This document shows, one piece after another, positions 1 through 64,000 of a stretch of DNA of 64,000 bases. This stretch comes from Myxococcota bacterium. GTDB lineage: Bacteria; Myxococcota_A; SURF-8. The stretch spans positions 3,712,001 through 3,776,000 of the forward strand of contig OZ223209.1 in the NCBI GenBank assembly GCA_965140415.1. Direction: 5' to 3'. Under the pieces are notes generated by a model that was not told where the DNA came from, ran no database searches, and saw only the letters and a program-made list of their open reading frames with translations. The position numbers were made by a program, and so were the translations under genes. Position 1 is the first letter of the stretch, and each line of letters begins with the position of its first letter.

Positions 1-1
1 A

Positions 2-346
2 ACCGCGTTCAATGAGCCGCTGCCACTGGATTCCGAAACGATCTGGCAGGTGGTATGCGGAGACACGGACCACTGGCGCTGCGGATTCTACTCACCTCTG
101 GTGAGTTTCACTGAGGACATCTCGGAGTTGGAGAAGCACGACTGCCCGGAGTTGTTCCTGCTTGTGGAAGGAAACGTAAGCCTGCTATTGGCAGATGAAT
201 CCGGCGAGCGAATACAGAAATTACAACCGCTTCAACCGGTGCTCGTCACCTGCCGACATGCAGGCTTTTGCCCGGATGGTCCGCACACCGGTCGTTGCAT
301 CGTGATCGAGCGGGATGCCTTTACGACCACTTACAGCAAACGCTGA
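2..346 (+). CDS. 5'-truncated hypothetical protein, possibly cupin-like (ureidoglycolate lyase/DUF4867-like)
   Basis: Frame is open from base 2 (TAFNEPLPLD...). LEKHDCPELFLLVEG and a later H resemble cupin metal-binding motifs. Confidence 0.5.
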   Translation, partial: TAFNEPLPLDSETIWQVVCGDTDHWRCGFYSPLVSFTEDISELEKHDCPELFLLVEGNVSLLLADESGERIQKLQPLQPVLVTCRHAGFCPDGPHTGRCIVIERDAFTTTYSKR

Positions 347-365
347 AATCAACTTCCGGCAGCAT

Positions 366-2186
366 TCAATCACTGGCCGCCGCGAGTTTGGTCTCCAATT
401 CCTCCCAGCGGCTGTATAGCTGTGCCACACGGGTTTTGCAGTTCTCAAACGACTCGTAGGCCTTGGCCAGTTCATCCGGGTCGGTGGCGATGGAAGGATC
501 GGATAGGCGGCTTTCCGCAGTGCTCATCGTCTCTTCGGCCTCCAGAATGGCGTCTTCCAGTCCTTCGTATTCCTTCTTTTCAAGGTACGTCAGACCTTTC
601 GGGCGATTCTTTTCGCGAGGCTTCTTCTTTTTCTCTCGTTCCTCGGTAGCCTCAAGCTCTGCATTCTTCAGATGTTGTTGCCATTGAGCATAACTGGCCA
701 CCCACACATGACCGCCTTTGCCGTCCAAACCGAGAATGACGCCGGACACCTGATCCAGCATGTAGCGGTCGTGTGTAACCAGTACAACAGCTCCAGGGAA
801 ATCAAGAAGGTTCTCCTCCAGCATTTCCAACGTAGGCAGATCCAGGTCATTTGTGGGTTCGTCGAGGAACAGCACGTCGGCGGGTTTGAGCATCAAACGT
901 GCAATTTGAACTTTGGCCTGTTCTCCGCCGGAAAGTTGAGATAATGGAACTTCCAATTGATGTGACTGAAAACCGAAGCGTCTGGCCCAACCGGCCACAT
1001 GGATCGATTGTCCCTTGAACAGCACGGAATCGCCCTCTTCGCAGAGCGATTCCTTCAAGCTCATATTCGGGTCCAAAGCTTCCCGTTGCTGATCGAAATA
1101 AACAAGTTCCAGGTTTTGCGCGGAAACGATCTCCCCCCGGTCGGCGCTTTCCACTCCGGCCAGAATTTTCAACAATGTCGATTTACCACTGCCATTGATA
1201 CCAACCAGGCCGATTTTCAGTCCCGGCTTCAATAGCAGGTCAATCTCTTCGAATAGGGGGTGATCTCCATACTTTTTCGTCAGATCGGTGGCGGCTAATA
1301 AGCGTTTTGTTCTACGCCCACTGGCTACAAACTGCACGTCGGAGATGGTTTCTCTGGCCCTGGTTTTCATATCGGCCAGTTCATCGATCATCCGATGCGC
1401 CTGTTCAGTACGCCCTTTATCTTTGGACGTCCGCGCCTTGGGACCGCGTCTAAGCCATTCGATCTCGTTACGAACCTTGTTCGATAGCGACAACAACGTC
1501 TTTTCATTGGCAGCCAACACTTCAGCACGACGCTCCAGAAAACGACTGTAGCCGCCTTCCGCCATCAACACGCCATCCGGATAGCGACGATTCACTTCTA
1601 CAATTTTGTTGCAACAGGACTCCAGAAAAGCACGGTCATGGCTGATCACCACACAGGCATTGCAATCCGTGTTGATCCGATTTTCGAGCCAGACGGCCCC
1701 CTCGATGTCCAGGTGGTTGGTGGGTTCATCCAATAGCAGCAGATCGGGATCGGAAACCATCGCGGCGGCAAAGGCCAAGCGCTTGATCCAGCCACCGGAC
1801 AGACTTGCAATTTTCTGCTTCGTATCGACAAAGCCGACTTTATCCAGGATAATCGCAACATTAACCAGCCGCTCGGTTTCAGCCAAACGGTTATCGCTGT
1901 CGGCGGCAATCAGGTGATCCAGGACAACCTCTTCCACGCATTTTTCGGGGTCGTACTGTGGCGCTTGCGCAACCAGAGAGAGTTTCATTTCCCGGTTGCG
2001 TGAAACATTACCCTGATCCGGCAGCACCTCACCCGTCATCAACTTGAACAGCGTACTTTTACCGATGCCGTTGGCACCGATAATGCCGATCCGTTCTCCG
2101 CTATGTACGTGAAACGAAAGCTCCTCGAACAGGAGTTTCTGACCGTAGGCCATGCTAACCTGGTTCAAACTCAACAAGTGAGACAT
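366..2186 (-). CDS. uup: ABC-F family ATP-binding protein (Uup-like)
   Basis: Two ABC domains (GANGIGKST, LSGGW, LLLDEPTNHLD; GINGSGKST, LSGGE, DEPTNDLD), linker EWLRRGPKAR, C-terminal coiled coil ending RWEELE, no TM segments. Confidence 0.9.
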   Translation of the reverse strand: MSHLLSLNQVSMAYGQKLLFEELSFHVHSGERIGIIGANGIGKSTLFKLMTGEVLPDQGNVSRNREMKLSLVAQAPQYDPEKCVEEVVLDHLIAADSDNRLAETERLVNVAIILDKVGFVDTKQKIASLSGGWIKRLAFAAAMVSDPDLLLLDEPTNHLDIEGAVWLENRINTDCNACVVISHDRAFLESCCNKIVEVNRRYPDGVLMAEGGYSRFLERRAEVLAANEKTLLSLSNKVRNEIEWLRRGPKARTSKDKGRTEQAHRMIDELADMKTRARETISDVQFVASGRRTKRLLAATDLTKKYGDHPLFEEIDLLLKPGLKIGLVGINGSGKSTLLKILAGVESADRGEIVSAQNLELVYFDQQREALDPNMSLKESLCEEGDSVLFKGQSIHVAGWARRFGFQSHQLEVPLSQLSGGEQAKVQIARLMLKPADVLFLDEPTNDLDLPTLEMLEENLLDFPGAVVLVTHDRYMLDQVSGVILGLDGKGGHVWVASYAQWQQHLKNAELEATEEREKKKKPREKNRPKGLTYLEKKEYEGLEDAILEAEETMSTAESRLSDPSIATDPDELAKAYESFENCKTRVAQLYSRWEELETKLAAASD

Positions 2187-2239
2187 TCCGCCGGTTCCTC
2201 CGATACAAACACAAGCCGCAATGCAATTCTCGCTATCGC

Positions 2240-3937
2240 TTAGCGATGAGAACGTGCCCCGCCCTCTGCCGGACGAAGGGTAACGGGTTTGCCGTCGAAC
2301 TTGGCATTTCTCATGCCCTGCCCCACCTTGGCTGCGACTTTGTTGTCCACCTCGAAAAAGGAATATTCGCGCTTCATGTCAATGGCACCGATCAGTTTCG
2401 ATGAGATCCCGGATTGATCGCAAACCAGGCGGACGATGGCACCTTCGTTCACTTTATCCAAACGTCCGACACTGATAAAGAAACGCTTCGTCGGTCCGAG
2501 TCGAACGCGACCGGATGCTTTTTTTCCATTGCCATTCTTTCTCGAGTCCGCTCGGTAAGGCAGTTTTGATTTTGCACGGGTGTTCTCCCGGAAAGAAGCT
2601 TTCCGTTTTCGTAAATCCACGTTGATGTCAACGGCCTGGCTGTAATCCTGGAACAAACTGCTGAACTCTTTCGAAATAAGGAGATCGATCAGTTCTTCTT
2701 TCTCTAAAAGCGCCAACTTTTCGTAGATAGCTGGCAGAAATACTCCGATAGCCTCCTGCTTGATGGGAGTCTGGATCAGGGTATCCACGAAAGCAAACAA
2801 CTGTTGACGACAGATCGCCTTGCCATCCGGCAGCTTCTCGATTTTGAATTGAATGCGACTGCGGCGCTCCAGGTCGCGAATTCTCATCGTTTCACGCGGA
2901 TTGACAAGCACAATCGAACGCCCGGATTTACCCGCACGAGCAGTACGTCCGCTACGATGGGTATAGGAAAGCGCATCATCCGGCAACATGAAGTGGATCA
3001 CATGTGTGATGTCGTCCACATCGATGCCGCGAGCCGCCACATCAGTTGCAACCAACAGGCGCACGCTGTGGTTCCGAAACTTGCGCATCACCGTATCCCG
3101 CTGAGCCTGTGACAGATCTCCGTGCAGTGCTTCGGCCTGATAACCATCTCTCAACAACGCCTCGGCCACCTCTTGGGTATCGATCCGAGTCCGGCAAAAC
3201 ACAAGCCCGAAGATTTCCGGGGTGGAATCCAGAATACGCTTCAACGCCTCATAACGATTCCGCTCTTCCATAATGCAATAAGAATGCTCGATATTGGCCG
3301 CGCCATCGTTACGAGAGCCAATGGTAATTTCCACCGGATCGTTTAGGTATTTACCAGCAATACTACGAACGCCTCTGGGCATGGTAGCAGAAAACAACCA
3401 GATCCGAACGGACTCAGGCAGTTCGAGCAGAATCGCGTCGATGTCTTCCTGAAATCCCATGTTCAGCATTTCATCGGCTTCATCCAGTACGGCACAGGTC
3501 ACCATCGAAAGATCGATGGCATGGCGACGGATCATGTCCAACAGTCGCCCCGGAGTAGCCACAACGATGTGGGACCCCGCCTTCAATCGATTGATCTGAT
3601 TATAGATGCTGGCACCACCGTATATCGCGGTAATGGAGCTACCTTTGATATGCCGCGCGAATTGCTTCATATCGTTGGTGATCTGAAGGCACAATTCACG
3701 GGTAGGACAAATCACCAGTCCTTGCGGTTGTCGCTGTTTCGGATTCAGAAATTGCAACATCGGCAAGCCGAAAGCACCGGTCTTCCCTGTGCCGGTCTGC
3801 GCCAAACCTACCAGATCGCGTTCACCCGGTAACAAGTGTGGAATTGCCTGAGCTTGAATCGGAGTCGGCTCGGTGAACTCCAGATCCTGCAACGCATGAA
3901 GCAACTCATCCCTTAAACCTAATTCTTGAAAACTCAT
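2240..3937 (-). CDS. deaD: DEAD-box RNA helicase with C-terminal DbpA-type RNA-binding domain
   Basis: Q motif, AQTGTGKT, PTREL, DEADEM, SAT, HRSGRTARAG; C-terminal RFFISVGRLD...IGAID...SFFEV. Confidence 0.92.
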   Translation of the reverse strand: MSFQELGLRDELLHALQDLEFTEPTPIQAQAIPHLLPGERDLVGLAQTGTGKTGAFGLPMLQFLNPKQRQPQGLVICPTRELCLQITNDMKQFARHIKGSSITAIYGGASIYNQINRLKAGSHIVVATPGRLLDMIRRHAIDLSMVTCAVLDEADEMLNMGFQEDIDAILLELPESVRIWLFSATMPRGVRSIAGKYLNDPVEITIGSRNDGAANIEHSYCIMEERNRYEALKRILDSTPEIFGLVFCRTRIDTQEVAEALLRDGYQAEALHGDLSQAQRDTVMRKFRNHSVRLLVATDVAARGIDVDDITHVIHFMLPDDALSYTHRSGRTARAGKSGRSIVLVNPRETMRIRDLERRSRIQFKIEKLPDGKAICRQQLFAFVDTLIQTPIKQEAIGVFLPAIYEKLALLEKEELIDLLISKEFSSLFQDYSQAVDINVDLRKRKASFRENTRAKSKLPYRADSRKNGNGKKASGRVRLGPTKRFFISVGRLDKVNEGAIVRLVCDQSGISSKLIGAIDMKREYSFFEVDNKVAAKVGQGMRNAKFDGKPVTLRPAEGGARSHR

Positions 3938-4260
3938 ACAAACGTCTCCTTGCAGTCCACCGCCTCCGGAACGATTCCAAGAATCTCCGATGGATGCATT
4001 TCAGGTATGCCTCTACCGAGTTGCTTCTGCAACCGCAGACTACCTGATGTGTTATTGGTTTGGCTAAGGCTCCACTGCCTTCTTAGGGGGCGCTAAACTG
4101 CCTTGAAAAGCTTCCGACACGAACGGTGCAGGATACGCCGGCCCGAATTGAACAAGACAACGGACGCGGGGTGCAGGGCATATTTACTTGCCGAAAAGAA
4201 AGTACCTGGGATCCTTCCCAATTATGAAACGGAGATATCTCCCCGCCTCGAACGGACTTG

Positions 4261-4289
4261 TATATACGCGCAGATTACCAGAAAGTCAA
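4261..4289 (-). promoter_or_regulatory. Candidate sigma70 promoter for deaD
   Basis: Minus strand TTGACT-N17-TATATA about 320 nt upstream of the deaD start. Confidence 0.4.
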
Positions 4290-4374
4290 AGCCTATCTGC
4301 AAATAATCGCATTTAAATCGATAAGCTGCTGTTATTTTAGGAATTATTGGATCATCTTTTTTAGCGGCGCACAC

Positions 4375-5190
4375 CTAGCCTTGCGAGTAAAGAAATTGGA
4401 TCAACATATCATCTTTCGTCAGCAATGTACTGCGAAATCGCTCAGCATACTCCAAGTTGGAGTCCTGTGCGCTTAGCATCGCGGCACCGGTTACGATCAT
4501 TTCCCAGTAATGCGCATAGTCATCCAACCCCGTTCGTTCAAGAACGGGAATCTTCAAATCCGCAGATTGTACACGTTGTTTTTGATTCGCCAGCATGGAA
4601 CGCAGCATATTTCGAAGACAAGTAACGGTTGCGATTTTCTTATCCAACCCTGAAGAAATGTCAACCAGCGTTTCACCATGGGTGAAATGCTTGGTAAAGA
4701 AAAGGCAGCCCCTGGTACAGTGCGTAGACAGTCCCTGCTCCAGGTGCTCCGGGTGAAAATTGGGATAGGCCGCCGCCCAGGCCGCATCCGAAGCCGCACG
4801 TCCAACAACCATGTGATCGGGGGTTTGCTCGTCTGTTACCATTGGATCGAAGGTCACGACAATCTCCGGCTTGAATTCCCGCACGAAGCGGATCAAGCGT
4901 TCCCGCAGTTCACCATGAGGTACATCCAGCAACTCGCAATCCCGATAATTCAGATGCTTTACATGGGTCACACCGAGTTCGGCCATGGCCTTCTCGAATT
5001 CTCGGTGATTGGTCGCGATGGTATCTTCAACACACAATTCGTAAGAATCTTTTTCATCCTGCGTGGCGCGCACAACCATGATTTCAGAGCCTGCGGCGAT
5101 CCAGTTGGCAAGAGTCCCACCTGCAAACAGAGGAATATCCTCTGCATGAGGCGCTATGGCAATGGCACGTTTTGGAACGGGGATCATCAT
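4375..5190 (-). CDS. PIG-L/LmbE family deacetylase with atypical motifs
   Basis: AIAPHAED (canonical HPDD), PEIVVTFDP, PDH, VDIS..LDKK, YAERF. ATG at 5190 preceded by GGAG. Confidence 0.75.
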   Translation of the reverse strand: MMIPVPKRAIAIAPHAEDIPLFAGGTLANWIAAGSEIMVVRATQDEKDSYELCVEDTIATNHREFEKAMAELGVTHVKHLNYRDCELLDVPHGELRERLIRFVREFKPEIVVTFDPMVTDEQTPDHMVVGRAASDAAWAAAYPNFHPEHLEQGLSTHCTRGCLFFTKHFTHGETLVDISSGLDKKIATVTCLRNMLRSMLANQKQRVQSADLKIPVLERTGLDDYAHYWEMIVTGAAMLSAQDSNLEYAERFRSTLLTKDDMLIQFLYSQG

Positions 5191-5425
5191 TTGTCTCCAC
5201 CGAGAACCCACACACAAAAACGACCAAGGGAACTCTCTGTTTAGAATTGATACAGAAAAAGATCAATTGTAAATACAAATACTTACCAAGAATCATGGTA
5301 GCATACAGTGATGTAAAAAAACAAATCTAAAAATGTAGATTTATGTGAATTAATGCATTTTTTTTCGCGAAGCGACTTCGGGATGAGCTTGCATCCCCTG
5401 TAAGATTCGCGCTATAGTTACAGGC

Positions 5426-6052
5426 ATGAAATCACAGCTCAAACGCACAATACCGTTCAACCTTATAGCCTCCCTGAAAATGGGATTAGGGGTTAGTGCG
5501 ATGATGCTATTGTTTCTCGGCTGCCAGGTCGATGCATCATCGATCAACGATGGCTGCGTGGAAGATCGGCAATGCGAAGCGGATCGAATCTGCATGGACC
5601 ATATCTGCCTGTTCCCCGAGGACGCCGAACGCATGGAACCCGCCGAACAGGTCGGTCTTCGACTGACAACCGCCCTCAAAACAGCGCAAGTTCGCTATCT
5701 GGCTGCCTCCTGGCCACTGGAAACGGATTATTCCTGGGGATTTCAGTTCGATGAAGAAGCAAGCTACAATCAATTTCTTCTGGACTGGCATCAAGCGGAA
5801 ATCGAGCAGAAACTTTCCGAGGATTTCTCCCAATTGCTCGAATGGTACGACTACGAATCGTGCGAGTTCATTCGCTTTGAACCGGGCCGCTACCGCCCAC
5901 TTCCATTGGGCGAAGAATATGCCCGCCGGTCGCTGGATCGGCTCGTCGATTCGTCTCTGCTTATCCAGATTGATGATGAACAGGTGGACGTTCCGATTGC
6001 GCAGCTAGTTCGATTGCGTGGACGTTGGCGCCTTTTCCGGCTGCTTGACTGA
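5426..6052 (+). CDS. Hypothetical lipoprotein with a short Cys-rich motif
   Basis: Lipobox-like LFLGC followed by CVEDRQCEADRICMDHIC. True start may be further downstream. Confidence 0.6.
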   Translation: MKSQLKRTIPFNLIASLKMGLGVSAMMLLFLGCQVDASSINDGCVEDRQCEADRICMDHICLFPEDAERMEPAEQVGLRLTTALKTAQVRYLAASWPLETDYSWGFQFDEEASYNQFLLDWHQAEIEQKLSEDFSQLLEWYDYESCEFIRFEPGRYRPLPLGEEYARRSLDRLVDSSLLIQIDDEQVDVPIAQLVRLRGRWRLFRLLD

Positions 6053-6952
6053 TGACGGCTTGACACCCGCATCGAGATTCGGTTTTAGAAGAATCACACC
6101 GCTAGCCGGCCACTTTTCGCCTTTCTCTTTCACCATTGTTAAATAGGCTTGCAGTGAAACATCTACGACTTTGTGGTGATAGGTACTGGCATGACGAAAA
6201 CGCAGGCGGCCTTTTTCATCGCGCACGATAACTCCGCTGTGTTTAATTCGGTACGGCAGCCAGGAACGATCCTGTAGAACCACCATCAGAAACGTGCCTG
6301 GTGGCAATTTTGCCGCATGTACCGAAGCCCATTCGATAGGAATAAGATCATGCTCTACAATCCCTGCTGAAAAATAATCTCCCAGAGATTCGCAATAGGT
6401 CCGCCATTTTTCTCCATACCGTTGTGGAGAAAGCACATTCTTGCTCTCCGATCTGGCTTCTTTTCCGGCAATTTGTCTGGAGATATTGGTAATATACCCA
6501 CGTTTTTCGTTTTCCACGATCCATTGCGACCACATGAAATGCAAACGGCAGGAATAGCCGCGACAACCCTCGAAATAACGGATTTTCTGGGTTTGAAGGG
6601 CCGCATCAGGCAGCGTTTTAGCTCGCACCATACCCCAAAGCTGTTCAAGCAGCGTAACGCAATCCACCGCATCCAGCCGAAAAACGGGATCGCTGTCCGG
6701 ATTGGCGGTTTTCCCTTCTCCTAACGGATTCAATTGATACGGAGTTTTCAGAAAAAAGCGAGAGAGCTGTTCCAGGCGCGTCTCGGCGGGTAGCATTTGG
6801 GCGCGCAGCAGAATCGAGTCTGCCTGTGCTCGATCCATATCCATCCAGCGCTGCGAAACAGGCTTTGCAGCCGTTTTCGGCGCGGCCTGAAGATTCCGAG
6901 CAATACCGAACAACAGAAGAAACAGGATCAGCGATGACACGATGCGCGCCAT
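6005..6952 (-). CDS. DUF1460 / NlpC-P60-like N-acetylmuramoyl-L-alanine amidase
   Basis: Signal peptide; FLKTPY...LGEG...FRLDAVDCVT, IRY, RLHF, H.G and RHAS motifs. Confidence 0.8.
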   Translation of the reverse strand: MARIVSSLILFLLLFGIARNLQAAPKTAAKPVSQRWMDMDRAQADSILLRAQMLPAETRLEQLSRFFLKTPYQLNPLGEGKTANPDSDPVFRLDAVDCVTLLEQLWGMVRAKTLPDAALQTQKIRYFEGCRGYSCRLHFMWSQWIVENEKRGYITNISRQIAGKEARSESKNVLSPQRYGEKWRTYCESLGDYFSAGIVEHDLIPIEWASVHAAKLPPGTFLMVVLQDRSWLPYRIKHSGVIVRDEKGRLRFRHASTYHHKVVDVSLQAYLTMVKEKGEKWPASGVILLKPNLDAGVKPSSVKQPEKAPTSTQSN

Positions 6953-6953
6953 C

Positions 6954-7613
6954 TTATCTCCACAGGGCGAAAGCAAGTCCCAAGTAGCCGCCATACACGA
7001 ACTCGTCCGGGTCATAGTCGAAGAATTCTACAGTACCCTTGAAAATCATATTGACGATCGACGGTCCCAGGGGAATTTCAAAGCCTGCACCGATAATGGG
7101 ATGATGGCGGAACAAGTCCCGGCTGTCGTCCGTGGTCGGGTCACCATCGATATCGCCTTCGGGGCTGATGGAAATCCCCAGCATATAGCTGCCATTGATG
7201 AAAAAGGTGTTGCCGCCATAAAACCGCCAACCGGCGGCAAAACCGGGATTGACGAAAAACACGACATCGGCTTTGTCGCTGCTGAAATTGAAATCCGCTC
7301 CGGGATAGATCGTCAGGGCAAAGTTCAAATCTTCTTTGTCGGATTCCAGGATCTGAAATTTGAAAGGAGCGCCAATGGCAAACGACGGTTCCAGATAGCG
7401 AACATCCAAACGAAAACCAACCGTAATATAATCCCATGGTGCAGCAACATACTCCAAGCCGGCCAGCGGATAACCACCATACATCAGGAAAGCGCCATGT
7501 CCCCGGTCAATGGTGTCACCGTCCTCTAACGTATAATACGGATCATCTGCGCCATAGACATTTCCCATGATAGCTAGCAGAATCGTGAGGGTTAGCAAAG
7601 CGGTTCGAATCAT
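6954..7613 (-). CDS. Hypothetical secreted/outer-membrane beta-barrel-like protein
   Basis: Signal peptide, alternating amphipathic strands, C-terminal YLGLAFALW; abuts the downstream gene. Confidence 0.6.
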   Translation of the reverse strand: MIRTALLTLTILLAIMGNVYGADDPYYTLEDGDTIDRGHGAFLMYGGYPLAGLEYVAAPWDYITVGFRLDVRYLEPSFAIGAPFKFQILESDKEDLNFALTIYPGADFNFSSDKADVVFFVNPGFAAGWRFYGGNTFFINGSYMLGISISPEGDIDGDPTTDDSRDLFRHHPIIGAGFEIPLGPSIVNMIFKGTVEFFDYDPDEFVYGGYLGLAFALWR

Positions 7614-7753
7614 TCCTGTTTTCTTTCTGTCAGGGAGTTGCAACAGTCGCTAAAGACTACCAAACTAGCTCAATTCTCGCAAGTTTCAAGCAACCTCCCT
7701 TTCATCTTTGTTTCATGCTAGGTCAATAAAATCCAACAGATGAAAGTCCTATA

Positions 7754-7783
7754 TTGACAGAACCGACACGGATTTGATAGCAT
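7754..7783 (+). promoter_or_regulatory. Sigma70 promoter candidate
   Basis: TTGACA-N18-TAGCAT with TGn extension, upstream of AAGGAG and ATG 7835. Confidence 0.55.
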
Positions 7784-7834
7784 CACGAGTCTGTTTTGTA
7801 GTGCCGCTCTTCGTCATCAAGTAAGGAGTCTCGT

Positions 7835-8437
7835 ATGCCGCGTATTATTTCCATCGTTAGTTTATTCGCCTTAATCACTGTTTTCACTTTGTCCGTTGTC
7901 CATGCCGAAGACAGTAAAAACAGCCTGCTTAAAGGAATCGGAGGAAAACAGAAAAAGAAAGCGGCTTCGATCGGCCTTTTGGTGCGCGATGACCTTAAAG
8001 AGCTGTTTTCAGTTGTTATGGACGATTATCTTGCTGAAGATAAAGAAGCCTTTCTGTCTCATTTTGCCGATCAGTTGACCATGGCAAGCCGTACCCTAAG
8101 TGGGAAAAAAGCAGCTGCCACGAAAAAAGATCTGGAAAAACGAATCGTTAGAGAGTTCAAACGCCAGGACTTCACCCAGGTTGCTTTCGAAGAAGCTTTT
8201 GATGTCGATGCACCGACCATGCTGTTTTTAATGACCGAAGAACAGATGCACGACTCGATTCCGGTCTGGTCCTTCGCGATTACACCCAAAGAAATACTTC
8301 CGTATATGAAACCCGGTGACTACCTGGTTATTGCCAATACGCTACCTTCCGCTGCGGAAAAAGTATTGCTGCCGACCACGATTTATTTCATCTTCCGCAA
8401 AATCGGCAAGGACTACGTCATCGTGGGTATGGACTAG
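7835..8437 (+). CDS. Hypothetical secreted protein (possibly NTF2-like)
   Basis: SD AAGGAG, signal peptide ending VHA, C-terminal FIFRKIGKDYVIVG. Confidence 0.7.
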   Translation: MPRIISIVSLFALITVFTLSVVHAEDSKNSLLKGIGGKQKKKAASIGLLVRDDLKELFSVVMDDYLAEDKEAFLSHFADQLTMASRTLSGKKAAATKKDLEKRIVREFKRQDFTQVAFEEAFDVDAPTMLFLMTEEQMHDSIPVWSFAITPKEILPYMKPGDYLVIANTLPSAAEKVLLPTTIYFIFRKIGKDYVIVGMD

Positions 8438-8464
8438 GCTTTCCAAAATCTGGAACGATCCGAT

Positions 8465-8488
8465 CCGGCGGCGCTTGTCGCCGGTTTT
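8465..8488 (+). terminator. Intrinsic terminator
   Basis: CCGGCGGC-GCTT-GTCGCCGG followed by TTTT after the 7835 gene. Confidence 0.55.
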
Positions 8489-8679
8489 CATTTTATGTGT
8501 TTCATGGGGGGGTATCTCACCCTTTGAAACACCGTAAACGACATCATTTGCACCTTCCCCTTCCACTCACCCACAAAAATCCTGGAATCATACACTTTAA
8601 TCTGCCCTCTACTGCTTGAAATATGGGAGTGGCTCCCCTCGAATGGCGCTACTCCATCTTAACACATCAAGGAGTCAAA

Positions 8680-10326
8680 ATGGCCTTTCTTCATGGCGGA
8701 CAAATCGTAGCTCAGGCACTGAAGGCGGAAGGAGTCTCGCATCTTTTTACTTTATGCGGCGGTCACATTCAATCGATCTACGACGGCTGCCTGGATGAAG
8801 GCATCCGGGTTGTGGATGTACGCCACGAACAATCGGCGGTTCATGCCGCAGATGGGTGGGCACGAGTAACCGGAGAAGTAGGCGTTGCGGCGGTCACCGC
8901 CGGACCGGGAGTGACCGACTCCGTAACCGCAGTTGCCAATGCCTGGCGCGCACAAGTCCCAATCGTACTCATTGGAGGCCAGTCCGCGCACTATTACGGG
9001 CCACTAGGCGGTCAGGACCGGGGCGGCTTGCAAGATATGAATCACGTCGAATTGCTGCGACCGATTACTAAATGGTCCGTCACGGTGCCGGAATCCAGGC
9101 GCTTGGGAGAATATCTGCAAAGTGCTTTTCGCATCGCGAAAACGGGCGTTCCTGGGCCGGTCTTCCTTGAAATGCCGCTGGATCTTTTGATCGGCGGCGA
9201 TGATGAAAGCCAGGTGATACGCTACTCGAATTACGCCAATGCCAGTTCTCCCGCCGGTGATCCAGACGCAATTGAAAAAGCCGCAAAACTCTTGCAACAA
9301 GCCAAACAACCCTTGCTGGTTGTAGGCAGCCAGTTTCGCTGGTCCAAGCGTCCCCAGGGATTGTCGCGCTTTTTGGAAGCTGCAAACATTCCAACATTTT
9401 TAAATGGTATGGCTCGCGGCTCCCTGCCAAAGAACCACCCTGCCCTTTTCACGCGGGCTCGTTCCAAGGCACTGGCACAAAGCGATGTCGTACTGATCCT
9501 GGGAACGCCATTGGATTTTCGCCTGAGCTACGGAGAGAAGATCCCTGCCTCGGCCAAGCTGATCCAGGCGGATCTGGATGGCGGTGAGATCGGGCGCAAT
9601 CGCGCGGTGGATGTCGGGCTGGTTGGTGACATTGGAACCATTCTCAATCAATTGGCGGATGCAATTTCCAATCCTCCCGATTGGTCGGATTGGTTACAGC
9701 AGGTCAGAACGCTGGACAACGCGTTGATCGCCAAAACCCTCGATCAGGCGCGAAGCGACTCCGAACCGATCAACCCGCTGCGTTTATGCACGGAAGTCAA
9801 CAAGTTCATCGATGACAAAACCATCGTAGTCGGTGACGGAGGAGATTTCGTTGCGACGGCGGCGTATATGCTGAACGTACAAGGTCCGGGAAGTTGGATG
9901 GACCCCGGCCCGCTTGGAACCCTGGGTGTCGGTCCCGGCTATGCGATGGCGGCCAAGCTGGCGCGCCCGGATCATCAAGTGATACTCATGCTGGGTGACG
10001 GCTCTTTCGGCTTCAACGGCATGGAATTCGAATCGATGGTGCGACAGGGAATCAAAGTCGTTGGCATTGTGGGTAACGACGCTCGCTGGACACAGATCTG
10101 GCGCGGTCAAGCCATGATGTACGGCCCCGAACGAACTCCGGCAACGCTATTGGATTATACGCGCTACGACAAAGTGGTGGAGGGACTTGGCGGTCATGGA
10201 GAATACGTCGAAAAACTGGCCGACTTGCGCCCTGCGCTGGAACGAGCCTTTGCCAGTGACAAAGCGTCTTTAGTAAATGTCAAGATCGGGGAAAGCGACT
10301 TCCGCAAAGACGCCATCAGTGTGTAG
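8680..10326 (+). CDS. ThDP-dependent enzyme, acetolactate synthase-like / 2-hydroxyacyl-CoA lyase (IlvBL) family
   Basis: [41 protein letters not shown]...N ThDP motif; SD AAGGAG before ATG 8680. Confidence 0.88.
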
Positions 10327-10334
10327 CCTGTCAG

Positions 10335-10363
10335 AAAAAACCGGCGTCCACTTGGGACGCCGG
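10335..10363 (-). terminator. Intrinsic terminator between convergent genes
   Basis: AAAAAA then CCGGCGTCC-ACTTG-GGACGCCGG. Confidence 0.7.
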
Positions 10364-10389
10364 ATAAGAAAAGCAAATTAATCCCCGAA

Positions 10390-11835
10390 TCAGGCTTCGG
10401 CACTTTCCGCTTTACCTTTTCCGTCTTCGATAGCCCACTGCGCCCCCTTCAAGAACCAGGGCTTGAGCATAATGGCGATTACAACGCCAATCACCGCAAA
10501 CGTTCCCAGAATCAACCACATCGCCGCTGGTTGCTGCCAAAATGGAACCGTGCCTTCCACCATTTTCTCGCCGATACCTTCCGGCGACCAGCGCAATAAC
10601 ATATGGCCGCTTAATACACTCACTATGGTTTTGGCTAAGAACCAGGGGATCATGGTGAATCCGAGATAGGTACCCTCCTGGCCTTTGGGAGCAACCGCCG
10701 CCGTATACTCGGAAAGTTTGGGCGACCAGATAATTTCACCAATGCTTAGCACAACCAGAAAAATCACCGCCATGATGTAATGGGCAGTGGCGATATCGGA
10801 ACTATACACTTGCCAGGGAACCACCAGTGCGAATAGCGACAGTGCGGATACCATCGCTCCATAGGTGAGCATCTTGAATAAATTGAACTTATTGGCAATC
10901 GGAACGAAAAGAATCAGACCAACTACGATCAGAATCGGGTTGACGGCATTCAGGGTACCGATATTGGCATCCGCTCCAATGGTGCGCAACCAGTATTTTG
11001 GCATCAGCAGGTAGAAATATGCAAAAACGGCACGGACACCAAGCAGCAAGGCGATAAGAGCCGTTAATTTCCAGAAAGCGCTTTCACGGAAAACTTCTTT
11101 TGCGATCTGGAAAGGATTTTTACGTTCAGTCTGAACTTCCGTAGGTTCTTCTTCCCTCTCTTCGCCCTCGCCGAAAAGTTGGTCTTCATTTCTCACAAAG
11201 AAAAGAGTTGTGATTACACATAATATCGCCAATATCGCACCCATGGTGAACAGATGCGAATTCGGCAACTCCAACACTTTGCGCACGATATCGATTGAGA
11301 AACCACCAGCCGCCGCACCGATATTCATGAACAGGTACCAAAGAGTAAACCCGGCGCTACGACTTTTCTTGGTTGTGAAACGCTTGTTGGCTGCCTGGAA
11401 AACGGTTTGCATCATGGCCATGAAGGGCGCCATTAAAAAGAACATGCCTGCAACCAGCGCACCACGATAGGGAATGGTTTCCACCAATCCGCATACCGCA
11501 ATTCCGGCACGTAGAGCGAACATAAAGAACATGGCAATGTAAATCGATCGTTTGATTCCCAACCAATCTGTCACCAGACCGGAAATGAACAGGAATAGTG
11601 TCGTCGCCGACGTGAACAAGGTAACCACATATCCGGCATCGGCATCGTCAAAACCCAGATCTTCCGAAAGAAAGACGGCGGCAATGGTGATCAACGCAAA
11701 GAAAATGGTGCAATCCAGGAAATTGACAATCTGGATTCCCCAGTATTCCGAGCGTGTTTCTTTAAGCACCTTGAAATCGTTCAGGTAATTTCGGATCATA
11801 GAAGAAGCGGAAGATCCCGACGTCGACATAGTCAC
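10390..11835 (-). CDS. MFS transporter, POT/peptide-transporter-like
   Basis: About 12 TM segments; GLVTDWLG, Y..MNIGAA.G, GEIIWSPKL.EY...APKG.EG.Y. Confidence 0.85.
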   Translation of the reverse strand: MTMSTSGSSASSMIRNYLNDFKVLKETRSEYWGIQIVNFLDCTIFFALITIAAVFLSEDLGFDDADAGYVVTLFTSATTLFLFISGLVTDWLGIKRSIYIAMFFMFALRAGIAVCGLVETIPYRGALVAGMFFLMAPFMAMMQTVFQAANKRFTTKKSRSAGFTLWYLFMNIGAAAGGFSIDIVRKVLELPNSHLFTMGAILAILCVITTLFFVRNEDQLFGEGEEREEEPTEVQTERKNPFQIAKEVFRESAFWKLTALIALLLGVRAVFAYFYLLMPKYWLRTIGADANIGTLNAVNPILIVVGLILFVPIANKFNLFKMLTYGAMVSALSLFALVVPWQVYSSDIATAHYIMAVIFLVVLSIGEIIWSPKLSEYTAAVAPKGQEGTYLGFTMIPWFLAKTIVSVLSGHMLLRWSPEGIGEKMVEGTVPFWQQPAAMWLILGTFAVIGVVIAIMLKPWFLKGAQWAIEDGKGKAESAEA

Positions 11836-11937
11836 CTCGCTATTTACTGTGATGATTTAGACCGGACACCAAATCTCGTGTAACAATTCGGTTCATCGAA
11901 AATACGCCATTTTTCGTTTTCAATCAAGAGATGCCAC

Positions 11938-11971
11938 AAAAAAAACGACGGACCCGAGGGCCCGCCGTTTT
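11938..11971 (-). terminator. Intrinsic terminator
   Basis: Minus strand AAAACGGCGGGCCC-TC-GGGTCCGTCGTTTTTTTT after the large Cys-rich gene. Confidence 0.75.
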
Positions 11972-11991
11972 CATCGTCGATAAACGTTCCG

Positions 11992-14900
11992 TTACCGGCT
12001 GTACAAAGTAGAACAGGAATCGGTTGCGTTGTACATTTCCTGGGCGCTGTCGCACCAGATGGAACGCTGCGTGTAACTGTCATTCGGATCGAACACACCA
12101 CCCAACGTAGTGATGAAGGGGTTGGCGTAGGGATTCTGTTCGACGGAGCTGTAGGGATTGGAACCGTTGCACTTGCAGAAGTTACCCACGATCGTGGCGC
12201 AGGTCTTGCTGGTCGGCTCATCAACACAGTCGCTGTCGGTGGAGCAAGGGGTCGTCGGATTACATTCGTCCGGCGTACCGGTACCCGTGACACAGGAGGA
12301 GCAGAACTTGCCCCAGTCGCGAGCCTCGCAGGTATACTCGTTGGCATACCAGCCCTGGCACTCTTCCGTGTTTTCACATTTGGTCTGGGTCCAACCCGCA
12401 CAAATCGGAGCGACCGTACCTTCATCCTCCGTGGCATCCCATTCGATGTCCGCCACCTTCCAGTAGGTATTGGTGTAGGAGAATTCCTGGGCAATGCCCT
12501 TCTTCAGAGCCAGTTCACCATTAAGGTAGATCTGCACGAAGGCCTTGACCGGCGCATTGGGAGATTCATCGCCAACGGCGTTATCCGGATCGGCGTACAA
12601 ACGAGCCACGATGCGGTAGGTGCCGGATACCGGCTCTTTCAGGGAGATGTTTTCCGGTCCCCAACCATCGACATCATCGATGTCCAGGCTCGGGTCGTCT
12701 TCCTGGCTGTTGGCCACACAGGAACCACCTTCACCACAGAGATACTGGCTGCTCTTGGTCAGACACTGCGAAGAGCTATCACAGGTGAAATCGCAGGAAC
12801 TGTTGGCGGTATCGCAGGTAAACACATCGGCATTGGGACCGTTGCATTCGGCATCGCCGTTGCAACTCACGTCCGGCGCAGAATATTCACCCCAGCGCGG
12901 CGTACCGTTGAGGAAGAAGCAGGTGTCGTTGACAGACAGGGAATCACGCCGCGTACAGATCATACGATAACCGGTAGCCCCGACTTTACTGGGGTTACAG
13001 TAACCGCCGTTGCAGTCGTCATCGGATTCGCACTCGATAACCTTTTCCAGACTGACCGCACACTGGTTGTAGTCGTTGCAGAACCAACCACCGTTGATGG
13101 CTTTGCACTGCTCATCCGTATCGCAAGAATTCTCGCAATAAGTGCCACCGCAGGTAAAATGTCCCGGACAATCATCATCGGTGGTGCAAGCGCCCATAGT
13201 CGGAGCGGTCGGTTCGATTTTATCCTGGAAAGCCGCAGGAACACCAAAGGTACCGTCGTCACGATAACGCACCAGGAACAAGTCCAGATCGACGTTGTCG
13301 CCACGATCCCAGATCAACTCGACGTGCAGTTTCTGCGACGGTTTGACCAGGACGCATTTTTCGTCGTATTCCGGGCAATCCGGACAATCGGCATCAGGAC
13401 CGCTTTCCACGCCAGCCGCATCCTTCACATAAAGACGGAAGCAGTATTCACCGGCGATGGGGAATTTGATTTTCGGGGAGCTTTCGTCCGTCCATTCACC
13501 CATGATGGAAACCGGATTATCGAAGGAACCCGTTGTACCGTCCACGAGTACGGCGTCCTGAGCGAAGGCAGGTTTTCCACCCGGAGCCCATTCCCACTTG
13601 TAGGTGAAGGGCTGACGGCTTTCGCCGAAAGGTGAGTAGGACTTGCTGCCATCCAGATGGATGTCATCCAAAGGCTCGGGATTGGCATAGTCCGCCGGGA
13701 TCTCGATCACAGGAATAGGCGGTCCACCCTTGTTCTCCGGGACCGTAATCGTAACTTCACGAGCCGCCGTGCCGCCCTCTTCCGCCGAACTCAGAATGTT
13801 CATCGTGTATTCTTTGGCCGTCAGCACCTGGCCGACCGGATAGTCGCTGGCTTTGTGCGGCGCATACAGAACACGCATGGGCAGTTGATCCATTTTCACC
13901 AGGTCAGGATCGATCGAGAGCAAATCGGAACGGAACGCGCCGTCCTGGTAGCAGGACTCGGTCGCCGGAATCGGATCCATCAGCATCACGGTGTACTGAT
14001 TGACCAGTTTGTTGCTATCGCAGAAGGCCACGTACTGGTTCTGGCCCTGATCGATGTGGGAGACCATCAAACGATAATTGGCCTGGCTTCTGGAATGCAG
14101 CATCACGCCGCTGCCGTTGTTGTCGTCTTCGATATTGTTCATTTTCAGTTTCAGCGCGATCTGATCGCAACGATTCAGACCGTACAACCCGTCCACGGGA
14201 GTTTTCGTGTTGGTGTCTTCGTCGAACAGGCACAGCGCCTCGCCGTTGATTCCCTGCCAGACCGCCGCGCGGTCCGTTTTAACTTCGCTGGAATCCACCG
14301 CGACCAAACGTTCGAAACCGTATTCCACCGACAAGTCAACTTTGATGTCCGTACCGCACACCTTGGTGGTGTTACAGACTTCACTACCGGTTTCCGCGTT
14401 GGTGCTGCATACGCTGCCTTCATCGAGGCAAACGAAGTCGGGTCCGAAACGGGCGCAATCTTCAACTGTGCCACAGTTGTATTCCGTCGCGCCGCCCCAT
14501 TCCGAAACACCGGAAGCATCGGCACGATTGAAATATTTGTAATACGCCGTGCAGGTGCTCTGAGGATTGTCCAGTTCCAGTGGATCGTGAACGCAGGTGA
14601 ACATTTCACCCATGCGATTGGCATTGGAATCGCATTCGGCTTCTTCCGGGTCGCAATGACAATCGGAATCGACTTCACAGGTCACGTCGCTGGTAATACC
14701 CATCGAAAAATAGGTGTACTGAATGGCAGTGCCATCGCCCTGCTTTTGAGCAAGCTGAGCCATGGTAATGGACTGATCCAACACGGTTTTCTGGGTTTTG
14801 TTCAACAAACCACCGGTGGAATCTTCGAAATTGATTTCGAAAATTTCCAGGCGCGCAGAAGTACTGTCGTTGGTAAGCAGCACTTCCTCAACGTAGGAAG

Positions 14901-15069
14901 CCGGCTTTTGCAGATCGAGTTCGATCACATCAGGTTGCACCTTGATCGAAGCCACCGGCGTAAAGCGGTGCTCATTGCAACCCATCGTCGCGATGCCCAG
15001 AATCAGCACGGCGACCAGCGCCAGCGCCAGGGACACGCCACTGACAAGATTTCGTTTGGGGGACAACAT
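11992..15069 (-). CDS. Large Cys-rich lipoprotein with PKD-like and YfaP/DUF2135-like segments
   Basis: Lipobox TMGC; many CxxDxxC repeats; LDGSKSYSP..YKW (PKD-like); LHVELIWD..DLDLFL...SLDIDDVDGWGPENI. SD AAGGAGG before ATG 15069. Confidence 0.8.
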   Translation of the reverse strand: MLSPKRNLVSGVSLALALVAVLILGIATMGCNEHRFTPVASIKVQPDVIELDLQKPASYVEEVLLTNDSTSARLEIFEINFEDSTGGLLNKTQKTVLDQSITMAQLAQKQGDGTAIQYTYFSMGITSDVTCEVDSDCHCDPEEAECDSNANRMGEMFTCVHDPLELDNPQSTCTAYYKYFNRADASGVSEWGGATEYNCGTVEDCARFGPDFVCLDEGSVCSTNAETGSEVCNTTKVCGTDIKVDLSVEYGFERLVAVDSSEVKTDRAAVWQGINGEALCLFDEDTNTKTPVDGLYGLNRCDQIALKLKMNNIEDDNNGSGVMLHSRSQANYRLMVSHIDQGQNQYVAFCDSNKLVNQYTVMLMDPIPATESCYQDGAFRSDLLSIDPDLVKMDQLPMRVLYAPHKASDYPVGQVLTAKEYTMNILSSAEEGGTAAREVTITVPENKGGPPIPVIEIPADYANPEPLDDIHLDGSKSYSPFGESRQPFTYKWEWAPGGKPAFAQDAVLVDGTTGSFDNPVSIMGEWTDESSPKIKFPIAGEYCFRLYVKDAAGVESGPDADCPDCPEYDEKCVLVKPSQKLHVELIWDRGDNVDLDLFLVRYRDDGTFGVPAAFQDKIEPTAPTMGACTTDDDCPGHFTCGGTYCENSCDTDEQCKAINGGWFCNDYNQCAVSLEKVIECESDDDCNGGYCNPSKVGATGYRMICTRRDSLSVNDTCFFLNGTPRWGEYSAPDVSCNGDAECNGPNADVFTCDTANSSCDFTCDSSSQCLTKSSQYLCGEGGSCVANSQEDDPSLDIDDVDGWGPENISLKEPVSGTYRIVARLYADPDNAVGDESPNAPVKAFVQIYLNGELALKKGIAQEFSYTNTYWKVADIEWDATEDEGTVAPICAGWTQTKCENTEECQGWYANEYTCEARDWGKFCSSCVTGTGTPDECNPTTPCSTDSDCVDEPTSKTCATIVGNFCKCNGSNPYSSVEQNPYANPFITTLGGVFDPNDSYTQRSIWCDSAQEMYNATDSCSTLYSR

Positions 15070-15482
15070 GGACAAGCCTCCTTTAACTCCCAATTTTCGG
15101 ACAGAATCACTGAAAATCATTACACAATTTTGCTCTGCCAAGGCAGTCGCTTGTGAGAATCTATTTGGTTAGTTGCAACCCGGAGCCGATTTCTTTCATA
15201 AAAAATGCACCTGCCATGCACAAATCGTTCACAGTGGCTTGCACCGGGTTTCGGTGCAGCAAATTACCATAGCGAAAGAAACTGTGCAACATAAAAATAT
15301 CAAGGGCTTGCATCAGGGGGACGGATCAAACGCATCCATTGAATGGAGCAAAAAACGGTGCAAGATATTTCATGTTCCCAGCAAACAGCCATTCAACAGC
15401 ACAAACGCCGTATCCCACTGAATTCACAGGAAATATCCTACTATTGTGCTCCGCTCCTTCTAAAGAACAATCAGATCACACT

Positions 15483-16625
15483 TTATTTTGGGAAGGTCTT
15501 ACAGCAATAGGCACCCAATTTTTCCGAATCGACATCGGCTTCCCCATCGAAATCGTCATCATCATCCGTACGATTGACATATAGCGCCTTATTGTCTCCC
15601 GTTCGATCCTTCAACCAGAAACCACTGTAAAGATTACTCATTCCATAATGTTTAGCCAAGTAAAGTTCCTCATAGGAACACAACCCGTCATAGTTTAAGC
15701 ATCGCTGTACAGCCTCATTCCAAGTCGCGCAGTCACTCGCACACATAAGAATTGGATGTACACACACCAGTTTGTTATGAAAGTTCAATGCATATTCATT
15801 CTGACCACAACTCGGCTCCTGTTTTCCACAATCCTCGACCGTGCAGGAACTGTCTCCGTTAATATCCTCCGCAGAATCGCAGACATTGTCCTCATCCAGA
15901 TCCCAGCAGTGAATGCCCGGCGCTCCCTGCTGCCCCGTTTCGCCATCCTCACCATTGCAAACAAACTGTGAATCGCCGCTGCCAATGGAAAACCCGACAC
16001 CGCCGTTGGGACAATCGGCCACATCCGCCGACCAGCTCACAACCGATTCACCAGCGTCACCTTGCAATCCTTGATCACCTGTATCGCCCTTGTCGCCCTT
16101 GTCGCCCTTGTCGCCCTTCGGCCCTGGATCGCCTTGCGGTCCCTGCAAACCGGTTGGATCACCAACCCATTGGCCGTTTTCATTAATCACCACCGATCCT
16201 CCCACACTCACCGTCTGCGGTGTGATGGCACCCACGGCATTATTGGCCACATCGGCCATCGCCGCATAAGGAACGGAAGAAATCGGAGTGCGCGGAGACA
16301 ATTCATCTCCTTCCCCCACTTTTACTCCCAGCCACAAACTGGAGCCGTCAAATACATTAGCGTCTAATGGGTTGGATTCGCCTCCCAGCAACACGACAAA
16401 AGCTCCCTGCTCCAATGTGGCAGATAACGTCTGCGTCCAGCGGGAATCCGTTCCGTCTTCCGATCCGTAAATCGTAAAGGTTAGCGACTGCTCGCCCGAC
16501 AGCGGCACGTTACTGGCATCCGTCAAATATCCCTTAAACTGCATATGGTTAGGGGCACTAGCATGAGCGACACCACCTAAAACGACCATCAAAGCCAAAA
16601 GCAACCACAAGCTTCGAACTTGCAT
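15483..16625 (-). CDS. Secreted collagen-repeat protein with C-terminal Cys-rich (lectin-like) domain
   Basis: Signal peptide; N-terminal F.GYLTD...LTFTIY...LWLGV.V..ELSPR..I.SVPYA domain; Gly-X-Y repeats; C-terminal TWNEAVQRC...LCS.EE...YCC. Confidence 0.8.
   Translation of the reverse strand: MQVRSLWLLLALMVVLGGVAHASAPNHMQFKGYLTDASNVPLSGEQSLTFTIYGSEDGTDSRWTQTLSATLEQGAFVVLLGGESNPLDANVFDGSSLWLGVKVGEGDELSPRTPISSVPYAAMADVANNAVGAITPQTVSVGGSVVINENGQWVGDPTGLQGPQGDPGPKGDKGDKGDKGDTGDQGLQGDAGESVVSWSADVADCPNGGVGFSIGSGDSQFVCNGEDGETGQQGAPGIHCWDLDEDNVCDSAEDINGDSSCTVEDCGKQEPSCGQNEYALNFHNKLVCVHPILMCASDCATWNEAVQRCLNYDGLCSYEELYLAKHYGMSNLYSGFWLKDRTGDNKALYVNRTDDDDDFDGEADVDSEKLGAYCCKTFPK
16084..16118. repeat. 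9-bp tandem repeat (TCGCCCTTG) encoding KGD collagen triplets
   Basis: About four consecutive copies are directly visible. Confidence 0.8.
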
Positions 16626-16881
16626 ATCTTTCTCCATTAACTCAGGTTTCGGAAGAATTGCATCCCATGGCAATAACGGAAAACAGCAGAATCACACATA
16701 AGGCACGGAAAAAGCCGCCACTCATGGCCTTCCCCTTGAAAAAACAGAATATGAATTTCGCGAGCTTATTTATGGAGAAAGAATAGTCTGCTCTTTTCCG
16801 TAAATGCAAGCCAAAAGCACGATCGTCCAATCGTATACAAAATACAACGGGAGATGGTGCCACATTGAAATTGCGCAGTTC

Positions 16882-16910
16882 TTGACACTATTCACTATAT
16901 GAAGTAGAGT
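16882..16910 (+). promoter_or_regulatory. Sigma70 promoter candidate for the kinase
   Basis: TTGACA-N17-TAGAGT. Confidence 0.55.
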
Positions 16911-16949
16911 TTTCCAAATTCTGGTCCTGAGATGTGAGACAACAACAGC

Positions 16950-19259
16950 ATGACGTTGAAACCCGTAGCATACGGAAAATATCTGCTCATCGATCGAGTG
17001 AGCGTGGGAGGGATGGCCGAGGTTTTCAAAGCCATGGCCGTGGGGCAGTCCGGTTTCCAGAAAGTGCTGGCGATCAAGCGGATTCTGCCCAATGTTGCAG
17101 AAGAAGAAGGCTTCAGCCAGATGTTCGTGGACGAAGCCAACATTGCCGGTCAACTGCACCACGCCAATATCGTTCAAATCTACGATCTCGGAGTGATCGA
17201 AGAGAGCCTGTTCATCGCGATGGAGTTCGTTGAAGGCCAGGACTTGCGCGCGATCTTCGACCGGCTGAAGAAACTCAAGCAGCCCTTCCCCAGCGATCTG
17301 GCGGCTTTCATCGCCTCACAAGCATTGGCGGGGCTGGACTACGCTCATCGCAAAACCGACGCCGCGCTGCGACCGTTGAATATCGTTCATCGTGACGTAT
17401 CCCCGCCCAACCTGATTCTCTCTTACGAGGGCGAAGTGAAACTGATCGATTTCGGCATCGCCAAAGCCGCCAGTAAAGCCAGTAAAACCCAGGCTGGAAT
17501 CCTGAAGGGGAAATTCGGCTACATGTCTCCCGAGCAGGTTCGGGGCATGAAGGTCGACGGTCGCTCGGATGTGTTCTCGATCTCGATCATTCTTTGGGAA
17601 ATGCTGGCCTGCCGCAGGCTGTTCGTCGGCGATACGGACTTCGCCACGCTGGAAAAAGTGCGGGGAATGGAAATCGATCCTCCTTCGTATCACAACAGCC
17701 AGGTTCCGGAAGAGTTGGACCGCATTGCGATGCGCGGACTGGAACGCGACGTCAACAAGCGTTATGAATCCGCTCTGGAAATGCAGCACGATCTGCAACG
17801 CTATCTCTACAGCCAAACCCCGATTTGCAGCCAGGCCACTTTAACGGAATGGATGCAGACCGTATTCAATGAAGAACTGGAACACGCCAAGCAGCGCATG
17901 CTGGAAATCGAGAAACTCGATCTCAATCATTTCGGAATCGATCTGGAAGCGATCGAACAGGCGGAAGTGCAGTCGCTGCGTACGGATAGCGTTCAGGCCA
18001 GACCGGAGACCACGGTAGGTACACCACCTACAACATCACAAAACGCTACCGGGGAAAAGAACGAAAAAAAGGAAAGTGAAGTCCAGGAAAAGGCCAAGCC
18101 TCCTGTTTCAGACAAGAAAACGTCCGAGAAAAAACGGGTAGCAAGCCAAAAACTCGACCTGTCCCCCGAAGACATTCACGATTTTCCCTCTCCGTCAGAC
18201 GAACAGGATGAAGACTGGAAACCGGGCTTTTCTTCCAAAGCCTTATCCGCCCTGCTCACCATCCTGCTTGCCATGTTCTGCCTTGTCGGCTGGTATGTCG
18301 TGGACAAACAGGACATTCACACGCATTCACAGAATGCGCTGGGACAAGCCGGAACCGTGATGTTCTTTGCCAATCGTCCGGAAGCAACCGTTCGACTAGG
18401 TGAAAAAACACTCTGCACGACCCCATGCCGCATGAAAAAATTCCCGGCAGGAAAGCATACCGTACATTTCGAAAAAGACGGTTTCCTTACCGATACCGTT
18501 CATTTCAAAATGCAAAACAAGGCAAGCATCGAGGTGGTCGGAAAGCTGTTCAATCCGGGAGAAGTGCAGGCTGTACTACTCATTCAAAGCGATCCCCCGG
18601 ATGCAGATGTCTGGATCGATGGAGAAAACGCCCCCAACAGTACCCCAGCGGTGATCAACGGACTTCCGGCAGGCAAGGAAATCAGCGTCAAGATCGGGCT
18701 GGAAGGCTATCGCGACGAAGTCCGTACGCTTACTCTTGGCAAAGAGGAGTTTCATTCGCTGTCGGTTTCATTACTGCCCATGACTCCATCCATCCGCATT
18801 CAATCCGAACCGGAAGGCGCAGCGATTTACGTTAATGGACGTAACAGCGGAAAAACGACTCCGAGCCGGATCGATCAGCTTGAAGACGGCAAAAGCTACA
18901 TCGTCCGCGTCGTAAAGGATCGCTATAAGTATTCGCAACAGGAAGTAACGGCCAGCGCGAGTAAAGACGAAAAATTATCCTTCACAATGGAAGCCATCAA
19001 CGGGAACCGCACACCGGAACCCGCTCGTGAGATTTCGCCACGATTCGGATATCTCAACGTGTTCAGCGAGCCCAGTGCAAAAATCTACATCGATGGTCGT
19101 TTCAGCGGGAAATGGTCTCCGGCTACACACCTGAAATTGACCACGGGCCGCCACGAACTGAAGTTGATCAACCCGGACTACAACATTCACAGCATCAATG
19201 CGGTCACGATCAAAAGCGGACAGACAACGCGGTTCAGGAAACGCTTCACCAATCCGTAA
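16950..19259 (+). CDS. Ser/Thr protein kinase with TM segment and multiple PEGA domains
   Basis: GGMAEVF, AIKRI, HRDVSPPN, DFGIAKA, GKFGYMSPEQ; TM; repeated S.P.GA.IY.DG...TP. Confidence 0.92.
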   Translation: MTLKPVAYGKYLLIDRVSVGGMAEVFKAMAVGQSGFQKVLAIKRILPNVAEEEGFSQMFVDEANIAGQLHHANIVQIYDLGVIEESLFIAMEFVEGQDLRAIFDRLKKLKQPFPSDLAAFIASQALAGLDYAHRKTDAALRPLNIVHRDVSPPNLILSYEGEVKLIDFGIAKAASKASKTQAGILKGKFGYMSPEQVRGMKVDGRSDVFSISIILWEMLACRRLFVGDTDFATLEKVRGMEIDPPSYHNSQVPEELDRIAMRGLERDVNKRYESALEMQHDLQRYLYSQTPICSQATLTEWMQTVFNEELEHAKQRMLEIEKLDLNHFGIDLEAIEQAEVQSLRTDSVQARPETTVGTPPTTSQNATGEKNEKKESEVQEKAKPPVSDKKTSEKKRVASQKLDLSPEDIHDFPSPSDEQDEDWKPGFSSKALSALLTILLAMFCLVGWYVVDKQDIHTHSQNALGQAGTVMFFANRPEATVRLGEKTLCTTPCRMKKFPAGKHTVHFEKDGFLTDTVHFKMQNKASIEVVGKLFNPGEVQAVLLIQSDPPDADVWIDGENAPNSTPAVINGLPAGKEISVKIGLEGYRDEVRTLTLGKEEFHSLSVSLLPMTPSIRIQSEPEGAAIYVNGRNSGKTTPSRIDQLEDGKSYIVRVVKDRYKYSQQEVTASASKDEKLSFTMEAINGNRTPEPAREISPRFGYLNVFSEPSAKIYIDGRFSGKWSPATHLKLTTGRHELKLINPDYNIHSINAVTIKSGQTTRFRKRFTNP

Positions 19260-19458
19260 CCCATACGTTTCGTGCAGCGAATTTCACCTTTCATACGGTA
19301 CAACTCTTCACGCAATTGCAGCTTTCGATTCAAATTCAATCGAAGAATGACAACTGTGTAATAACGTGTCATTAATCTTTTTTAATAATCTACGTCTTTG
19401 AAAAGCGGTCGTTCCGGCTATAATGACCCCACGAAAAACGCGCCAACGGAATCAGGTC

Positions 19459-20133
19459 ATGCGCTTGTTATTGGTGGAAGACGACGAACATTTGGCAAGT
19501 ATGCTCCGCAGAGGGCTTGAAGAAGAAGGCTACGAAGTCGATTGGACCGAGGATGGCGAACGTGGTCTTCAGTTGGCCCTGGAATTCGCCTATCACTGCA
19601 TCATTCTCGATCTCATGCTACCGGAACGGGACGGTCTTTCGCTTTGCCGCAAGCTTCGAGAACAGGGGCGCCAGCAACCGGTCATCATTTTAACGGCCAA
19701 GAATGCACTGGAAGATAAAATCGAGGGGTTCTCTTCGGGTGCCGACGACTATATGGTCAAACCCTTCTCGTTTGAGGAGTTGCTCGCCAGAATCGAAGTG
19801 CGCATCCGCCGCAATCAACCACAACGCGGCCCACAACCGTCCTATAAAGATCTGGTTCTCGATCCGATCGAACGCACGGCTACACGCGAAGGCAAGCGCA
19901 TCGAACTGACCAGCAAAGAATACGCCCTGTTGGAATACCTGTTGCGTAACGCCGAGCAGGTCGTCACCGACAAGCAACTGATCGAGGATGTCTGGGGATT
20001 ATCCTTCGATCCGCAAACCAATGTAATCAACGTCTACCTTCATCACCTGCGCAATAAAATCGATCGCAACTTCTCCAGCCCTCTGATTCATACCATTCGC
20101 GGCAAAGGTTACCGCTTTGGAGACAAGCCATGA
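19459..20133 (+). CDS. OmpR-family response regulator (CusR/CzcR-like)
   Basis: LLVEDD, ILDLMLP, GADDYMVKPF, LTSKEY.LLEYL, IHTIRGKGY. Confidence 0.9.
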   Translation: MRLLLVEDDEHLASMLRRGLEEEGYEVDWTEDGERGLQLALEFAYHCIILDLMLPERDGLSLCRKLREQGRQQPVIILTAKNALEDKIEGFSSGADDYMVKPFSFEELLARIEVRIRRNQPQRGPQPSYKDLVLDPIERTATREGKRIELTSKEYALLEYLLRNAEQVVTDKQLIEDVWGLSFDPQTNVINVYLHHLRNKIDRNFSSPLIHTIRGKGYRFGDKP

Positions 20134-21197
20134 AAATCGTATCCATCCGTTGGAAGTTGACCCTGCTTTACGTCATAACGGTTGCGATTCTGCTCGCGGT
20201 CTTCATCGGCGCGGATGTCATCGGTTTGAAGCGAAATCTGATGCAACAGGCCGGAGAACACGCCATCTCCCAGCAGATGATGCATGACACCTGGACGCGC
20301 GCTCTATGGGAGCATGTCTCCATCGGCGCTCTGCTGTTGGTGGTTGTGTTTGTTTTGGGATACTTGTTCATTCGCCGGGCCTTGAAACCGGTACGCGAGA
20401 TCACTCACACCGCACGACAAATCACGGCAGAGGATTTGAGCCTGCGTGTCGATGCCCACGGCGACCGAAATGAGATCGGTCAACTGGCGGACACCTTGAA
20501 CGACATGATCGAACGCCTGCAAACCTCGTTTGTGCGCATCAAACAGTTCTCCGCCGATGCCGCTCACGAGTTGAGTACGCCGCTCACGATTCTTCGTGGT
20601 GAGGTGGAACTGGCGCTGCGCAAGGAGCGGTCGGCGGAAAGTTACCACCAAACGCTGACTCAACTATTGGGAGAAATCGACCAGCTCTCCTCGATCATCG
20701 ATAACCTGCTGCTGCTTTCTCAAATCGACAACAAACGTGTTACGCTGCCCGAAACGAATGTGGCGCTGGACGACGTGATCATGAAAGCGTATGAGGAAAC
20801 CCTGCCTATTTCGCAAGGTAAAGGAATTGCACTTGAACTGGAGCGAATCGACACGGTTTCCGTACAAGGTCACGAACATTTGCTTAAACGGCTGGTCGTC
20901 AATCTACTGACCAACGCCGTGAAATTCAGTTCGAACAACGACCGGGTTGCAATTCGCCTCACTGCCGCCGATGCCGGTTTCGAACTTTCGATTCAGGACC
21001 AGGGCATCGGCATCCCGCAGAAAGAGTTGCCCTTTGTGTTCGACCGCTTTTACCGTGTGGAAAAGAGCCGCACCAAACGGGCCGGCGGTTGCGGCCTTGG
21101 TTTGTCCATCGCCAAGGAAATTGCGGATCTGCACGGGCTGAAGTTGAGCATCACAAGTGAAGTCGGTAAAGGCACCACCGTTTCGCTGACAAGCTGA
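20130..21197 (+). CDS. HAMP-domain sensor histidine kinase
   Basis: Two TMs, HAMP, FSADAAHELSTPL, NLLTNAVKF, DQGIGI, FYRV, GLGLSI; ATGA overlap with the regulator. Confidence 0.9.
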   Translation: MKIVSIRWKLTLLYVITVAILLAVFIGADVIGLKRNLMQQAGEHAISQQMMHDTWTRALWEHVSIGALLLVVVFVLGYLFIRRALKPVREITHTARQITAEDLSLRVDAHGDRNEIGQLADTLNDMIERLQTSFVRIKQFSADAAHELSTPLTILRGEVELALRKERSAESYHQTLTQLLGEIDQLSSIIDNLLLLSQIDNKRVTLPETNVALDDVIMKAYEETLPISQGKGIALELERIDTVSVQGHEHLLKRLVVNLLTNAVKFSSNNDRVAIRLTAADAGFELSIQDQGIGIPQKELPFVFDRFYRVEKSRTKRAGGCGLGLSIAKEIADLHGLKLSITSEVGKGTTVSLTS

Positions 21198-21286
21198 AAT
21201 CGTATTTCAATTCCCCCTCCAAAAAGGTTCAACTCCTATTTCCGGCGAACCTTCTCAATTCAAATCGATAGCGCTGGTAGCTTCCT

Positions 21287-21457
21287 GTTCCCTTCCCCGA
21301 CGGAGCCGCCTCGCATCATGAGGCTTGGTTCACCGGGGCTTTAGCGGGCGGCAGTCAAGGCCGGAGCAAAGCGACGTTCATATAGCCTTGACGGCTGCGC
21401 GCGCCCCGGTACAAGCCACAGATGATGCGTGGCAGGTGACGGAAGGCGGAAGGGAAC
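21287..21457. ncRNA. Long (~170 nt) imperfect hairpin; candidate structured RNA or mobile-element end
   Basis: Nested pairings GTTCCCTTCC/GGAAGGGAAC, CGCATCAT/ATGATGCG, GGCTTG/CAAGCC, ACCGGGGC/GCCCCGGT, GTCAAGGC/GCCTTGAC. Confidence 0.5.
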
Positions 21458-21530
21458 CCCTTCCTTGATGGTGGGCCTTGTGGATTCTTGTCTTTCCGTT
21501 AGGCTCCCCGGCTTGGGGATTGTATCTATA

Positions 21531-21578
21531 AAAAACGCAAAAACGGCGCTTCCATGATGAAAGCGCCGTTTGCATTTT
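21531..21578 (-). terminator. Terminator of the hdr-flx operon (likely bidirectional)
   Basis: AAACGGCGCTT-loop-AAGCGCCGTTT flanked by A and T tracts. Confidence 0.7.
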
Positions 21579-21596
21579 CAGATCAAGCTTGCTCGA

Positions 21597-22463
21597 TCAA
21601 TAGTCCGAAGGCAACTCGCCCAGTTCCGCCAACGAGAAGACGGGACCGTCTTTGCACACGAACTGATCGCCGACGTTGCAGCGTCCACACATTCCGATGC
21701 CGCATTTCATGCGATTTTCCAGCGACAGAATGATGCGCTCGTCCGGGAAACCGACTTTCTTCAACACCGGCTGCGTAAAGCGGATCATGGCAGGCGGACC
21801 GCAAACGATGGCGATGGCGTCATCGGCGCTGGTGATTTTCTGTTCCACGATGGTTGGAACGAAACCACTGTTGCAACGCCAACCTGGCTGTTCCTCGTTT
21901 TCGTGGAAGGAATCGACCGTGATGTGCATTTCGATATCGTCGCTCTTGGTCCAATTGATGATCTCGTCGCGATAAATCAGGTGGCCCAGGCTGCGCGCGC
22001 CGTACACGGCGATAATGCGCTTGAACTTGGCGCGGTTATCGGGATGCATCATGTAAACGATACTGGAGCGCAGCGTACTGAAAGCGCAACCGCCGCCCAC
22101 GATGACCACGTTCTTGCCTTCCATTTCCTTCCAGGGATAGTAGTTCCCCAGCGGACCGCGCAGGCCGATGATGTCGCCCTTGCTCATGTTGTGCAGGGTC
22201 GAGGTAACGCTGCCGACCTTTTGCACGGTGAAGTACAGAAAACCTTTTTCCGTGGGAGAACTGGCGATGCCGATCGGAATTTCGCCCTTACCGGGAATGG
22301 ACAGTTCCGCGAACTGACCGGGAATGAAGGAGAACTTCGCTTCATCTTCCGGGTTGAGGAATACGAGCTTGAAGGTACGCAGGCTGCGATCTTCGGTTTC
22401 CTCGATGACCTCTTCGATCCGCACCGGATACGGCAGATAGGCATTGATAGTATTCAATAACAT
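21597..22463 (-). CDS. flxA: FAD/NAD(P)-binding oxidoreductase subunit (FlxA / AsrB-like)
   Basis: PGQFAELS, RGPLGN, GGG, CGPPAMI, SLENRMKCGIGMCGRC...CKDGPVF. Confidence 0.85.
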   Translation of the reverse strand: MLLNTINAYLPYPVRIEEVIEETEDRSLRTFKLVFLNPEDEAKFSFIPGQFAELSIPGKGEIPIGIASSPTEKGFLYFTVQKVGSVTSTLHNMSKGDIIGLRGPLGNYYPWKEMEGKNVVIVGGGCAFSTLRSSIVYMMHPDNRAKFKRIIAVYGARSLGHLIYRDEIINWTKSDDIEMHITVDSFHENEEQPGWRCNSGFVPTIVEQKITSADDAIAIVCGPPAMIRFTQPVLKKVGFPDERIILSLENRMKCGIGMCGRCNVGDQFVCKDGPVFSLAELGELPSDY

Positions 22464-22474
22464 AGGACTGTCCC

Positions 22475-23515
22475 CTATTTCTTGTAAGAGTTCATCATCT
22501 GGGCGACCTGGCGGATATCGATGTTCACCGGGCACACGTCAACGCAACGACCGCAACCGACGCACAACACGCCGTTGTCGTTCTTGTCCAGATAGTACTT
22601 CAGTTTGTGCATGAAACGCTGACGGGTACGCTGGTACTTCTCACCGCGCGGGTTGTGACCCATGCCGTGCTTGGTGAACAGCGGGAACATGCAGCTATCC
22701 CAGTTGCGAATGCGGTCGCCTTCGCCTTTGCGGGTTTCGTCCTGAATGTCGAAACACCAACAGGTCGGGCAGGAATACGTACACGCACCACAATTCAAAC
22801 AACCCTCGAAAGAGGTCTTCCAGAATTCCGCCTCGAACAGATCCTTCTGCGGAATCTTGGCCAAATTGTCGATTTCCACTTTGCTGCGAACTTTGGCTTC
22901 CGCTTCGGCGGCCATCTTTTCCGCAGCCTGAGCTTGCTCGGCCTTGGCGTCAGTGCCGCCCAGTTTACCCAACACCGCCTCACCCTTTTCGGTAAGCGCG
23001 CGCGCGAAGTAGCCGTCGCCCAGATCCGTTACCAGCACATCCAGGCCCTTGGTGTCGTGAGGACCGCAATTGACCGATGTGCAGAAACAGGAAGCGCAGG
23101 GCTCGTTACAGGCCACACCTACAAAGGTGGTGGATTCGTAACGGCGGGTCCACCAGGGATCTTTGTATTCGGGCGTATCGAAGTTCACCTGCACCAGCTG
23201 AAAGGCCATCGCGTCGCAAGGACGTACGCCGATCAGGGTCTGCGGGCTGAAATCCTTCTCCGCTTCCTTCATGATCCCGTTCTGTTCGTCAGCCGGGTCC
23301 AGGCTGTACTCGAACATCCGCTCCGACTGCGGGAACACGGTGTTTTTGGGAGACAGACGGGTGCGGGTCGATACGAAATCGAGCGCCACGCCGTTTTCGA
23401 TCGGCTTATACAGCGCATAGCTCCCGTTTTTCACCGGCGCGATCACTCGCTCGGCCTTGGCCAGCGCGGTTACTGCCGCGGACCATTCTTCTTTCGTAAA
23501 GCTTTTCTCAGTCAT
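22475..23515 (-). CDS. flxB: 4Fe-4S dicluster protein (FlxB / AsrA-like)
   Basis: GVRPCD, CFC, CLNCGACTYSCPTCWCF, WDSC, HKLKY, CVGCGRCVDVCP. Confidence 0.85.
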   Translation of the reverse strand: MTEKSFTKEEWSAAVTALAKAERVIAPVKNGSYALYKPIENGVALDFVSTRTRLSPKNTVFPQSERMFEYSLDPADEQNGIMKEAEKDFSPQTLIGVRPCDAMAFQLVQVNFDTPEYKDPWWTRRYESTTFVGVACNEPCASCFCTSVNCGPHDTKGLDVLVTDLGDGYFARALTEKGEAVLGKLGGTDAKAEQAQAAEKMAAEAEAKVRSKVEIDNLAKIPQKDLFEAEFWKTSFEGCLNCGACTYSCPTCWCFDIQDETRKGEGDRIRNWDSCMFPLFTKHGMGHNPRGEKYQRTRQRFMHKLKYYLDKNDNGVLCVGCGRCVDVCPVNIDIRQVAQMMNSYKK

Positions 23516-23533
23516 GTATTTACCTCAATCCCG

Positions 23534-24484
23534 CTAGCGGATGAAATCGTTAAGATCCTGAACTCGGTAAGCATCGAGCAGCGCATCGTTTTCAACGGAC
23601 AATCCCGCCTCATGGTCGTAGAGCTGCTTGGCGTCTTTATTCAGTTTCTTGGTCAAGTAACGCACCGGGATATCCATCGGACACGCACGCTCGCAGGAGC
23701 CGCAGTCCGTACAACGACCGGCCATATGGAAGGCGCGCAGGAAATGGAACGTCATGGTGTCGGTCGGATCAATACTCTTTCCAATCCACTGCGGCTTGCT
23801 TTCGTCCACGAAACAGGTCGGGCAGTAGCATTCCGGGCAGGCATCGCGACAGGCATAGCAACGGATGCAAGCACTGAACGCATCTTCGAAGGAAGCCCAA
23901 CGCTGATCTTCAGGAAGATTTTCAACTTCTTCGACATCCGCATACAGCGTTTCCGCACCGGTTTCCTCTACGGCATCGCCCAGCATTTCGTCGTGAATCA
24001 CCGGGTTGCGATGCGCGCAGGTGGCGCAGTTATTCTGCAATACGTCGGCTTTGGCCAACGTCAGCGTTTCGCCGTTTAGCTGCACGGTCAGGTTATCGCC
24101 TTCTTCCGTTACTTCCAGCACTTCACGACCGGCTGCTTTTTCCTGGACTTTCTTCGGGTCCACCATGCCGGTGCAGGGCGCGCCCAGAATCACCAGGTCT
24201 TCGCGCTTCACTTGATTTTCGTGAATGTGCATCACGATATTGCGCGAGGAGCATCCCGTCGCCACGATACCGATTTTGCCTTTGCGACCACGAAGGTAAG
24301 TAACCAGGTTCATGGCGCAGTTACTGTCCCAGATCAAACTATCGGCCTGATCCGCCTGGGTAATCACCGTAGGAACGCTCGCCATCGGGCGGCTGCCTTT
24401 GGTGTAACCGATAAAGCAATCGACCTTTCCTTCTTCCAGCAGCCGTTTGGCGCTTTCTCTGATTTTATTCGTGTACTCGATCAT
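23534..24484 (-). CDS. flxC: 4Fe-4S protein (FlxC / FrhB-like)
   Basis: CIRCYACRDACPECYCPTC, RAFHMAGRCTDCGSCERACP. Confidence 0.82.
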   Translation of the reverse strand: MIEYTNKIRESAKRLLEEGKVDCFIGYTKGSRPMASVPTVITQADQADSLIWDSNCAMNLVTYLRGRKGKIGIVATGCSSRNIVMHIHENQVKREDLVILGAPCTGMVDPKKVQEKAAGREVLEVTEEGDNLTVQLNGETLTLAKADVLQNNCATCAHRNPVIHDEMLGDAVEETGAETLYADVEEVENLPEDQRWASFEDAFSACIRCYACRDACPECYCPTCFVDESKPQWIGKSIDPTDTMTFHFLRAFHMAGRCTDCGSCERACPMDIPVRYLTKKLNKDAKQLYDHEAGLSVENDALLDAYRVQDLNDFIR

Positions 24485-24927
24485 TACGCCACCTTCGCCT
24501 TCGTTTTGATGAGTTGGTGCGCCGGTCCGGCTTCACGAACGTTTTTAATCACATCCTGAGCCACTTCGGCGAACTTGGTGCCTTCCGCCGCGGAAATCCA
24601 CGAGAATTGCAGGCGACGCTCATCGATACCGATGTGTTTGAACATGTTACGCAGCAACGTAAACTTACGTCGGGCGTAGAAGTTGCCCTCGATGTAGTGG
24701 CAATCACCCGGATGACAACCGGAAATCCAGATGCCGTCCGCGCCACCGCGAAATGCGGAAAGAATCATCTTGGGGCTTACGCGTCCCGAACAGGGAACGC
24801 GAATGATTTTGAAATCGGGCGGATACTGCAAGCGGTTGACTCCGGCGAGGTCGGCTGCCCCGTAGGTGCACCAGTTGCACAAAAAGGTCACGATTTTCGG
24901 CTGCCAGGTTTCTTCATTATTTTCCAT
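24484..24927 (-). CDS. flxD: MvhD/FlxD 2Fe-2S subunit
   Basis: FLCNWCTYGAAD, RVPCSGR, GCHPGDCHY, WISAAEG. Confidence 0.9.
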   Translation of the reverse strand: MENNEETWQPKIVTFLCNWCTYGAADLAGVNRLQYPPDFKIIRVPCSGRVSPKMILSAFRGGADGIWISGCHPGDCHYIEGNFYARRKFTLLRNMFKHIGIDERRLQFSWISAAEGTKFAEVAQDVIKNVREAGPAHQLIKTKAKVA

Positions 24928-24956
24928 AGTAATACTCTCTTTTCACCGTGAGTTCG

Positions 24957-27900
24957 CTATATCGCTTCCATGATCTGAACCATCAACTGATCTTCCTCGA
25001 AGCCGCGCAGGTTGATTGCGCCGGAGCGACAGGAAGCGACGCACAGACCGCAACCCTTGCAGACCATCGGGTTGATTTCCGACTTGCCGGCATTGGGGCC
25101 TTCCTTGATCAAGGTCGGCGCATTGTAAGGACAGACATCCACGCAGACGCCGCAGGAACTGCAATCCGCCGGATTGACGTAGGCGATCTGACCGCTGATC
25201 CGAATGCGTTCGCGCGCAAGCAGTGTCGTGGCGCGGCTGGCCGCAGCCTGAGCCTGGGCGATGGCTTCGTCGATGGGCTTGGGATAATGCGCCATGCCGC
25301 ACAGGAACACGCCGTCGGTGGCGAAATCGCTGGGAGCCAGTTTGACGTGCGACTCCAAGAAGAAGCCGTCGCCGTTCATGGACACCTTGAACATCTGGGC
25401 CAATGCACTGTCTTTGTAAGGCACGATGGCGGTAGCCAGCACCAGCATGTCGGTGCTGATTTCCAACGGGCGGTGCAACACGTGGTCTTCCACGGTGACC
25501 GTCAACACGCCGTCTTTCTCTTCGACGACCGGCTTGTTGTCCACGCTGAAGCGAATGAAGATCACACCCAGTTCGCGGGCTTTCTGATACAAGCGTTCCC
25601 GCTCGCCGTAGGTGCGCACGTCCCGGTAAAGCACGTAGACTTTCAACTCCGGGTTCTTCTCCTTCAAACGAATGGCACTCTTGACCGTATGCGTACAGCA
25701 CACGCGCGAGCAGTAGGGACGCTCGGGTTCGCGGGAGCCGACGCACTGAATGAACACGGCGCTCTTCATCTCATCCAGAGCCGGATCTTCGTTCATGAAC
25801 TTCATATCCAGGTCTTGGTGAGTAATGACGGCGGCGTGCTTGCCATACATGTATTCGGTGGTTTCAAACGGCTTGGCGCCGGTAGCGATAATCGCCACAC
25901 CGTGCTTGATCTGCGCGGTGAGATCGCCCTTCTGCAAAGTGCTGGTGAAGTTACCGACGAAACCGTCCACTTCCTTCAAGGTCGTGCCGGTGTGAACGTC
26001 GATGTTGGCATCGCCTTCAACTTCCGCTATCAGGCTCTTCAGGTTGTCCTGAATGTTTTCACCCAACCAGGTCAGGAAAAGCTGACGGCTCTGGCCGCCC
26101 AACTCGGCTTCGCGCTCGATCAGATCGACATGGTAACCCTGGCGGGACAGACTGCGAGCCGCCGTCAATCCACTAAAGCCACCACCGATGACCATCACGT
26201 TCTGGTTGATTTCCAGTTCCGCCTCGGTCAACTGAGACAGGAAGGTAACCTTTGCAACCGCCATACGCACCAGATCCTTGGACTTCTGCGTGGCAGCCTC
26301 TGTATCGTCTTTATGTACCCAGCTGACGTGGTTACGAATGTTGGCGAATTCGAACAGGTACTTGTTCAGTCCCGCCGCCGCCATCGTTTCCTGGAACAAC
26401 GGTTCGTGGGTTTTCGGCGAACAAGCCGCAACGACAATGCGGTTGAGCTTGTATTCCTTAATTACAGAAGCGATGGCATCCTGCGTATCCTGCGAGCAGG
26501 TGTACAGGTTGTCGGTGGCATACTCGACGAACGGCAGGGTCGCCGCGTAATCCTTGACTGCCGGAACATCCACCACACCGCCGATGTTTTTACCGCAGTG
26601 GCAAACAAACACGCCAACGCGCGGGCGTTCGTTGCTCACATCGATTTCAGCAGTCGGCTCTTCTTTGGTGATCAGCGTTCCGCGAGCATCCGCGATATCC
26701 GCACCGGCACAGAGAGCGGCGGAACTGGCATCCACGACCGATTGCGGAATGTCTTTCGGTCCCTGGAATGCACCGCAAGCGTAGATACCATCGCGGGAGG
26801 TCGAGACCGGCGAGAAGCTGTCGGTTTTGCAGAAATTGCTCGGAGTCAGATCCAGACCGAACTTGTTGGACATCTCGACCATCTCAGGCGAGGTCTGCAA
26901 GCCGACGGACAACACGACCAGATCGTAGGTGTCGGTCGCCATCGTGCCGTCATCCTGCACGTAGGTCAACACCAGGTTGTCTTTGTCATCGGGAATGACC
27001 GAGTGAATACGGGTGCGAATGAAATTGATGCCGTGCTTTTCGCGCGCATCGTTGTAGCAGGCTTCAAAATCTTTACCGTGGGTACGCATATCCATATAGA
27101 ACAGCGTACAATCCACATCCGGACCGTGCTCCTTGGTAATGATCGCTTCCTTGATCGCGTACATGCAGCAGACCGACGAGCAGTGGGAACGCTCGGCGTT
27201 GTGAACGTCGCGCGAACCGACGCATTGCAGCCACGCGATTTTCTTGGGCTCTTCATGATCGGAAGGCCGTGCCACGTGTCCCTGGGTGGGACCGGAAGCG
27301 GAAAGCAGGCGCTCGAATTCGATGGAGGTGACCACGTTCGGATACTTGGAATATCCATATTGAATCAGGGCATCGGCCTTGAAGGTTTCAAAACCGGGGG
27401 CCATGATGATCGAACCGACGTTCAGCTTGACCGTCTTTTCGGTATCTTCGTAATTGATCGCGCCCTTGGGGCACACGCGAGCGCAGGTACCGCACTTGCC
27501 CTTGGTCAGCTTGATGCAGTGCTCGGCATCGATGACGTATTTCAATGGCACGGCCTGCGGATACAGAATGTGAATGGCTTTGCGCTTGCCCAGTCCGGCG
27601 TTATACGCATCATCCACCTTGGACGGACATTTCTGTACGCACATGCCACAGGCGATGCATTTGTCCATATCCACGTAACGCGGATGCTGCAAAATCTCGA
27701 CTGTGAAATTTCCTTTTTCGCCCTGGATATCTTTAATGTCCGCCAGGGTCAGGATTTCGATATTCTTGTGCCGACCCACTTCAACCAGTTTCGGCGACAT
27801 GATACACATCGAGCAGTCGTTGGTCGGGAAGGTCTTGTCCAGTTGCGCCATCACGCCACCGATCGAAGATGCCTTCTCCACCAGGTAAACCTTGTAACCG

Positions 27901-27983
27901 GAATTCGCCAGATCCAGCGATGCCTGGATACCCGCGATTCCTCCGCCGGCCACCATAACAGCGCCGATTGCCTTCTTCTCCAT
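24957..27983 (-). CDS. hdrA: Heterodisulfide reductase subunit A (large form)
   Basis: GGGIAG, LDKTFPTNDCSMC, two QCVGSR..CS.VCC motifs, GVFVCHCG, VAACSP..HE, ferredoxin motifs. Confidence 0.93.
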   Translation of the reverse strand: MEKKAIGAVMVAGGGIAGIQASLDLANSGYKVYLVEKASSIGGVMAQLDKTFPTNDCSMCIMSPKLVEVGRHKNIEILTLADIKDIQGEKGNFTVEILQHPRYVDMDKCIACGMCVQKCPSKVDDAYNAGLGKRKAIHILYPQAVPLKYVIDAEHCIKLTKGKCGTCARVCPKGAINYEDTEKTVKLNVGSIIMAPGFETFKADALIQYGYSKYPNVVTSIEFERLLSASGPTQGHVARPSDHEEPKKIAWLQCVGSRDVHNAERSHCSSVCCMYAIKEAIITKEHGPDVDCTLFYMDMRTHGKDFEACYNDAREKHGINFIRTRIHSVIPDDKDNLVLTYVQDDGTMATDTYDLVVLSVGLQTSPEMVEMSNKFGLDLTPSNFCKTDSFSPVSTSRDGIYACGAFQGPKDIPQSVVDASSAALCAGADIADARGTLITKEEPTAEIDVSNERPRVGVFVCHCGKNIGGVVDVPAVKDYAATLPFVEYATDNLYTCSQDTQDAIASVIKEYKLNRIVVAACSPKTHEPLFQETMAAAGLNKYLFEFANIRNHVSWVHKDDTEAATQKSKDLVRMAVAKVTFLSQLTEAELEINQNVMVIGGGFSGLTAARSLSRQGYHVDLIEREAELGGQSRQLFLTWLGENIQDNLKSLIAEVEGDANIDVHTGTTLKEVDGFVGNFTSTLQKGDLTAQIKHGVAIIATGAKPFETTEYMYGKHAAVITHQDLDMKFMNEDPALDEMKSAVFIQCVGSREPERPYCSRVCCTHTVKSAIRLKEKNPELKVYVLYRDVRTYGERERLYQKARELGVIFIRFSVDNKPVVEEKDGVLTVTVEDHVLHRPLEISTDMLVLATAIVPYKDSALAQMFKVSMNGDGFFLESHVKLAPSDFATDGVFLCGMAHYPKPIDEAIAQAQAAASRATTLLARERIRISGQIAYVNPADCSSCGVCVDVCPYNAPTLIKEGPNAGKSEINPMVCKGCGLCVASCRSGAINLRGFEEDQLMVQIMEAI

Positions 27984-28017
27984 ATTACCTCTCCTGTTCT
28001 ACAAACAGATGCAGCTT

Positions 28018-29313
28018 CTACAAACCAACGGTTTTCAGATCGCTTCCCAGATAAATGCGCTCTTCCGAGCTGAGCACGCCCAACGACAAGGCGAGAATCG
28101 TCCACAGATGGACGGTCTTGTAGTTGCCGTCGTAGTGATCCGCCAGTTCATGAATCTGCGAATGGCAGTTATGACACGGCGTGATGCAGTAATCCGCACC
28201 CGTGGCAACGATCTGATCGAATTTCACTTTTCCGTATTCGAAACGCTCTTTGGCGTAAGGGGTCTGAATGGAGCCACCGCCACCGCCGCAGCAGAAGTTG
28301 TTGACGCCGTTGGGTGCCATATCCACGAAGTTTTCTTCACCGACACAGGCCTTGATGACGTAACGCAGGCTTTCAGAGAAATACCAGCCCAGCGATTTAC
28401 GGCTGGCGTTACAGGGGTCCTGGCAGGTGAACTTGATACCCAGTTCCTTGTTCCATTCGGTAGAGGGTTTCAGCTTCCCTTCCTTGATCCATTCCGCATA
28501 CAGTTCAACGATGTGCTTGAACTTGAATTTATGCTCGATGTTGAACTTTCTCAATCCACCCCAGATCGCGTAGAAGGAGTGACCGCATTCGGTATTGATG
28601 TAATACTCGCAGCCGAGTTCGTTATCGATGTAGTTGACCTGCTCCCTGATGATGTGCTCCCAGTTCTCATCATCGGCCAGGAACATGCAGTAGTTTTCAC
28701 CGCCCCACATATGGCTCGGATACGTCCAGTCCGCATCCACCATGTGCAGGATCTTCCACAGCGGCATCATCTCTTCCGGTTCCAACACCGGTTCGCGGCT
28801 GTTCTGGTTCAGGCAGTATTTCGCGCCCTTTTTGTCGATGTTCGCCTGAAGTTCGGCGAAATTCGGCTCGGCCTCGTGCAGTTCGTCTCGAACATCCTCA
28901 ACGACGAACTCGAAGTCCTCTTTCGGGATACCCATCGCGCCGCCATTGGACTGAAGGTGCTTGTCGCAGGAACCCAGAATTCCTTTGGGGCGTTCTTCGC
29001 GCGGCACCAGGGTGCGAGCGAAATACACCAGACCGGGAATATCGACATCCATCGGGCAGGCCGAGACGCAACGCTGACACAGGGTACATACCCACAGCCA
29101 GTCGGAGTTCATGACCTCTTCGTCCATTCCAAGCAGAACCATCCGCAGGAACTTGCGAGGGTCCAAATCATCAGCCAGACCGCTGGCCGGGCAACCGCTG
29201 GTGCATGTCGCACATGTGTAGCAACGATCGAGATTTCCACCGTTGGGCAGGATCTCCATCGCCTTCATCTTCAACTTACTTGTTTTTTCCGTGACTCGAA
29301 CAGGATGTCCCAT
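28018..29313 (-). CDS. HdrC-HdrB/HdrD-like Fe-S protein (CCG domain)
   Basis: CYTCATCTSGCP, CTLCQRCVSACP, ECGH, QDPCN, CCGGGGG, PCHNC; SD AAGGAG before ATG 29313. Confidence 0.85.
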   Translation of the reverse strand: MGHPVRVTEKTSKLKMKAMEILPNGGNLDRCYTCATCTSGCPASGLADDLDPRKFLRMVLLGMDEEVMNSDWLWVCTLCQRCVSACPMDVDIPGLVYFARTLVPREERPKGILGSCDKHLQSNGGAMGIPKEDFEFVVEDVRDELHEAEPNFAELQANIDKKGAKYCLNQNSREPVLEPEEMMPLWKILHMVDADWTYPSHMWGGENYCMFLADDENWEHIIREQVNYIDNELGCEYYINTECGHSFYAIWGGLRKFNIEHKFKFKHIVELYAEWIKEGKLKPSTEWNKELGIKFTCQDPCNASRKSLGWYFSESLRYVIKACVGEENFVDMAPNGVNNFCCGGGGGSIQTPYAKERFEYGKVKFDQIVATGADYCITPCHNCHSQIHELADHYDGNYKTVHLWTILALSLGVLSSEERIYLGSDLKTVGL

Positions 29314-30153
29314 GAAGCACACTCCTTCGATTGAATTACCAACCTGAACCATCATTCACACTGAGTGAACACTCATTCACAAATTATAAAGACCTTAACA
29401 ACCCATCGCCATGATATGAATCATCGCAGCGGTAAAACAAAGAATCACATTTCAAATCGTGGAACTTTTCTCCAGCAACCGTATGTGGAGAAGCTCGGAA
29501 CGTCAGTTGACGTATGGAGACGGGCACCACTTCCGTACACATCTCCATTATGATGCATTGCAGCATGACGCATTTTTCATAATCGAGATGTGCTATCCAT
29601 ATACTACCATTAAAGAGGGAATAACAAGTGAGAAATTGATATGTTACTCATTTCCTGTAATTATAAATTTTTCTTATGTGTTTCATAGTAATACCAAGTA
29701 AAACGCCCTGCAACAACGCGCCGCAGCATGTTGTTTATGCAGTCTTTTCATGATCTTATATACTAATCATAATTTTTACTATTACTTTCATTCCTACCGC
29801 ATCAATTCCTGTCATTTCTTGTCGTCATTACCTAGTTTTCCCACTTCATTAGGATCTTTTTTTTACTTGGAGACAGTTGACCATGTGTCTCGAGATGACA
29901 ACTTCTCTGCTTTCGACAAACTCGAATTCTCCGGTATGACATGCAATGTGATGTCCGATGCTTTTGCATAAATCTGCTCCAAGCCCAAGTCTTCAAAACG
30001 AAATCAAAATAAATGGGAAAATCCTTCATTTCTCCATTACAATACTTTTGGGATGATTTTTCTTGAAGAATCGATCCAATTCTTGTTCACGTTTTCGGTT
30101 TTGCAGCATTTTTGCAGACCGATCCGATGAAGCCACGAAACGTGAAAATGTAA

Positions 30154-33100
30154 TTGCCATTTCCAACTTTGATGTTTGCATATTGTGGAGTCTCGAAAAT
30201 GCCACTTCCCGCTTCGCTTGATAACCCTTCAAATACCGATGAAACAATACTCCCCGTTGAAAATTCCGACTTCACCATCCTGGTAGTGGATGACCTCCCG
30301 GAGTTTCGACATTTTCTTTTCCGCTCACTCCAGAAAGAAGGATACCGCGTATTTGAAGCGGAAACGGTTTCAGATGCCCAAACCATCCTGGATGCCGAAA
30401 AAATCGATGTCGTTCTCTCCGATATCAACATGCCAGGAAAAGATGGTCTTGCGTTACTACGTGACATGAAAGTCACGCACCCCAAAGTTCCTCTCATTCT
30501 CATTACAGGAAAACCTTCGATTACCACTGCGATCGATGCGGTCCATCAGGGAGCATTCGATTATCTACAGAAACCCTGTCCCCGTGTCGTGATGAATGAA
30601 ACCGTAGCAAGAGCGATCCAGAAACGAGCGCTGTTTCTGTCCGAAAAGAAGCAACTCATCGAGGCTCAACAGGCCAAACGAAAATTCGAAGAGCAGTTTC
30701 ACCACGCAAAAAAAATGGAAGCGATCACCAAAATGGCTGGGGGAATCGCACACGATTTCAACAATCTGCTCACCGGAATCATGGGTAACGCCGATCTGGC
30801 CATGGACGAATTGGAAAAGAATCACCCTGTACGGGAATACATGAAAGATATCATGGATATCGCCGACCGTGCAGCGGATATGACCCGACAGATGCTGGCT
30901 TTCAGCAGAAAGCGTGTCAGCGAGCCCAAGGTACTCAATATAAATGCGCTTCTTGAAAATCTGCGCAAATTGATCGGACAAATGATCGGTTCCAGTATCG
31001 AATTGAATATGGAACTCAACCGGCACGTCGGAAACATCAAAGTCGATCCGGGCCAAATGGAACAAGCCATTATCAACCTGGTTATTCACGCGAAATCCGT
31101 CATGCCCGAAGGGGGGCAACTGTCCATCACGACTTCCGAGCAAGATCTGAAAGATGATGATTTCATCATGGATTCACCCGTCGTGGCAGGAAAATACGTG
31201 ACCGTAACGATACAGGACAACGCGCTCGCTATGAATAATGAAACCCGGAAGAACATTTTCGAACCGGTTTTCAATAACGAAACGCTGAATATGGCAAATG
31301 GACTGGGGCTGTCTATCGTTCATGGGATCGTCAAGCAGCATAACGGTGATATCGACGTGACATCCCAACCAGGAAAAGGTAATACCTTTACAATATACCT
31401 ACCAAGGACATTAGAAGCCATCGATCCTTTGGCAAAACAAAGCCGTCGTGACAAGTTCCAGAGAGGAACGGAAACCATTCTCTTTGTGGATGACAATGAG
31501 ACAGTACGCAATGCCGGTGTTCTGTTACTAAAACGGCTTGGGTATCGGGTTTTGGATGCAGAGGATGCCGAACAGGCACTAAGCCTGGCTGATAACTATC
31601 AACTCCCTATTCACTTGCTGTTTACCGACGTTATGATGCCAAAAATGAACGGCAAAGAACTCGCAGCCAAATTCACAGAAAAGCGCCCGGAATGCCGCGT
31701 TCTCTATACCTCTGGATATGTGGATGGAGACGTCATCCAGAAAGGAATTCTTTCTGAAGACGCACAGATTTTGAACAAGCCTTTCGATATATCCGACTTG
31801 TCCGTAAAAGTGCGAGCCATTCTCGATGAAACCGATTCAAATGAGTTCTCAGGTTTAAACAACGGCGTTAAAGCAAGCGGACTTCCAGTTTCAATAGTTG
31901 CGGATTCCGAATCTGGCGAGATACCGCAAATCACATTGGTAGATGTTGTCTTTGGTCTGAACAAAGCCATCGATCTGGTCAGTCCCACCTTGGTGGATCA
32001 TCACTCGAAGGTAGCCTATATTGCAGGTCGTATCGCCGAGCAAATGGGTCTTTCCGAACGCGATCAAATGGATCTCATCTTGGCAGGGGCGATTCACGAC
32101 ATTGGGGCCCTGGCCACAAAAGACTCCTTTCAGTCGCTGGCCTTTGAAACCGAAACCATTACGAACCATAGCGAAGCCGGTTATTTGTTACTAAAGGATT
32201 TTCCTTCGTTACACGATGTAGCCAGGATTGTTCGCTGCCATCATGTAAAATGGAACGGTGGGAAGAACTCGGACGAAGCAAGTTGCGAAAGCCCTGTGAA
32301 TTCGCACATCCTTCATTTGGCGGATCGAATTGCCGTTCAAATCAATGAGAAGGAAGACATCCTTCAACAGAAAACCAAGATTTGCGACAACATCCGCTTA
32401 AGAACGGGCGATATGTTCGTGCCATCCATCGTCGATGCCTTCTTATCTCTGGAGCAAGTGCAGTCGTTCTGGCTCGATATCGTGACCTCTCCCTGGTCGG
32501 TACTGGATCGACTCACTCCTTTGCGCACGGAATACCTCGACCTTGATTCGCTACTGGACCTCGGTTCCATGATGGCGAAACTGATCGACTTCAGAAGCCG
32601 TTTTACCGCCACACATTCCAGCGGTGTGGCCGAATCCGCCTTTCAATTGGCACAGCTTGCCGGATTTTCAAATGTCGAAATGAAACTGATCAAAATCGCA
32701 GGATTTTTCCACGACATCGGCAAGTTGTCCGTTCCCAACGAAATTCTGGAAAAACCGGGGCGCTTGGACGAATACGATCTGTATGTCATGCAGAAGCATC
32801 CATACTACACACACCTGATCTTGGAAGCCTTAAAGGGCATGCAGATTGTCAACAAGTGGGCTTCGCTGCATCATGAACGCCTGGATGGAGAAGGCTACCC
32901 GTTTCACATGCAGGCAAATGATTTGGCGATGGGTTCCCGCATCATGGCAGTCGCCGATGTGTTTACAGCCATCACCGAGGATCGTCCCTACAGAAAAGGC
33001 ATGAGCGACGAGAAAGCGATCGGCGTTTTAACGAGCATGAGTGAAAACAAGGCATTGGACACAAGCGTCGTCAACCTGCTCGTAGAAAACTGGGAAAACG

Positions 33101-33183
33101 TCAATACAGCACGTATCCATGCACAGGAACAAGCCTTGATTTTGTTCCAGGAAGTGGAAGAACTTTACAAGACCCCAGTATAA
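30154..33183 (+). CDS. Hybrid REC-HisKA-HATPase(degenerate)-REC-HD-HD-GYP signalling protein
   Basis: ILVVDD..SDINMP; GIAHDFNN; second REC ILFVDD..TDVMMP; HDIGK...HHERLDGEGYP..AVADVF.A.TEDRPYR. Start may be 30199. Confidence 0.88.
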   Translation: MPFPTLMFAYCGVSKMPLPASLDNPSNTDETILPVENSDFTILVVDDLPEFRHFLFRSLQKEGYRVFEAETVSDAQTILDAEKIDVVLSDINMPGKDGLALLRDMKVTHPKVPLILITGKPSITTAIDAVHQGAFDYLQKPCPRVVMNETVARAIQKRALFLSEKKQLIEAQQAKRKFEEQFHHAKKMEAITKMAGGIAHDFNNLLTGIMGNADLAMDELEKNHPVREYMKDIMDIADRAADMTRQMLAFSRKRVSEPKVLNINALLENLRKLIGQMIGSSIELNMELNRHVGNIKVDPGQMEQAIINLVIHAKSVMPEGGQLSITTSEQDLKDDDFIMDSPVVAGKYVTVTIQDNALAMNNETRKNIFEPVFNNETLNMANGLGLSIVHGIVKQHNGDIDVTSQPGKGNTFTIYLPRTLEAIDPLAKQSRRDKFQRGTETILFVDDNETVRNAGVLLLKRLGYRVLDAEDAEQALSLADNYQLPIHLLFTDVMMPKMNGKELAAKFTEKRPECRVLYTSGYVDGDVIQKGILSEDAQILNKPFDISDLSVKVRAILDETDSNEFSGLNNGVKASGLPVSIVADSESGEIPQITLVDVVFGLNKAIDLVSPTLVDHHSKVAYIAGRIAEQMGLSERDQMDLILAGAIHDIGALATKDSFQSLAFETETITNHSEAGYLLLKDFPSLHDVARIVRCHHVKWNGGKNSDEASCESPVNSHILHLADRIAVQINEKEDILQQKTKICDNIRLRTGDMFVPSIVDAFLSLEQVQSFWLDIVTSPWSVLDRLTPLRTEYLDLDSLLDLGSMMAKLIDFRSRFTATHSSGVAESAFQLAQLAGFSNVEMKLIKIAGFFHDIGKLSVPNEILEKPGRLDEYDLYVMQKHPYYTHLILEALKGMQIVNKWASLHHERLDGEGYPFHMQANDLAMGSRIMAVADVFTAITEDRPYRKGMSDEKAIGVLTSMSENKALDTSVVNLLVENWENVNTARIHAQEQALILFQEVEELYKTPV

Positions 33184-33347
33184 TATTCGAATTTCTTCTT
33201 TCAAGAAGCTGGAAACGTAAGTAACAAAGTCGTCGAGTTTGTTGCCAAAACGAAAGCCATGCTCCTGCCGAAAAGGCTGAAGCATGGCTTCCATTTGCAT
33301 GTCGGGGAGAAAAGATTTCTCCAGCTATGCCATTCACAAAACCGGAA

Positions 33348-34190
33348 TCAGATTCTTTCCAGGTAGCGTGAGGTGAAGTATTCATCTTTCACGCTGTCAC
33401 TCAGTTGGATCTTGTCGATTTTCATAGTCGAGCGCCGACCGTTCTGCTTGTTGACCATTTCCATCATCATGGGACGATAGCGCTTTTTCTTGGGGTCGAT
33501 CAGCTTGATGTCGCTGGCGGTCAACTGTTTGAGCAGTTCGCCATCCAGATCGTAATACATCGCCTGCCGGATGGTGAAATCCACCTTGCCGATCCAGGCC
33601 ACTTTTCTCGAATAACCGTCCTCGTCCGCAATATCTTCATTGACCGGCGTACTTTCGATCACCCAGCAATCCACGCCGCTATTCTTCTCCTCTTTGAGCA
33701 TCTTGTAGGTGTAGTTGTCCAGAATCGGAATGTTCATGTCGCCATAGGCGAATTCGCTGCCCATGAAACTTTTGGATTTTTCCGAACTGATGATGCGCCG
33801 GGTTTTGCGCAGCGACGGCATGAACATCCACATGTCGTCGTCTTTCTTTTCGTAGTCGTAAGTCATAAAGCCGGTGTTTTTAACATCCGCCGGGGAAAGA
33901 AAGCGCGACAGCTTCTTCTCGGTCTTGCCATCATCATACAACTTGCTGACCATCGCCATCTTTCGCTCGCGCTTCTGCCCCTTCTCGTTGTATATCACCA
34001 TGGTCTGCACCGCTTCTGCGGCATCCAGTTTGCGGGAATCGAAAGTCTGTTCCATGATGTCGCGTGCGCTTTGTGCTTTCTGAGCTTTAACCGTCGGCTG
34101 TGCTTGAGCGGTCTGTTGCAACAGCACCCACATTGCAACCAATGCCAATCCTGCCAATACGACCTTGTTCAATGTTTTTGTCCAGTTCAT
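33348..34190 (-). CDS. Outer-membrane lipoprotein-sorting (LolA-like) protein
   Basis: FLSPADVKNT, MWMFMPSLRKTRRI, FMGSEF.Y.D, C-terminal FTSRYLER. Confidence 0.85.
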   Translation of the reverse strand: MNWTKTLNKVVLAGLALVAMWVLLQQTAQAQPTVKAQKAQSARDIMEQTFDSRKLDAAEAVQTMVIYNEKGQKRERKMAMVSKLYDDGKTEKKLSRFLSPADVKNTGFMTYDYEKKDDDMWMFMPSLRKTRRIISSEKSKSFMGSEFAYGDMNIPILDNYTYKMLKEEKNSGVDCWVIESTPVNEDIADEDGYSRKVAWIGKVDFTIRQAMYYDLDGELLKQLTASDIKLIDPKKKRYRPMMMEMVNKQNGRRSTMKIDKIQLSDSVKDEYFTSRYLERI

Positions 34191-34211
34191 ATTCGCCTCC
34201 TTCTCTATCGG

Positions 34212-36512
34212 TTAGTTCAAGCTTGCAACCTGTGTCTTGGGTTCCAAAAATTTGGGTTTGAAGATCAGACAAACTGCCGGCAACAGTACCAGCGCGCCAA
34301 ACAGACAGGCGCTGATACTCACCACAACCAGAATTCCGAAGAACTCCACCGGCAGGAAAACGGAAAGAATCAAAACGGAGAATCCGATCACCACGGACAG
34401 CGCATTGAACACAATACCCCGGCCTGCGGTCGTCAACGTCTTTGTCACTGCATCCGCATGAGCCAGCCCCCGCCCCAATTCTTCTTTGTAGCGCCATAGG
34501 AAATGAATGGTGTAGTCCACGCCGACACCGATCATGATCGAACTGAGCATGGCGGTGGCGATATTCAACTCGATGTTCATATATCCCATCAAACCGAACA
34601 GCAGCAGAATCGCCAGACCTAGCGGCACGGAAGCCAGCAGTCCTGCGACAGCGGAACGGAACAGGATTCCCACCAGCAGGGCAACCAGTCCCAACGATAA
34701 CAGCAGCGACAGAACCTGCCCGCGAATGACGTGCTCCACCAGGTCGCTGAAGAGATCGGCAAAGCCGCCGATCACCGTAAACGGGCTGTCCGGTCCCAGA
34801 TTTGCAATGTACGCCTTGACGTCATCCACCACGGCCTTATTGATCGAAGTCGCTCCGTCGTTGATACGCGCGCTGATATTGGCGTGCTGATACGGGAAAT
34901 CCACCAGGCGGTCGAAATCGTCCGGTTCGCCGCTCATCGAATACAACAGGAAATACTGGGCGATGGCGTCGCGGCTGTCGGGAATGCTGTCAAACGCCGG
35001 ATCGTCGTCGTTCATCACTTCGTTCATGTTGCGCACGACCTTAGCGATGGACGTAGTAATATCGACATGCGGACTTTCCAGTAAATGCTTTTCCATCGCA
35101 TCGATCTGCTTCATGATTTTCGGATCTTTGATGTCGCCCTCGGCCACAATGGACAATGAGGAAGAACCTCCGAAATTCGCGTTGACCAACTCGTTGGACT
35201 GCCATACTTCCGAACTGTGCGGGTAATAGTTGTTCGGGTTGGTATCCACCTTTAGGAAATAAATTCCGGTTGCGATCACAACCACTCCAATCAAAATCGC
35301 CAGCGCCACTCCAACGGGACGCTTTACGACCCAGCGGGCGGTTCTCGCCAACATGCGATCAAGCAATGACAGTTTGGTCTGCGATCCTTCACGGTGATCC
35401 AGTACCGGTTTGCTTTTAGGCAGAATGGAGAGCATGGCGGGAATGAAAAGCAGGCTGCCGATCAATGCATAACCAACGCCCACTGCTGCCAACACACCCA
35501 TCTGCTCGGCAGGAATGATGATATGCGTCAACAGGCAAAGCATACCGGCTATGGTCGTGATGCCGGTTGCGAGAATGGGGCGCGTCAACTCCATAATGCC
35601 CTTTTTCGCCAATCCTTTCTTATCCAGCGTTGTACCGGGAAGATTATCCTCCTGATAGCGGGCCATGATGTGAATACCGTAGTCGTTGGCCACGGCGATC
35701 AGCATCACCGGCAGAATGACCGTGACCATCTGGATTTTCCAGCCCAAGAGCGGAATCAATCCCATGGCGACCACAATCGCCATGATCGTCATCACGAATG
35801 GCAACACGACGCCACGCAACTGCCGGAAACAGACGAACAGGAAAATCAGCATGATCAATAACCCGACCGGCATGAAGCGCTGCATGTCGCCGCGAATGTC
35901 CTTGGTCAGGTTGACACGCACGAAGGGCATGCCTGCAATATGCACGGTTTCCGGTCCCGGATTGTCGTCGATGACCTTTTGAACGTGCGCCAAGGCATCC
36001 TCGTCACTGACGTGGAAATTCAAAAACCCGACGATGGCCGTGTGTTTGAAATCCTTGGATACGACCGAACCGTAGACCATGTCGTTGTCTACCAGATCCT
36101 TGCGCAGCTTTTCTCTGGACTTGTCGCTTTTCGGAATACGCTTGACCGCCGGATCGACGATCATGCTGCCCTCTTCACCCCTGATGTCCTTCAGCGTAAA
36201 CAGGCTGATCACCTTGTCGAAATCCTTGATGCGCTCCATCTGCTTGCTCATCTGCTTCAAGCGCTTCAAGGTATCGGCGTTTAAGACATCATCAGCGGAA
36301 ACGGTCAACATGATCATGTCCGTACCGCCGAATAGTTCCTCGATTTTATCCAGGTTGACCCGCGTGGGCATATCGTCCGGCAACTGGCTTTTAACCGCCG
36401 GGTCCACTTGAGCCTTGGGAAGCTGGCTACCGAAGAACACGGCAATCCCGACAACCAGGATAATGAACAGCCAGGGATATCGCACTACGGCATCGGCTAT
36501 CTTATTCAGCAT
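34212..36512 (-). CDS. MMPL/RND family transporter
   Basis: Two repeats of 1+5 TM topology; ANDYGIH and GVGVDYTIHF motifs. Confidence 0.9.
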   Translation of the reverse strand: MLNKIADAVVRYPWLFIILVVGIAVFFGSQLPKAQVDPAVKSQLPDDMPTRVNLDKIEELFGGTDMIMLTVSADDVLNADTLKRLKQMSKQMERIKDFDKVISLFTLKDIRGEEGSMIVDPAVKRIPKSDKSREKLRKDLVDNDMVYGSVVSKDFKHTAIVGFLNFHVSDEDALAHVQKVIDDNPGPETVHIAGMPFVRVNLTKDIRGDMQRFMPVGLLIMLIFLFVCFRQLRGVVLPFVMTIMAIVVAMGLIPLLGWKIQMVTVILPVMLIAVANDYGIHIMARYQEDNLPGTTLDKKGLAKKGIMELTRPILATGITTIAGMLCLLTHIIIPAEQMGVLAAVGVGYALIGSLLFIPAMLSILPKSKPVLDHREGSQTKLSLLDRMLARTARWVVKRPVGVALAILIGVVVIATGIYFLKVDTNPNNYYPHSSEVWQSNELVNANFGGSSSLSIVAEGDIKDPKIMKQIDAMEKHLLESPHVDITTSIAKVVRNMNEVMNDDDPAFDSIPDSRDAIAQYFLLYSMSGEPDDFDRLVDFPYQHANISARINDGATSINKAVVDDVKAYIANLGPDSPFTVIGGFADLFSDLVEHVIRGQVLSLLLSLGLVALLVGILFRSAVAGLLASVPLGLAILLLFGLMGYMNIELNIATAMLSSIMIGVGVDYTIHFLWRYKEELGRGLAHADAVTKTLTTAGRGIVFNALSVVIGFSVLILSVFLPVEFFGILVVVSISACLFGALVLLPAVCLIFKPKFLEPKTQVASLN

Positions 36513-37200
36513 TGTTTTCCCCCTCGACTATGGGATTGTACTTGCCTTCAAGCGCATTCTTCATTACCACCTGAATCCCTCCCAAAAACAGATCGGTCAC
36601 GATCATCGGATACACGCGGTAATAGTCTTCGCTTATTTCAAATATACCCAGATTCGCAATTATCGGTTTCAGTAGAAAGTGCGACGCCATCAACGAAACC
36701 AGACCCGGTCCAAGCGTGGGTAGCACGTAGGCGGGAATGTGATCCAGTGGGAACGATTCGGTCAGCTTGGGACGAATCGTCTTGATCAATTGCCCTATCC
36801 GCTTAGCTTTGAACTCGGCGATCTCCGGAAGATCGATGGGCAGCTCCATCAGGAAAATGCGCGTCGCTTCCTGGTTTTCTCTGAAAAACTGAATCACCTT
36901 CGCTATGAATCGCTGCAATCCTTCAATCGGTGGCAGTTCCTCTGCAAAGGATTCCCTTCCCAAATCCAAATAGCGTTCGAAAAAGCGGTCGATAATCGCC
37001 ATGAGCACCCCCGGTTTGGAACCGAAGTAATAGTTGATCATCGCGATATTGACATTCGCCTCTTTGGCCAGTTCCCGCACCCCGGTCGCTGCAAATCCCT
37101 TTTGGGCGAACAGCTTTTCCCCCGCAGTCAGAATGCGCTCGCGCGGCTCGGGAACGACGTCCTCTTCTATTGCCCGTTCAATCTCTTTGCTTGTCATCAC
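36502..37200 (-). CDS. TetR/AcrR family regulator
   Basis: RERILTAGEKLFAQKGFAATGVRELA..A.VN.AMINYYFGSK. Confidence 0.92.
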   Translation of the reverse strand: MMTSKEIERAIEEDVVPEPRERILTAGEKLFAQKGFAATGVRELAKEANVNIAMINYYFGSKPGVLMAIIDRFFERYLDLGRESFAEELPPIEGLQRFIAKVIQFFRENQEATRIFLMELPIDLPEIAEFKAKRIGQLIKTIRPKLTESFPLDHIPAYVLPTLGPGLVSLMASHFLLKPIIANLGIFEISEDYYRVYPMIVTDLFLGGIQVVMKNALEGKYNPIVEGENNAE

Positions 37201-37214
37201 TCACTCCACATTCC

Positions 37215-38873
37215 CTAAAAAGACACCTTGGCTTCCACATAACCCGCACTCTGGATCTGGTCGATCATTCCGAAAAGCGTATCGTCCGGTCCACCGTAAA
37301 TTTCGCCTCCGAACAGTATCTGCAATGCGTCGGTAATATCGTAGCTGATCTTCGGTCGCGCCAACCATTCCCAGGTGCTGAAGTTGACCATGCCGGAAAC
37401 TTCCAGCGACAGCGTCTCGTGCATCAGCGACCATTCGATGCGCGTAAAAGCGCTATGCTGCCAGCGTTCGGTCTGGCCATATATCTGCTGGTTTTTCTGC
37501 GCCAGTTGCTCCGTAACCTGTTTTTGCAGCATCGAATAAATCGCCGGGCGCGTCTGATCGTTCAGTTCCGGCAGCGGCGCACCCGAGCCGGACAAATCGC
37601 CCGTCGCTTCCTTTCGTTCCCAGTCGAATACGTACACGCCGACATACTGCACGATCACACTGACTTGCCCGGCGAACTCGCGATCCAGCCCCAGCACCCA
37701 GCGAATATCGGGATTGGCGGCATAGGGTTTGTCCTCGAAATCCACCGGACGGCGATAGGCGGCCTCGCCTCGCAACCCGAACCAGTCGCGCACCGGCGCG
37801 GAAAAGTCGAAGCCCGCCACATGCTGCCGGTAGGGTTTGCGGTCGATCAGCACCAGTAGCGCATCGTCCATCAGGCTGACGTCCTTTTCCTCCATGCTAA
37901 AGGCTAAACCAGGTTGAGGCGCATAGCCGTACAGATAGGAAAACGACATTTCCACTTCCGGCAGTTCCAGGTGAACGCGCCCCGCTCCCAGTCCGTTTTT
38001 GATCGACAGATCGGGAAAGTCCTCGCGCAATTGAATATTTTCCGGGAACGGCAACTGCGGCAATTCGGAGGCGGCATAAAAGGGCAGCCAAACACCTTCC
38101 AGGCGCACCGGGGAAACATTTAGAAACATGCGCAAGCCGAAGTTGGCCAGGCGGCGGTCATCCTCATCGGGGGAGCGCAGCGCCATGGTGGTCGGCGTCA
38201 GGTTGTTGGTCGGATTAATACCATCCGCCCTGCCCCACACGATGATCTGGTGCCCGATACGGAAATCGAAACGCCAAAGGTATAAATTGACATAGGCTTC
38301 GCGTAGATCCAGATGCATGGCCTGCTCGCCGTTTTCATGACCATAGCGGAAACGCATTTCGGCAAAACCGGAACCGTAGGGAGCTTTATTGACTCGCAAT
38401 TTCAGTCCGGCTTCTCCATATCCGCTTTTAATCTCCGCATCCGCCTTGCCCGGCATCTTGCCGACGTACAGATCGCCTCGAAGATGTCCGTTGAGTTCGA
38501 AGTTGAAACCGGCCACACTGGCACTCAAACCGGAAGTAGAAGTCGTTTCCGCATCCTCTTCGCTGGCAGCGACATCCACATCGCCACTGACGGCATCCTC
38601 GAACAACCCGGCCCAGGCCTGCAATGGCAACAACCACAACGCGAGACCGGCAAGCAACCAACGGAAAGGAAAAAACTGCTTTTTATTCTTTAGGCTGCCT
38701 CTAAAAATAGCTATTCGTCGCGAGAACGCATCCTTTGCGAGACCGGGCGTTTTTGGCAATCCGCAGGCATATCCTGTAGATACGGCGAGGATTGAGAGAA
38801 ACGATCCGGGCCGAAAAGTGGCGTTCGTAGCAGAATTTGGATTTTTAGAGGTAACCTTTATAGTAACCGTCAT
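37215..38873 (-). CDS. Outer-membrane protein (DUF1302-like)
   Basis: LREAYVNL, RIGHQIIVWGRADG.NPT, C-terminal YVEAKVSF; first gene of the operon with TetR/MMPL/LolA-like genes. Confidence 0.75.
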   Translation of the reverse strand: MTVTIKVTSKNPNSATNATFRPGSFLSILAVSTGYACGLPKTPGLAKDAFSRRIAIFRGSLKNKKQFFPFRWLLAGLALWLLPLQAWAGLFEDAVSGDVDVAASEEDAETTSTSGLSASVAGFNFELNGHLRGDLYVGKMPGKADAEIKSGYGEAGLKLRVNKAPYGSGFAEMRFRYGHENGEQAMHLDLREAYVNLYLWRFDFRIGHQIIVWGRADGINPTNNLTPTTMALRSPDEDDRRLANFGLRMFLNVSPVRLEGVWLPFYAASELPQLPFPENIQLREDFPDLSIKNGLGAGRVHLELPEVEMSFSYLYGYAPQPGLAFSMEEKDVSLMDDALLVLIDRKPYRQHVAGFDFSAPVRDWFGLRGEAAYRRPVDFEDKPYAANPDIRWVLGLDREFAGQVSVIVQYVGVYVFDWERKEATGDLSGSGAPLPELNDQTRPAIYSMLQKQVTEQLAQKNQQIYGQTERWQHSAFTRIEWSLMHETLSLEVSGMVNFSTWEWLARPKISYDITDALQILFGGEIYGGPDDTLFGMIDQIQSAGYVEAKVSF

Positions 38874-38910
38874 TTTCTCGTCCCTCTTCAGCTAGGATTT
38901 GGAAGCCACG

Positions 38911-38977
38911 ATCAAACGATTGACTTAAACATTCGTTTGATTTACTCCACCCTAAAAGTTAAACGATCGTTTGTCAA
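38911..38977 (-). promoter_or_regulatory. Sigma70 promoter with overlapping palindromic operators (probably TetR)
   Basis: Minus strand TTGACA(38972-38977)-N17-TAGGGT(38949-38954); palindrome AAACGATCGTTT in the spacer and ATCAAACGA..TCGTTTGAT at 38911-38941. Confidence 0.7.
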
Positions 38978-39160
38978 GTGCTTTTTTCTTTTTTTTCGGG
39001 ATCAAATACGCCTGCCGGTTGTCTAAACGGCGTTTGGTTGCTCGAAACAATACAGAGGTTGTACTTCCCTATGTTTTCTGGGATACTTTCACAAATTGGA
39101 AACGTACTCATAGTTTGCAGGCTGGGGAACTTTTACTAAAACGGTAAGTAGGAAATCATC

Positions 39161-40690
39161 ATGAAACATTTTGGATGGATTGTGCTGCTCGGATGGATAC
39201 TCGTTTCGCTTGTCAACTGTTCAGAAGATACCGACGCAGGAGAGATTTCCCGTGAATTATCCGAACGTTTAACCAACGCCTTGAATTTCGAAAACGGCGA
39301 AATTATCGACGAGCAACCGCCGGATGGCGAGTCGGGCTCGGATGCTCCGCAAATCAGTGACTGGGAAGGTGACGAGTTGGCAATCGATGCGCCCTTCGCT
39401 TTTTCGATTATCAGTTCTTTTAGCGAACCGGAGCAAGTTCATTACGTATTGGTACATGTTGAAGGTTCTCATCGTTACTTCCGTGTTGAAGCCGGACTGG
39501 CGGAGGGGCTGGCACAAGTCTTCGGTCGTGTTGCCAACGATAGCGGCCTTAGCGGCTATGGATTTACGCTGCGATTCGCTCTGCAAACAGCCGATGGTAA
39601 AACCGGCAGCTTCCATGAACAGCTTATGTACGTCGATTACAATAGCGAGCCAAGCCTTTCGCTTAGAGACGAAATGGGCACAATCACCCTTGAAGGCGAA
39701 GAATCCTTCGCCAGTGGTCGTCCCGCCGGTCAGAACGGTTCCGCTTTTCCTCAAATCATTGCCGTCAACGCACCCGATTTCGTGATAAACGGAGAATCGA
39801 TCACGCTCGATCTCACCACGAGCTACGAAGACGAAATCCTTTCCGCCATCGTAACCACTCCCGGCAATCCTGTTTACAAGCGAGTAGCTGGCACGCAGAC
39901 AGAGGGAAAATACACCATTACGGGAAAAATCGAGGGTGACGAACTCAGCATTGGAACGGAATGGATCTTCCTATTCGCCCTTGAAAATGCAGACGGCGTG
40001 GGCCTTTATCGAAGCTGGACCGTGCGCATCGGTCCTCCCTTTCCTACCGACGGCGACGGCGAGACCACCGATGGCGATCTTGTCGATGGCGATGCGACTG
40101 ACGGTGACACGATTGATGGCGATGCGGCAGACGGAGACACGATTGACGGCGATGCGACAGACGGCGATCTTGATACCGCCATGCCGGATACCTGGCTGGA
40201 TGTCGATACCGGCCTGACTTGGGAGAGCCCGACCCATGCCGATCTGAAAAACTGGGATGGTGCAACGAGCTATTGCAACGATCTATTCTTAGATGGTTCA
40301 TCAGATTGGCGACTGCCTTCTATTAATGAATTGCGCAGCCTGGTGCGCGATTGCGACAAATCCGCGTTTGGCGGATCTTGCGGCGTTTCCGATGTCTGCT
40401 CTTCCGAAACCTGTTTCGTCTTCAGCGAATGCGGCGGCTGCGCTTTCAACGCCGCCTGCTACAAGCCTTCCGAGTTGCAGGGCACCTGCGCCTATCACTG
40501 GTCGAGCACTCAAGCCAACGACCAGCAAGCCTGGGCGCTCAGTTACGAAAGCGGCGCGTTGTTCCTTTCCGGGGTCGTTTCGACATTGGTAGCTCGCTGC
40601 GTACGCGGAACCTGGGATCAACCCGATGGTGATGTGGATGGTGATAGCATCGATGGCGATCAGGCGGATGGCGACAGCAGCCAACCCTAG
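39161..40690 (+). CDS. Lipoprotein with DGD repeats and a DUF1566 (Lcl C-terminal-like) domain
   Basis: Lipobox LVNC; DGDxx repeats; DTGLTW..NWDGATSYC..L...DWRLPSINELRSL...WSST...RCVR. Confidence 0.82.
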   Translation: MKHFGWIVLLGWILVSLVNCSEDTDAGEISRELSERLTNALNFENGEIIDEQPPDGESGSDAPQISDWEGDELAIDAPFAFSIISSFSEPEQVHYVLVHVEGSHRYFRVEAGLAEGLAQVFGRVANDSGLSGYGFTLRFALQTADGKTGSFHEQLMYVDYNSEPSLSLRDEMGTITLEGEESFASGRPAGQNGSAFPQIIAVNAPDFVINGESITLDLTTSYEDEILSAIVTTPGNPVYKRVAGTQTEGKYTITGKIEGDELSIGTEWIFLFALENADGVGLYRSWTVRIGPPFPTDGDGETTDGDLVDGDATDGDTIDGDAADGDTIDGDATDGDLDTAMPDTWLDVDTGLTWESPTHADLKNWDGATSYCNDLFLDGSSDWRLPSINELRSLVRDCDKSAFGGSCGVSDVCSSETCFVFSECGGCAFNAACYKPSELQGTCAYHWSSTQANDQQAWALSYESGALFLSGVVSTLVARCVRGTWDQPDGDVDGDSIDGDQADGDSSQP

Positions 40691-40764
40691 CGGCAATCGC
40701 TTATTTTGTTCAGTGTGACGCCCAGGACGCTTTATTCGTATTTGCTTCTTATGCTTCTTTTTTG

Positions 40765-40914
40765 GTCGGACAGATTTTCTGTCCGACTTGCTTTTTCCCT
40801 TCCGTTGGAGCAGTTGAGATTGATACCGATATGATACATTTATATCTATAGTAGGTCGGGCAGATTCTGCCCGACATTGATTCAGAAATGTCGGATTCAC
40901 TGAATCCGAACTAC
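40765..40914. repeat. REP-like palindromes including an inverted GTAG...CTAC doublet (REPIN-like)
   Basis: GTAGGTCGGGCAGATTCTGCCCGACATT (40851) and inverted AATGTCGGATTCACTGAATCCGAACTAC (to 40914); related GTCGGACAGA-TTT-TCTGTCCGAC at 40765. Confidence 0.65.
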
Positions 40915-41597
40915 ACGAAAATGTTGCAAGCATCTCACTTGGTCTGCTCACGATTAGCGAGAGAGGATCGTTAAAAAGCAGATCGCAATCTCATAAAACT
41001 ATCTGCATAGCGCCGAGAGTGGCGGCAAACGGCGATATTGGACGCTAAAATGCCGGTAGACAAGCAGTAAATAGCCGCTAAAAGACCGTAAACAACCAGT
41101 GGGCTGTTCGCGCATGTTGCCCAATGCGGCTGGATGGGACCCTTCGCTGCGGCGTGCTGCATTATGCTGCACCAGGAAGTACTGTCGCTCTTCGTGCGGT
41201 TAGTGGCGTTTTAGTGCTCGTTTACGTGCGTTTACGTGCCAAGCCAAACACGCCCTGAACGCCGTGAAAACCGATGCTTCAAGACGAGCGTCTTGAGTCA
41301 TATTTCTTCGAAACAGCGTCTCCTACCCTGCTCCAAGAGTTACTCTTCCAGGTTGTAATGAGTCCCTTGAAGCCTCTGAAAAGTTGCTAAATCCAATCGG
41401 AAACGGCAAGAGATTTTTCCGTTTCTTTTCTTCTCCGTTAAATCCGGCTTTGTTGGTTGCATCCTGCCCGGATTTTGATATAGTTACCCGGCAAAAAGAA
41501 TGTGAACCCTGAATCGTCGTCTCGATCGAAGCCGTTCCGCTAACTTGGCGCAAGTACTAAAGGATCGGGCGCGATTCGTAGAAACAAGATTGGCAAA

Positions 41598-43148
41598 ATG
41601 GAAACACAGCCCAACGTCATTATGCTCGCAATCGACTGCCTGCGCTCCGATCGCATTCTGGCAGCCGAGCGAAGTTGCAAAACACCCAATATCGACCGCC
41701 TGGTGCAGCAGGGAGCATCGCTGCCCAACGTCTTCGTGGAAAACAGCATCACCGCGCCCTCATTTACTTCAATGTTTACAGGGCGTTACGCAGGAAACCA
41801 CGGCGTAATCGGCATGGTGGGCGTCAAGATGAACGAGGAAATCCCCACCCTGGCTGAAATCTTTGCGATGAATGGCTATGAAACCTACGCCGAAGTCACC
41901 GGGCCGCTAAACCCGATTTTAGGCGTGGATCGCGGCTTCTCGCATTACCATTTCCGAAGTCAGCACGACTATTTCTTCGGCGAGTGGGGCCAGAACCTGC
42001 TGAAACAATTGAAGAATGACGAATTTGATGGTCCCTATTTCCTGCTGGTGCATTTTTGGGAAGCGCATGTCCCGCGCCAGGTTCCGGAACGTTTTGACTC
42101 CGAAGAATTTGGAGCGACTCCGTATGATCGCTCGATTTCTGCGCTGGATAGCTACATCGGGCAACTGCTTGAAGCGGCGGGAAACGACACGGCGATCATT
42201 TTAACCGGCGATCACGGCGAAGCCATCGGCGAAGTGCCCCCAGAAGGCACCCTATTGCATTATTTCTTATACAAGCTAAATCTGCCGCCGGTATCCGAAG
42301 GCATGGCCGAATCCATCGACGACGTGACCGACTTGATGGCCGAAGAACCTCGCCTGCATCAATTCGCCAAAGATATTTCCAGGCAATACGACGATGGCGC
42401 GAAAAAGCTGGGCATCTGGCAGCGTTTGAAAATGATGGCGACCTTATTCATGATTGGAATGGCGCGCTACCGCATTCAGATGAAAAAGGGCGTGCGCGGC
42501 GGTTTCTTTAAAAACCTCAAGCAGAAAATCACCGATATGATGCTATTCTTTGCCGTGCTGCGCGGCAAAACCGATGCCGCCCAGGTTCAGATGGTGCGAA
42601 ATTCGCTGGAAGAACACAAACTGCAACACGGTTATCATATTTACGATTACCTGCAACGGGTGCCGATCGTCTTCTGCCACAAAGAGTTCTTCCCCGCCGG
42701 GCGGCGTGTCGAAGCTGACGTGCGGCATATCGATTTATTGCCGACACTGATCGACGCCTTCAAGCTTGAAGCGCCGGAAGATGCCGTTTTCGACGGCGCC
42801 AGCTATTTCCCGTATATCGAAGCAGGCGAAGGAGAAGATCGCCCGGTATACCTGGAAGCTCGTGGCGGGGCACAGGCGGAAAAAGTCTTTTTGATTCGCG
42901 GCGTGCGTCGCAAAGGATACAAAATCGCCTACGCTCCGCATGAAGCAAAGGCACCTGTTGAATGTTATAACCTGCAAGCCGATCCGCTGGAAATGCAGAA
43001 CGTAAGCGAATCCGACGCGCAGACTCCGGCGCTGCGTGAAGAAGCGGAGCAGATTTCCGGCAGTTTCTGTGCCGGTGCGGGAGGCACGTTGTCCGCCCGT
43101 GAAAACATGGAAATGGTCAAAAAACTGAAAAGCCTTGGATATATGTAA
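41598..43148 (+). CDS. Sulfatase-like hydrolase/transferase (alkaline phosphatase superfamily, no CxPxR motif)
   Basis: PNVIMLAIDCLRSD, TPNIDRL, TAPSFTSMFTG, H..EAH.P, TGDHGE, HG...QRVPI; ends LKSLGYM. Confidence 0.85.
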   Translation: METQPNVIMLAIDCLRSDRILAAERSCKTPNIDRLVQQGASLPNVFVENSITAPSFTSMFTGRYAGNHGVIGMVGVKMNEEIPTLAEIFAMNGYETYAEVTGPLNPILGVDRGFSHYHFRSQHDYFFGEWGQNLLKQLKNDEFDGPYFLLVHFWEAHVPRQVPERFDSEEFGATPYDRSISALDSYIGQLLEAAGNDTAIILTGDHGEAIGEVPPEGTLLHYFLYKLNLPPVSEGMAESIDDVTDLMAEEPRLHQFAKDISRQYDDGAKKLGIWQRLKMMATLFMIGMARYRIQMKKGVRGGFFKNLKQKITDMMLFFAVLRGKTDAAQVQMVRNSLEEHKLQHGYHIYDYLQRVPIVFCHKEFFPAGRRVEADVRHIDLLPTLIDAFKLEAPEDAVFDGASYFPYIEAGEGEDRPVYLEARGGAQAEKVFLIRGVRRKGYKIAYAPHEAKAPVECYNLQADPLEMQNVSESDAQTPALREEAEQISGSFCAGAGGTLSARENMEMVKKLKSLGYM

Positions 43149-43155
43149 AGGGGGA

Positions 43156-44544
43156 ATGATCGTGAGTAAACTCGTTGTAATCGGGCTGGATTGTGCCGCA
43201 CCGCAACTGATGTTCGAAAAATGGACCGACCGGCTGCCCAATATCAAGAAGCTGATGGATAATGGCCAGTACGGCAACCTGCGTTCGACCGAGCCGCCGA
43301 TCACCGTTCCGGCCTGGACGGCGATGATGACCAGTAAAGATCCCGGTACGCTCGGATTCTACGGTTTCAGAAATCGCGCGGAGTATAACTACGATGCGCT
43401 CTTTTTCGCCAACGCTAACGCGGTAAAGGAAAAGACGGTCTGGAATTACCTGTCGCGCAAGCGACTGAGTTCGCTGTTACTGGGCATTCCCCAGACCTAT
43501 CCGCCCAAGCCGTTACGCGGCTTGATGGTCAGCAGCTTTTTAACGCCGTCCAAAGACGTGCAGTGGACGTACCCGGCGGAAGCGGCCAAGGAAGTGGACG
43601 CCGCTGCAGGCGGGGACTACATTATCGATGTAAAGGATTTCCGCACCAACAAAAAGGAATGGCTGCTGGAGCAGATCATCGAAATGACGAAGCGTCGCTT
43701 TAAGGCCTTCCGTGGACTGTTGAAGAAAGACTTCGATTTCAACATGATGGTCGAAATGGGTACGGATCGTATTCACCATGCCTTCTGGCGTTTCATGGAT
43801 ACCAACCATCGGCTTTACAAACCGGGCAATCCCTTCGAGCACGCCATCCGCGACTATTACGAACTGATCGACCGCGAAATCGGTGAAACGCTTCAAGGCG
43901 TACCGGAAGACGCCACGGTCATGATCGTGTCGGATCACGGCGCGAAAACAATGGTGGGTGCCATCGCCATCAACGAATTCTTTATCAAGGAAGGATTGCT
44001 CACGTTGAAGCAGCGTCCCGAAAAACCGGGGCGCATGACGATGGACATGGTCGATTGGGAAAAGACGAAGTGCTGGGGAGAAGGCGGTTATTACAGCCGC
44101 ATCTTCTTTAACGTCAAGGGGCGCGAACCGCAGGGGCAGATCGACCCGGCGGATCTTCCCGCTTTCCAAAAGGAACTGATCGCCAAGCTGGAAGGCATCT
44201 GCGACGAAAACGGCAACAACATCGGCACCAAGGTGCTGATCCCCCAGGAAGTGTACGCAAAAGTCAACGGCATCGCGCCGGATCTGATCGTGTATCTAGG
44301 CGATCTGGACTGGCGCTCGGCGGGTTCGGTCGGTCTGGACTGCATCCATCTTTACGAAAACGACACCGGTCCCGATGATGCCAACCACGCCAAAAACGGA
44401 GTCGTGGTCATCAGTCCGGCTAATGGTCGCGCGACGCGCGGAGGCGGGCAATACTCCATTTACGATATCGCCCCGACCATTCTCGATCACTTCGGAATCG
44501 CCGTTCCGAAAGACATGAAGGGGAAAAGCCTGTACGCTTCATAA
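43156..44544 (+). CDS. Type I phosphodiesterase / nucleotide pyrophosphatase family protein
   Basis: VIGLDCA, PPITVPAW, DPG.LG.YGF, DRIHH.FW, VSDHG, GPDDANH. Confidence 0.88.
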   Translation: MIVSKLVVIGLDCAAPQLMFEKWTDRLPNIKKLMDNGQYGNLRSTEPPITVPAWTAMMTSKDPGTLGFYGFRNRAEYNYDALFFANANAVKEKTVWNYLSRKRLSSLLLGIPQTYPPKPLRGLMVSSFLTPSKDVQWTYPAEAAKEVDAAAGGDYIIDVKDFRTNKKEWLLEQIIEMTKRRFKAFRGLLKKDFDFNMMVEMGTDRIHHAFWRFMDTNHRLYKPGNPFEHAIRDYYELIDREIGETLQGVPEDATVMIVSDHGAKTMVGAIAINEFFIKEGLLTLKQRPEKPGRMTMDMVDWEKTKCWGEGGYYSRIFFNVKGREPQGQIDPADLPAFQKELIAKLEGICDENGNNIGTKVLIPQEVYAKVNGIAPDLIVYLGDLDWRSAGSVGLDCIHLYENDTGPDDANHAKNGVVVISPANGRATRGGGQYSIYDIAPTILDHFGIAVPKDMKGKSLYAS

Positions 44545-44608
44545 TCCATTCATGCCTAATGGACTGAGCATAAGTTAGAACCAAGATAGCAGGAGAGGAG
44601 AGATCATC

Positions 44609-45175
44609 ATGGCGAAAGGATTTACGCTGTGGTTTTCCGGTATGGCGGGTTCGGGTAAGACCGAACTGGCAGAAACGGTGGAAGGCAACCTGTTGGAACG
44701 CGGACTGGATGTGGAGTTTTTAGACGACACGATGCTGCGCGAGGATTTCGGCAACGAATTGGGTGAGGCTCCGGCGGGATTCGAGGAACTGGCGCTAAGA
44801 GCGGGTAGATTGGCGAACCTGCTGACTCGCAACGGCGTTCCGACTTTGATCGCCGCACACGCGCCACTTCGAGAACAGCGCGAGACCAACCGGCAGTTGA
44901 TCGGGGATTTCGTAGAAGTATATTGCAAGCGCGAGTTGAGCGCCTGCCAGGAATCGGCGGGAGATGACGCCCTGTTTGCCACTGTGTTTGAGGAGCCGGA
45001 GCGCCCGGAAATCCTGGTCGAAATCGACGAGGAAGACCCGGAAGAAGCGGCGCAGAAGATCATCCATACCTTGACGTTGCTGGGTAAACTGGACAGCGGC
45101 GAGAGCGAGAGCGAATACTCGCAGGATGAAGAGGAAAAGATCAAAAAACGCTTGAAGGATCTGGGTTATATTTAG
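44609..45175 (+). CDS. Adenylyl-sulfate kinase-like protein (degenerate)
   Basis: GFTLWFSGMAGSGKT P-loop, LLTRNG, FVEVY, FEEP..PE; lacks the RDxKGLY..FTG lid; ends LKDLGYI. Confidence 0.75.
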   Translation: MAKGFTLWFSGMAGSGKTELAETVEGNLLERGLDVEFLDDTMLREDFGNELGEAPAGFEELALRAGRLANLLTRNGVPTLIAAHAPLREQRETNRQLIGDFVEVYCKRELSACQESAGDDALFATVFEEPERPEILVEIDEEDPEEAAQKIIHTLTLLGKLDSGESESEYSQDEEEKIKKRLKDLGYI

Positions 45176-45229
45176 ACCTGTTCATACCAGATTAGTACGG
45201 TTTTTCTACTCCGTCGCCTACGCGCAGGA

Positions 45230-45326
45230 TGTGGCATGGTCTCACGGAATGGAAATTCCGGGAGGCCCTGTATCGATGCAAGAAAGCACACAGCCTCCTC
45301 ATCTTCGAAGGCGATACTATGGCACA
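45230..45326. repeat. ~100-bp TIR-bounded dispersed element, copy 1 (most degenerate)
   Basis: TGTGGCATGGTCTCACGGAATGGAAATTCCGGGAGGCC...ACTATGGCACA; similar to copies at 46784 and 53831. Confidence 0.8.
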
Positions 45327-45375
45327 ACTTATTCTAATCCATGGGTAAAGACGAGAACAATAGTAGGGAGTTTCG

Positions 45376-46680
45376 GTGATGAAGTGGTTTAGTAAAAAGA
45401 AAGCCAAACCCGGCAAGGTCATGGTTGTGGGGTTAGACGGCGTTCCCTGTTTTCTGCTGAAGAAATTTATTGCGGAGGGAGTTACCCCGAATATCGCGCG
45501 AATCACCAAGGGTAAAGCTCCCACCCGCATGCAGGTGGTATATCCCGAAATCAGTTCGGTAAGCTGGCCCAGTTTCATGACCGGCGAAGATCCGGGCGGT
45601 CACGGCGTGTTCGGCTTTACGGATTTTCGGCCCAATTCCTACGACGTGTTTTTCCCCGGTTACGCCGACGTGCAGGCCAAGACGATCTGGGAGAAGCTGG
45701 GCGAGCAGGGAAAGCGCTCCATCGTCATCAACCAGCCCTCTACCTACCCGGCGCGTAAACTGGAAGGCGCGTTGATCAGCGGCTTCGTAGCGGTGGAGTT
45801 GATCAAGAGCGTGACCCCCAGCAAGTACCTGGGTGCGTTAAAGCGCATGAAATATGAAACCGATATCGATTTGGAGAACGCGCGTAAAAACGCGGACGTG
45901 CTCTTTGCGCAACTCGATCAAACTCTGAAGACACGCGAAGCCGCCTACGAATTGCTGCGCGAGCGCGAAGAATGGGATTACTTCGAGGTGGTCGTCACCG
46001 GAACGGATCGGCTGCAACATTACCAGATGCACGCCGTGCTGGACCCGTTGCAGGAAAATCACGAACGCGCCATCGATTACTACCGCAAGGTGGATGCCTT
46101 CGTCGGCAAGATGTTCGATAACTACTGCGCGGATACCGGCACCGACGGCGAGAACTTCATCATGCTTTCCGATCACGGTTTTACGCAGATCAAAAAAGAG
46201 GTCTACGTCAATAGCTGGCTGGAGGAAAACGGCTATCTTTCCTTTAGCGGCGATGGACGGCAGATCAAAGACATCGACCCGCAGAGCCGTGCTTTCGCGC
46301 TGGACCCGGGCCGCATTTACCTGCACCGCAAGGGACGTTTTCCCAACGGCTGCGTGAATGACGAGCAGGCCCCGGTGCTGTTGAAGGAAATTTCCGACAA
46401 GCTGAAAACCCTGCAACATGAAGGCGAACCGATCATCCAGGATATTTTCACGCCCGAGCAGGTTTACCATGGACCGTATGTGAAGCAAGCGGCGGATCTG
46501 ATCGCCTGGTCGCATTGGGGCTACGATCTCAAGGCGGCGACGTCGCAGGGCGAAGTCGTTCGCGACACCGATCTGACCGGCATGCACACACAGGACGATG
46601 CCTTCCTGATCGCGGGTGACGCCTTTGAAGACGGCGTCCACATCACGAAACTGGCGGAATGGATTTTAGGAAAGTATTGA
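45376..46680 (+). CDS. Type I phosphodiesterase / nucleotide pyrophosphatase family protein
   Basis: VVGLDGVP, PEISSVSWPSFMTG.DPG.HGVFGF, TDRLQH, LSDHGF, LDPGRIY, TGMHT. Confidence 0.88.
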   Translation: MMKWFSKKKAKPGKVMVVGLDGVPCFLLKKFIAEGVTPNIARITKGKAPTRMQVVYPEISSVSWPSFMTGEDPGGHGVFGFTDFRPNSYDVFFPGYADVQAKTIWEKLGEQGKRSIVINQPSTYPARKLEGALISGFVAVELIKSVTPSKYLGALKRMKYETDIDLENARKNADVLFAQLDQTLKTREAAYELLREREEWDYFEVVVTGTDRLQHYQMHAVLDPLQENHERAIDYYRKVDAFVGKMFDNYCADTGTDGENFIMLSDHGFTQIKKEVYVNSWLEENGYLSFSGDGRQIKDIDPQSRAFALDPGRIYLHRKGRFPNGCVNDEQAPVLLKEISDKLKTLQHEGEPIIQDIFTPEQVYHGPYVKQAADLIAWSHWGYDLKAATSQGEVVRDTDLTGMHTQDDAFLIAGDAFEDGVHITKLAEWILGKY

Positions 46681-46711
46681 GAACCATCCAACTTGTTTGA
46701 AATGCACCTGC

Positions 46712-46742
46712 AATCCCGGGCTTCGGCTCGGGATTTTTGTTT
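46712..46742 (+). terminator. Intrinsic terminator
   Basis: AATCCCGGGC-TTCG-GCTCGGGATT followed by TTTGTTT. Confidence 0.75.
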
Positions 46743-46783
46743 ATAGCTTCTATTACGCATTTTTACTGATCGTGTAATCTGTG

Positions 46784-46884
46784 TGTGCCATGGTCTCACA
46801 GAATGGAAATTCCGGGAGGCCGTGTGTATCTTATTGAAAGCACACAGCCTTCCACGATCTTCGATCGCGTAAGACTATGGCACA
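46784..46884. repeat. ~100-bp TIR-bounded dispersed element, copy 2
   Basis: TGTGCCATGGTCTCACAGAATGGAAATTCCGGGAGGCC...GATCTTCGATCGCGTAAGACTATGGCACA. Confidence 0.85.
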
Positions 46885-46922
46885 AATTCTTGGAATTATA
46901 AGCCAATAATGACTAATACTTT

Positions 46923-47684
46923 TTACGCCTTCTCCACCAAGATTCCAATCGCTTCACTCGCCAGCGCATAACCGAAGATACCCGGCATGCAGATCAGGCT
47001 TGGTAGGCGTCGGCGCTTGCGCCCGCGTTGCATGAAGTCTTCGCTGTCATCCGGCTCGAAGGTTTCACCGCGCGGTTCGATGGAATACACCGCCCGGATG
47101 CCGGTGCGAATGCCGAAGCGGCCCAAACGCCGCCGCACGACGCGTGCCAGCGGGCAGATCGTGGTTTTGGACAGGTCGTCGATGCGCAACTTGGAGGGAT
47201 CGCTACGGCCCGAGGCCCCCATGCTGCTCACCGTGGCGATATGGTTCTCGACGCAGTATTTCAATAGCATCACTTTGGGCAGTACGCCGTCGATGGCGTC
47301 GATGACGAGATCCGGTTGTCCGTCCAGTAATTCCGCCGCGCTGTCTTCATGCATGAACGCGATACGGGTTTCGACCTGGGTTTGTTGGCAGATGCGGCCA
47401 ATCCGTTCCGCCAGCACTTCGGTTTTGGGGCGTCCGATATCCTCGACGGTGGCTACCGCGTTGCGGTTCAGGCTGGAAGCGGTTACCGGGTCGAAGTCGA
47501 TCAGGCGCAACTTGCCTACTCCCGAGCGAGCCAGCGCCATCGCCGCGTGACTGCCTACGCCGCCAAGCCCCACGACCACCACAAAGGAGGAACGCAGGCG
47601 TAAAAAGGCCTCTTCGCCCAACTGGTCGATGGAGCGGGTGAATACGGCCAGTGGATCAGCTAAGGCGGAAGAGTTCGCGGGCAT
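46923..47684 (-). CDS. tcdA: tRNA threonylcarbamoyladenosine dehydratase (ThiF family)
   Basis: VVGLGGVGS, LARSGVG, DFD.V..S.LNR, DAID, SSMGA, CPLARVVR, VYS.E. Confidence 0.85.
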   Translation of the reverse strand: MPANSSALADPLAVFTRSIDQLGEEAFLRLRSSFVVVVGLGGVGSHAAMALARSGVGKLRLIDFDPVTASSLNRNAVATVEDIGRPKTEVLAERIGRICQQTQVETRIAFMHEDSAAELLDGQPDLVIDAIDGVLPKVMLLKYCVENHIATVSSMGASGRSDPSKLRIDDLSKTTICPLARVVRRRLGRFGIRTGIRAVYSIEPRGETFEPDDSEDFMQRGRKRRRLPSLICMPGIFGYALASEAIGILVEKA

Positions 47685-48423
47685 TGGCCGTGGTCCTTTC
47701 GGCGATGGTTTCGATGGGTTCGTTTCGGATCTCAGCCAGTGATTGTGCGATATCGGCAATGTGCTGCGGCTCTACCTGCTCCGGCAAGACGCCATCCAAT
47801 CCGATACTGGGAGCGTCGGTTTCCAGCAGGATGCGCTCCATGGGAGCAAGTTGGGCGGAGCGGCGTGGACGCTTGGCCTTGGGACGCGTAATCGCGCCTC
47901 CGAAAGCAACGTACAGTCCCAGATCCAGGAATCGTTGCAGCAGTTGCGGTCCGCGTGAAAAGGCGTGGACGACGCCGCGCAGGCGGGGAGCGTATTCGGA
48001 AAGAATCGAGATCAGTTCTTCAAATGCGCCCCGGCAGTGCAATAGCACAGGCAGATCCAACTCCACCGCCAGATCCAGTTGAGCGCGTAGAATCTGCTCC
48101 TGACGTCTCCGGTCCACCTTCTCGATTTTATAGTCCAGCCCGATTTCCCCGACTGCAACAGCCTTGCAGGCCAATAGTCGCTGCCGGAGAGAATCGCTAT
48201 GTAACGCCTCTTCTGCGACCCAGGGGTGCAACCCAAATGCAGGATGAATGCCGTTGTGATTTTGCGCCAGTTCTTCAATCGACTCCCAGCTTGCGAGATC
48301 GTAGGCCGGAAGCACAATGTCGTGTACACCGCGCGCTAAAGCACGGGACAGAACACCGGGAACGTCCAGGCATAGCGGCTCGAAATTCAAATGACAGTGC
48401 GTTTCAATGAAGAACATGTTCAA
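47656..48423 (-). CDS. tatD: TatD family hydrolase
   Basis: THCH, GLHPW, AVGEIGLD, LHCR, HAFS, LETDAP. Confidence 0.9.
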   Translation of the reverse strand: MNMFFIETHCHLNFEPLCLDVPGVLSRALARGVHDIVLPAYDLASWESIEELAQNHNGIHPAFGLHPWVAEEALHSDSLRQRLLACKAVAVGEIGLDYKIEKVDRRRQEQILRAQLDLAVELDLPVLLHCRGAFEELISILSEYAPRLRGVVHAFSRGPQLLQRFLDLGLYVAFGGAITRPKAKRPRRSAQLAPMERILLETDAPSIGLDGVLPEQVEPQHIADIAQSLAEIRNEPIETIAERTTANARELFRLS

Positions 48424-48444
48424 GTCCGTTTGTTTTGGCTTCGC

Positions 48445-49899
48445 TCAGGCGCTCTCGGCGCTCGCGCTATCATCCGAAGAGGAACCGTCGCTGGTGCGCT
48501 GAATGATGCCTTTAAACAGCAGAATCAACACCGGGCTGCTTATCGCGGTCAGGCCGATGATGCCCCAGAACATGAACGGATCCTGGGGGCCTTCTTTGGG
48601 CGCGTATGCCGGGAGCAGCCAGGCTTGCAAACCGGCGACCAGGGGTTTACTGGCGAACCAGGGGAGAATCGACAGGCTCATGTAGGAGCCTTCGCGGCCC
48701 TTGGGCGCAATGGAGGCGGTATACTCGAACAGGCGCGGCGACCAGATGCCCTCGCCGATGGTGAAGATGATCGTGAAAAGAATCAGCGGGATGTACCAGG
48801 GATGCAGGGCACCGTCCACGGAGAGCAGAAACGCCAGGCCTGTGCCGATCCAGCTATTGGCGATAAAGGTGAACGCCTCGCCGGGAATGCAGAGAATGAA
48901 CACGGAAAGCGCGGAGATGATCGAACCGATTACGATCATTTTGAAGGAGGAAATCTTCTGTGTCAACGCACCGATAAAGGGCACGAACAGCACGATGATC
49001 AACGGGTTGAGCACCCCCCAGGCGGTGCCGAATTTTGCACCTTCACCGATGTAGCGTTCTGCAAACGGTGGCAGGGAATAGTGCATGTGGTAGAACACGC
49101 TCTTCACGCCGATCAGGAAGGTCAGGAAAAGGATAAAGAGCCAGAACTGCTTTTCGCGCACCACCTCGACGAAAATGCGCGCCGGATTCTCCGCTTTTTT
49201 CGCTTCCTTGGCAGCCGTGATTTCGCCGGTATCTTCATCGACCGTGATGCCGCGCCGAATGAAGAGTTGAATCACGATCAGTCCTACCACGGTAATCAAA
49301 CCCGAGAGCAGAAAGAGAAACTGAAACTGGGTCATGGTGTGGCCAACGAAACTGACGCTGCCGCCCCAGTTCTTGACCAGTTCCCGGATCATATCGAAGC
49401 CCCAGCCGCCGATGGCATAGCCGACGTTCATCAGCACGTAAAACAGGGAAAACGCCATGGAACGCTGATTTTTATCGGTGTAGCGGCGAATGGCGGCGGC
49501 AACGACCGGAGACATCAGCGCCATGCCGACGGCGATCGGGCCGAGACCGATGATGATGGCGCCTAAATAGTCCTGATCGAATGCGATGGCCAACCGCCCG
49601 AAGACACAGAAGGCATAGCCCAGCCAGAATGAACGTTTGATGCCCAGTCCATCGGTCACCATTCCGGCAGTGGTCATCATGGCCGAGAGAATCATGCCCC
49701 AGACCATCAAGGTATACGCCGCGCTCTCGTCCGACTGGCTCAGGTCTTCGGTCAGCCACAGCATCAGGCTGAATTGCATGAAGGTATAGGCGATGTACTC
49801 CAGAATGTTGATGGCGTAGACCACCCACAATTCGCGTGGGGCGGTTCTTAAAATGGTGAACTTGTCCTTGAAGTCAGCCCACTTTTCCGACAAACCCAT
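48445..49899 (-). CDS. MFS transporter, POT/peptide-transporter-like (paralogue of the 10390 gene)
   Basis: Multiple TMs; FY..MNVG, GEGIWSPRLFEY...APKGREG.Y. Confidence 0.85.
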   Translation of the reverse strand: MGLSEKWADFKDKFTILRTAPRELWVVYAINILEYIAYTFMQFSLMLWLTEDLSQSDESAAYTLMVWGMILSAMMTTAGMVTDGLGIKRSFWLGYAFCVFGRLAIAFDQDYLGAIIIGLGPIAVGMALMSPVVAAAIRRYTDKNQRSMAFSLFYVLMNVGYAIGGWGFDMIRELVKNWGGSVSFVGHTMTQFQFLFLLSGLITVVGLIVIQLFIRRGITVDEDTGEITAAKEAKKAENPARIFVEVVREKQFWLFILFLTFLIGVKSVFYHMHYSLPPFAERYIGEGAKFGTAWGVLNPLIIVLFVPFIGALTQKISSFKMIVIGSIISALSVFILCIPGEAFTFIANSWIGTGLAFLLSVDGALHPWYIPLILFTIIFTIGEGIWSPRLFEYTASIAPKGREGSYMSLSILPWFASKPLVAGLQAWLLPAYAPKEGPQDPFMFWGIIGLTAISSPVLILLFKGIIQRTSDGSSSDDSASAESA

Positions 49900-50165
49900 T
49901 GCCTGTTCTCCTTGGCTTGAATGTGACCGGATTCCGTTATCCGGATGGCGAGTTATAGCACGGAGAGACAGCCCTGCCAAGCCAAACAGCTACTTCGCAC
50001 TATATTGCCAACCTGTCTGACTTCGGTGTGGTACGGGCTAAGCCGTTGGCTTGTCCGTGTTAAAGAACGACATGGGCAAGCTTCGTTTCTCTTCGCTTCG
50101 CCCATGCCACCCATTTTGACAGTCAGTCGTAATAATTCGTAACACACCAAAGTTAAACAACAAGT

Positions 50166-51290
50166 TCACTTTTTCTCGAACTCCAGCGCGTCGATGCGAT
50201 TGCGATGGTAGGAGGACCACAGCGCCATCACCGGGTTGTGTCCCAAGACGCGATCCTTGACGACCAGGGTCGTGACCGGCGCTTTGCTGTGAGTGGTGAA
50301 CAGAATGTCGTGACCCAGACACAATCCCAAAATGACATTCAACTGAGTACCACAGTCGTTGAACACGCGGGCCTGACCCACCGGGTTACAACTGATGTCG
50401 TGTTCGCGTTCGGCATGTAAAAGCGGCAGGCCAAGCTCACGCTTGTCGATTCCACCCAGTTTGCAGCAGGCCGAAACGACTTCGACGTGTTTTCTAAGAA
50501 CGCGGTCCACTTCGCGAGCCTCGCGTTGCAGTCCGACGCAAAACGCCAATCCGATTTTCTGAATGTTCATCCTGTGGCAGTAGTGGATCAGTTCTTCCAG
50601 TCGAGTCAGTTTGCCATAGCCTTGTGACTCGATACCTGCGGCGCACTGCATGATTTCCTGTACCGCTGGGCGCAGCATGGCGGCGCGCATTTCCGGTCGC
50701 AATTCCAGGCAATCCTTGCCCGAGTAGCATTCCTTCTTCCCGCATTGCGCACACTTCTGCTGCTTGGATTCTCGATCCGCCTTGGCTTCCCGTTCGGCGG
50801 ACTTCGACGTTTTTTTGTGAGCTTGGGTCGCATCATGCTGCGCCATGCGCTCTCCGATCCAGCCATTTGCCGAATCGGGAAAGGCGTCGATGTGCGGCAC
50901 ATAAGGCTTGATATCCAATAGCGGGGTACCATCGACCATATCCACCCCGGCAATGAGCAAACGGTTTCCATCAATGGATAACAGTCGAACGGTAGTCAGC
51001 CCGATGGCATTGGGGCGACGAGGACTGCGGGTGGCGAAGAGTCCGCGTGTGTTATCGTCGAGATAAGGTGTGGTTTCAAGGCGATAGCCGCGCGACTCGG
51101 TCAGGGCGGTTATCAGGGTTATACGCTCGAAGCCGTCCAGATCCTTCAAGCCATCCGCGAAATCCTCGTACAGTTCGATTTCGCCTTCGGAATCGGGTAG
51201 CAAAGCTCCCTGGATGGGGGCGTCCTGCTGGCTTTTGAAGTTGGTGTGGATGATGCCGATCGGTTGATAACTGACGGATAACAAGGACAT
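50166..51290 (-). CDS. trmO: TrmO/TsaA tRNA methyltransferase fused to a DUF1847 Cys-rich domain
   Basis: PIG.IH, GLFATRSPRRPNAIGL, D.VDGTPLLDIKPY; then TRLEE, GLAFC.GL, CCK, CNP.GQA, GLCLGHD.LF..SKAPVTTLVVKDRVLGHNP. Confidence 0.85.
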   Translation of the reverse strand: MSLLSVSYQPIGIIHTNFKSQQDAPIQGALLPDSEGEIELYEDFADGLKDLDGFERITLITALTESRGYRLETTPYLDDNTRGLFATRSPRRPNAIGLTTVRLLSIDGNRLLIAGVDMVDGTPLLDIKPYVPHIDAFPDSANGWIGERMAQHDATQAHKKTSKSAEREAKADRESKQQKCAQCGKKECYSGKDCLELRPEMRAAMLRPAVQEIMQCAAGIESQGYGKLTRLEELIHYCHRMNIQKIGLAFCVGLQREAREVDRVLRKHVEVVSACCKLGGIDKRELGLPLLHAEREHDISCNPVGQARVFNDCGTQLNVILGLCLGHDILFTTHSKAPVTTLVVKDRVLGHNPVMALWSSYHRNRIDALEFEKK

Positions 51291-51410
51291 GGGTAACCTC
51301 CCGCAAGCACGTGAACGACTAGAGTGCAAACCAAATCGCTTCGGCAAATTGCCGTGGTTGGCAGTTTCGCACCGTTAGCAGGTGAGATCAAGTCCTTATG
51401 TTAAGAAAGT

Positions 51411-51620
51411 CTAACTTTCCTGTTTTTCGGCTGCGGCTCGTTGGCGTTGCTCGTCGGGGGTGCCGTGACGGGTGAACTCCCAGATCAGGCACATGGTGCG
51501 ATAGCGGCAGTAAAGAGTCGGATCCTGACATTTCAGGCAATCATCGCAAAGATAGCGGCTGTACTTTGCGCAGAAGTGGTTGGCCTCTTTATCCGGATGA
51601 TTCGCGCAGAAGTTGGGCAT
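51411..51620 (-). CDS. Small B-box-like Cys/His metal-binding protein
   Basis: CANHPD....FCAKY...LCDDCLKCQDP..YCRYR..C.IW; SD-like AAGGAAG upstream. Confidence 0.65.
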   Translation of the reverse strand: MPNFCANHPDKEANHFCAKYSRYLCDDCLKCQDPTLYCRYRTMCLIWEFTRHGTPDEQRQRAAAEKQES

Positions 51621-51922
51621 GAGGGTGCTTCCTTTCGATCGATTCCACAGGGCTGGGTGACTGTGACCCGGTCCGCTTTCCCGCAGCAGGCGCATGGCCG
51701 ACACCTGCAAACGAGACGCATCAAATAATAATGCCATATCACTACTGTCGCTTCAAGCGGTTTTAAGGCTTGAAAACGGCGGAGTCGCCAAGCCCTGGCG
51801 GCCATTCGATAGATGAATTTTCCAGTTGCTCTATTTCCTTTTTTCTTGTAAGGCAGATGCGGCTTGCAGATTGGGGGTTGGTTTGGGTATAGTACGCGCT
51901 GATAATATCTGTGGAGGAAAGA

Positions 51923-52483
51923 ATGGCTTTTCTGGACACATTGCCGGTTTGGGCTTTGGCTCTGATGATCTTCTTCCTGCGAATAGTCGATGTTTCGATG
52001 GGAACCGTTCGCATGGTCGCGGTGGTCAATGGAATGACCCGCCTGGCAGTGGGGTTGGGTTTCTTTGAAATTCTGGTTTGGGTGATGGCGGTTTCGCAAG
52101 TTATTGCTCGCATCGGCGAAAGCCCTATACTGATTCTGGCTTATGCTGGTGGGTATGCAACCGGAAATGCTTTGGGAATCTTGATTGAAGGGCGCATGGC
52201 GTTCGGCATGGTGGTTTTACGGATTTTCACCGCCAAAGCCGGAGAGCAGATTGCAAAAGTTTTACGAAACAAAGGACAGGTATTGACGACATTCGATGGA
52301 GAGGGCCGGGATGGTCCGGTAACCCTGCTTTTCGTCACCTGTCCGCGCCGCAAACAGAACGAGTTATTGGCTTTGGCCCGAAAAGAAGATCCGAACTTGT
52401 TTTTTACGGTCGAACGTGCCAATGCCTGGCGGCATCGCCATGGCAGTGTAAAAAACTGGCACCTGCTATCGAAAAGGAAATAG
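51923..52483 (+). CDS. UPF0316 / DUF2179-DUF5698 membrane protein
   Basis: IFFLRIVDVSMGT.R, GFFE...W, YAGGYATGN..G..IE, T..DGEG.DG, DP..F. Confidence 0.85.
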   Translation: MAFLDTLPVWALALMIFFLRIVDVSMGTVRMVAVVNGMTRLAVGLGFFEILVWVMAVSQVIARIGESPILILAYAGGYATGNALGILIEGRMAFGMVVLRIFTAKAGEQIAKVLRNKGQVLTTFDGEGRDGPVTLLFVTCPRRKQNELLALARKEDPNLFFTVERANAWRHRHGSVKNWHLLSKRK

Positions 52484-52540
52484 CTGAAAATACTGGTAAT
52501 AGATACCAGACAAAAGCCGGATATCGGAAAGGATGACTCC

Positions 52541-53725
52541 ATGTCGATGCGCAAATTGGTTCTCTGCTTGATGTTGCTTCTGGTTGTATTGGCTCTCGTC
52601 GCGTGTGGTGCGGAAGACGATGTAGACGACACCGATGATGTAGATGGGGATGAAAATGTGACCGACGGCGACAACAATTCACCCAACAATCCGTTTGTAC
52701 CCTATTATCCACCGCTGACCGATGGAGACGGAACGACGGATGGGGATCAATCGACCGATGGAGATGGCCTGGTCGATGGCGACAATAGTGTGGATGGCGA
52801 TACCCCGACCGATGGAGATGGAACGGTCGATGGAGATGGAACGGTCGATGGCGATCATCCCACAGACGGCGACAGTCCGATCGATGGGGATGTTCCTGTC
52901 GATGGCGACGAGCCTGTCGATGGAGATGAACCTGTCGATGGCGATGAACCCGTCGATGGAGATGTTCCTGTCGATGGCGATGAACCTGTCGATGGTGATG
53001 AACCGGTGGATGGCGATGAGCCGGTGGATGGAGATGAGCCGGTGGATGGCGATTGGCTGCCGAACTTGAAACTGTCGGATTTGCAGAATGTAAACAGCCC
53101 GAATCACCCCGATCTGGGACGAGTTCGCGTCAATGGTATTGTGGTGACAGGCGAAGCATTTCTGGTTACGAGCAGTGGATTATGGGGCATCTTCGTATCC
53201 GATATCGGTGGCGGTGACTATTCCGGGGGAATGCTGGTTTGGAAACCGACCAGCGTGTCACCGGATTACGGCTACGATCCTCCCGAGATGCAGCCAGGAG
53301 ATGTGATCGATGTAGAAGGATCGTACGCGGAATACTGCGGCATTGATGACGGCTACAGTTCCTGCTCGACGCAAATCGAATTGACTCCATACCAGCAAGC
53401 CATCGGGCAGGTTACGCAAACCGGTGAAAGCGCTCGCGTTCCTCCTGCCGTGCAGGTCAACCCGGCGAGTGTGCGCACCGGGGCGAGTACGGCGGATACT
53501 TATCAATATCGCTTGATCAAAGTAAGCGACGTCACGGTGACCGATGTGAGTCTTGGATATGGAGAGTTTCTGATCACGGGCGATCTGCGCGTGGACGATA
53601 CGCTGTATAGCTACACCATGCCTGAAGTAGATGATAGCTACTACTGGATCACCGGATTCTTGTATACAAGCTACGACGACTACAAACTGACTCCGCGCAA
53701 CGCAGAAGATATGGTCGCGCAGTAA
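52541..53725 (+). CDS. Lipoprotein with a long DGD repeat and OB-fold-like C-terminal domains
   Basis: Lipobox LVAC; (DGDEPV)n; GIVVT..GIFV.D..GG.YSG...GDVIDVEG...EY..TQI resembles OB domains of extracellular nucleases. Confidence 0.8.
   Translation: MSMRKLVLCLMLLLVVLALVACGAEDDVDDTDDVDGDENVTDGDNNSPNNPFVPYYPPLTDGDGTTDGDQSTDGDGLVDGDNSVDGDTPTDGDGTVDGDGTVDGDHPTDGDSPIDGDVPVDGDEPVDGDEPVDGDEPVDGDVPVDGDEPVDGDEPVDGDEPVDGDEPVDGDWLPNLKLSDLQNVNSPNHPDLGRVRVNGIVVTGEAFLVTSSGLWGIFVSDIGGGDYSGGMLVWKPTSVSPDYGYDPPEMQPGDVIDVEGSYAEYCGIDDGYSSCSTQIELTPYQQAIGQVTQTGESARVPPAVQVNPASVRTGASTADTYQYRLIKVSDVTVTDVSLGYGEFLITGDLRVDDTLYSYTMPEVDDSYYWITGFLYTSYDDYKLTPRNAEDMVAQ
52718..53053. repeat. 18-bp coding tandem repeat (GATGGMGAY-core) encoding DGDxxx hexapeptides
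   Basis: Repeated GTCGATGGCGATGAACCT-like units are directly visible. Confidence 0.85.
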
Positions 53726-53830
53726 ATCGATTTCAAAACCGACTCTACCCCGCTTCGGTATCCTTCTCGAAGCAGGGCAGAGTTTTATGGCAGTGGAAAT
53801 TTCTCATTCCTGTCTATCGAGAACTCATGA

Positions 53831-53931
53831 TGTGCCATGGTCTCACGGAATGGAAATTCCGGGAGACCGTATCTAACCTCAAGAAAACACACAGCCTTCC
53901 GCGATCTTTGATCGCGTAAGACTATGGCACA
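53831..53931. repeat. ~100-bp TIR-bounded dispersed element, copy 3
   Basis: TGTGCCATGGTCTCACGGAATGGAAATTCCGGGAGACC...CGCGATCTTTGATCGCGTAAGACTATGGCACA. Confidence 0.85.
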
Positions 53932-53998
53932 TATTCTTCAAATCAGTGGCTAAATCTGTTTCACCGAGTTCTTGACAACTGCACTTTCGAGAAATCCC

Positions 53999-55072
53999 CT
54001 AGGCGTCGTCTTCAATCAGCTCATCCTTGATGGCAAACAGGTTTGGAATAGGAATCGGCAGTGAATTCCATGTGTTGGGATCGACTACCAGTCGGTAGCT
54101 CGTACCGACATTGCCCTGTTTGAACATGATGTTCCATCCACGAATGAGATAGGGGCAGGTATCGTTGATGCAGACGTACAGGTCGTGATCCCAGGTGGTA
54201 AAGGGATTTTCCGTTACGGCCCATTTATGCAGTTTCCCCTCGCAGAACGGGCAGCGATGCGTTTCCGCCATCATATCGCGACGCTGTTCCAGAATCTCCG
54301 GGGCCGGCAGCGGAACGAGTTCGGCAATTGCCGACGGTCGCTCTTTGCGTGTTGCGCTCTCCAGTCCTGCCTTTTCCGCATACACTGCGAAAATCGGATC
54401 GCTGGGAATACCTGCTTTGGCGTACTTGTCATCGGCAGGACGTGGCAGTCCCATCGACACAAAATGCTGGCTCTCTTCGAAACGACCGGTGAACAGGAAG
54501 AAATCATCGATGAGTTTCAGCCGTTCGTGCTCGGTGCAGTCCGCCCAGACGCGAGTGACTTTTTGCGGGAAATAGCGATTGCTGAAGATCACAAGAAACA
54601 GACCTCCCGGCTTTAAAACACGCGCTACTTCCGCGAAAACGTCGATCGGGTGCGTCAGGTAATCGACGGATACGGTGTTGAGTACGACATCGAAGGTATT
54701 GTCTTCAAAGGGTAATTCCGGGTTTTCATTGAGATCGTGCACAAGCCGGTCGGTTAACCGCTCATTGGTTTCCAGTTCCTGCTGGTTCATACCCAGGCCG
54801 ATTAAAGCCGCCGGATTCACTTCGCCAGGCAGGTGGCTGTCGCAGGATGCCATCAAATCCAGGATGACCGGGCGCGGCTCGATGATCAACTGGCCGATGA
54901 GTTTCTGCACCGTTTCCAATGCCTGTGCATCCAAATGCGAAACGATGCGCGGACGCTGGTAGAACAGCTGATCCGCCTGCTCGTCGAGTCTTGAAAATGC
55001 GGTTCCGCTGGTAAGAATGGCTCGATGTCCATCTTTGGCTGGAGCGAGAAATTCTGGTGTGTTCACGATCAT
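53999..55072 (-). CDS. Class I SAM methyltransferase-like protein fused to a C-terminal Cys4 domain
   Basis: RLDE..D..FY..PR.V.H.D, LDLM.S..SHLP, GLGMN..EL..N, VSVDYL, FSNR.FP.K, SDP; then CPFC...VCIND.CPY..RGW. Confidence 0.82.
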   Translation of the reverse strand: MIVNTPEFLAPAKDGHRAILTSGTAFSRLDEQADQLFYQRPRIVSHLDAQALETVQKLIGQLIIEPRPVILDLMASCDSHLPGEVNPAALIGLGMNQQELETNERLTDRLVHDLNENPELPFEDNTFDVVLNTVSVDYLTHPIDVFAEVARVLKPGGLFLVIFSNRYFPQKVTRVWADCTEHERLKLIDDFFLFTGRFEESQHFVSMGLPRPADDKYAKAGIPSDPIFAVYAEKAGLESATRKERPSAIAELVPLPAPEILEQRRDMMAETHRCPFCEGKLHKWAVTENPFTTWDHDLYVCINDTCPYLIRGWNIMFKQGNVGTSYRLVVDPNTWNSLPIPIPNLFAIKDELIEDDA

Positions 55073-55241
55073 TCTCCCTAATACTGAGTTGCCAATCACG
55101 GTTGCTGACCTGTCTCCACAGATTGGAGCTGGCCCGATTGCATTCAGTATCCGAATGGGTAAGAAGAATGTCAATGCGTTGCATCAGGTCGGAAAGGAAA
55201 GGAATATCCTGAATTTTCAGTCTATTAAGAAGTAAGGAAAG

Positions 55242-56093
55242 CTATTTCGTCGATAAACCCGAGGGGGCTTGCTCCGCGACGACGCCAAGCACATTTGGAA
55301 TTTCCCACTGGGAAATGTTCAGATCTTGCGGATAAAAGCCGGTTTCGAAACTGCCGAACAAGTCCAGATCGACTCCGTTGGCATGAATGGAAAGACTGGC
55401 CTTGGCGCCTCCATCCAGGTGCATGGCGCGCACGATTTCCAGCGGTTGCGCCAGAATCATCCGGTTAAACGCCCACATCGATTGCGCTTCACGGCAGAAC
55501 AGGAAAAGCAACCTGCCCTTTTTGTCCATAGCCAATGCCGCTTCGCTCCAGCGTTTTTGGCTTGGTTTCCAGACGTTGATTCCATCACCCTTGATCAGCC
55601 TCAAATTCTGAACGACAATCGAGTAGTCGCTTAGCGAGTTCGTATCGTAGGGCAAATCCACCAGCAAGGCGGAAGCTCGATCATTGCCTTTCGGTTCCAG
55701 CGCCAGGACGGAGCGGTAGTTACTCCAACGTGCATTATTGATGGTCGATCCCACGCGCAGATAACCGATGTGGGTGCGGTGGTCTTCACCATACATGCCC
55801 AGGTTAATGGCGATACTCAACCCGAACTGCTTGCACCAGTCCGCTGCCAGGCGACGCTTGTTCCCATGCTCGGAAGCCAACAAGGCACGGAATTTGACTT
55901 GTCCGGGCTCGATTCGCACGACATGCAGTTGACGTTCGGGATGCTTGTCTTCGGGTGCAATGACAATACGGGCGTATTCGACGCCGCTTTGCAGGCTTTT
56001 CCACTGGATCGGCGGTGGGATAGACGGAGCCGGAGGCGGCGCAATCAACGTCGCTTGAAGACTCATCATGATAAGAATCCAAAGGATGGACAA
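55242..56093 (-). CDS. Phosphodiester glycosidase (NAGPA)-family secreted protein
   Basis: LHVVRIEP, AIN.G, S..ALAMDK.G.L, AMHLDGG..ASL, PNVLGV. Confidence 0.75.
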   Translation of the reverse strand: MSILWILIMMSLQATLIAPPPAPSIPPPIQWKSLQSGVEYARIVIAPEDKHPERQLHVVRIEPGQVKFRALLASEHGNKRRLAADWCKQFGLSIAINLGMYGEDHRTHIGYLRVGSTINNARWSNYRSVLALEPKGNDRASALLVDLPYDTNSLSDYSIVVQNLRLIKGDGINVWKPSQKRWSEAALAMDKKGRLLFLFCREAQSMWAFNRMILAQPLEIVRAMHLDGGAKASLSIHANGVDLDLFGSFETGFYPQDLNISQWEIPNVLGVVAEQAPSGLSTK

Positions 56094-56409
56094 AACTCGT
56101 TTCCCTCCCGCAATTTCTGTGCGGCTACGACCCAGTTTCCAAATTCGAGTTTAGCATAAGCACCGTGAATCCGCCATGGGATTGTGTGGTCACGTTGTGT
56201 GACGGCTTTGCACTCCGTTCAACGGATCCCACGCACAGCAGCTATTCGGATTTTAGGTAGAAAAGATTCCAAGGGTGTTGTCTGCAATGATATTATATCC
56301 GGCAAATCGGAGTTTGTGTGGACATGGATCCATTACGGCTTGGTTTCGTTTATGTACGGCTAAAAGTCGAGAATATTTCTTCTATGAATGGCATTTAGAG
56401 GAAAAAAAC

Positions 56410-58764
56410 ATGGAAGTGTTTAGAATGGTCCTAGCGATTGTAAGTATTCTTTCTTTTGCGATTCTGGGCAGTTGCAGTGATGCTGGGGATATCGCTGATG
56501 GCGACGCAATCACTTTTGCGGACGGTGATGGTGAAACGGAATCGGAAACCGAAAGCGACTTCGACTTTGAAATGACGGATCTGCTTCCCTATATCGATCC
56601 ACTGATCGGCAGTTCCGGCTCCGGCAACGTGATTGTAGGTGCACTCCGACCACACGGGTTCGTGCGGGTTGGTCCGGCCACGCATGAGGAGCCCGGAGCG
56701 GTAACGGGCTATCATTTCGATACCCCACTGATTGATGGTTTCGCCCACACATTTTTAGAAGGACCGGGGGGAGGCAGCAACGGCTATGCTCAAATCCTGA
56801 TCGCTCCGGTTACCGGTGATATCGCGACGAATCGTGATGACTATGCTCAGGGCTTCAGCCATACGGAAGAACAGGCCGAGGCCGGGTACTATGCCGTGTC
56901 ACTTGAAAACGGCGTTCGGGTGGAACTGGCGGCGGGAGGATTCAGCGCGATTCACCGCTATCTATATCCGGCGGAGGCCAATGCCGCCATTATCCTGGAT
57001 CTCGGCTATTCGAGAGGAGATTCAATCGACGGATCGGTTGAGATCATCGACGCGCATACGATTGAAGGTGTAGGTGTGTACAACGTCCATCCCATGCTGG
57101 AGTTGCTCCTTTCAGGCGAGGAAGGAAGCACCGGACACAGTACCATTTATTTCCATATCGAAACGAGCGCGGCGATGACGGAGTCCGGAGTCTTCCATTC
57201 CGCCGAAGAAGAGCCGCTGCAGCCGGGAGTGTCAGAGGCTTCGGGAAAGCGGATCGGTGCTTATGCACGCTTCGGAATTCTTAGTGAGCCGCTTGTACTG
57301 CGAGTCGGGCTATCCAGGGTTTCCATCGAGCAGGCGCGCCGGAATCTATCCGTCGAGTTGGACTCGTTGGACTTCGACGGATTGAGGGAAGACACCGCCT
57401 CCCGCTGGAATCGTTTACTGAACCGGGTCCAAGTAACTGGCGGAAAGGATACAACCAGAACGATCTTCTACACGGCGCTTTTTCACAGTCTTTTCCAGCC
57501 GACCGATATGACCGAAGCGGATGGCGTATACACGAACGGTGCGGATGGCACGGACTCCGTGGATTCGGCGCAGGGCTGGACGTATTACAGTGATGACTGG
57601 TGCATGTGGGACACCTTCCGTACTTTGCATCCATTGGGGACATTGGTTGAACCCGAAATCCGATCCGATGTCGTGCGGTCGCTACTGGCCATTTACGAAC
57701 GTGGCGGCTGGCTGCCCAAATGTTCCTGGCAGGGGACCGGATATTCGCGTGTTATGATCGCCAATCCGGCGACGCCCATTATTGCGGATGCGTATGTCAA
57801 AGGATTTGATGAGTTCGACGCCGATCTGGCCTATCAGGCGATTTACAAAAGCGCCATGCAAGACAACGACAATCCGACCCAGGATGGCATGTGCGGGTAT
57901 TTGAATCTGGGTACGCCCCAGGACTACCTTACGCTTGGGTATATCCCGCACGAATGCGACCCAACGCAGTCAGTGTCGATGACACTCGAATATGCCCAGG
58001 ATGATTTCTGCACCGCCCGTATGGCAGAGGCGCTGGGAAAGACGGAAGATGCCGCCTATTTCGATGAGCGCGCTCAAAATTATCGCAGCCACTGGAACAC
58101 GGAAGAAGGCTTCATGGTTCCGCGTAATGCGGACGGTTCCTGGGTAACGCCTTTCGATCCTGCCGACAGTTCGGATTTCAACGATTTTTGCGAGGCATCG
58201 AGTTGGATTTATAGTTGGTATGTGCCGCACGACGTGCCAGGGCTGATGGAACTGATTGGCGGTAAAGAAAAAACGGTCGCCAAGCTCGATGCTTTTTTCG
58301 ATGGTGGCTTCTTCGATGTGGGAAACGAACCCAGTTTCCATATTCCGTTTCTATATAACATGGCCGGACGCCCCGACTTGACGCAGTCGAGAGTCAATAC
58401 AATATGGCAGGATTCCTTTTCGGAAAGTCCTTCCGGTCTTCCAGGCAACGATGACAGCGGCGCCATGAGCGCTTACATCGTTTTCGGAATGCTTGGCTTG
58501 TATCCCATCTCTCCCGGTGAACCGCGTTACCAAATCGCGACCCCTGCCTTTTCGAGTATCGTTCTGCACTTGCACCCAAGCTATTATTCGGGTGGAATAT
58601 TCGAAATCGTCGCGGAAGGATTGTCGGAATCCGCCATCTACATTCAATCTGCGAGTTTAAACGGAACACCGCTCGAAATTCCTGAAATCACCCACGCACA
58701 GATCGTTGCAGGAGGCGAACTGAGATTGAAGATGGGGGATCAACCCGGCTCTTGGGGCAGGTGA
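56410..58764 (+). CDS. GH92 alpha-1,2-mannosidase family lipoprotein
   Basis: IDPLIGS, GA..P.G, FYTALFH, WDTFR..HP, S.TLEYA.DD, E...W.YSWYVPHD, GNEPSFH.P.LY, GLPGNDDSGAMSA. Confidence 0.92.
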   Translation: MEVFRMVLAIVSILSFAILGSCSDAGDIADGDAITFADGDGETESETESDFDFEMTDLLPYIDPLIGSSGSGNVIVGALRPHGFVRVGPATHEEPGAVTGYHFDTPLIDGFAHTFLEGPGGGSNGYAQILIAPVTGDIATNRDDYAQGFSHTEEQAEAGYYAVSLENGVRVELAAGGFSAIHRYLYPAEANAAIILDLGYSRGDSIDGSVEIIDAHTIEGVGVYNVHPMLELLLSGEEGSTGHSTIYFHIETSAAMTESGVFHSAEEEPLQPGVSEASGKRIGAYARFGILSEPLVLRVGLSRVSIEQARRNLSVELDSLDFDGLREDTASRWNRLLNRVQVTGGKDTTRTIFYTALFHSLFQPTDMTEADGVYTNGADGTDSVDSAQGWTYYSDDWCMWDTFRTLHPLGTLVEPEIRSDVVRSLLAIYERGGWLPKCSWQGTGYSRVMIANPATPIIADAYVKGFDEFDADLAYQAIYKSAMQDNDNPTQDGMCGYLNLGTPQDYLTLGYIPHECDPTQSVSMTLEYAQDDFCTARMAEALGKTEDAAYFDERAQNYRSHWNTEEGFMVPRNADGSWVTPFDPADSSDFNDFCEASSWIYSWYVPHDVPGLMELIGGKEKTVAKLDAFFDGGFFDVGNEPSFHIPFLYNMAGRPDLTQSRVNTIWQDSFSESPSGLPGNDDSGAMSAYIVFGMLGLYPISPGEPRYQIATPAFSSIVLHLHPSYYSGGIFEIVAEGLSESAIYIQSASLNGTPLEIPEITHAQIVAGGELRLKMGDQPGSWGR

Positions 58765-58881
58765 TCGGAAAGCTTCGTAAATAAACCTCGACCTGTTGTG
58801 TTTGCGTGTACGGAATTCCTTTCCCTTCCCGTTTTTACTCACCTGTCTGGAATCCGAACGGCGCAGTCGATCATCGACCTC

Positions 58882-58929
58882 GCAAACTCCTTGAAATTAC
58901 ATAAGACAACCTTTGGCATAGTCTTCGCA
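58882..58929 (+). promoter_or_regulatory. Candidate sigma54 promoter with an upstream IHF-like site for comM
   Basis: TGGCATAGTCTTCGCA has GG-N10-GC spacing (58915-58928); AAACTCCTTGAAA upstream resembles a reversed IHF consensus. Confidence 0.4.
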
Positions 58930-58994
58930 CAAACTAAATGCATACCCAGCGGGGGGACGGTGGGACCATTTTCCCGATGATCGAGGAGCGAGGC

Positions 58995-59696
58995 ATGCTG
59001 GCCAACATTATCAGCGGTGCGCTATTGGGCATCGATGCCTACAAAGTCAATGTCGAAGTGGACATGGCGATGGGGTTGCCGCAAATGAACGTGGTCGGTC
59101 TGCCCAACGGTGCGGTGCGCGAGAGCAAGGAGCGGGTGCGCAGCGCCATCAAAAACGCCGGTTTCCCGCTTCCTTCCCGGCGTGTGACCATCAACCTGGC
59201 CCCGGCGGATATTCGCAAGGAAGGCGCGGCCTTCGATCTGCCGATGTCCATCGGCATGCTGGCCTGCGCCGATGTCATTGCCGGGGACCGGCTGAGAGAA
59301 TACATGGTGCTGGGCGAACTGGCGTTGGACGGTGCCATCAAGCCGATTCGCGGGGCGCTGTCACTGGCAGCCGCCTGTCGCGATCAGGGATTGCGCGGTG
59401 TTTTGTTGCCTCACGAAAACGCGCGCGAAGCCTCTGTCGTGGAGGGCATCGACGTGATCGGGGTGCACGATTTACCCCAGGCCATTCGATTTCTAAACCA
59501 GGTGGAAGCCATCGAACCGGAGCAGGCTTTGTCGCTTGTGGATTCCGACCGGGACGAAACCGCGCTGGTGGATCTGGCGGATGTCAAAGGCCAGGAGCAT
59601 GTCAAGCGCGCGTTGGAAGTCGCTGCGGCGGGTGGGCATAACACACTGCTGGTCGGTCCACCCGGAAGCGGGAAAACCCTTCACATGGGCTCATGA
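58995..59696 (+). pseudogene. comM: 5' fragment of comM/yifB (Mg-chelatase-like AAA ATPase), interrupted
   Basis: [77 protein letters not shown], then a stop 5 codons later. The family is normally about twice this long. Confidence 0.88.
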
Positions 59697-59843
59697 TCTT
59701 CGGACCATGCTGCCTGAGGCGGAACTGCCTGAAATGTTTTGTATTTGCACCCTAAGTTTGTACGGTTGTTAGTTGTTCCCTTCTCCCCTGAAGCAAATCC
59801 AATGTATCAAGTGTTTGTTCTAAGGAAAATACACGGTATATTC

Positions 59844-61418
59844 TTATTCATCCAGTGCCGCTTCAAGTTCCTCAAAAGCCTTGTCAGCATTCCGAATTAT
59901 CATGTCCCTAACTTCTTCACTGAGACCGCTACTAAGATCAGCAAAATCCTTAGATGGTTTTAATAGTTCTGCTAGAGCATAAACTGTATTTCCGTCAAAA
60001 TAGTATTCTCTAATAGTTGCCCGACGTAAAACAATATTGGTTGAGATATTTGTCATCTCCTCGATTGATAATTCTTCACCACTTTCTGTGTCACTACTGT
60101 ATGTTTTTACCATGCTGCTTACTTTTGATTGCAGTGTTGAGGCAAGATCTGCTTTCGCCATTTGTGCAGCCATCCTCATTCCAATGGGTTTGGGTAATTG
60201 AGCTGAGGATACTCCTACCGCAAAAATAGCATTGCTTTCTTCTGATAAAGCTTTTGTACCTGATTTAACCCAAGTTGGGGGTGTATTGCCTTCACGAACC
60301 AATGCATTAAGAGTTTTAGGTGCTATCGGCAAAGCAGTGTAGGGCTCTACAGGCTCATCTCCCCCTCTCCAAGGAATTTGATAATAACCAAGAAATGTAC
60401 AAACGGCACTTCCGTCCTCTAGAGTTCTACATTTTTCATCATAGACAACTAAAGAATCTTTATCTATTTTCCCTTCTGTCACCATCTGCATGATTGATCT
60501 GAAATCGTGTGTCGCAGATGTTTTGTCATCAACAGATTTGGATGATCTTGATATGCTGTCTTGAAATGTCACCCACACCCCATATAGGCGTTGTGTTACT
60601 TCCTTTATTAAATCTGCAAAAGCTCGTTCCCTGGCTAACATTAGGCGTGAACTGCGAGTCATACTGTCATTCGCGTAGCCATAGCCATCAACGAATATCT
60701 TACCTGTCTCAAGATATGAAGATCCTCCGATTGCTGCCTGTAGCCTTTGAAACAATTGTTGATCAAATTCATGCTGTACGATATTTGCATTTATTCCGCA
60801 CTTGAAGTCCTTCTCTGAAAGCTTTTGATTTACTACCAAGGATCCGCTTACTCTTTCACCGGAAGCTAAACTAAAAGGGTTTAACGATACATTGTACTTA
60901 GATCTAGTTCGTAGGTTATTATTGTTTTCCTTAGGTGTGACTTGGTTAGACAACTCAAAAGTTGATGATGAGGCTATATCACTTCTGGTGTTTAGAGGGG
61001 TGCTTGAAGAACTGGATAGCAAGTGGACTGATTGTTTAAGTTTATAATTCTTGTCCTGCGAGAGATACTTCCTCTCTTGTGAGGGATTAATCTCCTTGTG
61101 TGTTGTATTATTCCCATCGAAAGTCGAGGCATAAACATAGCCCGGAGAGTACACTGTGAGATCAAGGTCAGACATACCAACATTGCTATAATTATACGCA
61201 GTAATCAAATAAACGTGACGCTGAGGTTCAACTTCTAATGCAAGATGCCAGACTTCAATCTCAATTTCCTGTCTGTTAAAGTAGTTCTGTATCTGGATGG
61301 TAATTATTGCTGTAAAGAAGGTGGCCAGAATAAAAAGAACTACCTTGTTTGATGCAAACCTTAATAGTGTCTTTCGGGGTGAATTCATTATTTCTTGAAA
61401 CTTACTTAACACTTGCAT
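59844..61418 (-). CDS. Membrane-anchored protein with two LPP20/FlgP-like domains
   Basis: SD GAGGAGG before ATG 61418; N-terminal TM; GYGYA..LMLARERA..D...LYGV.V; PPTWV...IFAVG..A...AKADLA...YALAEL..NADKAFEEL. Confidence 0.7.
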   Translation of the reverse strand: MQVLSKFQEIMNSPRKTLLRFASNKVVLFILATFFTAIITIQIQNYFNRQEIEIEVWHLALEVEPQRHVYLITAYNYSNVGMSDLDLTVYSPGYVYASTFDGNNTTHKEINPSQERKYLSQDKNYKLKQSVHLLSSSSSTPLNTRSDIASSSTFELSNQVTPKENNNNLRTRSKYNVSLNPFSLASGERVSGSLVVNQKLSEKDFKCGINANIVQHEFDQQLFQRLQAAIGGSSYLETGKIFVDGYGYANDSMTRSSRLMLARERAFADLIKEVTQRLYGVWVTFQDSISRSSKSVDDKTSATHDFRSIMQMVTEGKIDKDSLVVYDEKCRTLEDGSAVCTFLGYYQIPWRGGDEPVEPYTALPIAPKTLNALVREGNTPPTWVKSGTKALSEESNAIFAVGVSSAQLPKPIGMRMAAQMAKADLASTLQSKVSSMVKTYSSDTESGEELSIEEMTNISTNIVLRRATIREYYFDGNTVYALAELLKPSKDFADLSSGLSEEVRDMIIRNADKAFEELEAALDE

Positions 61419-62088
61419 GTACCTCCTCAAATAGGAATTCCCGATCCTCTCCATGATGCGCCCATCTATGGCAGTTTGGACATAATGCAACGGCATTTTC
61501 AACCGTGTCCTCCCCACCATTTGAAAGCCATACGATGTGGTGAACCTCAAGGAAAGGTTTGCCGGATGTATCAGTGAACGGCGCAGGTCGACCACACAAT
61601 CCGCAAATGCCATTGGCCTGGTCCAACACCCATGCCACGACTTGAGGGTCTCGCTGATATGCGGCCCCTGAAGTCGTGCTCTTTTCGGGTTGCCGGTTCC
61701 CCTGAGGCTTACTTTTCAAGCCTCTTGCCTGAACCCGCCTTACCCGTTCTTTAAGTAATTCATGGTCAGAAGTTGGCAAGTGATCGTCGGGTGACAGAAG
61801 CCCCGATGATTCCGCAGCCGCTATAGCACTTCCCCTCAAAGCCTGTTGCAAATTTGGACGAGGCTTATAACCTTGGATCCATGGCAATCCGGCCTCTTTT
61901 AAGACGGCACTGATATTCATGAACTTGAATTCGACCGAGCCTTTCGACCGCTTTGATAAGATACCATCACGTAAGTTCCGGTTGATGTCCGCTTTCTTGT
62001 ACTTGCTTCCATCCAGTTCCATGCGGAGCATTTCGAAATAGGCGGCTACAACCGCATCAACTTCTTTATATGACCATGGTTCAGGCAT
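61402..62088 (-). CDS. HNH endonuclease (McrA-like C-terminal HNH)
   Basis: YQRDPQV..WVL..ANGICGLC...APF....PFLEVHHI.WL..GGEDTVENAVALCPNCHR..H. Confidence 0.9.
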   Translation of the reverse strand: MPEPWSYKEVDAVVAAYFEMLRMELDGSKYKKADINRNLRDGILSKRSKGSVEFKFMNISAVLKEAGLPWIQGYKPRPNLQQALRGSAIAAAESSGLLSPDDHLPTSDHELLKERVRRVQARGLKSKPQGNRQPEKSTTSGAAYQRDPQVVAWVLDQANGICGLCGRPAPFTDTSGKPFLEVHHIVWLSNGGEDTVENAVALCPNCHRWAHHGEDREFLFEEVHASVK

Positions 62089-62167
62089 ATTCAGTTCCTG
62101 GTCGGCAATGAATTCCGTTGTTCGATTCCAGGGTTGTATGCTACCGTAACAGCATCATAATTCGCAA

Positions 62168-62905
62168 GTGAAGAGTGTTGGAATGAAACCACAAAAGTTT
62201 ATCCCACAAATCCTTCTAGTGATTGTGGTTTTCGCTTTCCTCCTGTCTTATGCCCACGCCGACGAACCCTCCACCCCTCTATGCACCGTCGTAAAGGTCA
62301 TCGACGGCGACACCCTCGTCGCCCAGTGTCCCGGCAAGAATTCCGAAAAAGTCCGGCTAATCGGCGTAGATACACCCGAAACCAAGCATCCATCCAAACC
62401 AGTCCAGTTCTATGGCCGTGAGGCATCGGCTTTCACAAAGCGCATGGCCGATGGTAAGCGAGTACGGCTGGAATTCGATCAGGCGTTCGCCGCAAAAGGC
62501 CACAGGGGCGTTTACGGACGGCTCCTGGCTTACGTCTATATCAAACAGTCGGACGGCACATGGTTCGATTTGAATGCTGAGCTAATCCGCCAGGGATACG
62601 CCCATGCCTATACTAGGTTTCCGTTCAACCGGATAGATGAGTTCCGTCAACTTGAAAGTGAAGCACGGAAAGCCAGTAGGGGCTTGTGGACTGAATCTGT
62701 TAAGCCGACAACTCCCGCCAGTAAGGTTAAACCTAACGGAAAGTGCCTGATCAAGGGCAACATCGGTAAAGGCGGGAAGAAGATATTCCATGTTCCTGGA
62801 GGCCGGTGGTACAAGCTAACCAAAATAGATGAAAGCCGTGGAGAACGGTGGTTTTGCACTGAAAAAGAGGCCGTCCAGGCGGGGTGGCGGAAGTCAAGTC
62901 AGTGA
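62168..62905 (+). CDS. Secreted thermonuclease (SNase) with a C-terminal IKGNI/Ada-like domain
   Basis: Signal peptide; VIDGDT, VRLIGVDTPE, YGRLLAYVY, N.ELIR.GYA, A....RGLW; CLIKGNI..KIFH.PG..Y......E.WFCTE.EA..AGWR. Confidence 0.9.
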   Translation: MKSVGMKPQKFIPQILLVIVVFAFLLSYAHADEPSTPLCTVVKVIDGDTLVAQCPGKNSEKVRLIGVDTPETKHPSKPVQFYGREASAFTKRMADGKRVRLEFDQAFAAKGHRGVYGRLLAYVYIKQSDGTWFDLNAELIRQGYAHAYTRFPFNRIDEFRQLESEARKASRGLWTESVKPTTPASKVKPNGKCLIKGNIGKGGKKIFHVPGGRWYKLTKIDESRGERWFCTEKEAVQAGWRKSSQ

Positions 62906-63067
62906 ATACTAGGGATACGCCTTTTTGTAGGGGCTTGATCCGGAATATTTCCCATACATTGCGGTGCAGATACGGGAGCATTCTTGGATAGAAATATCGG
63001 TATACAAGCAATTTAATTTGTAAATTTCAAATCAATAATATTGAAATGATACAATTCACTTGTTACG

Positions 63068-63547
63068 GTGAGATTTTATAACACTTCACAACATCAACAT
63101 TGGGACAGTAGAGAAAGTAGGTACAAGTTGGGAAATATTGCCAAAGAACTTAGAGAATTAGCAATCAAATCACGCCAGTCAGTTGCAATCCAAAAAGAAG
63201 TGCAGAGAGGGTATGAGTACCGAAAGCGACTAAAAGAAGAAGAAGCCAGGAAAACACGAGATAGGGAGTTAGTTGATAAATTCGAGCAAATGATTATTAG
63301 AAAGGCAAAATCCACTGCACAAAAGGCGAAAAAATGTTTTTGGATTACTTATTCTGATTTTTCAGAATTGGACGAGTTCTGCACTTACAAGAAACATTGG
63401 TTCTATGATCATAGAAAATCGTATTCTTTTTCTTTTCTAGGACATCAAGTTGCAAAAAGATTAAAAAAACAAGGATTCAAAATAAAACTTAAGGCATCAG
63501 TTGATGTTGATTACAACTATACCCCAACGATGCGGATAAAATTTTAA
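63068..63547 (+). CDS. Hypothetical basic protein (AT-rich)
   Basis: 159-codon ORF in AT-rich DNA with no recognisable family; start uncertain. Confidence 0.55.
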   Translation: MRFYNTSQHQHWDSRESRYKLGNIAKELRELAIKSRQSVAIQKEVQRGYEYRKRLKEEEARKTRDRELVDKFEQMIIRKAKSTAQKAKKCFWITYSDFSELDEFCTYKKHWFYDHRKSYSFSFLGHQVAKRLKKQGFKIKLKASVDVDYNYTPTMRIKF

Positions 63548-63848
63548 ATCATCGTGACGCCTGAATATTGAATCTGGTCATCAAATTATTAGCTTGCCAA
63601 TATCGTACAGATTTAAGGTATTCCTACATTTTGATATTCCCCTCTTTTAGTGGATACTCGGCTATCCTGTCAAGGATGCCCATTCTCCGACCGTAAACAG
63701 CCTTTCGGTCGCTCTTTTCTAATGTTGCCAGTCTCGGTCAAAGAATGCGATACAGGGCAAATTCTGAGCCATAGAGCCTGAGTAGGTTAGCCGAATCCCC
63801 TCTACGGAGTCATGGGGGCATTTCCTGGATGTACGGGGATGCCTGTAC

Positions 63849-64000
63849 AGCTTCATCCCCACGGGTGTGGGGAATACGAATCCTGTTGAAACTGTGGGAC
63901 AAATTGAACCGGTTCATCCCCACGGGTGTGGGGAATACCTGATACGCGGCGAATTCAACCACAGGTCGTTGCGGTTCATCCCCACGGGTGTGGGGAATAC
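63849..64000 (-). CRISPR. CRISPR array, type I-E-like 29-bp repeat, trailer end, truncated by the window edge
   Basis: CGGTTCATCCCCACGGGTGTGGGGAATAC at 63910-63938 and 63972-64000, degenerate copy AGCTTCATCCCC... at 63849-63877; spacers of 32 and 33 bp. The reverse strand ends ATGAACCG like the I-E crRNA 5' handle. Confidence 0.95.

Follow-up and report, generated by a model that had tools for sequence, protein, structure and literature searches.

The closest described relatives of the locus reported here are elements that insert into comM or its homologues. According to Durrant et al. (2022; PMC10083194), 12.4% of predicted site-specific large serine recombinases (LSRs) target the gene for the Mg-chelatase/ATP-dependent protease (ComM/YifB), with competence genes enriched. 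The sr1WO group of Wolbachia prophage WO is described as integrating by an LSR into the host magnesium chelatase gene, pieces of which flank the element, as here (PMC9203015). Likewise, in Acinetobacter baumannii the MgCh domain of comM is reported to be interrupted by AbaR/AbGRI elements and by CBASS and Zorya islands, often carrying defence systems (PMC11472951), and the benefit proposed in that account is a lower chance of removal by transformation.

The present locus lies in a Myxococcota metagenome-assembled genome (MAG; G000) consisting of one 5.98-Mb contig, with a completeness of 93.7% and a contamination of 3.0%. The window, that is, the whole stretch of DNA that was analysed, is 64,000 nucleotides long; coordinates are those of the window unless preceded by G000. 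The comM gene is cut inside its Walker A codons. Its 5′ part (58938–59696, + strand, 252 aa) encodes the ChlI domain (PF13541, 1.9e-44) and the Walker A motif, followed by 5 codons supplied by the element and a stop, and it covers only positions 1–37 of the 207 in Mg_chelatase (PF01078). The 3′ half, beginning MLARR, resumes on the same strand ∼53.46 kb downstream (G000 3825135–3825998) and covers PF01078 positions 33–206. The intervening island of 53.46 kb runs from window position 59672 to G000 3825127, so that 4.3 kb of it (59672–64000) falls in the window, and GC content drops from 0.62–0.63 in comM to 0.385–0.41 immediately downstream. The first-pass annotation had read this end of the window as an island sitting within comM at the Walker A motif, marked by a shift in composition and followed by an HNH nuclease, a thermonuclease, two poorly characterised proteins and a I-E-type array; the split, its boundaries, the GC drop, the ORFs and the repeats all bear that description out. 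What it had proposed seeking to the right was also found there: cas genes, which form a complete type I-E operon, the remainder of comM (MLARRLPTILPD...), a recombinase of the large serine type, and a very short shared core at the junctions. We consider it highly probable that this is an integrative island, lacking phage-structural and conjugation genes, that was inserted in the Gly-Lys codons of comM by its own Thr-bearing LSR homologue and brought with it a mosaic of defence cargo.

The left junction, attL, reads AGCGGGAAAACCCTTCAC (59667–59684, + strand) and the right, attR, reads CTGCGGGAAGACCATGCTG (G000 3825123–3825141); the only sequence common to both is GCGGGAA(A/G)ACC. Five junction pairs from five genomes were compared with 11 empty sites. 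The GG of the Gly codon is the sole dinucleotide common to every attL/attR pair, and it is present in 11/11 empty sites read. From this short identity around GG we infer the crossover to be the GG at 59670–59671, in the Gly codon preceding the Walker A Lys. A very short duplicated core with a 2-bp crossover is what LSR recombination is expected to leave. The insertion would be a site-specific event in which attP of the element recombined with an attB formed by the Walker A Gly-Lys codons in comM.

A chimeric join in the assembly could in principle have produced a false comM split, and that the genome is a MAG makes this worth weighing. A misassembly at ∼59,680, a possibility raised in the first-pass annotation, is however made less likely by a separate 10,028-nt short-read contig of public run X1, which bridges the attL junction with 0 differences over L001 1–5939, run X1 being possibly itself the sample of origin of the assembly. 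Moreover, the two comM halves are collinear and in frame, with ends typical of the element family, and the same architecture is present in five genomes, so an artefact is hardly credible. No joint or loose end at the junction was seen among the loose ends listed for the contigs of runs X1 and X2 (20 kb region); such contigs are unable to reveal rare excised forms.

Relatives of the host provide empty sites and sister insertions. As the first-pass annotation had suggested checking, comM is intact in genomes of the same family (G001, G003 and G004, with frames of 534–544 aa), and also in G009, a congener of the island-bearing G006. Sister insertions at the same comM codon were found in at least four other Myxococcota genomes (G006, G002, G120 and G211), with conserved ends and different cargo. 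When the whole G000 and G006 islands were compared with 27.6 kb of the G120 island and one 18.2-kb contig of G211, no G000 island ORF other than the LSR homologue was matched in all three others. Beyond it, the shared content was part of a methylase and a small resolvase, mainly with G006, and a 143-aa ORF overlapping the LSR start was not conserved among the sister islands. LSR homologues (E ≤ 1e-30) occur in 7/301 Myxococcota genomes, four of which have a split P-loop. The LSR gene lies between the comM halves in G000, G006 and G120, the G120 island additionally carrying a spare comM. In G002, an assembly of 180 contigs, comM is split, yet no LSR was found at E ≤ 1e-30, while G226 has an LSR-clade fragment at the start of a contig together with an intact comM. 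A search of genome contigs for genes of the Thr clade gave 3 loci, one of them 50% identical and situated at the coordinates of the G006 island, the other two 25–26% identical. A metagenome search with a 12-row alignment gave 5 contigs of 1.5–4 kb, with comM not nearby; Thr is present in 4/5 of these and the fifth has no motif match.

A second comM copy was sought in G000 and none was found, so the insertion leaves two fragments with no spare, and ComM is predicted to be inactivated. Since comEC and dprA are present and a second comM is absent, it is plausible that the insertion lowers transformation. Loss of ComM would then reduce recombination of foreign DNA and may in this way protect the island.

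Within the window, the island begins with an ORF without family (59844–61613, − strand) whose longest frame is 589 aa and which has one hydrophobic N-terminal stretch by eye; because it overlaps the following HNH gene, its start is likely to be further in (513–589 aa). The HNH endonuclease (61402–62088, − strand; PF01844, 7.8e-12) resembles type IV methyl-directed restriction enzymes (PDC-S36/mREase_IV; PDLC05008, 6.1e-33; PDLC03656, 5.7e-32). It is followed by an exported-looking thermonuclease (SNase; 62168–62905, + strand; PF00565, 9.8e-26; SNc+LTD, 2.6e-32) with a C-terminal ‘sunset’ domain (NF051437, 1.2e-11) and by a 159-aa ORF without family (63068–63547, + strand). Neither this ORF nor the one at 59844–61613 had a usable match in Pfam, PADLOC, NCBIfam, PHROGs or the protein Atlas.

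The last feature in the window is the start of a CRISPR array (63849–64000, − strand), comprising the first 3 of its 16 repeats of 29 nt. In full, the array (G000 3775849–3776807) has 15 spacers of 32–34 nt and is adjoined by a type I-E operon running from cas2 to cas3 (G000 3776857–3785309, − strand). The set is complete (cas3, cse1, cse2, cas7e, cas5e, cas6e, cas1 and cas2), with eight Pfam families above their cut-offs. The leader is probably beside cas2, since a variant repeat occurs at the window end of the array, far from cas2. The Cas1 of the island is the only one in the genome and the CRISPR-Cas locus is unique there, while the island Cse1 was found in 0/40 relatives searched. The insertion would thus have delivered the only CRISPR-Cas system of this genome as part of a mosaic of defence genes. 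Searched against their own genome, the 15 spacers had no second match >20 nt, and no protospacers were found among INPHARED phages and PLSDB plasmids, where the matches appear to be other arrays whose repeats are similar.

Beyond the cas operon, the island encodes a NACHT-like/FGE-sulfatase protein (G000 3786545–3789253, +), a STAND-like ATPase (G000 3789339–3794528, −), an IS3 orfAB (G000 3794606–3795813, −), a winged-helix protein with a reverse transcriptase (RT; G000 3797522–3800638, −), an excisionase-like HTH protein (G000 3801827–3802225, −), a Dam-like MTase (G000 3803324–3805168, −), a PQQ-propeller protein (G000 3805481–3808114, +), a short tyrosine recombinase (G000 3808266–3808883, −) and a resolvase fragment (G000 3809386–3809616, −). 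Then come the Thr-type LSR homologue (G000 3811224–3813308, +), the one intact LSR homologue in the island, a TIR protein (G000 3813311–3813784, −), an Lcl_C protein (G000 3813960–3816374, −), a MacB/ABC/HlyD/OEP set (G000 3817555–3822308, −) and a histidine kinase with a response regulator (G000 3822366–3824440, −). The first-pass annotation had ranked the locus first among its candidates for a new system of defence or inter-element competition. This is not supported: such cargo as can be recognised belongs to known systems, and the spacers had no matches in these searches.

Among the 60 island ORFs (≥60 aa), no Pfam family was found for phage capsid, portal, terminase or tail, nor for a relaxase, coupling protein or T4SS, and PHROGs applied to 19 unassigned ORFs gave no structural family, its sole match being the excisionase-like HTH. 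No Pfam family of a Tn7-type transposase was found in the island, where the IS3 orfAB is the only DDE transposase, and no recombination directionality factor was identified in it. Rfam at its gathering threshold gave no match in the 60 kb searched and ARAGORN found no tRNA. A stretch near the right end of the island resembling a tRNA 3′ end was dropped as it had no counterpart in the genome.

The composition of the island is uneven, with an overall GC of 0.454 against 0.524 for the genome and segments ranging from 0.37 to 0.53. This mosaic, the IS3 and recombinase debris and the unrelated cargo of the sister islands would fit an accretion of several elements or of rearranged host DNA, in which the MacAB/two-component genes and CRISPR-Cas joined a smaller LSR element later. 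However, a single attL and a single attR, with ends typical of the family, enclose all of it, and a repeat scan of the first 6 kb brought to notice no further att core region inside the element. We regard accretion as a distinctly improbable account of the 53 kb, and it is compatible with LSR-mediated insertion rather than opposed to it. Given the IS3 element and recombinase fragments inside it, the island may no longer be mobile.

The presumed integrating recombinase is a protein of 694 aa with resolvase, recombinase and zinc-ribbon domains in that order (PF00239, 7.4e-18, residues 10–157; PF07508, 2.9e-21, 205–309; PF13408, 2e-6, 324–385), and its C-terminal part carries a Cys/His motif and an extra MerR-type HTH. 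Structure prediction (pLDDT 81.7) gives a fold that matches those of the SprA, PhiC31 and Bxb1 integrases at a probability of 1.00. The gene is separated from attR by 11.8 kb and from attL by 39.5 kb, and is likewise internal in the sister elements; in characterised LSR elements it usually adjoins an att site. A serine nucleophile is the defining feature of serine-recombinase chemistry and, to our knowledge, is present in all characterised serine recombinases. In the island protein the Y-x-R-x-S motif reads Y12-A-R14-R-T16, where T16 aligns with the catalytic Ser in SprA and TnpX, so the serine of the motif is lacking. By homology the protein is thus a member of the superfamily that departs from it in the residue that names the family.

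The Thr is not peculiar to this protein. It is invariant in 35/35 aligned clade members, together with Y12, R14, Q30, R64, R85, R89 and R92, which we take, mapping by motif, to include the equivalents of resolvase Y6, R8, Q19, R68 and R71. In a tree of 119 representatives, a clade of 44 rows (SH-like support 100) contains 42 Thr and 2 Ser rows, the latter sitting within or beside Thr rows. Clade members are 26–53% identical to the island LSR and fall into no fewer than 42 clusters at 50% identity; among them is a protein from a cultured strain, Sorangium sp. So ce388 according to its source. The Thr codons ACC, ACG, ACT and ACA all occur. Since Thr is present in 42/44 rows, with synonymous variation among its codons and no loss of the remaining catalytic residues, the change to Thr predates the clade, and the 2 Ser rows suggest that Ser and Thr are interchangeable at this position.

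It could be argued that these Thr proteins are dead relics or regulators, and that the islands, now fixed, owe their insertion in the distant past to ancestors with Ser or to another recombinase acting in trans. Olorunniji and Stark (2009; PMC2794168) state that every mutant reported for the residue equivalent to S10 lacks activity, with no Thr substitution named in the part of their account that concerns us. Furthermore, G000 has four other LSR genes, all with Ser, its island shows decay (the IS3 element and the tyrosine-recombinase and resolvase fragments), and the LSR gene of G006 is interrupted by an ISL3 element. Against this, the depth and conservation of the Thr clade, the apparent interchangeability of the two residues, the insertions with different cargo in different families, and the empty sites in G009 and the confamilial genomes make loss of function unlikely. 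With integration by the Thr-bearing protein as the preferred reading, T16 would be the nucleophile and the covalent DNA intermediate a 5′-phosphothreonyl link. On balance, the sequence evidence favours the view that this monophyletic branch consists of natural threonine recombinases, active as integrases through such an intermediate and specialised in the five Myxococcota cases for the comM P-loop Gly-Lys codons; if this is true, they are the first natural exception to the family-defining nucleophile. A literature search found no paper describing Thr at the nucleophile position of this branch, and the word ‘threonine’ is absent from the main text of Durrant et al. 2022 (PMC10083194).

Insertion of LSR islands into comM has been published before, and the present island is a further case of that pattern; what is new is the integrase branch with Thr at the catalytic position, not the insertion into comM. 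The island shows that, in Myxococcota, the sole CRISPR-Cas system of a host can arrive through a comM insertion. The Thr clade, deep and conserved and with signs of repeated integration, also makes it possible to test whether this mechanism can work with a secondary alcohol, and the clade, with its extra HTH and very conserved target, is a distinct group among the integrases considered as genome-engineering tools.

Compared with the known systems, the island shares with the LSR elements of Durrant et al. (PMC10083194) the insertion of an element into the coding sequence of a comM homologue by an LSR homologue, and differs in the Thr at the nucleophile position, the C-terminal Cys/His motif with MerR HTH, and the internal position of the gene. 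The WO elements are phages with structural modules as described (PMC9203015), whereas the island is without these and carries defence cargo. The AbaR elements insert by Tn7-like transposition, not by an LSR, and their host phylum and cargo, here type I-E CRISPR-Cas, are also different (PMC11472951). Among characterised large serine integrases, SPbeta SprA (9dxh), PhiC31 (9tep/9rah), Bxb1 (9iu2) and TnpX (2mhc) agree with the island LSR in domain order and predicted fold, and the catalytic Tyr, Arg and Gln are conserved; the attL/attR identity of the island is tiny. The island LSR is set apart by Thr in place of the nucleophilic Ser and by its extra C-terminal HTH.

The 5' part of comM (window 58938-59696, plus strand) encodes 252 amino acids, comprising a complete ChlI domain and only positions 1-37 of 207 of the Mg_chelatase domain (Pfam), and the GC content falls from 0.62-0.63 inside the gene to 0.385-0.41 directly downstream. 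The first-pass annotation had read this break as the left end of a mobile element cutting comM at its Walker A motif and had predicted the 3' half of the gene to the right. The whole window corresponds to positions 3712001-3776000 of a single contig of 5.98 Mb (G000:C1), and a genome search with PF01078 and PF13335 located the remainder of comM in the same orientation at 3825123-3825974, beginning MLARRLPTILPD; this search gave no second comM copy. The two copies of the core, in the junctions AGCGGGAAAACCCTTCAC (attL) and CTGCGGGAAGACCATGCTG (attR), are 53,456 bp apart. The intervening island has a GC content of 0.454, against 0.524 for the genome, with segments ranging from 0.37 to 0.53, and it holds one intact large serine recombinase (LSR) homologue of 694 aa; the reading of island, integrase and target was correct. 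The attL junction of this metagenome-assembled genome (G000) is bridged by a contig of the public sequencing run X1, which may be the genome's own source sample; rare excised forms are invisible in contigs.

All of the left-end features described earlier were recovered (ORFs, Pfam, PADLOC and the first three array repeats). Within the window these are an unassigned minus-strand ORF downstream of the comM 5' part, an HNH protein (PF01844, 7.8e-12; PADLOC PDC-S36, 6.1e-33, and type IV methyl-directed REase, 5.7e-32), an SNase with a C-terminal 'sunset' domain (PF00565, 9.8e-26), an unassigned ORF of 159 aa and the start of the CRISPR array. The whole array comprises 16 repeats (29 nt each) and 15 spacers, and is followed beyond the window by the cas genes that had been anticipated there, in a complete set: cas2, cas1, cas6e, cas5e, cas7e, cse2, cse1 and cas3, all on the minus strand and each above its Pfam cut-off. 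The variant repeat is the one most distant from cas2, which suggests a leader on the cas2-proximal side, the usual I-E layout. The minus-strand repeat presumably resembles the E. coli I-E repeat. Cas1 is encoded nowhere else in the genome, and the island Cse1 had no match at E ≤ 1e-10 among 40 relatives searched.

Further cargo lies to the right of the window. A back-to-back pair of large NTPase genes at 3786545-3794528 encodes a NACHT-like/FGE-sulfatase fusion (902 aa) and a STAND-like ATPase (AAA_16, 1729 aa); no PADLOC model matched either, and a related 1804-aa FGE-sulfatase/Lcl_C protein is present in the island of another Myxococcota genome, G006. A 780-aa reverse transcriptase with a 222-aa winged-helix partner (3797522-3800638) is unclassified, having weak similarity to several defence-RT classes (best PADLOC and NCBIfam matches, all below cut-offs), and searches for RNA families gave no group II intron, other intron or retron RNA. 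Adjoining the recombinase is a short TIR protein (157 aa; 3813311-3813784), which aligns to the PDC-S35 profiles over their C-terminal third alone (positions 167-260 of 264) and may be a truncated effector. Other island genes encode an excisionase-like HTH protein, a Dam-like methylase, PQQ-propeller and Lcl_C proteins, and a MacAB-TolC-type exporter accompanied by a two-component system. An IS3 element, a short tyrosine recombinase and a resolvase fragment of 76 aa are also present, and such IS and recombinase debris suggests that the island is ageing. Families typical of phage structure, relaxases or type IV secretion were absent from the island ORFs, and no recombination directionality factor was recognised in the island. 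The recognisable cargo consists of known systems, and the proposal of a new defence system is unsupported.

The N-half of comM was present in 41/41 genomes searched. As had been expected of relatives, the gene is intact in members of the same family, with open frames of 534-544 aa in G001, G003 and G004, G001 having a normal 511-aa ComM; in G005, also of this family, it is intact across the P-loop and split further downstream. Across 301 sampled Myxococcota genomes, comM was detected in 293 at E ≤ 1e-12, and closer inspection was restricted to those with at least two comM matches or a weak best match (5 + 27). On this partial inspection, insertions at the Walker A codons occur in at least five of the 301, G000 included. 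The same split is seen in G006 (insert 36.7 kb, same order), G120 (insert ∼54 kb), and G002 (same family as G000) and G211, whose comM halves are on two contigs each; G009, a congener of G006, has an intact gene. G000, G006 and G002 have conserved element-side sequences at both junctions, with weaker conservation in G211 and G120. The GG of the Gly codon before Lys is the only dinucleotide common to all five junction pairs and is found at this position in 11/11 empty sites read, which fits a 2-bp crossover.

The island of G120 (locus L051; G120:C449, 1764-3278) carries a full-length open comM copy directly inside attL. This copy is 70% identical to ComM of the congeners G075 and G070, against 74-85% for the host fragments on either side, so that the whole copy looks like an element-borne spare for the gene broken by the island; the G000 island has no such spare. 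Two further split points were seen in comM. One, at residue ∼348-356 in the NPCPCG stretch (read on G001 ComM), recurs in G006, G008, G005, G067, G081 and G178, with inserts of ∼125 kb (G006:C1 1331123-1456548) and ∼108 kb (G008:C1 4034231-4142260); G006 therefore has two islands within one comM gene. The other, at residue ∼313-320, is used in G017 (insert ∼35.6 kb; G017:C36 190399-226055) and G277.

The island ORFs of at least 60 aa were compared by blastp with the ORFs of the whole G006 island, 27.6 kb of G120 and the 18.2-kb G211 contig that carries the LSR gene. The LSR homologue was the sole island ORF matched in all three; the methylase gave a partial match in G006 only, and the small resolvase matched in G006 and G211. 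LSR homologues were found at E ≤ 1e-30 in 7 of the 301 genomes. Four of these (G000, G006, G120 and G211) have the P-loop split, and in the first three the gene, internal to the island in G000, lies between the comM halves. The other three (G076, G203 and G226) have partial matches only, and these come from contigs that are short or cut. G226 counts against a strict association, since its comM is intact (residues 5-505; G226:C26 812-2302) despite a fragment of the same recombinase clade at a contig start (G226:C381 23-1471), reflecting either another target or a mixed population. Conversely, G002 has the P-loop split and no LSR match at E ≤ 1e-30, in an assembly of 180 contigs. In G006 the LSR gene is broken by an ISL3 element after residue ∼93 of the 5' ORF, inside the catalytic domain; that island contains a pair of ISL3 transposase ORFs (L031 17247-18548 and L032 8634-9935) that do not differ in length or score.

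The N-terminus of the G000 recombinase (P0001) reads TAFYARRTRED, and in HMMER alignments T16 takes the place of the catalytic serine of SPbeta SprA and TnpX. Threonine occupies this position in the G006, G120 and G211 homologues, in every retrieved close homologue having an N-terminus, and in four of five short metagenome contigs, the fifth being without a motif match. The remaining four LSR genes of G000 encode serine here. When 1.84 billion representatives were scanned in full with HMMER, 59 matched at E ≤ 1e-30. Among the best 150 matches, 42 have Y-x-R-x-T (all E ≤ 1e-21; P0073 called by eye), four nearby representatives have serine (P0065, P0070, P0093 and P0094), and those beyond the threonine group have the usual Y-x-R-V-S-T. 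In a FastTree tree of 119 rows (sequences of at least 430 aa with a recognisable N-terminal motif), the threonine rows group in a single 44-row clade (42 with threonine, two with serine) with SH-like support of 100, FastTree support being local only and several long branches being flagged; P0070, with serine, is its sister. The sole 'threonine' row elsewhere in the tree, P0138, reflects a spurious pattern match in a truncated protein.

In a 35-sequence clade alignment with a mean column identity of 33%, T16, Y12, R14, Q30, R64, R85, R89 and R92 are invariant, and the threonine codons across members include ACC, ACG, ACT and ACA. Structure prediction for P0001 (pLDDT 81.7) gave a model matching the full-length integrases SprA, PhiC31 and Bxb1. 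The conserved active site, single clade, codon variety and fold argue, at the level of sequence and model, that threonine is kept by selection in functional enzymes. Likewise, the insertions differ in cargo, sit in hosts of different families and are missing from the sites of close kin, which argues that the integration events postdate the change to threonine. In many clade members the coiled coil is followed by a shared C-terminal extension (P0001 residues ∼575-690; 3812950-3813305), with an invariant H-x-C-x-C-G-C-G followed by at least one MerR/HTH_17-type helix-turn-helix unit; P0009 and P0010 are among those without it. The extension may serve additional site recognition, regulation or an inbuilt directionality function.

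In the mechanism we propose, the threonine enzyme would pair the element attP with comM P-loop DNA and cut at the central dinucleotide, probably GG, after which the circle would be inserted. Insertion would inactivate comM, the N-part keeping Walker A and the remainder of the AAA+ domain being lost. Since comEC and dprA are present in G000, loss of ComM may limit how often heterologous incoming DNA recombines, which would shield the island, an idea discussed for Acinetobacter baumannii (PMC11472951).

In that species AbaR and elements carrying CBASS or Zorya disrupt comM (PMC11472951), and in Wolbachia the Mg-chelatase gene is the integration target of sr1WO-group phage WO (PMC9203015). According to Durrant et al. 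2022 (PMC10083194), 12.4% of predicted site-specific LSRs target Mg-chelatase/ATP-dependent-protease homologues. All mutants reported at the S10-equivalent residue are described as inactive (PMC2794168). No published account of a threonine nucleophile or 'threonine recombinase' was found in the largely open-access main texts searched, and the word 'threonine' is absent from the main texts of PMC10083194, PMC9203015 and PMC2794168. LSR islands in comM are already published, so the G000 island as such is of a known kind; judged from sequence, the real novelty is the putative threonine-type integrase clade.
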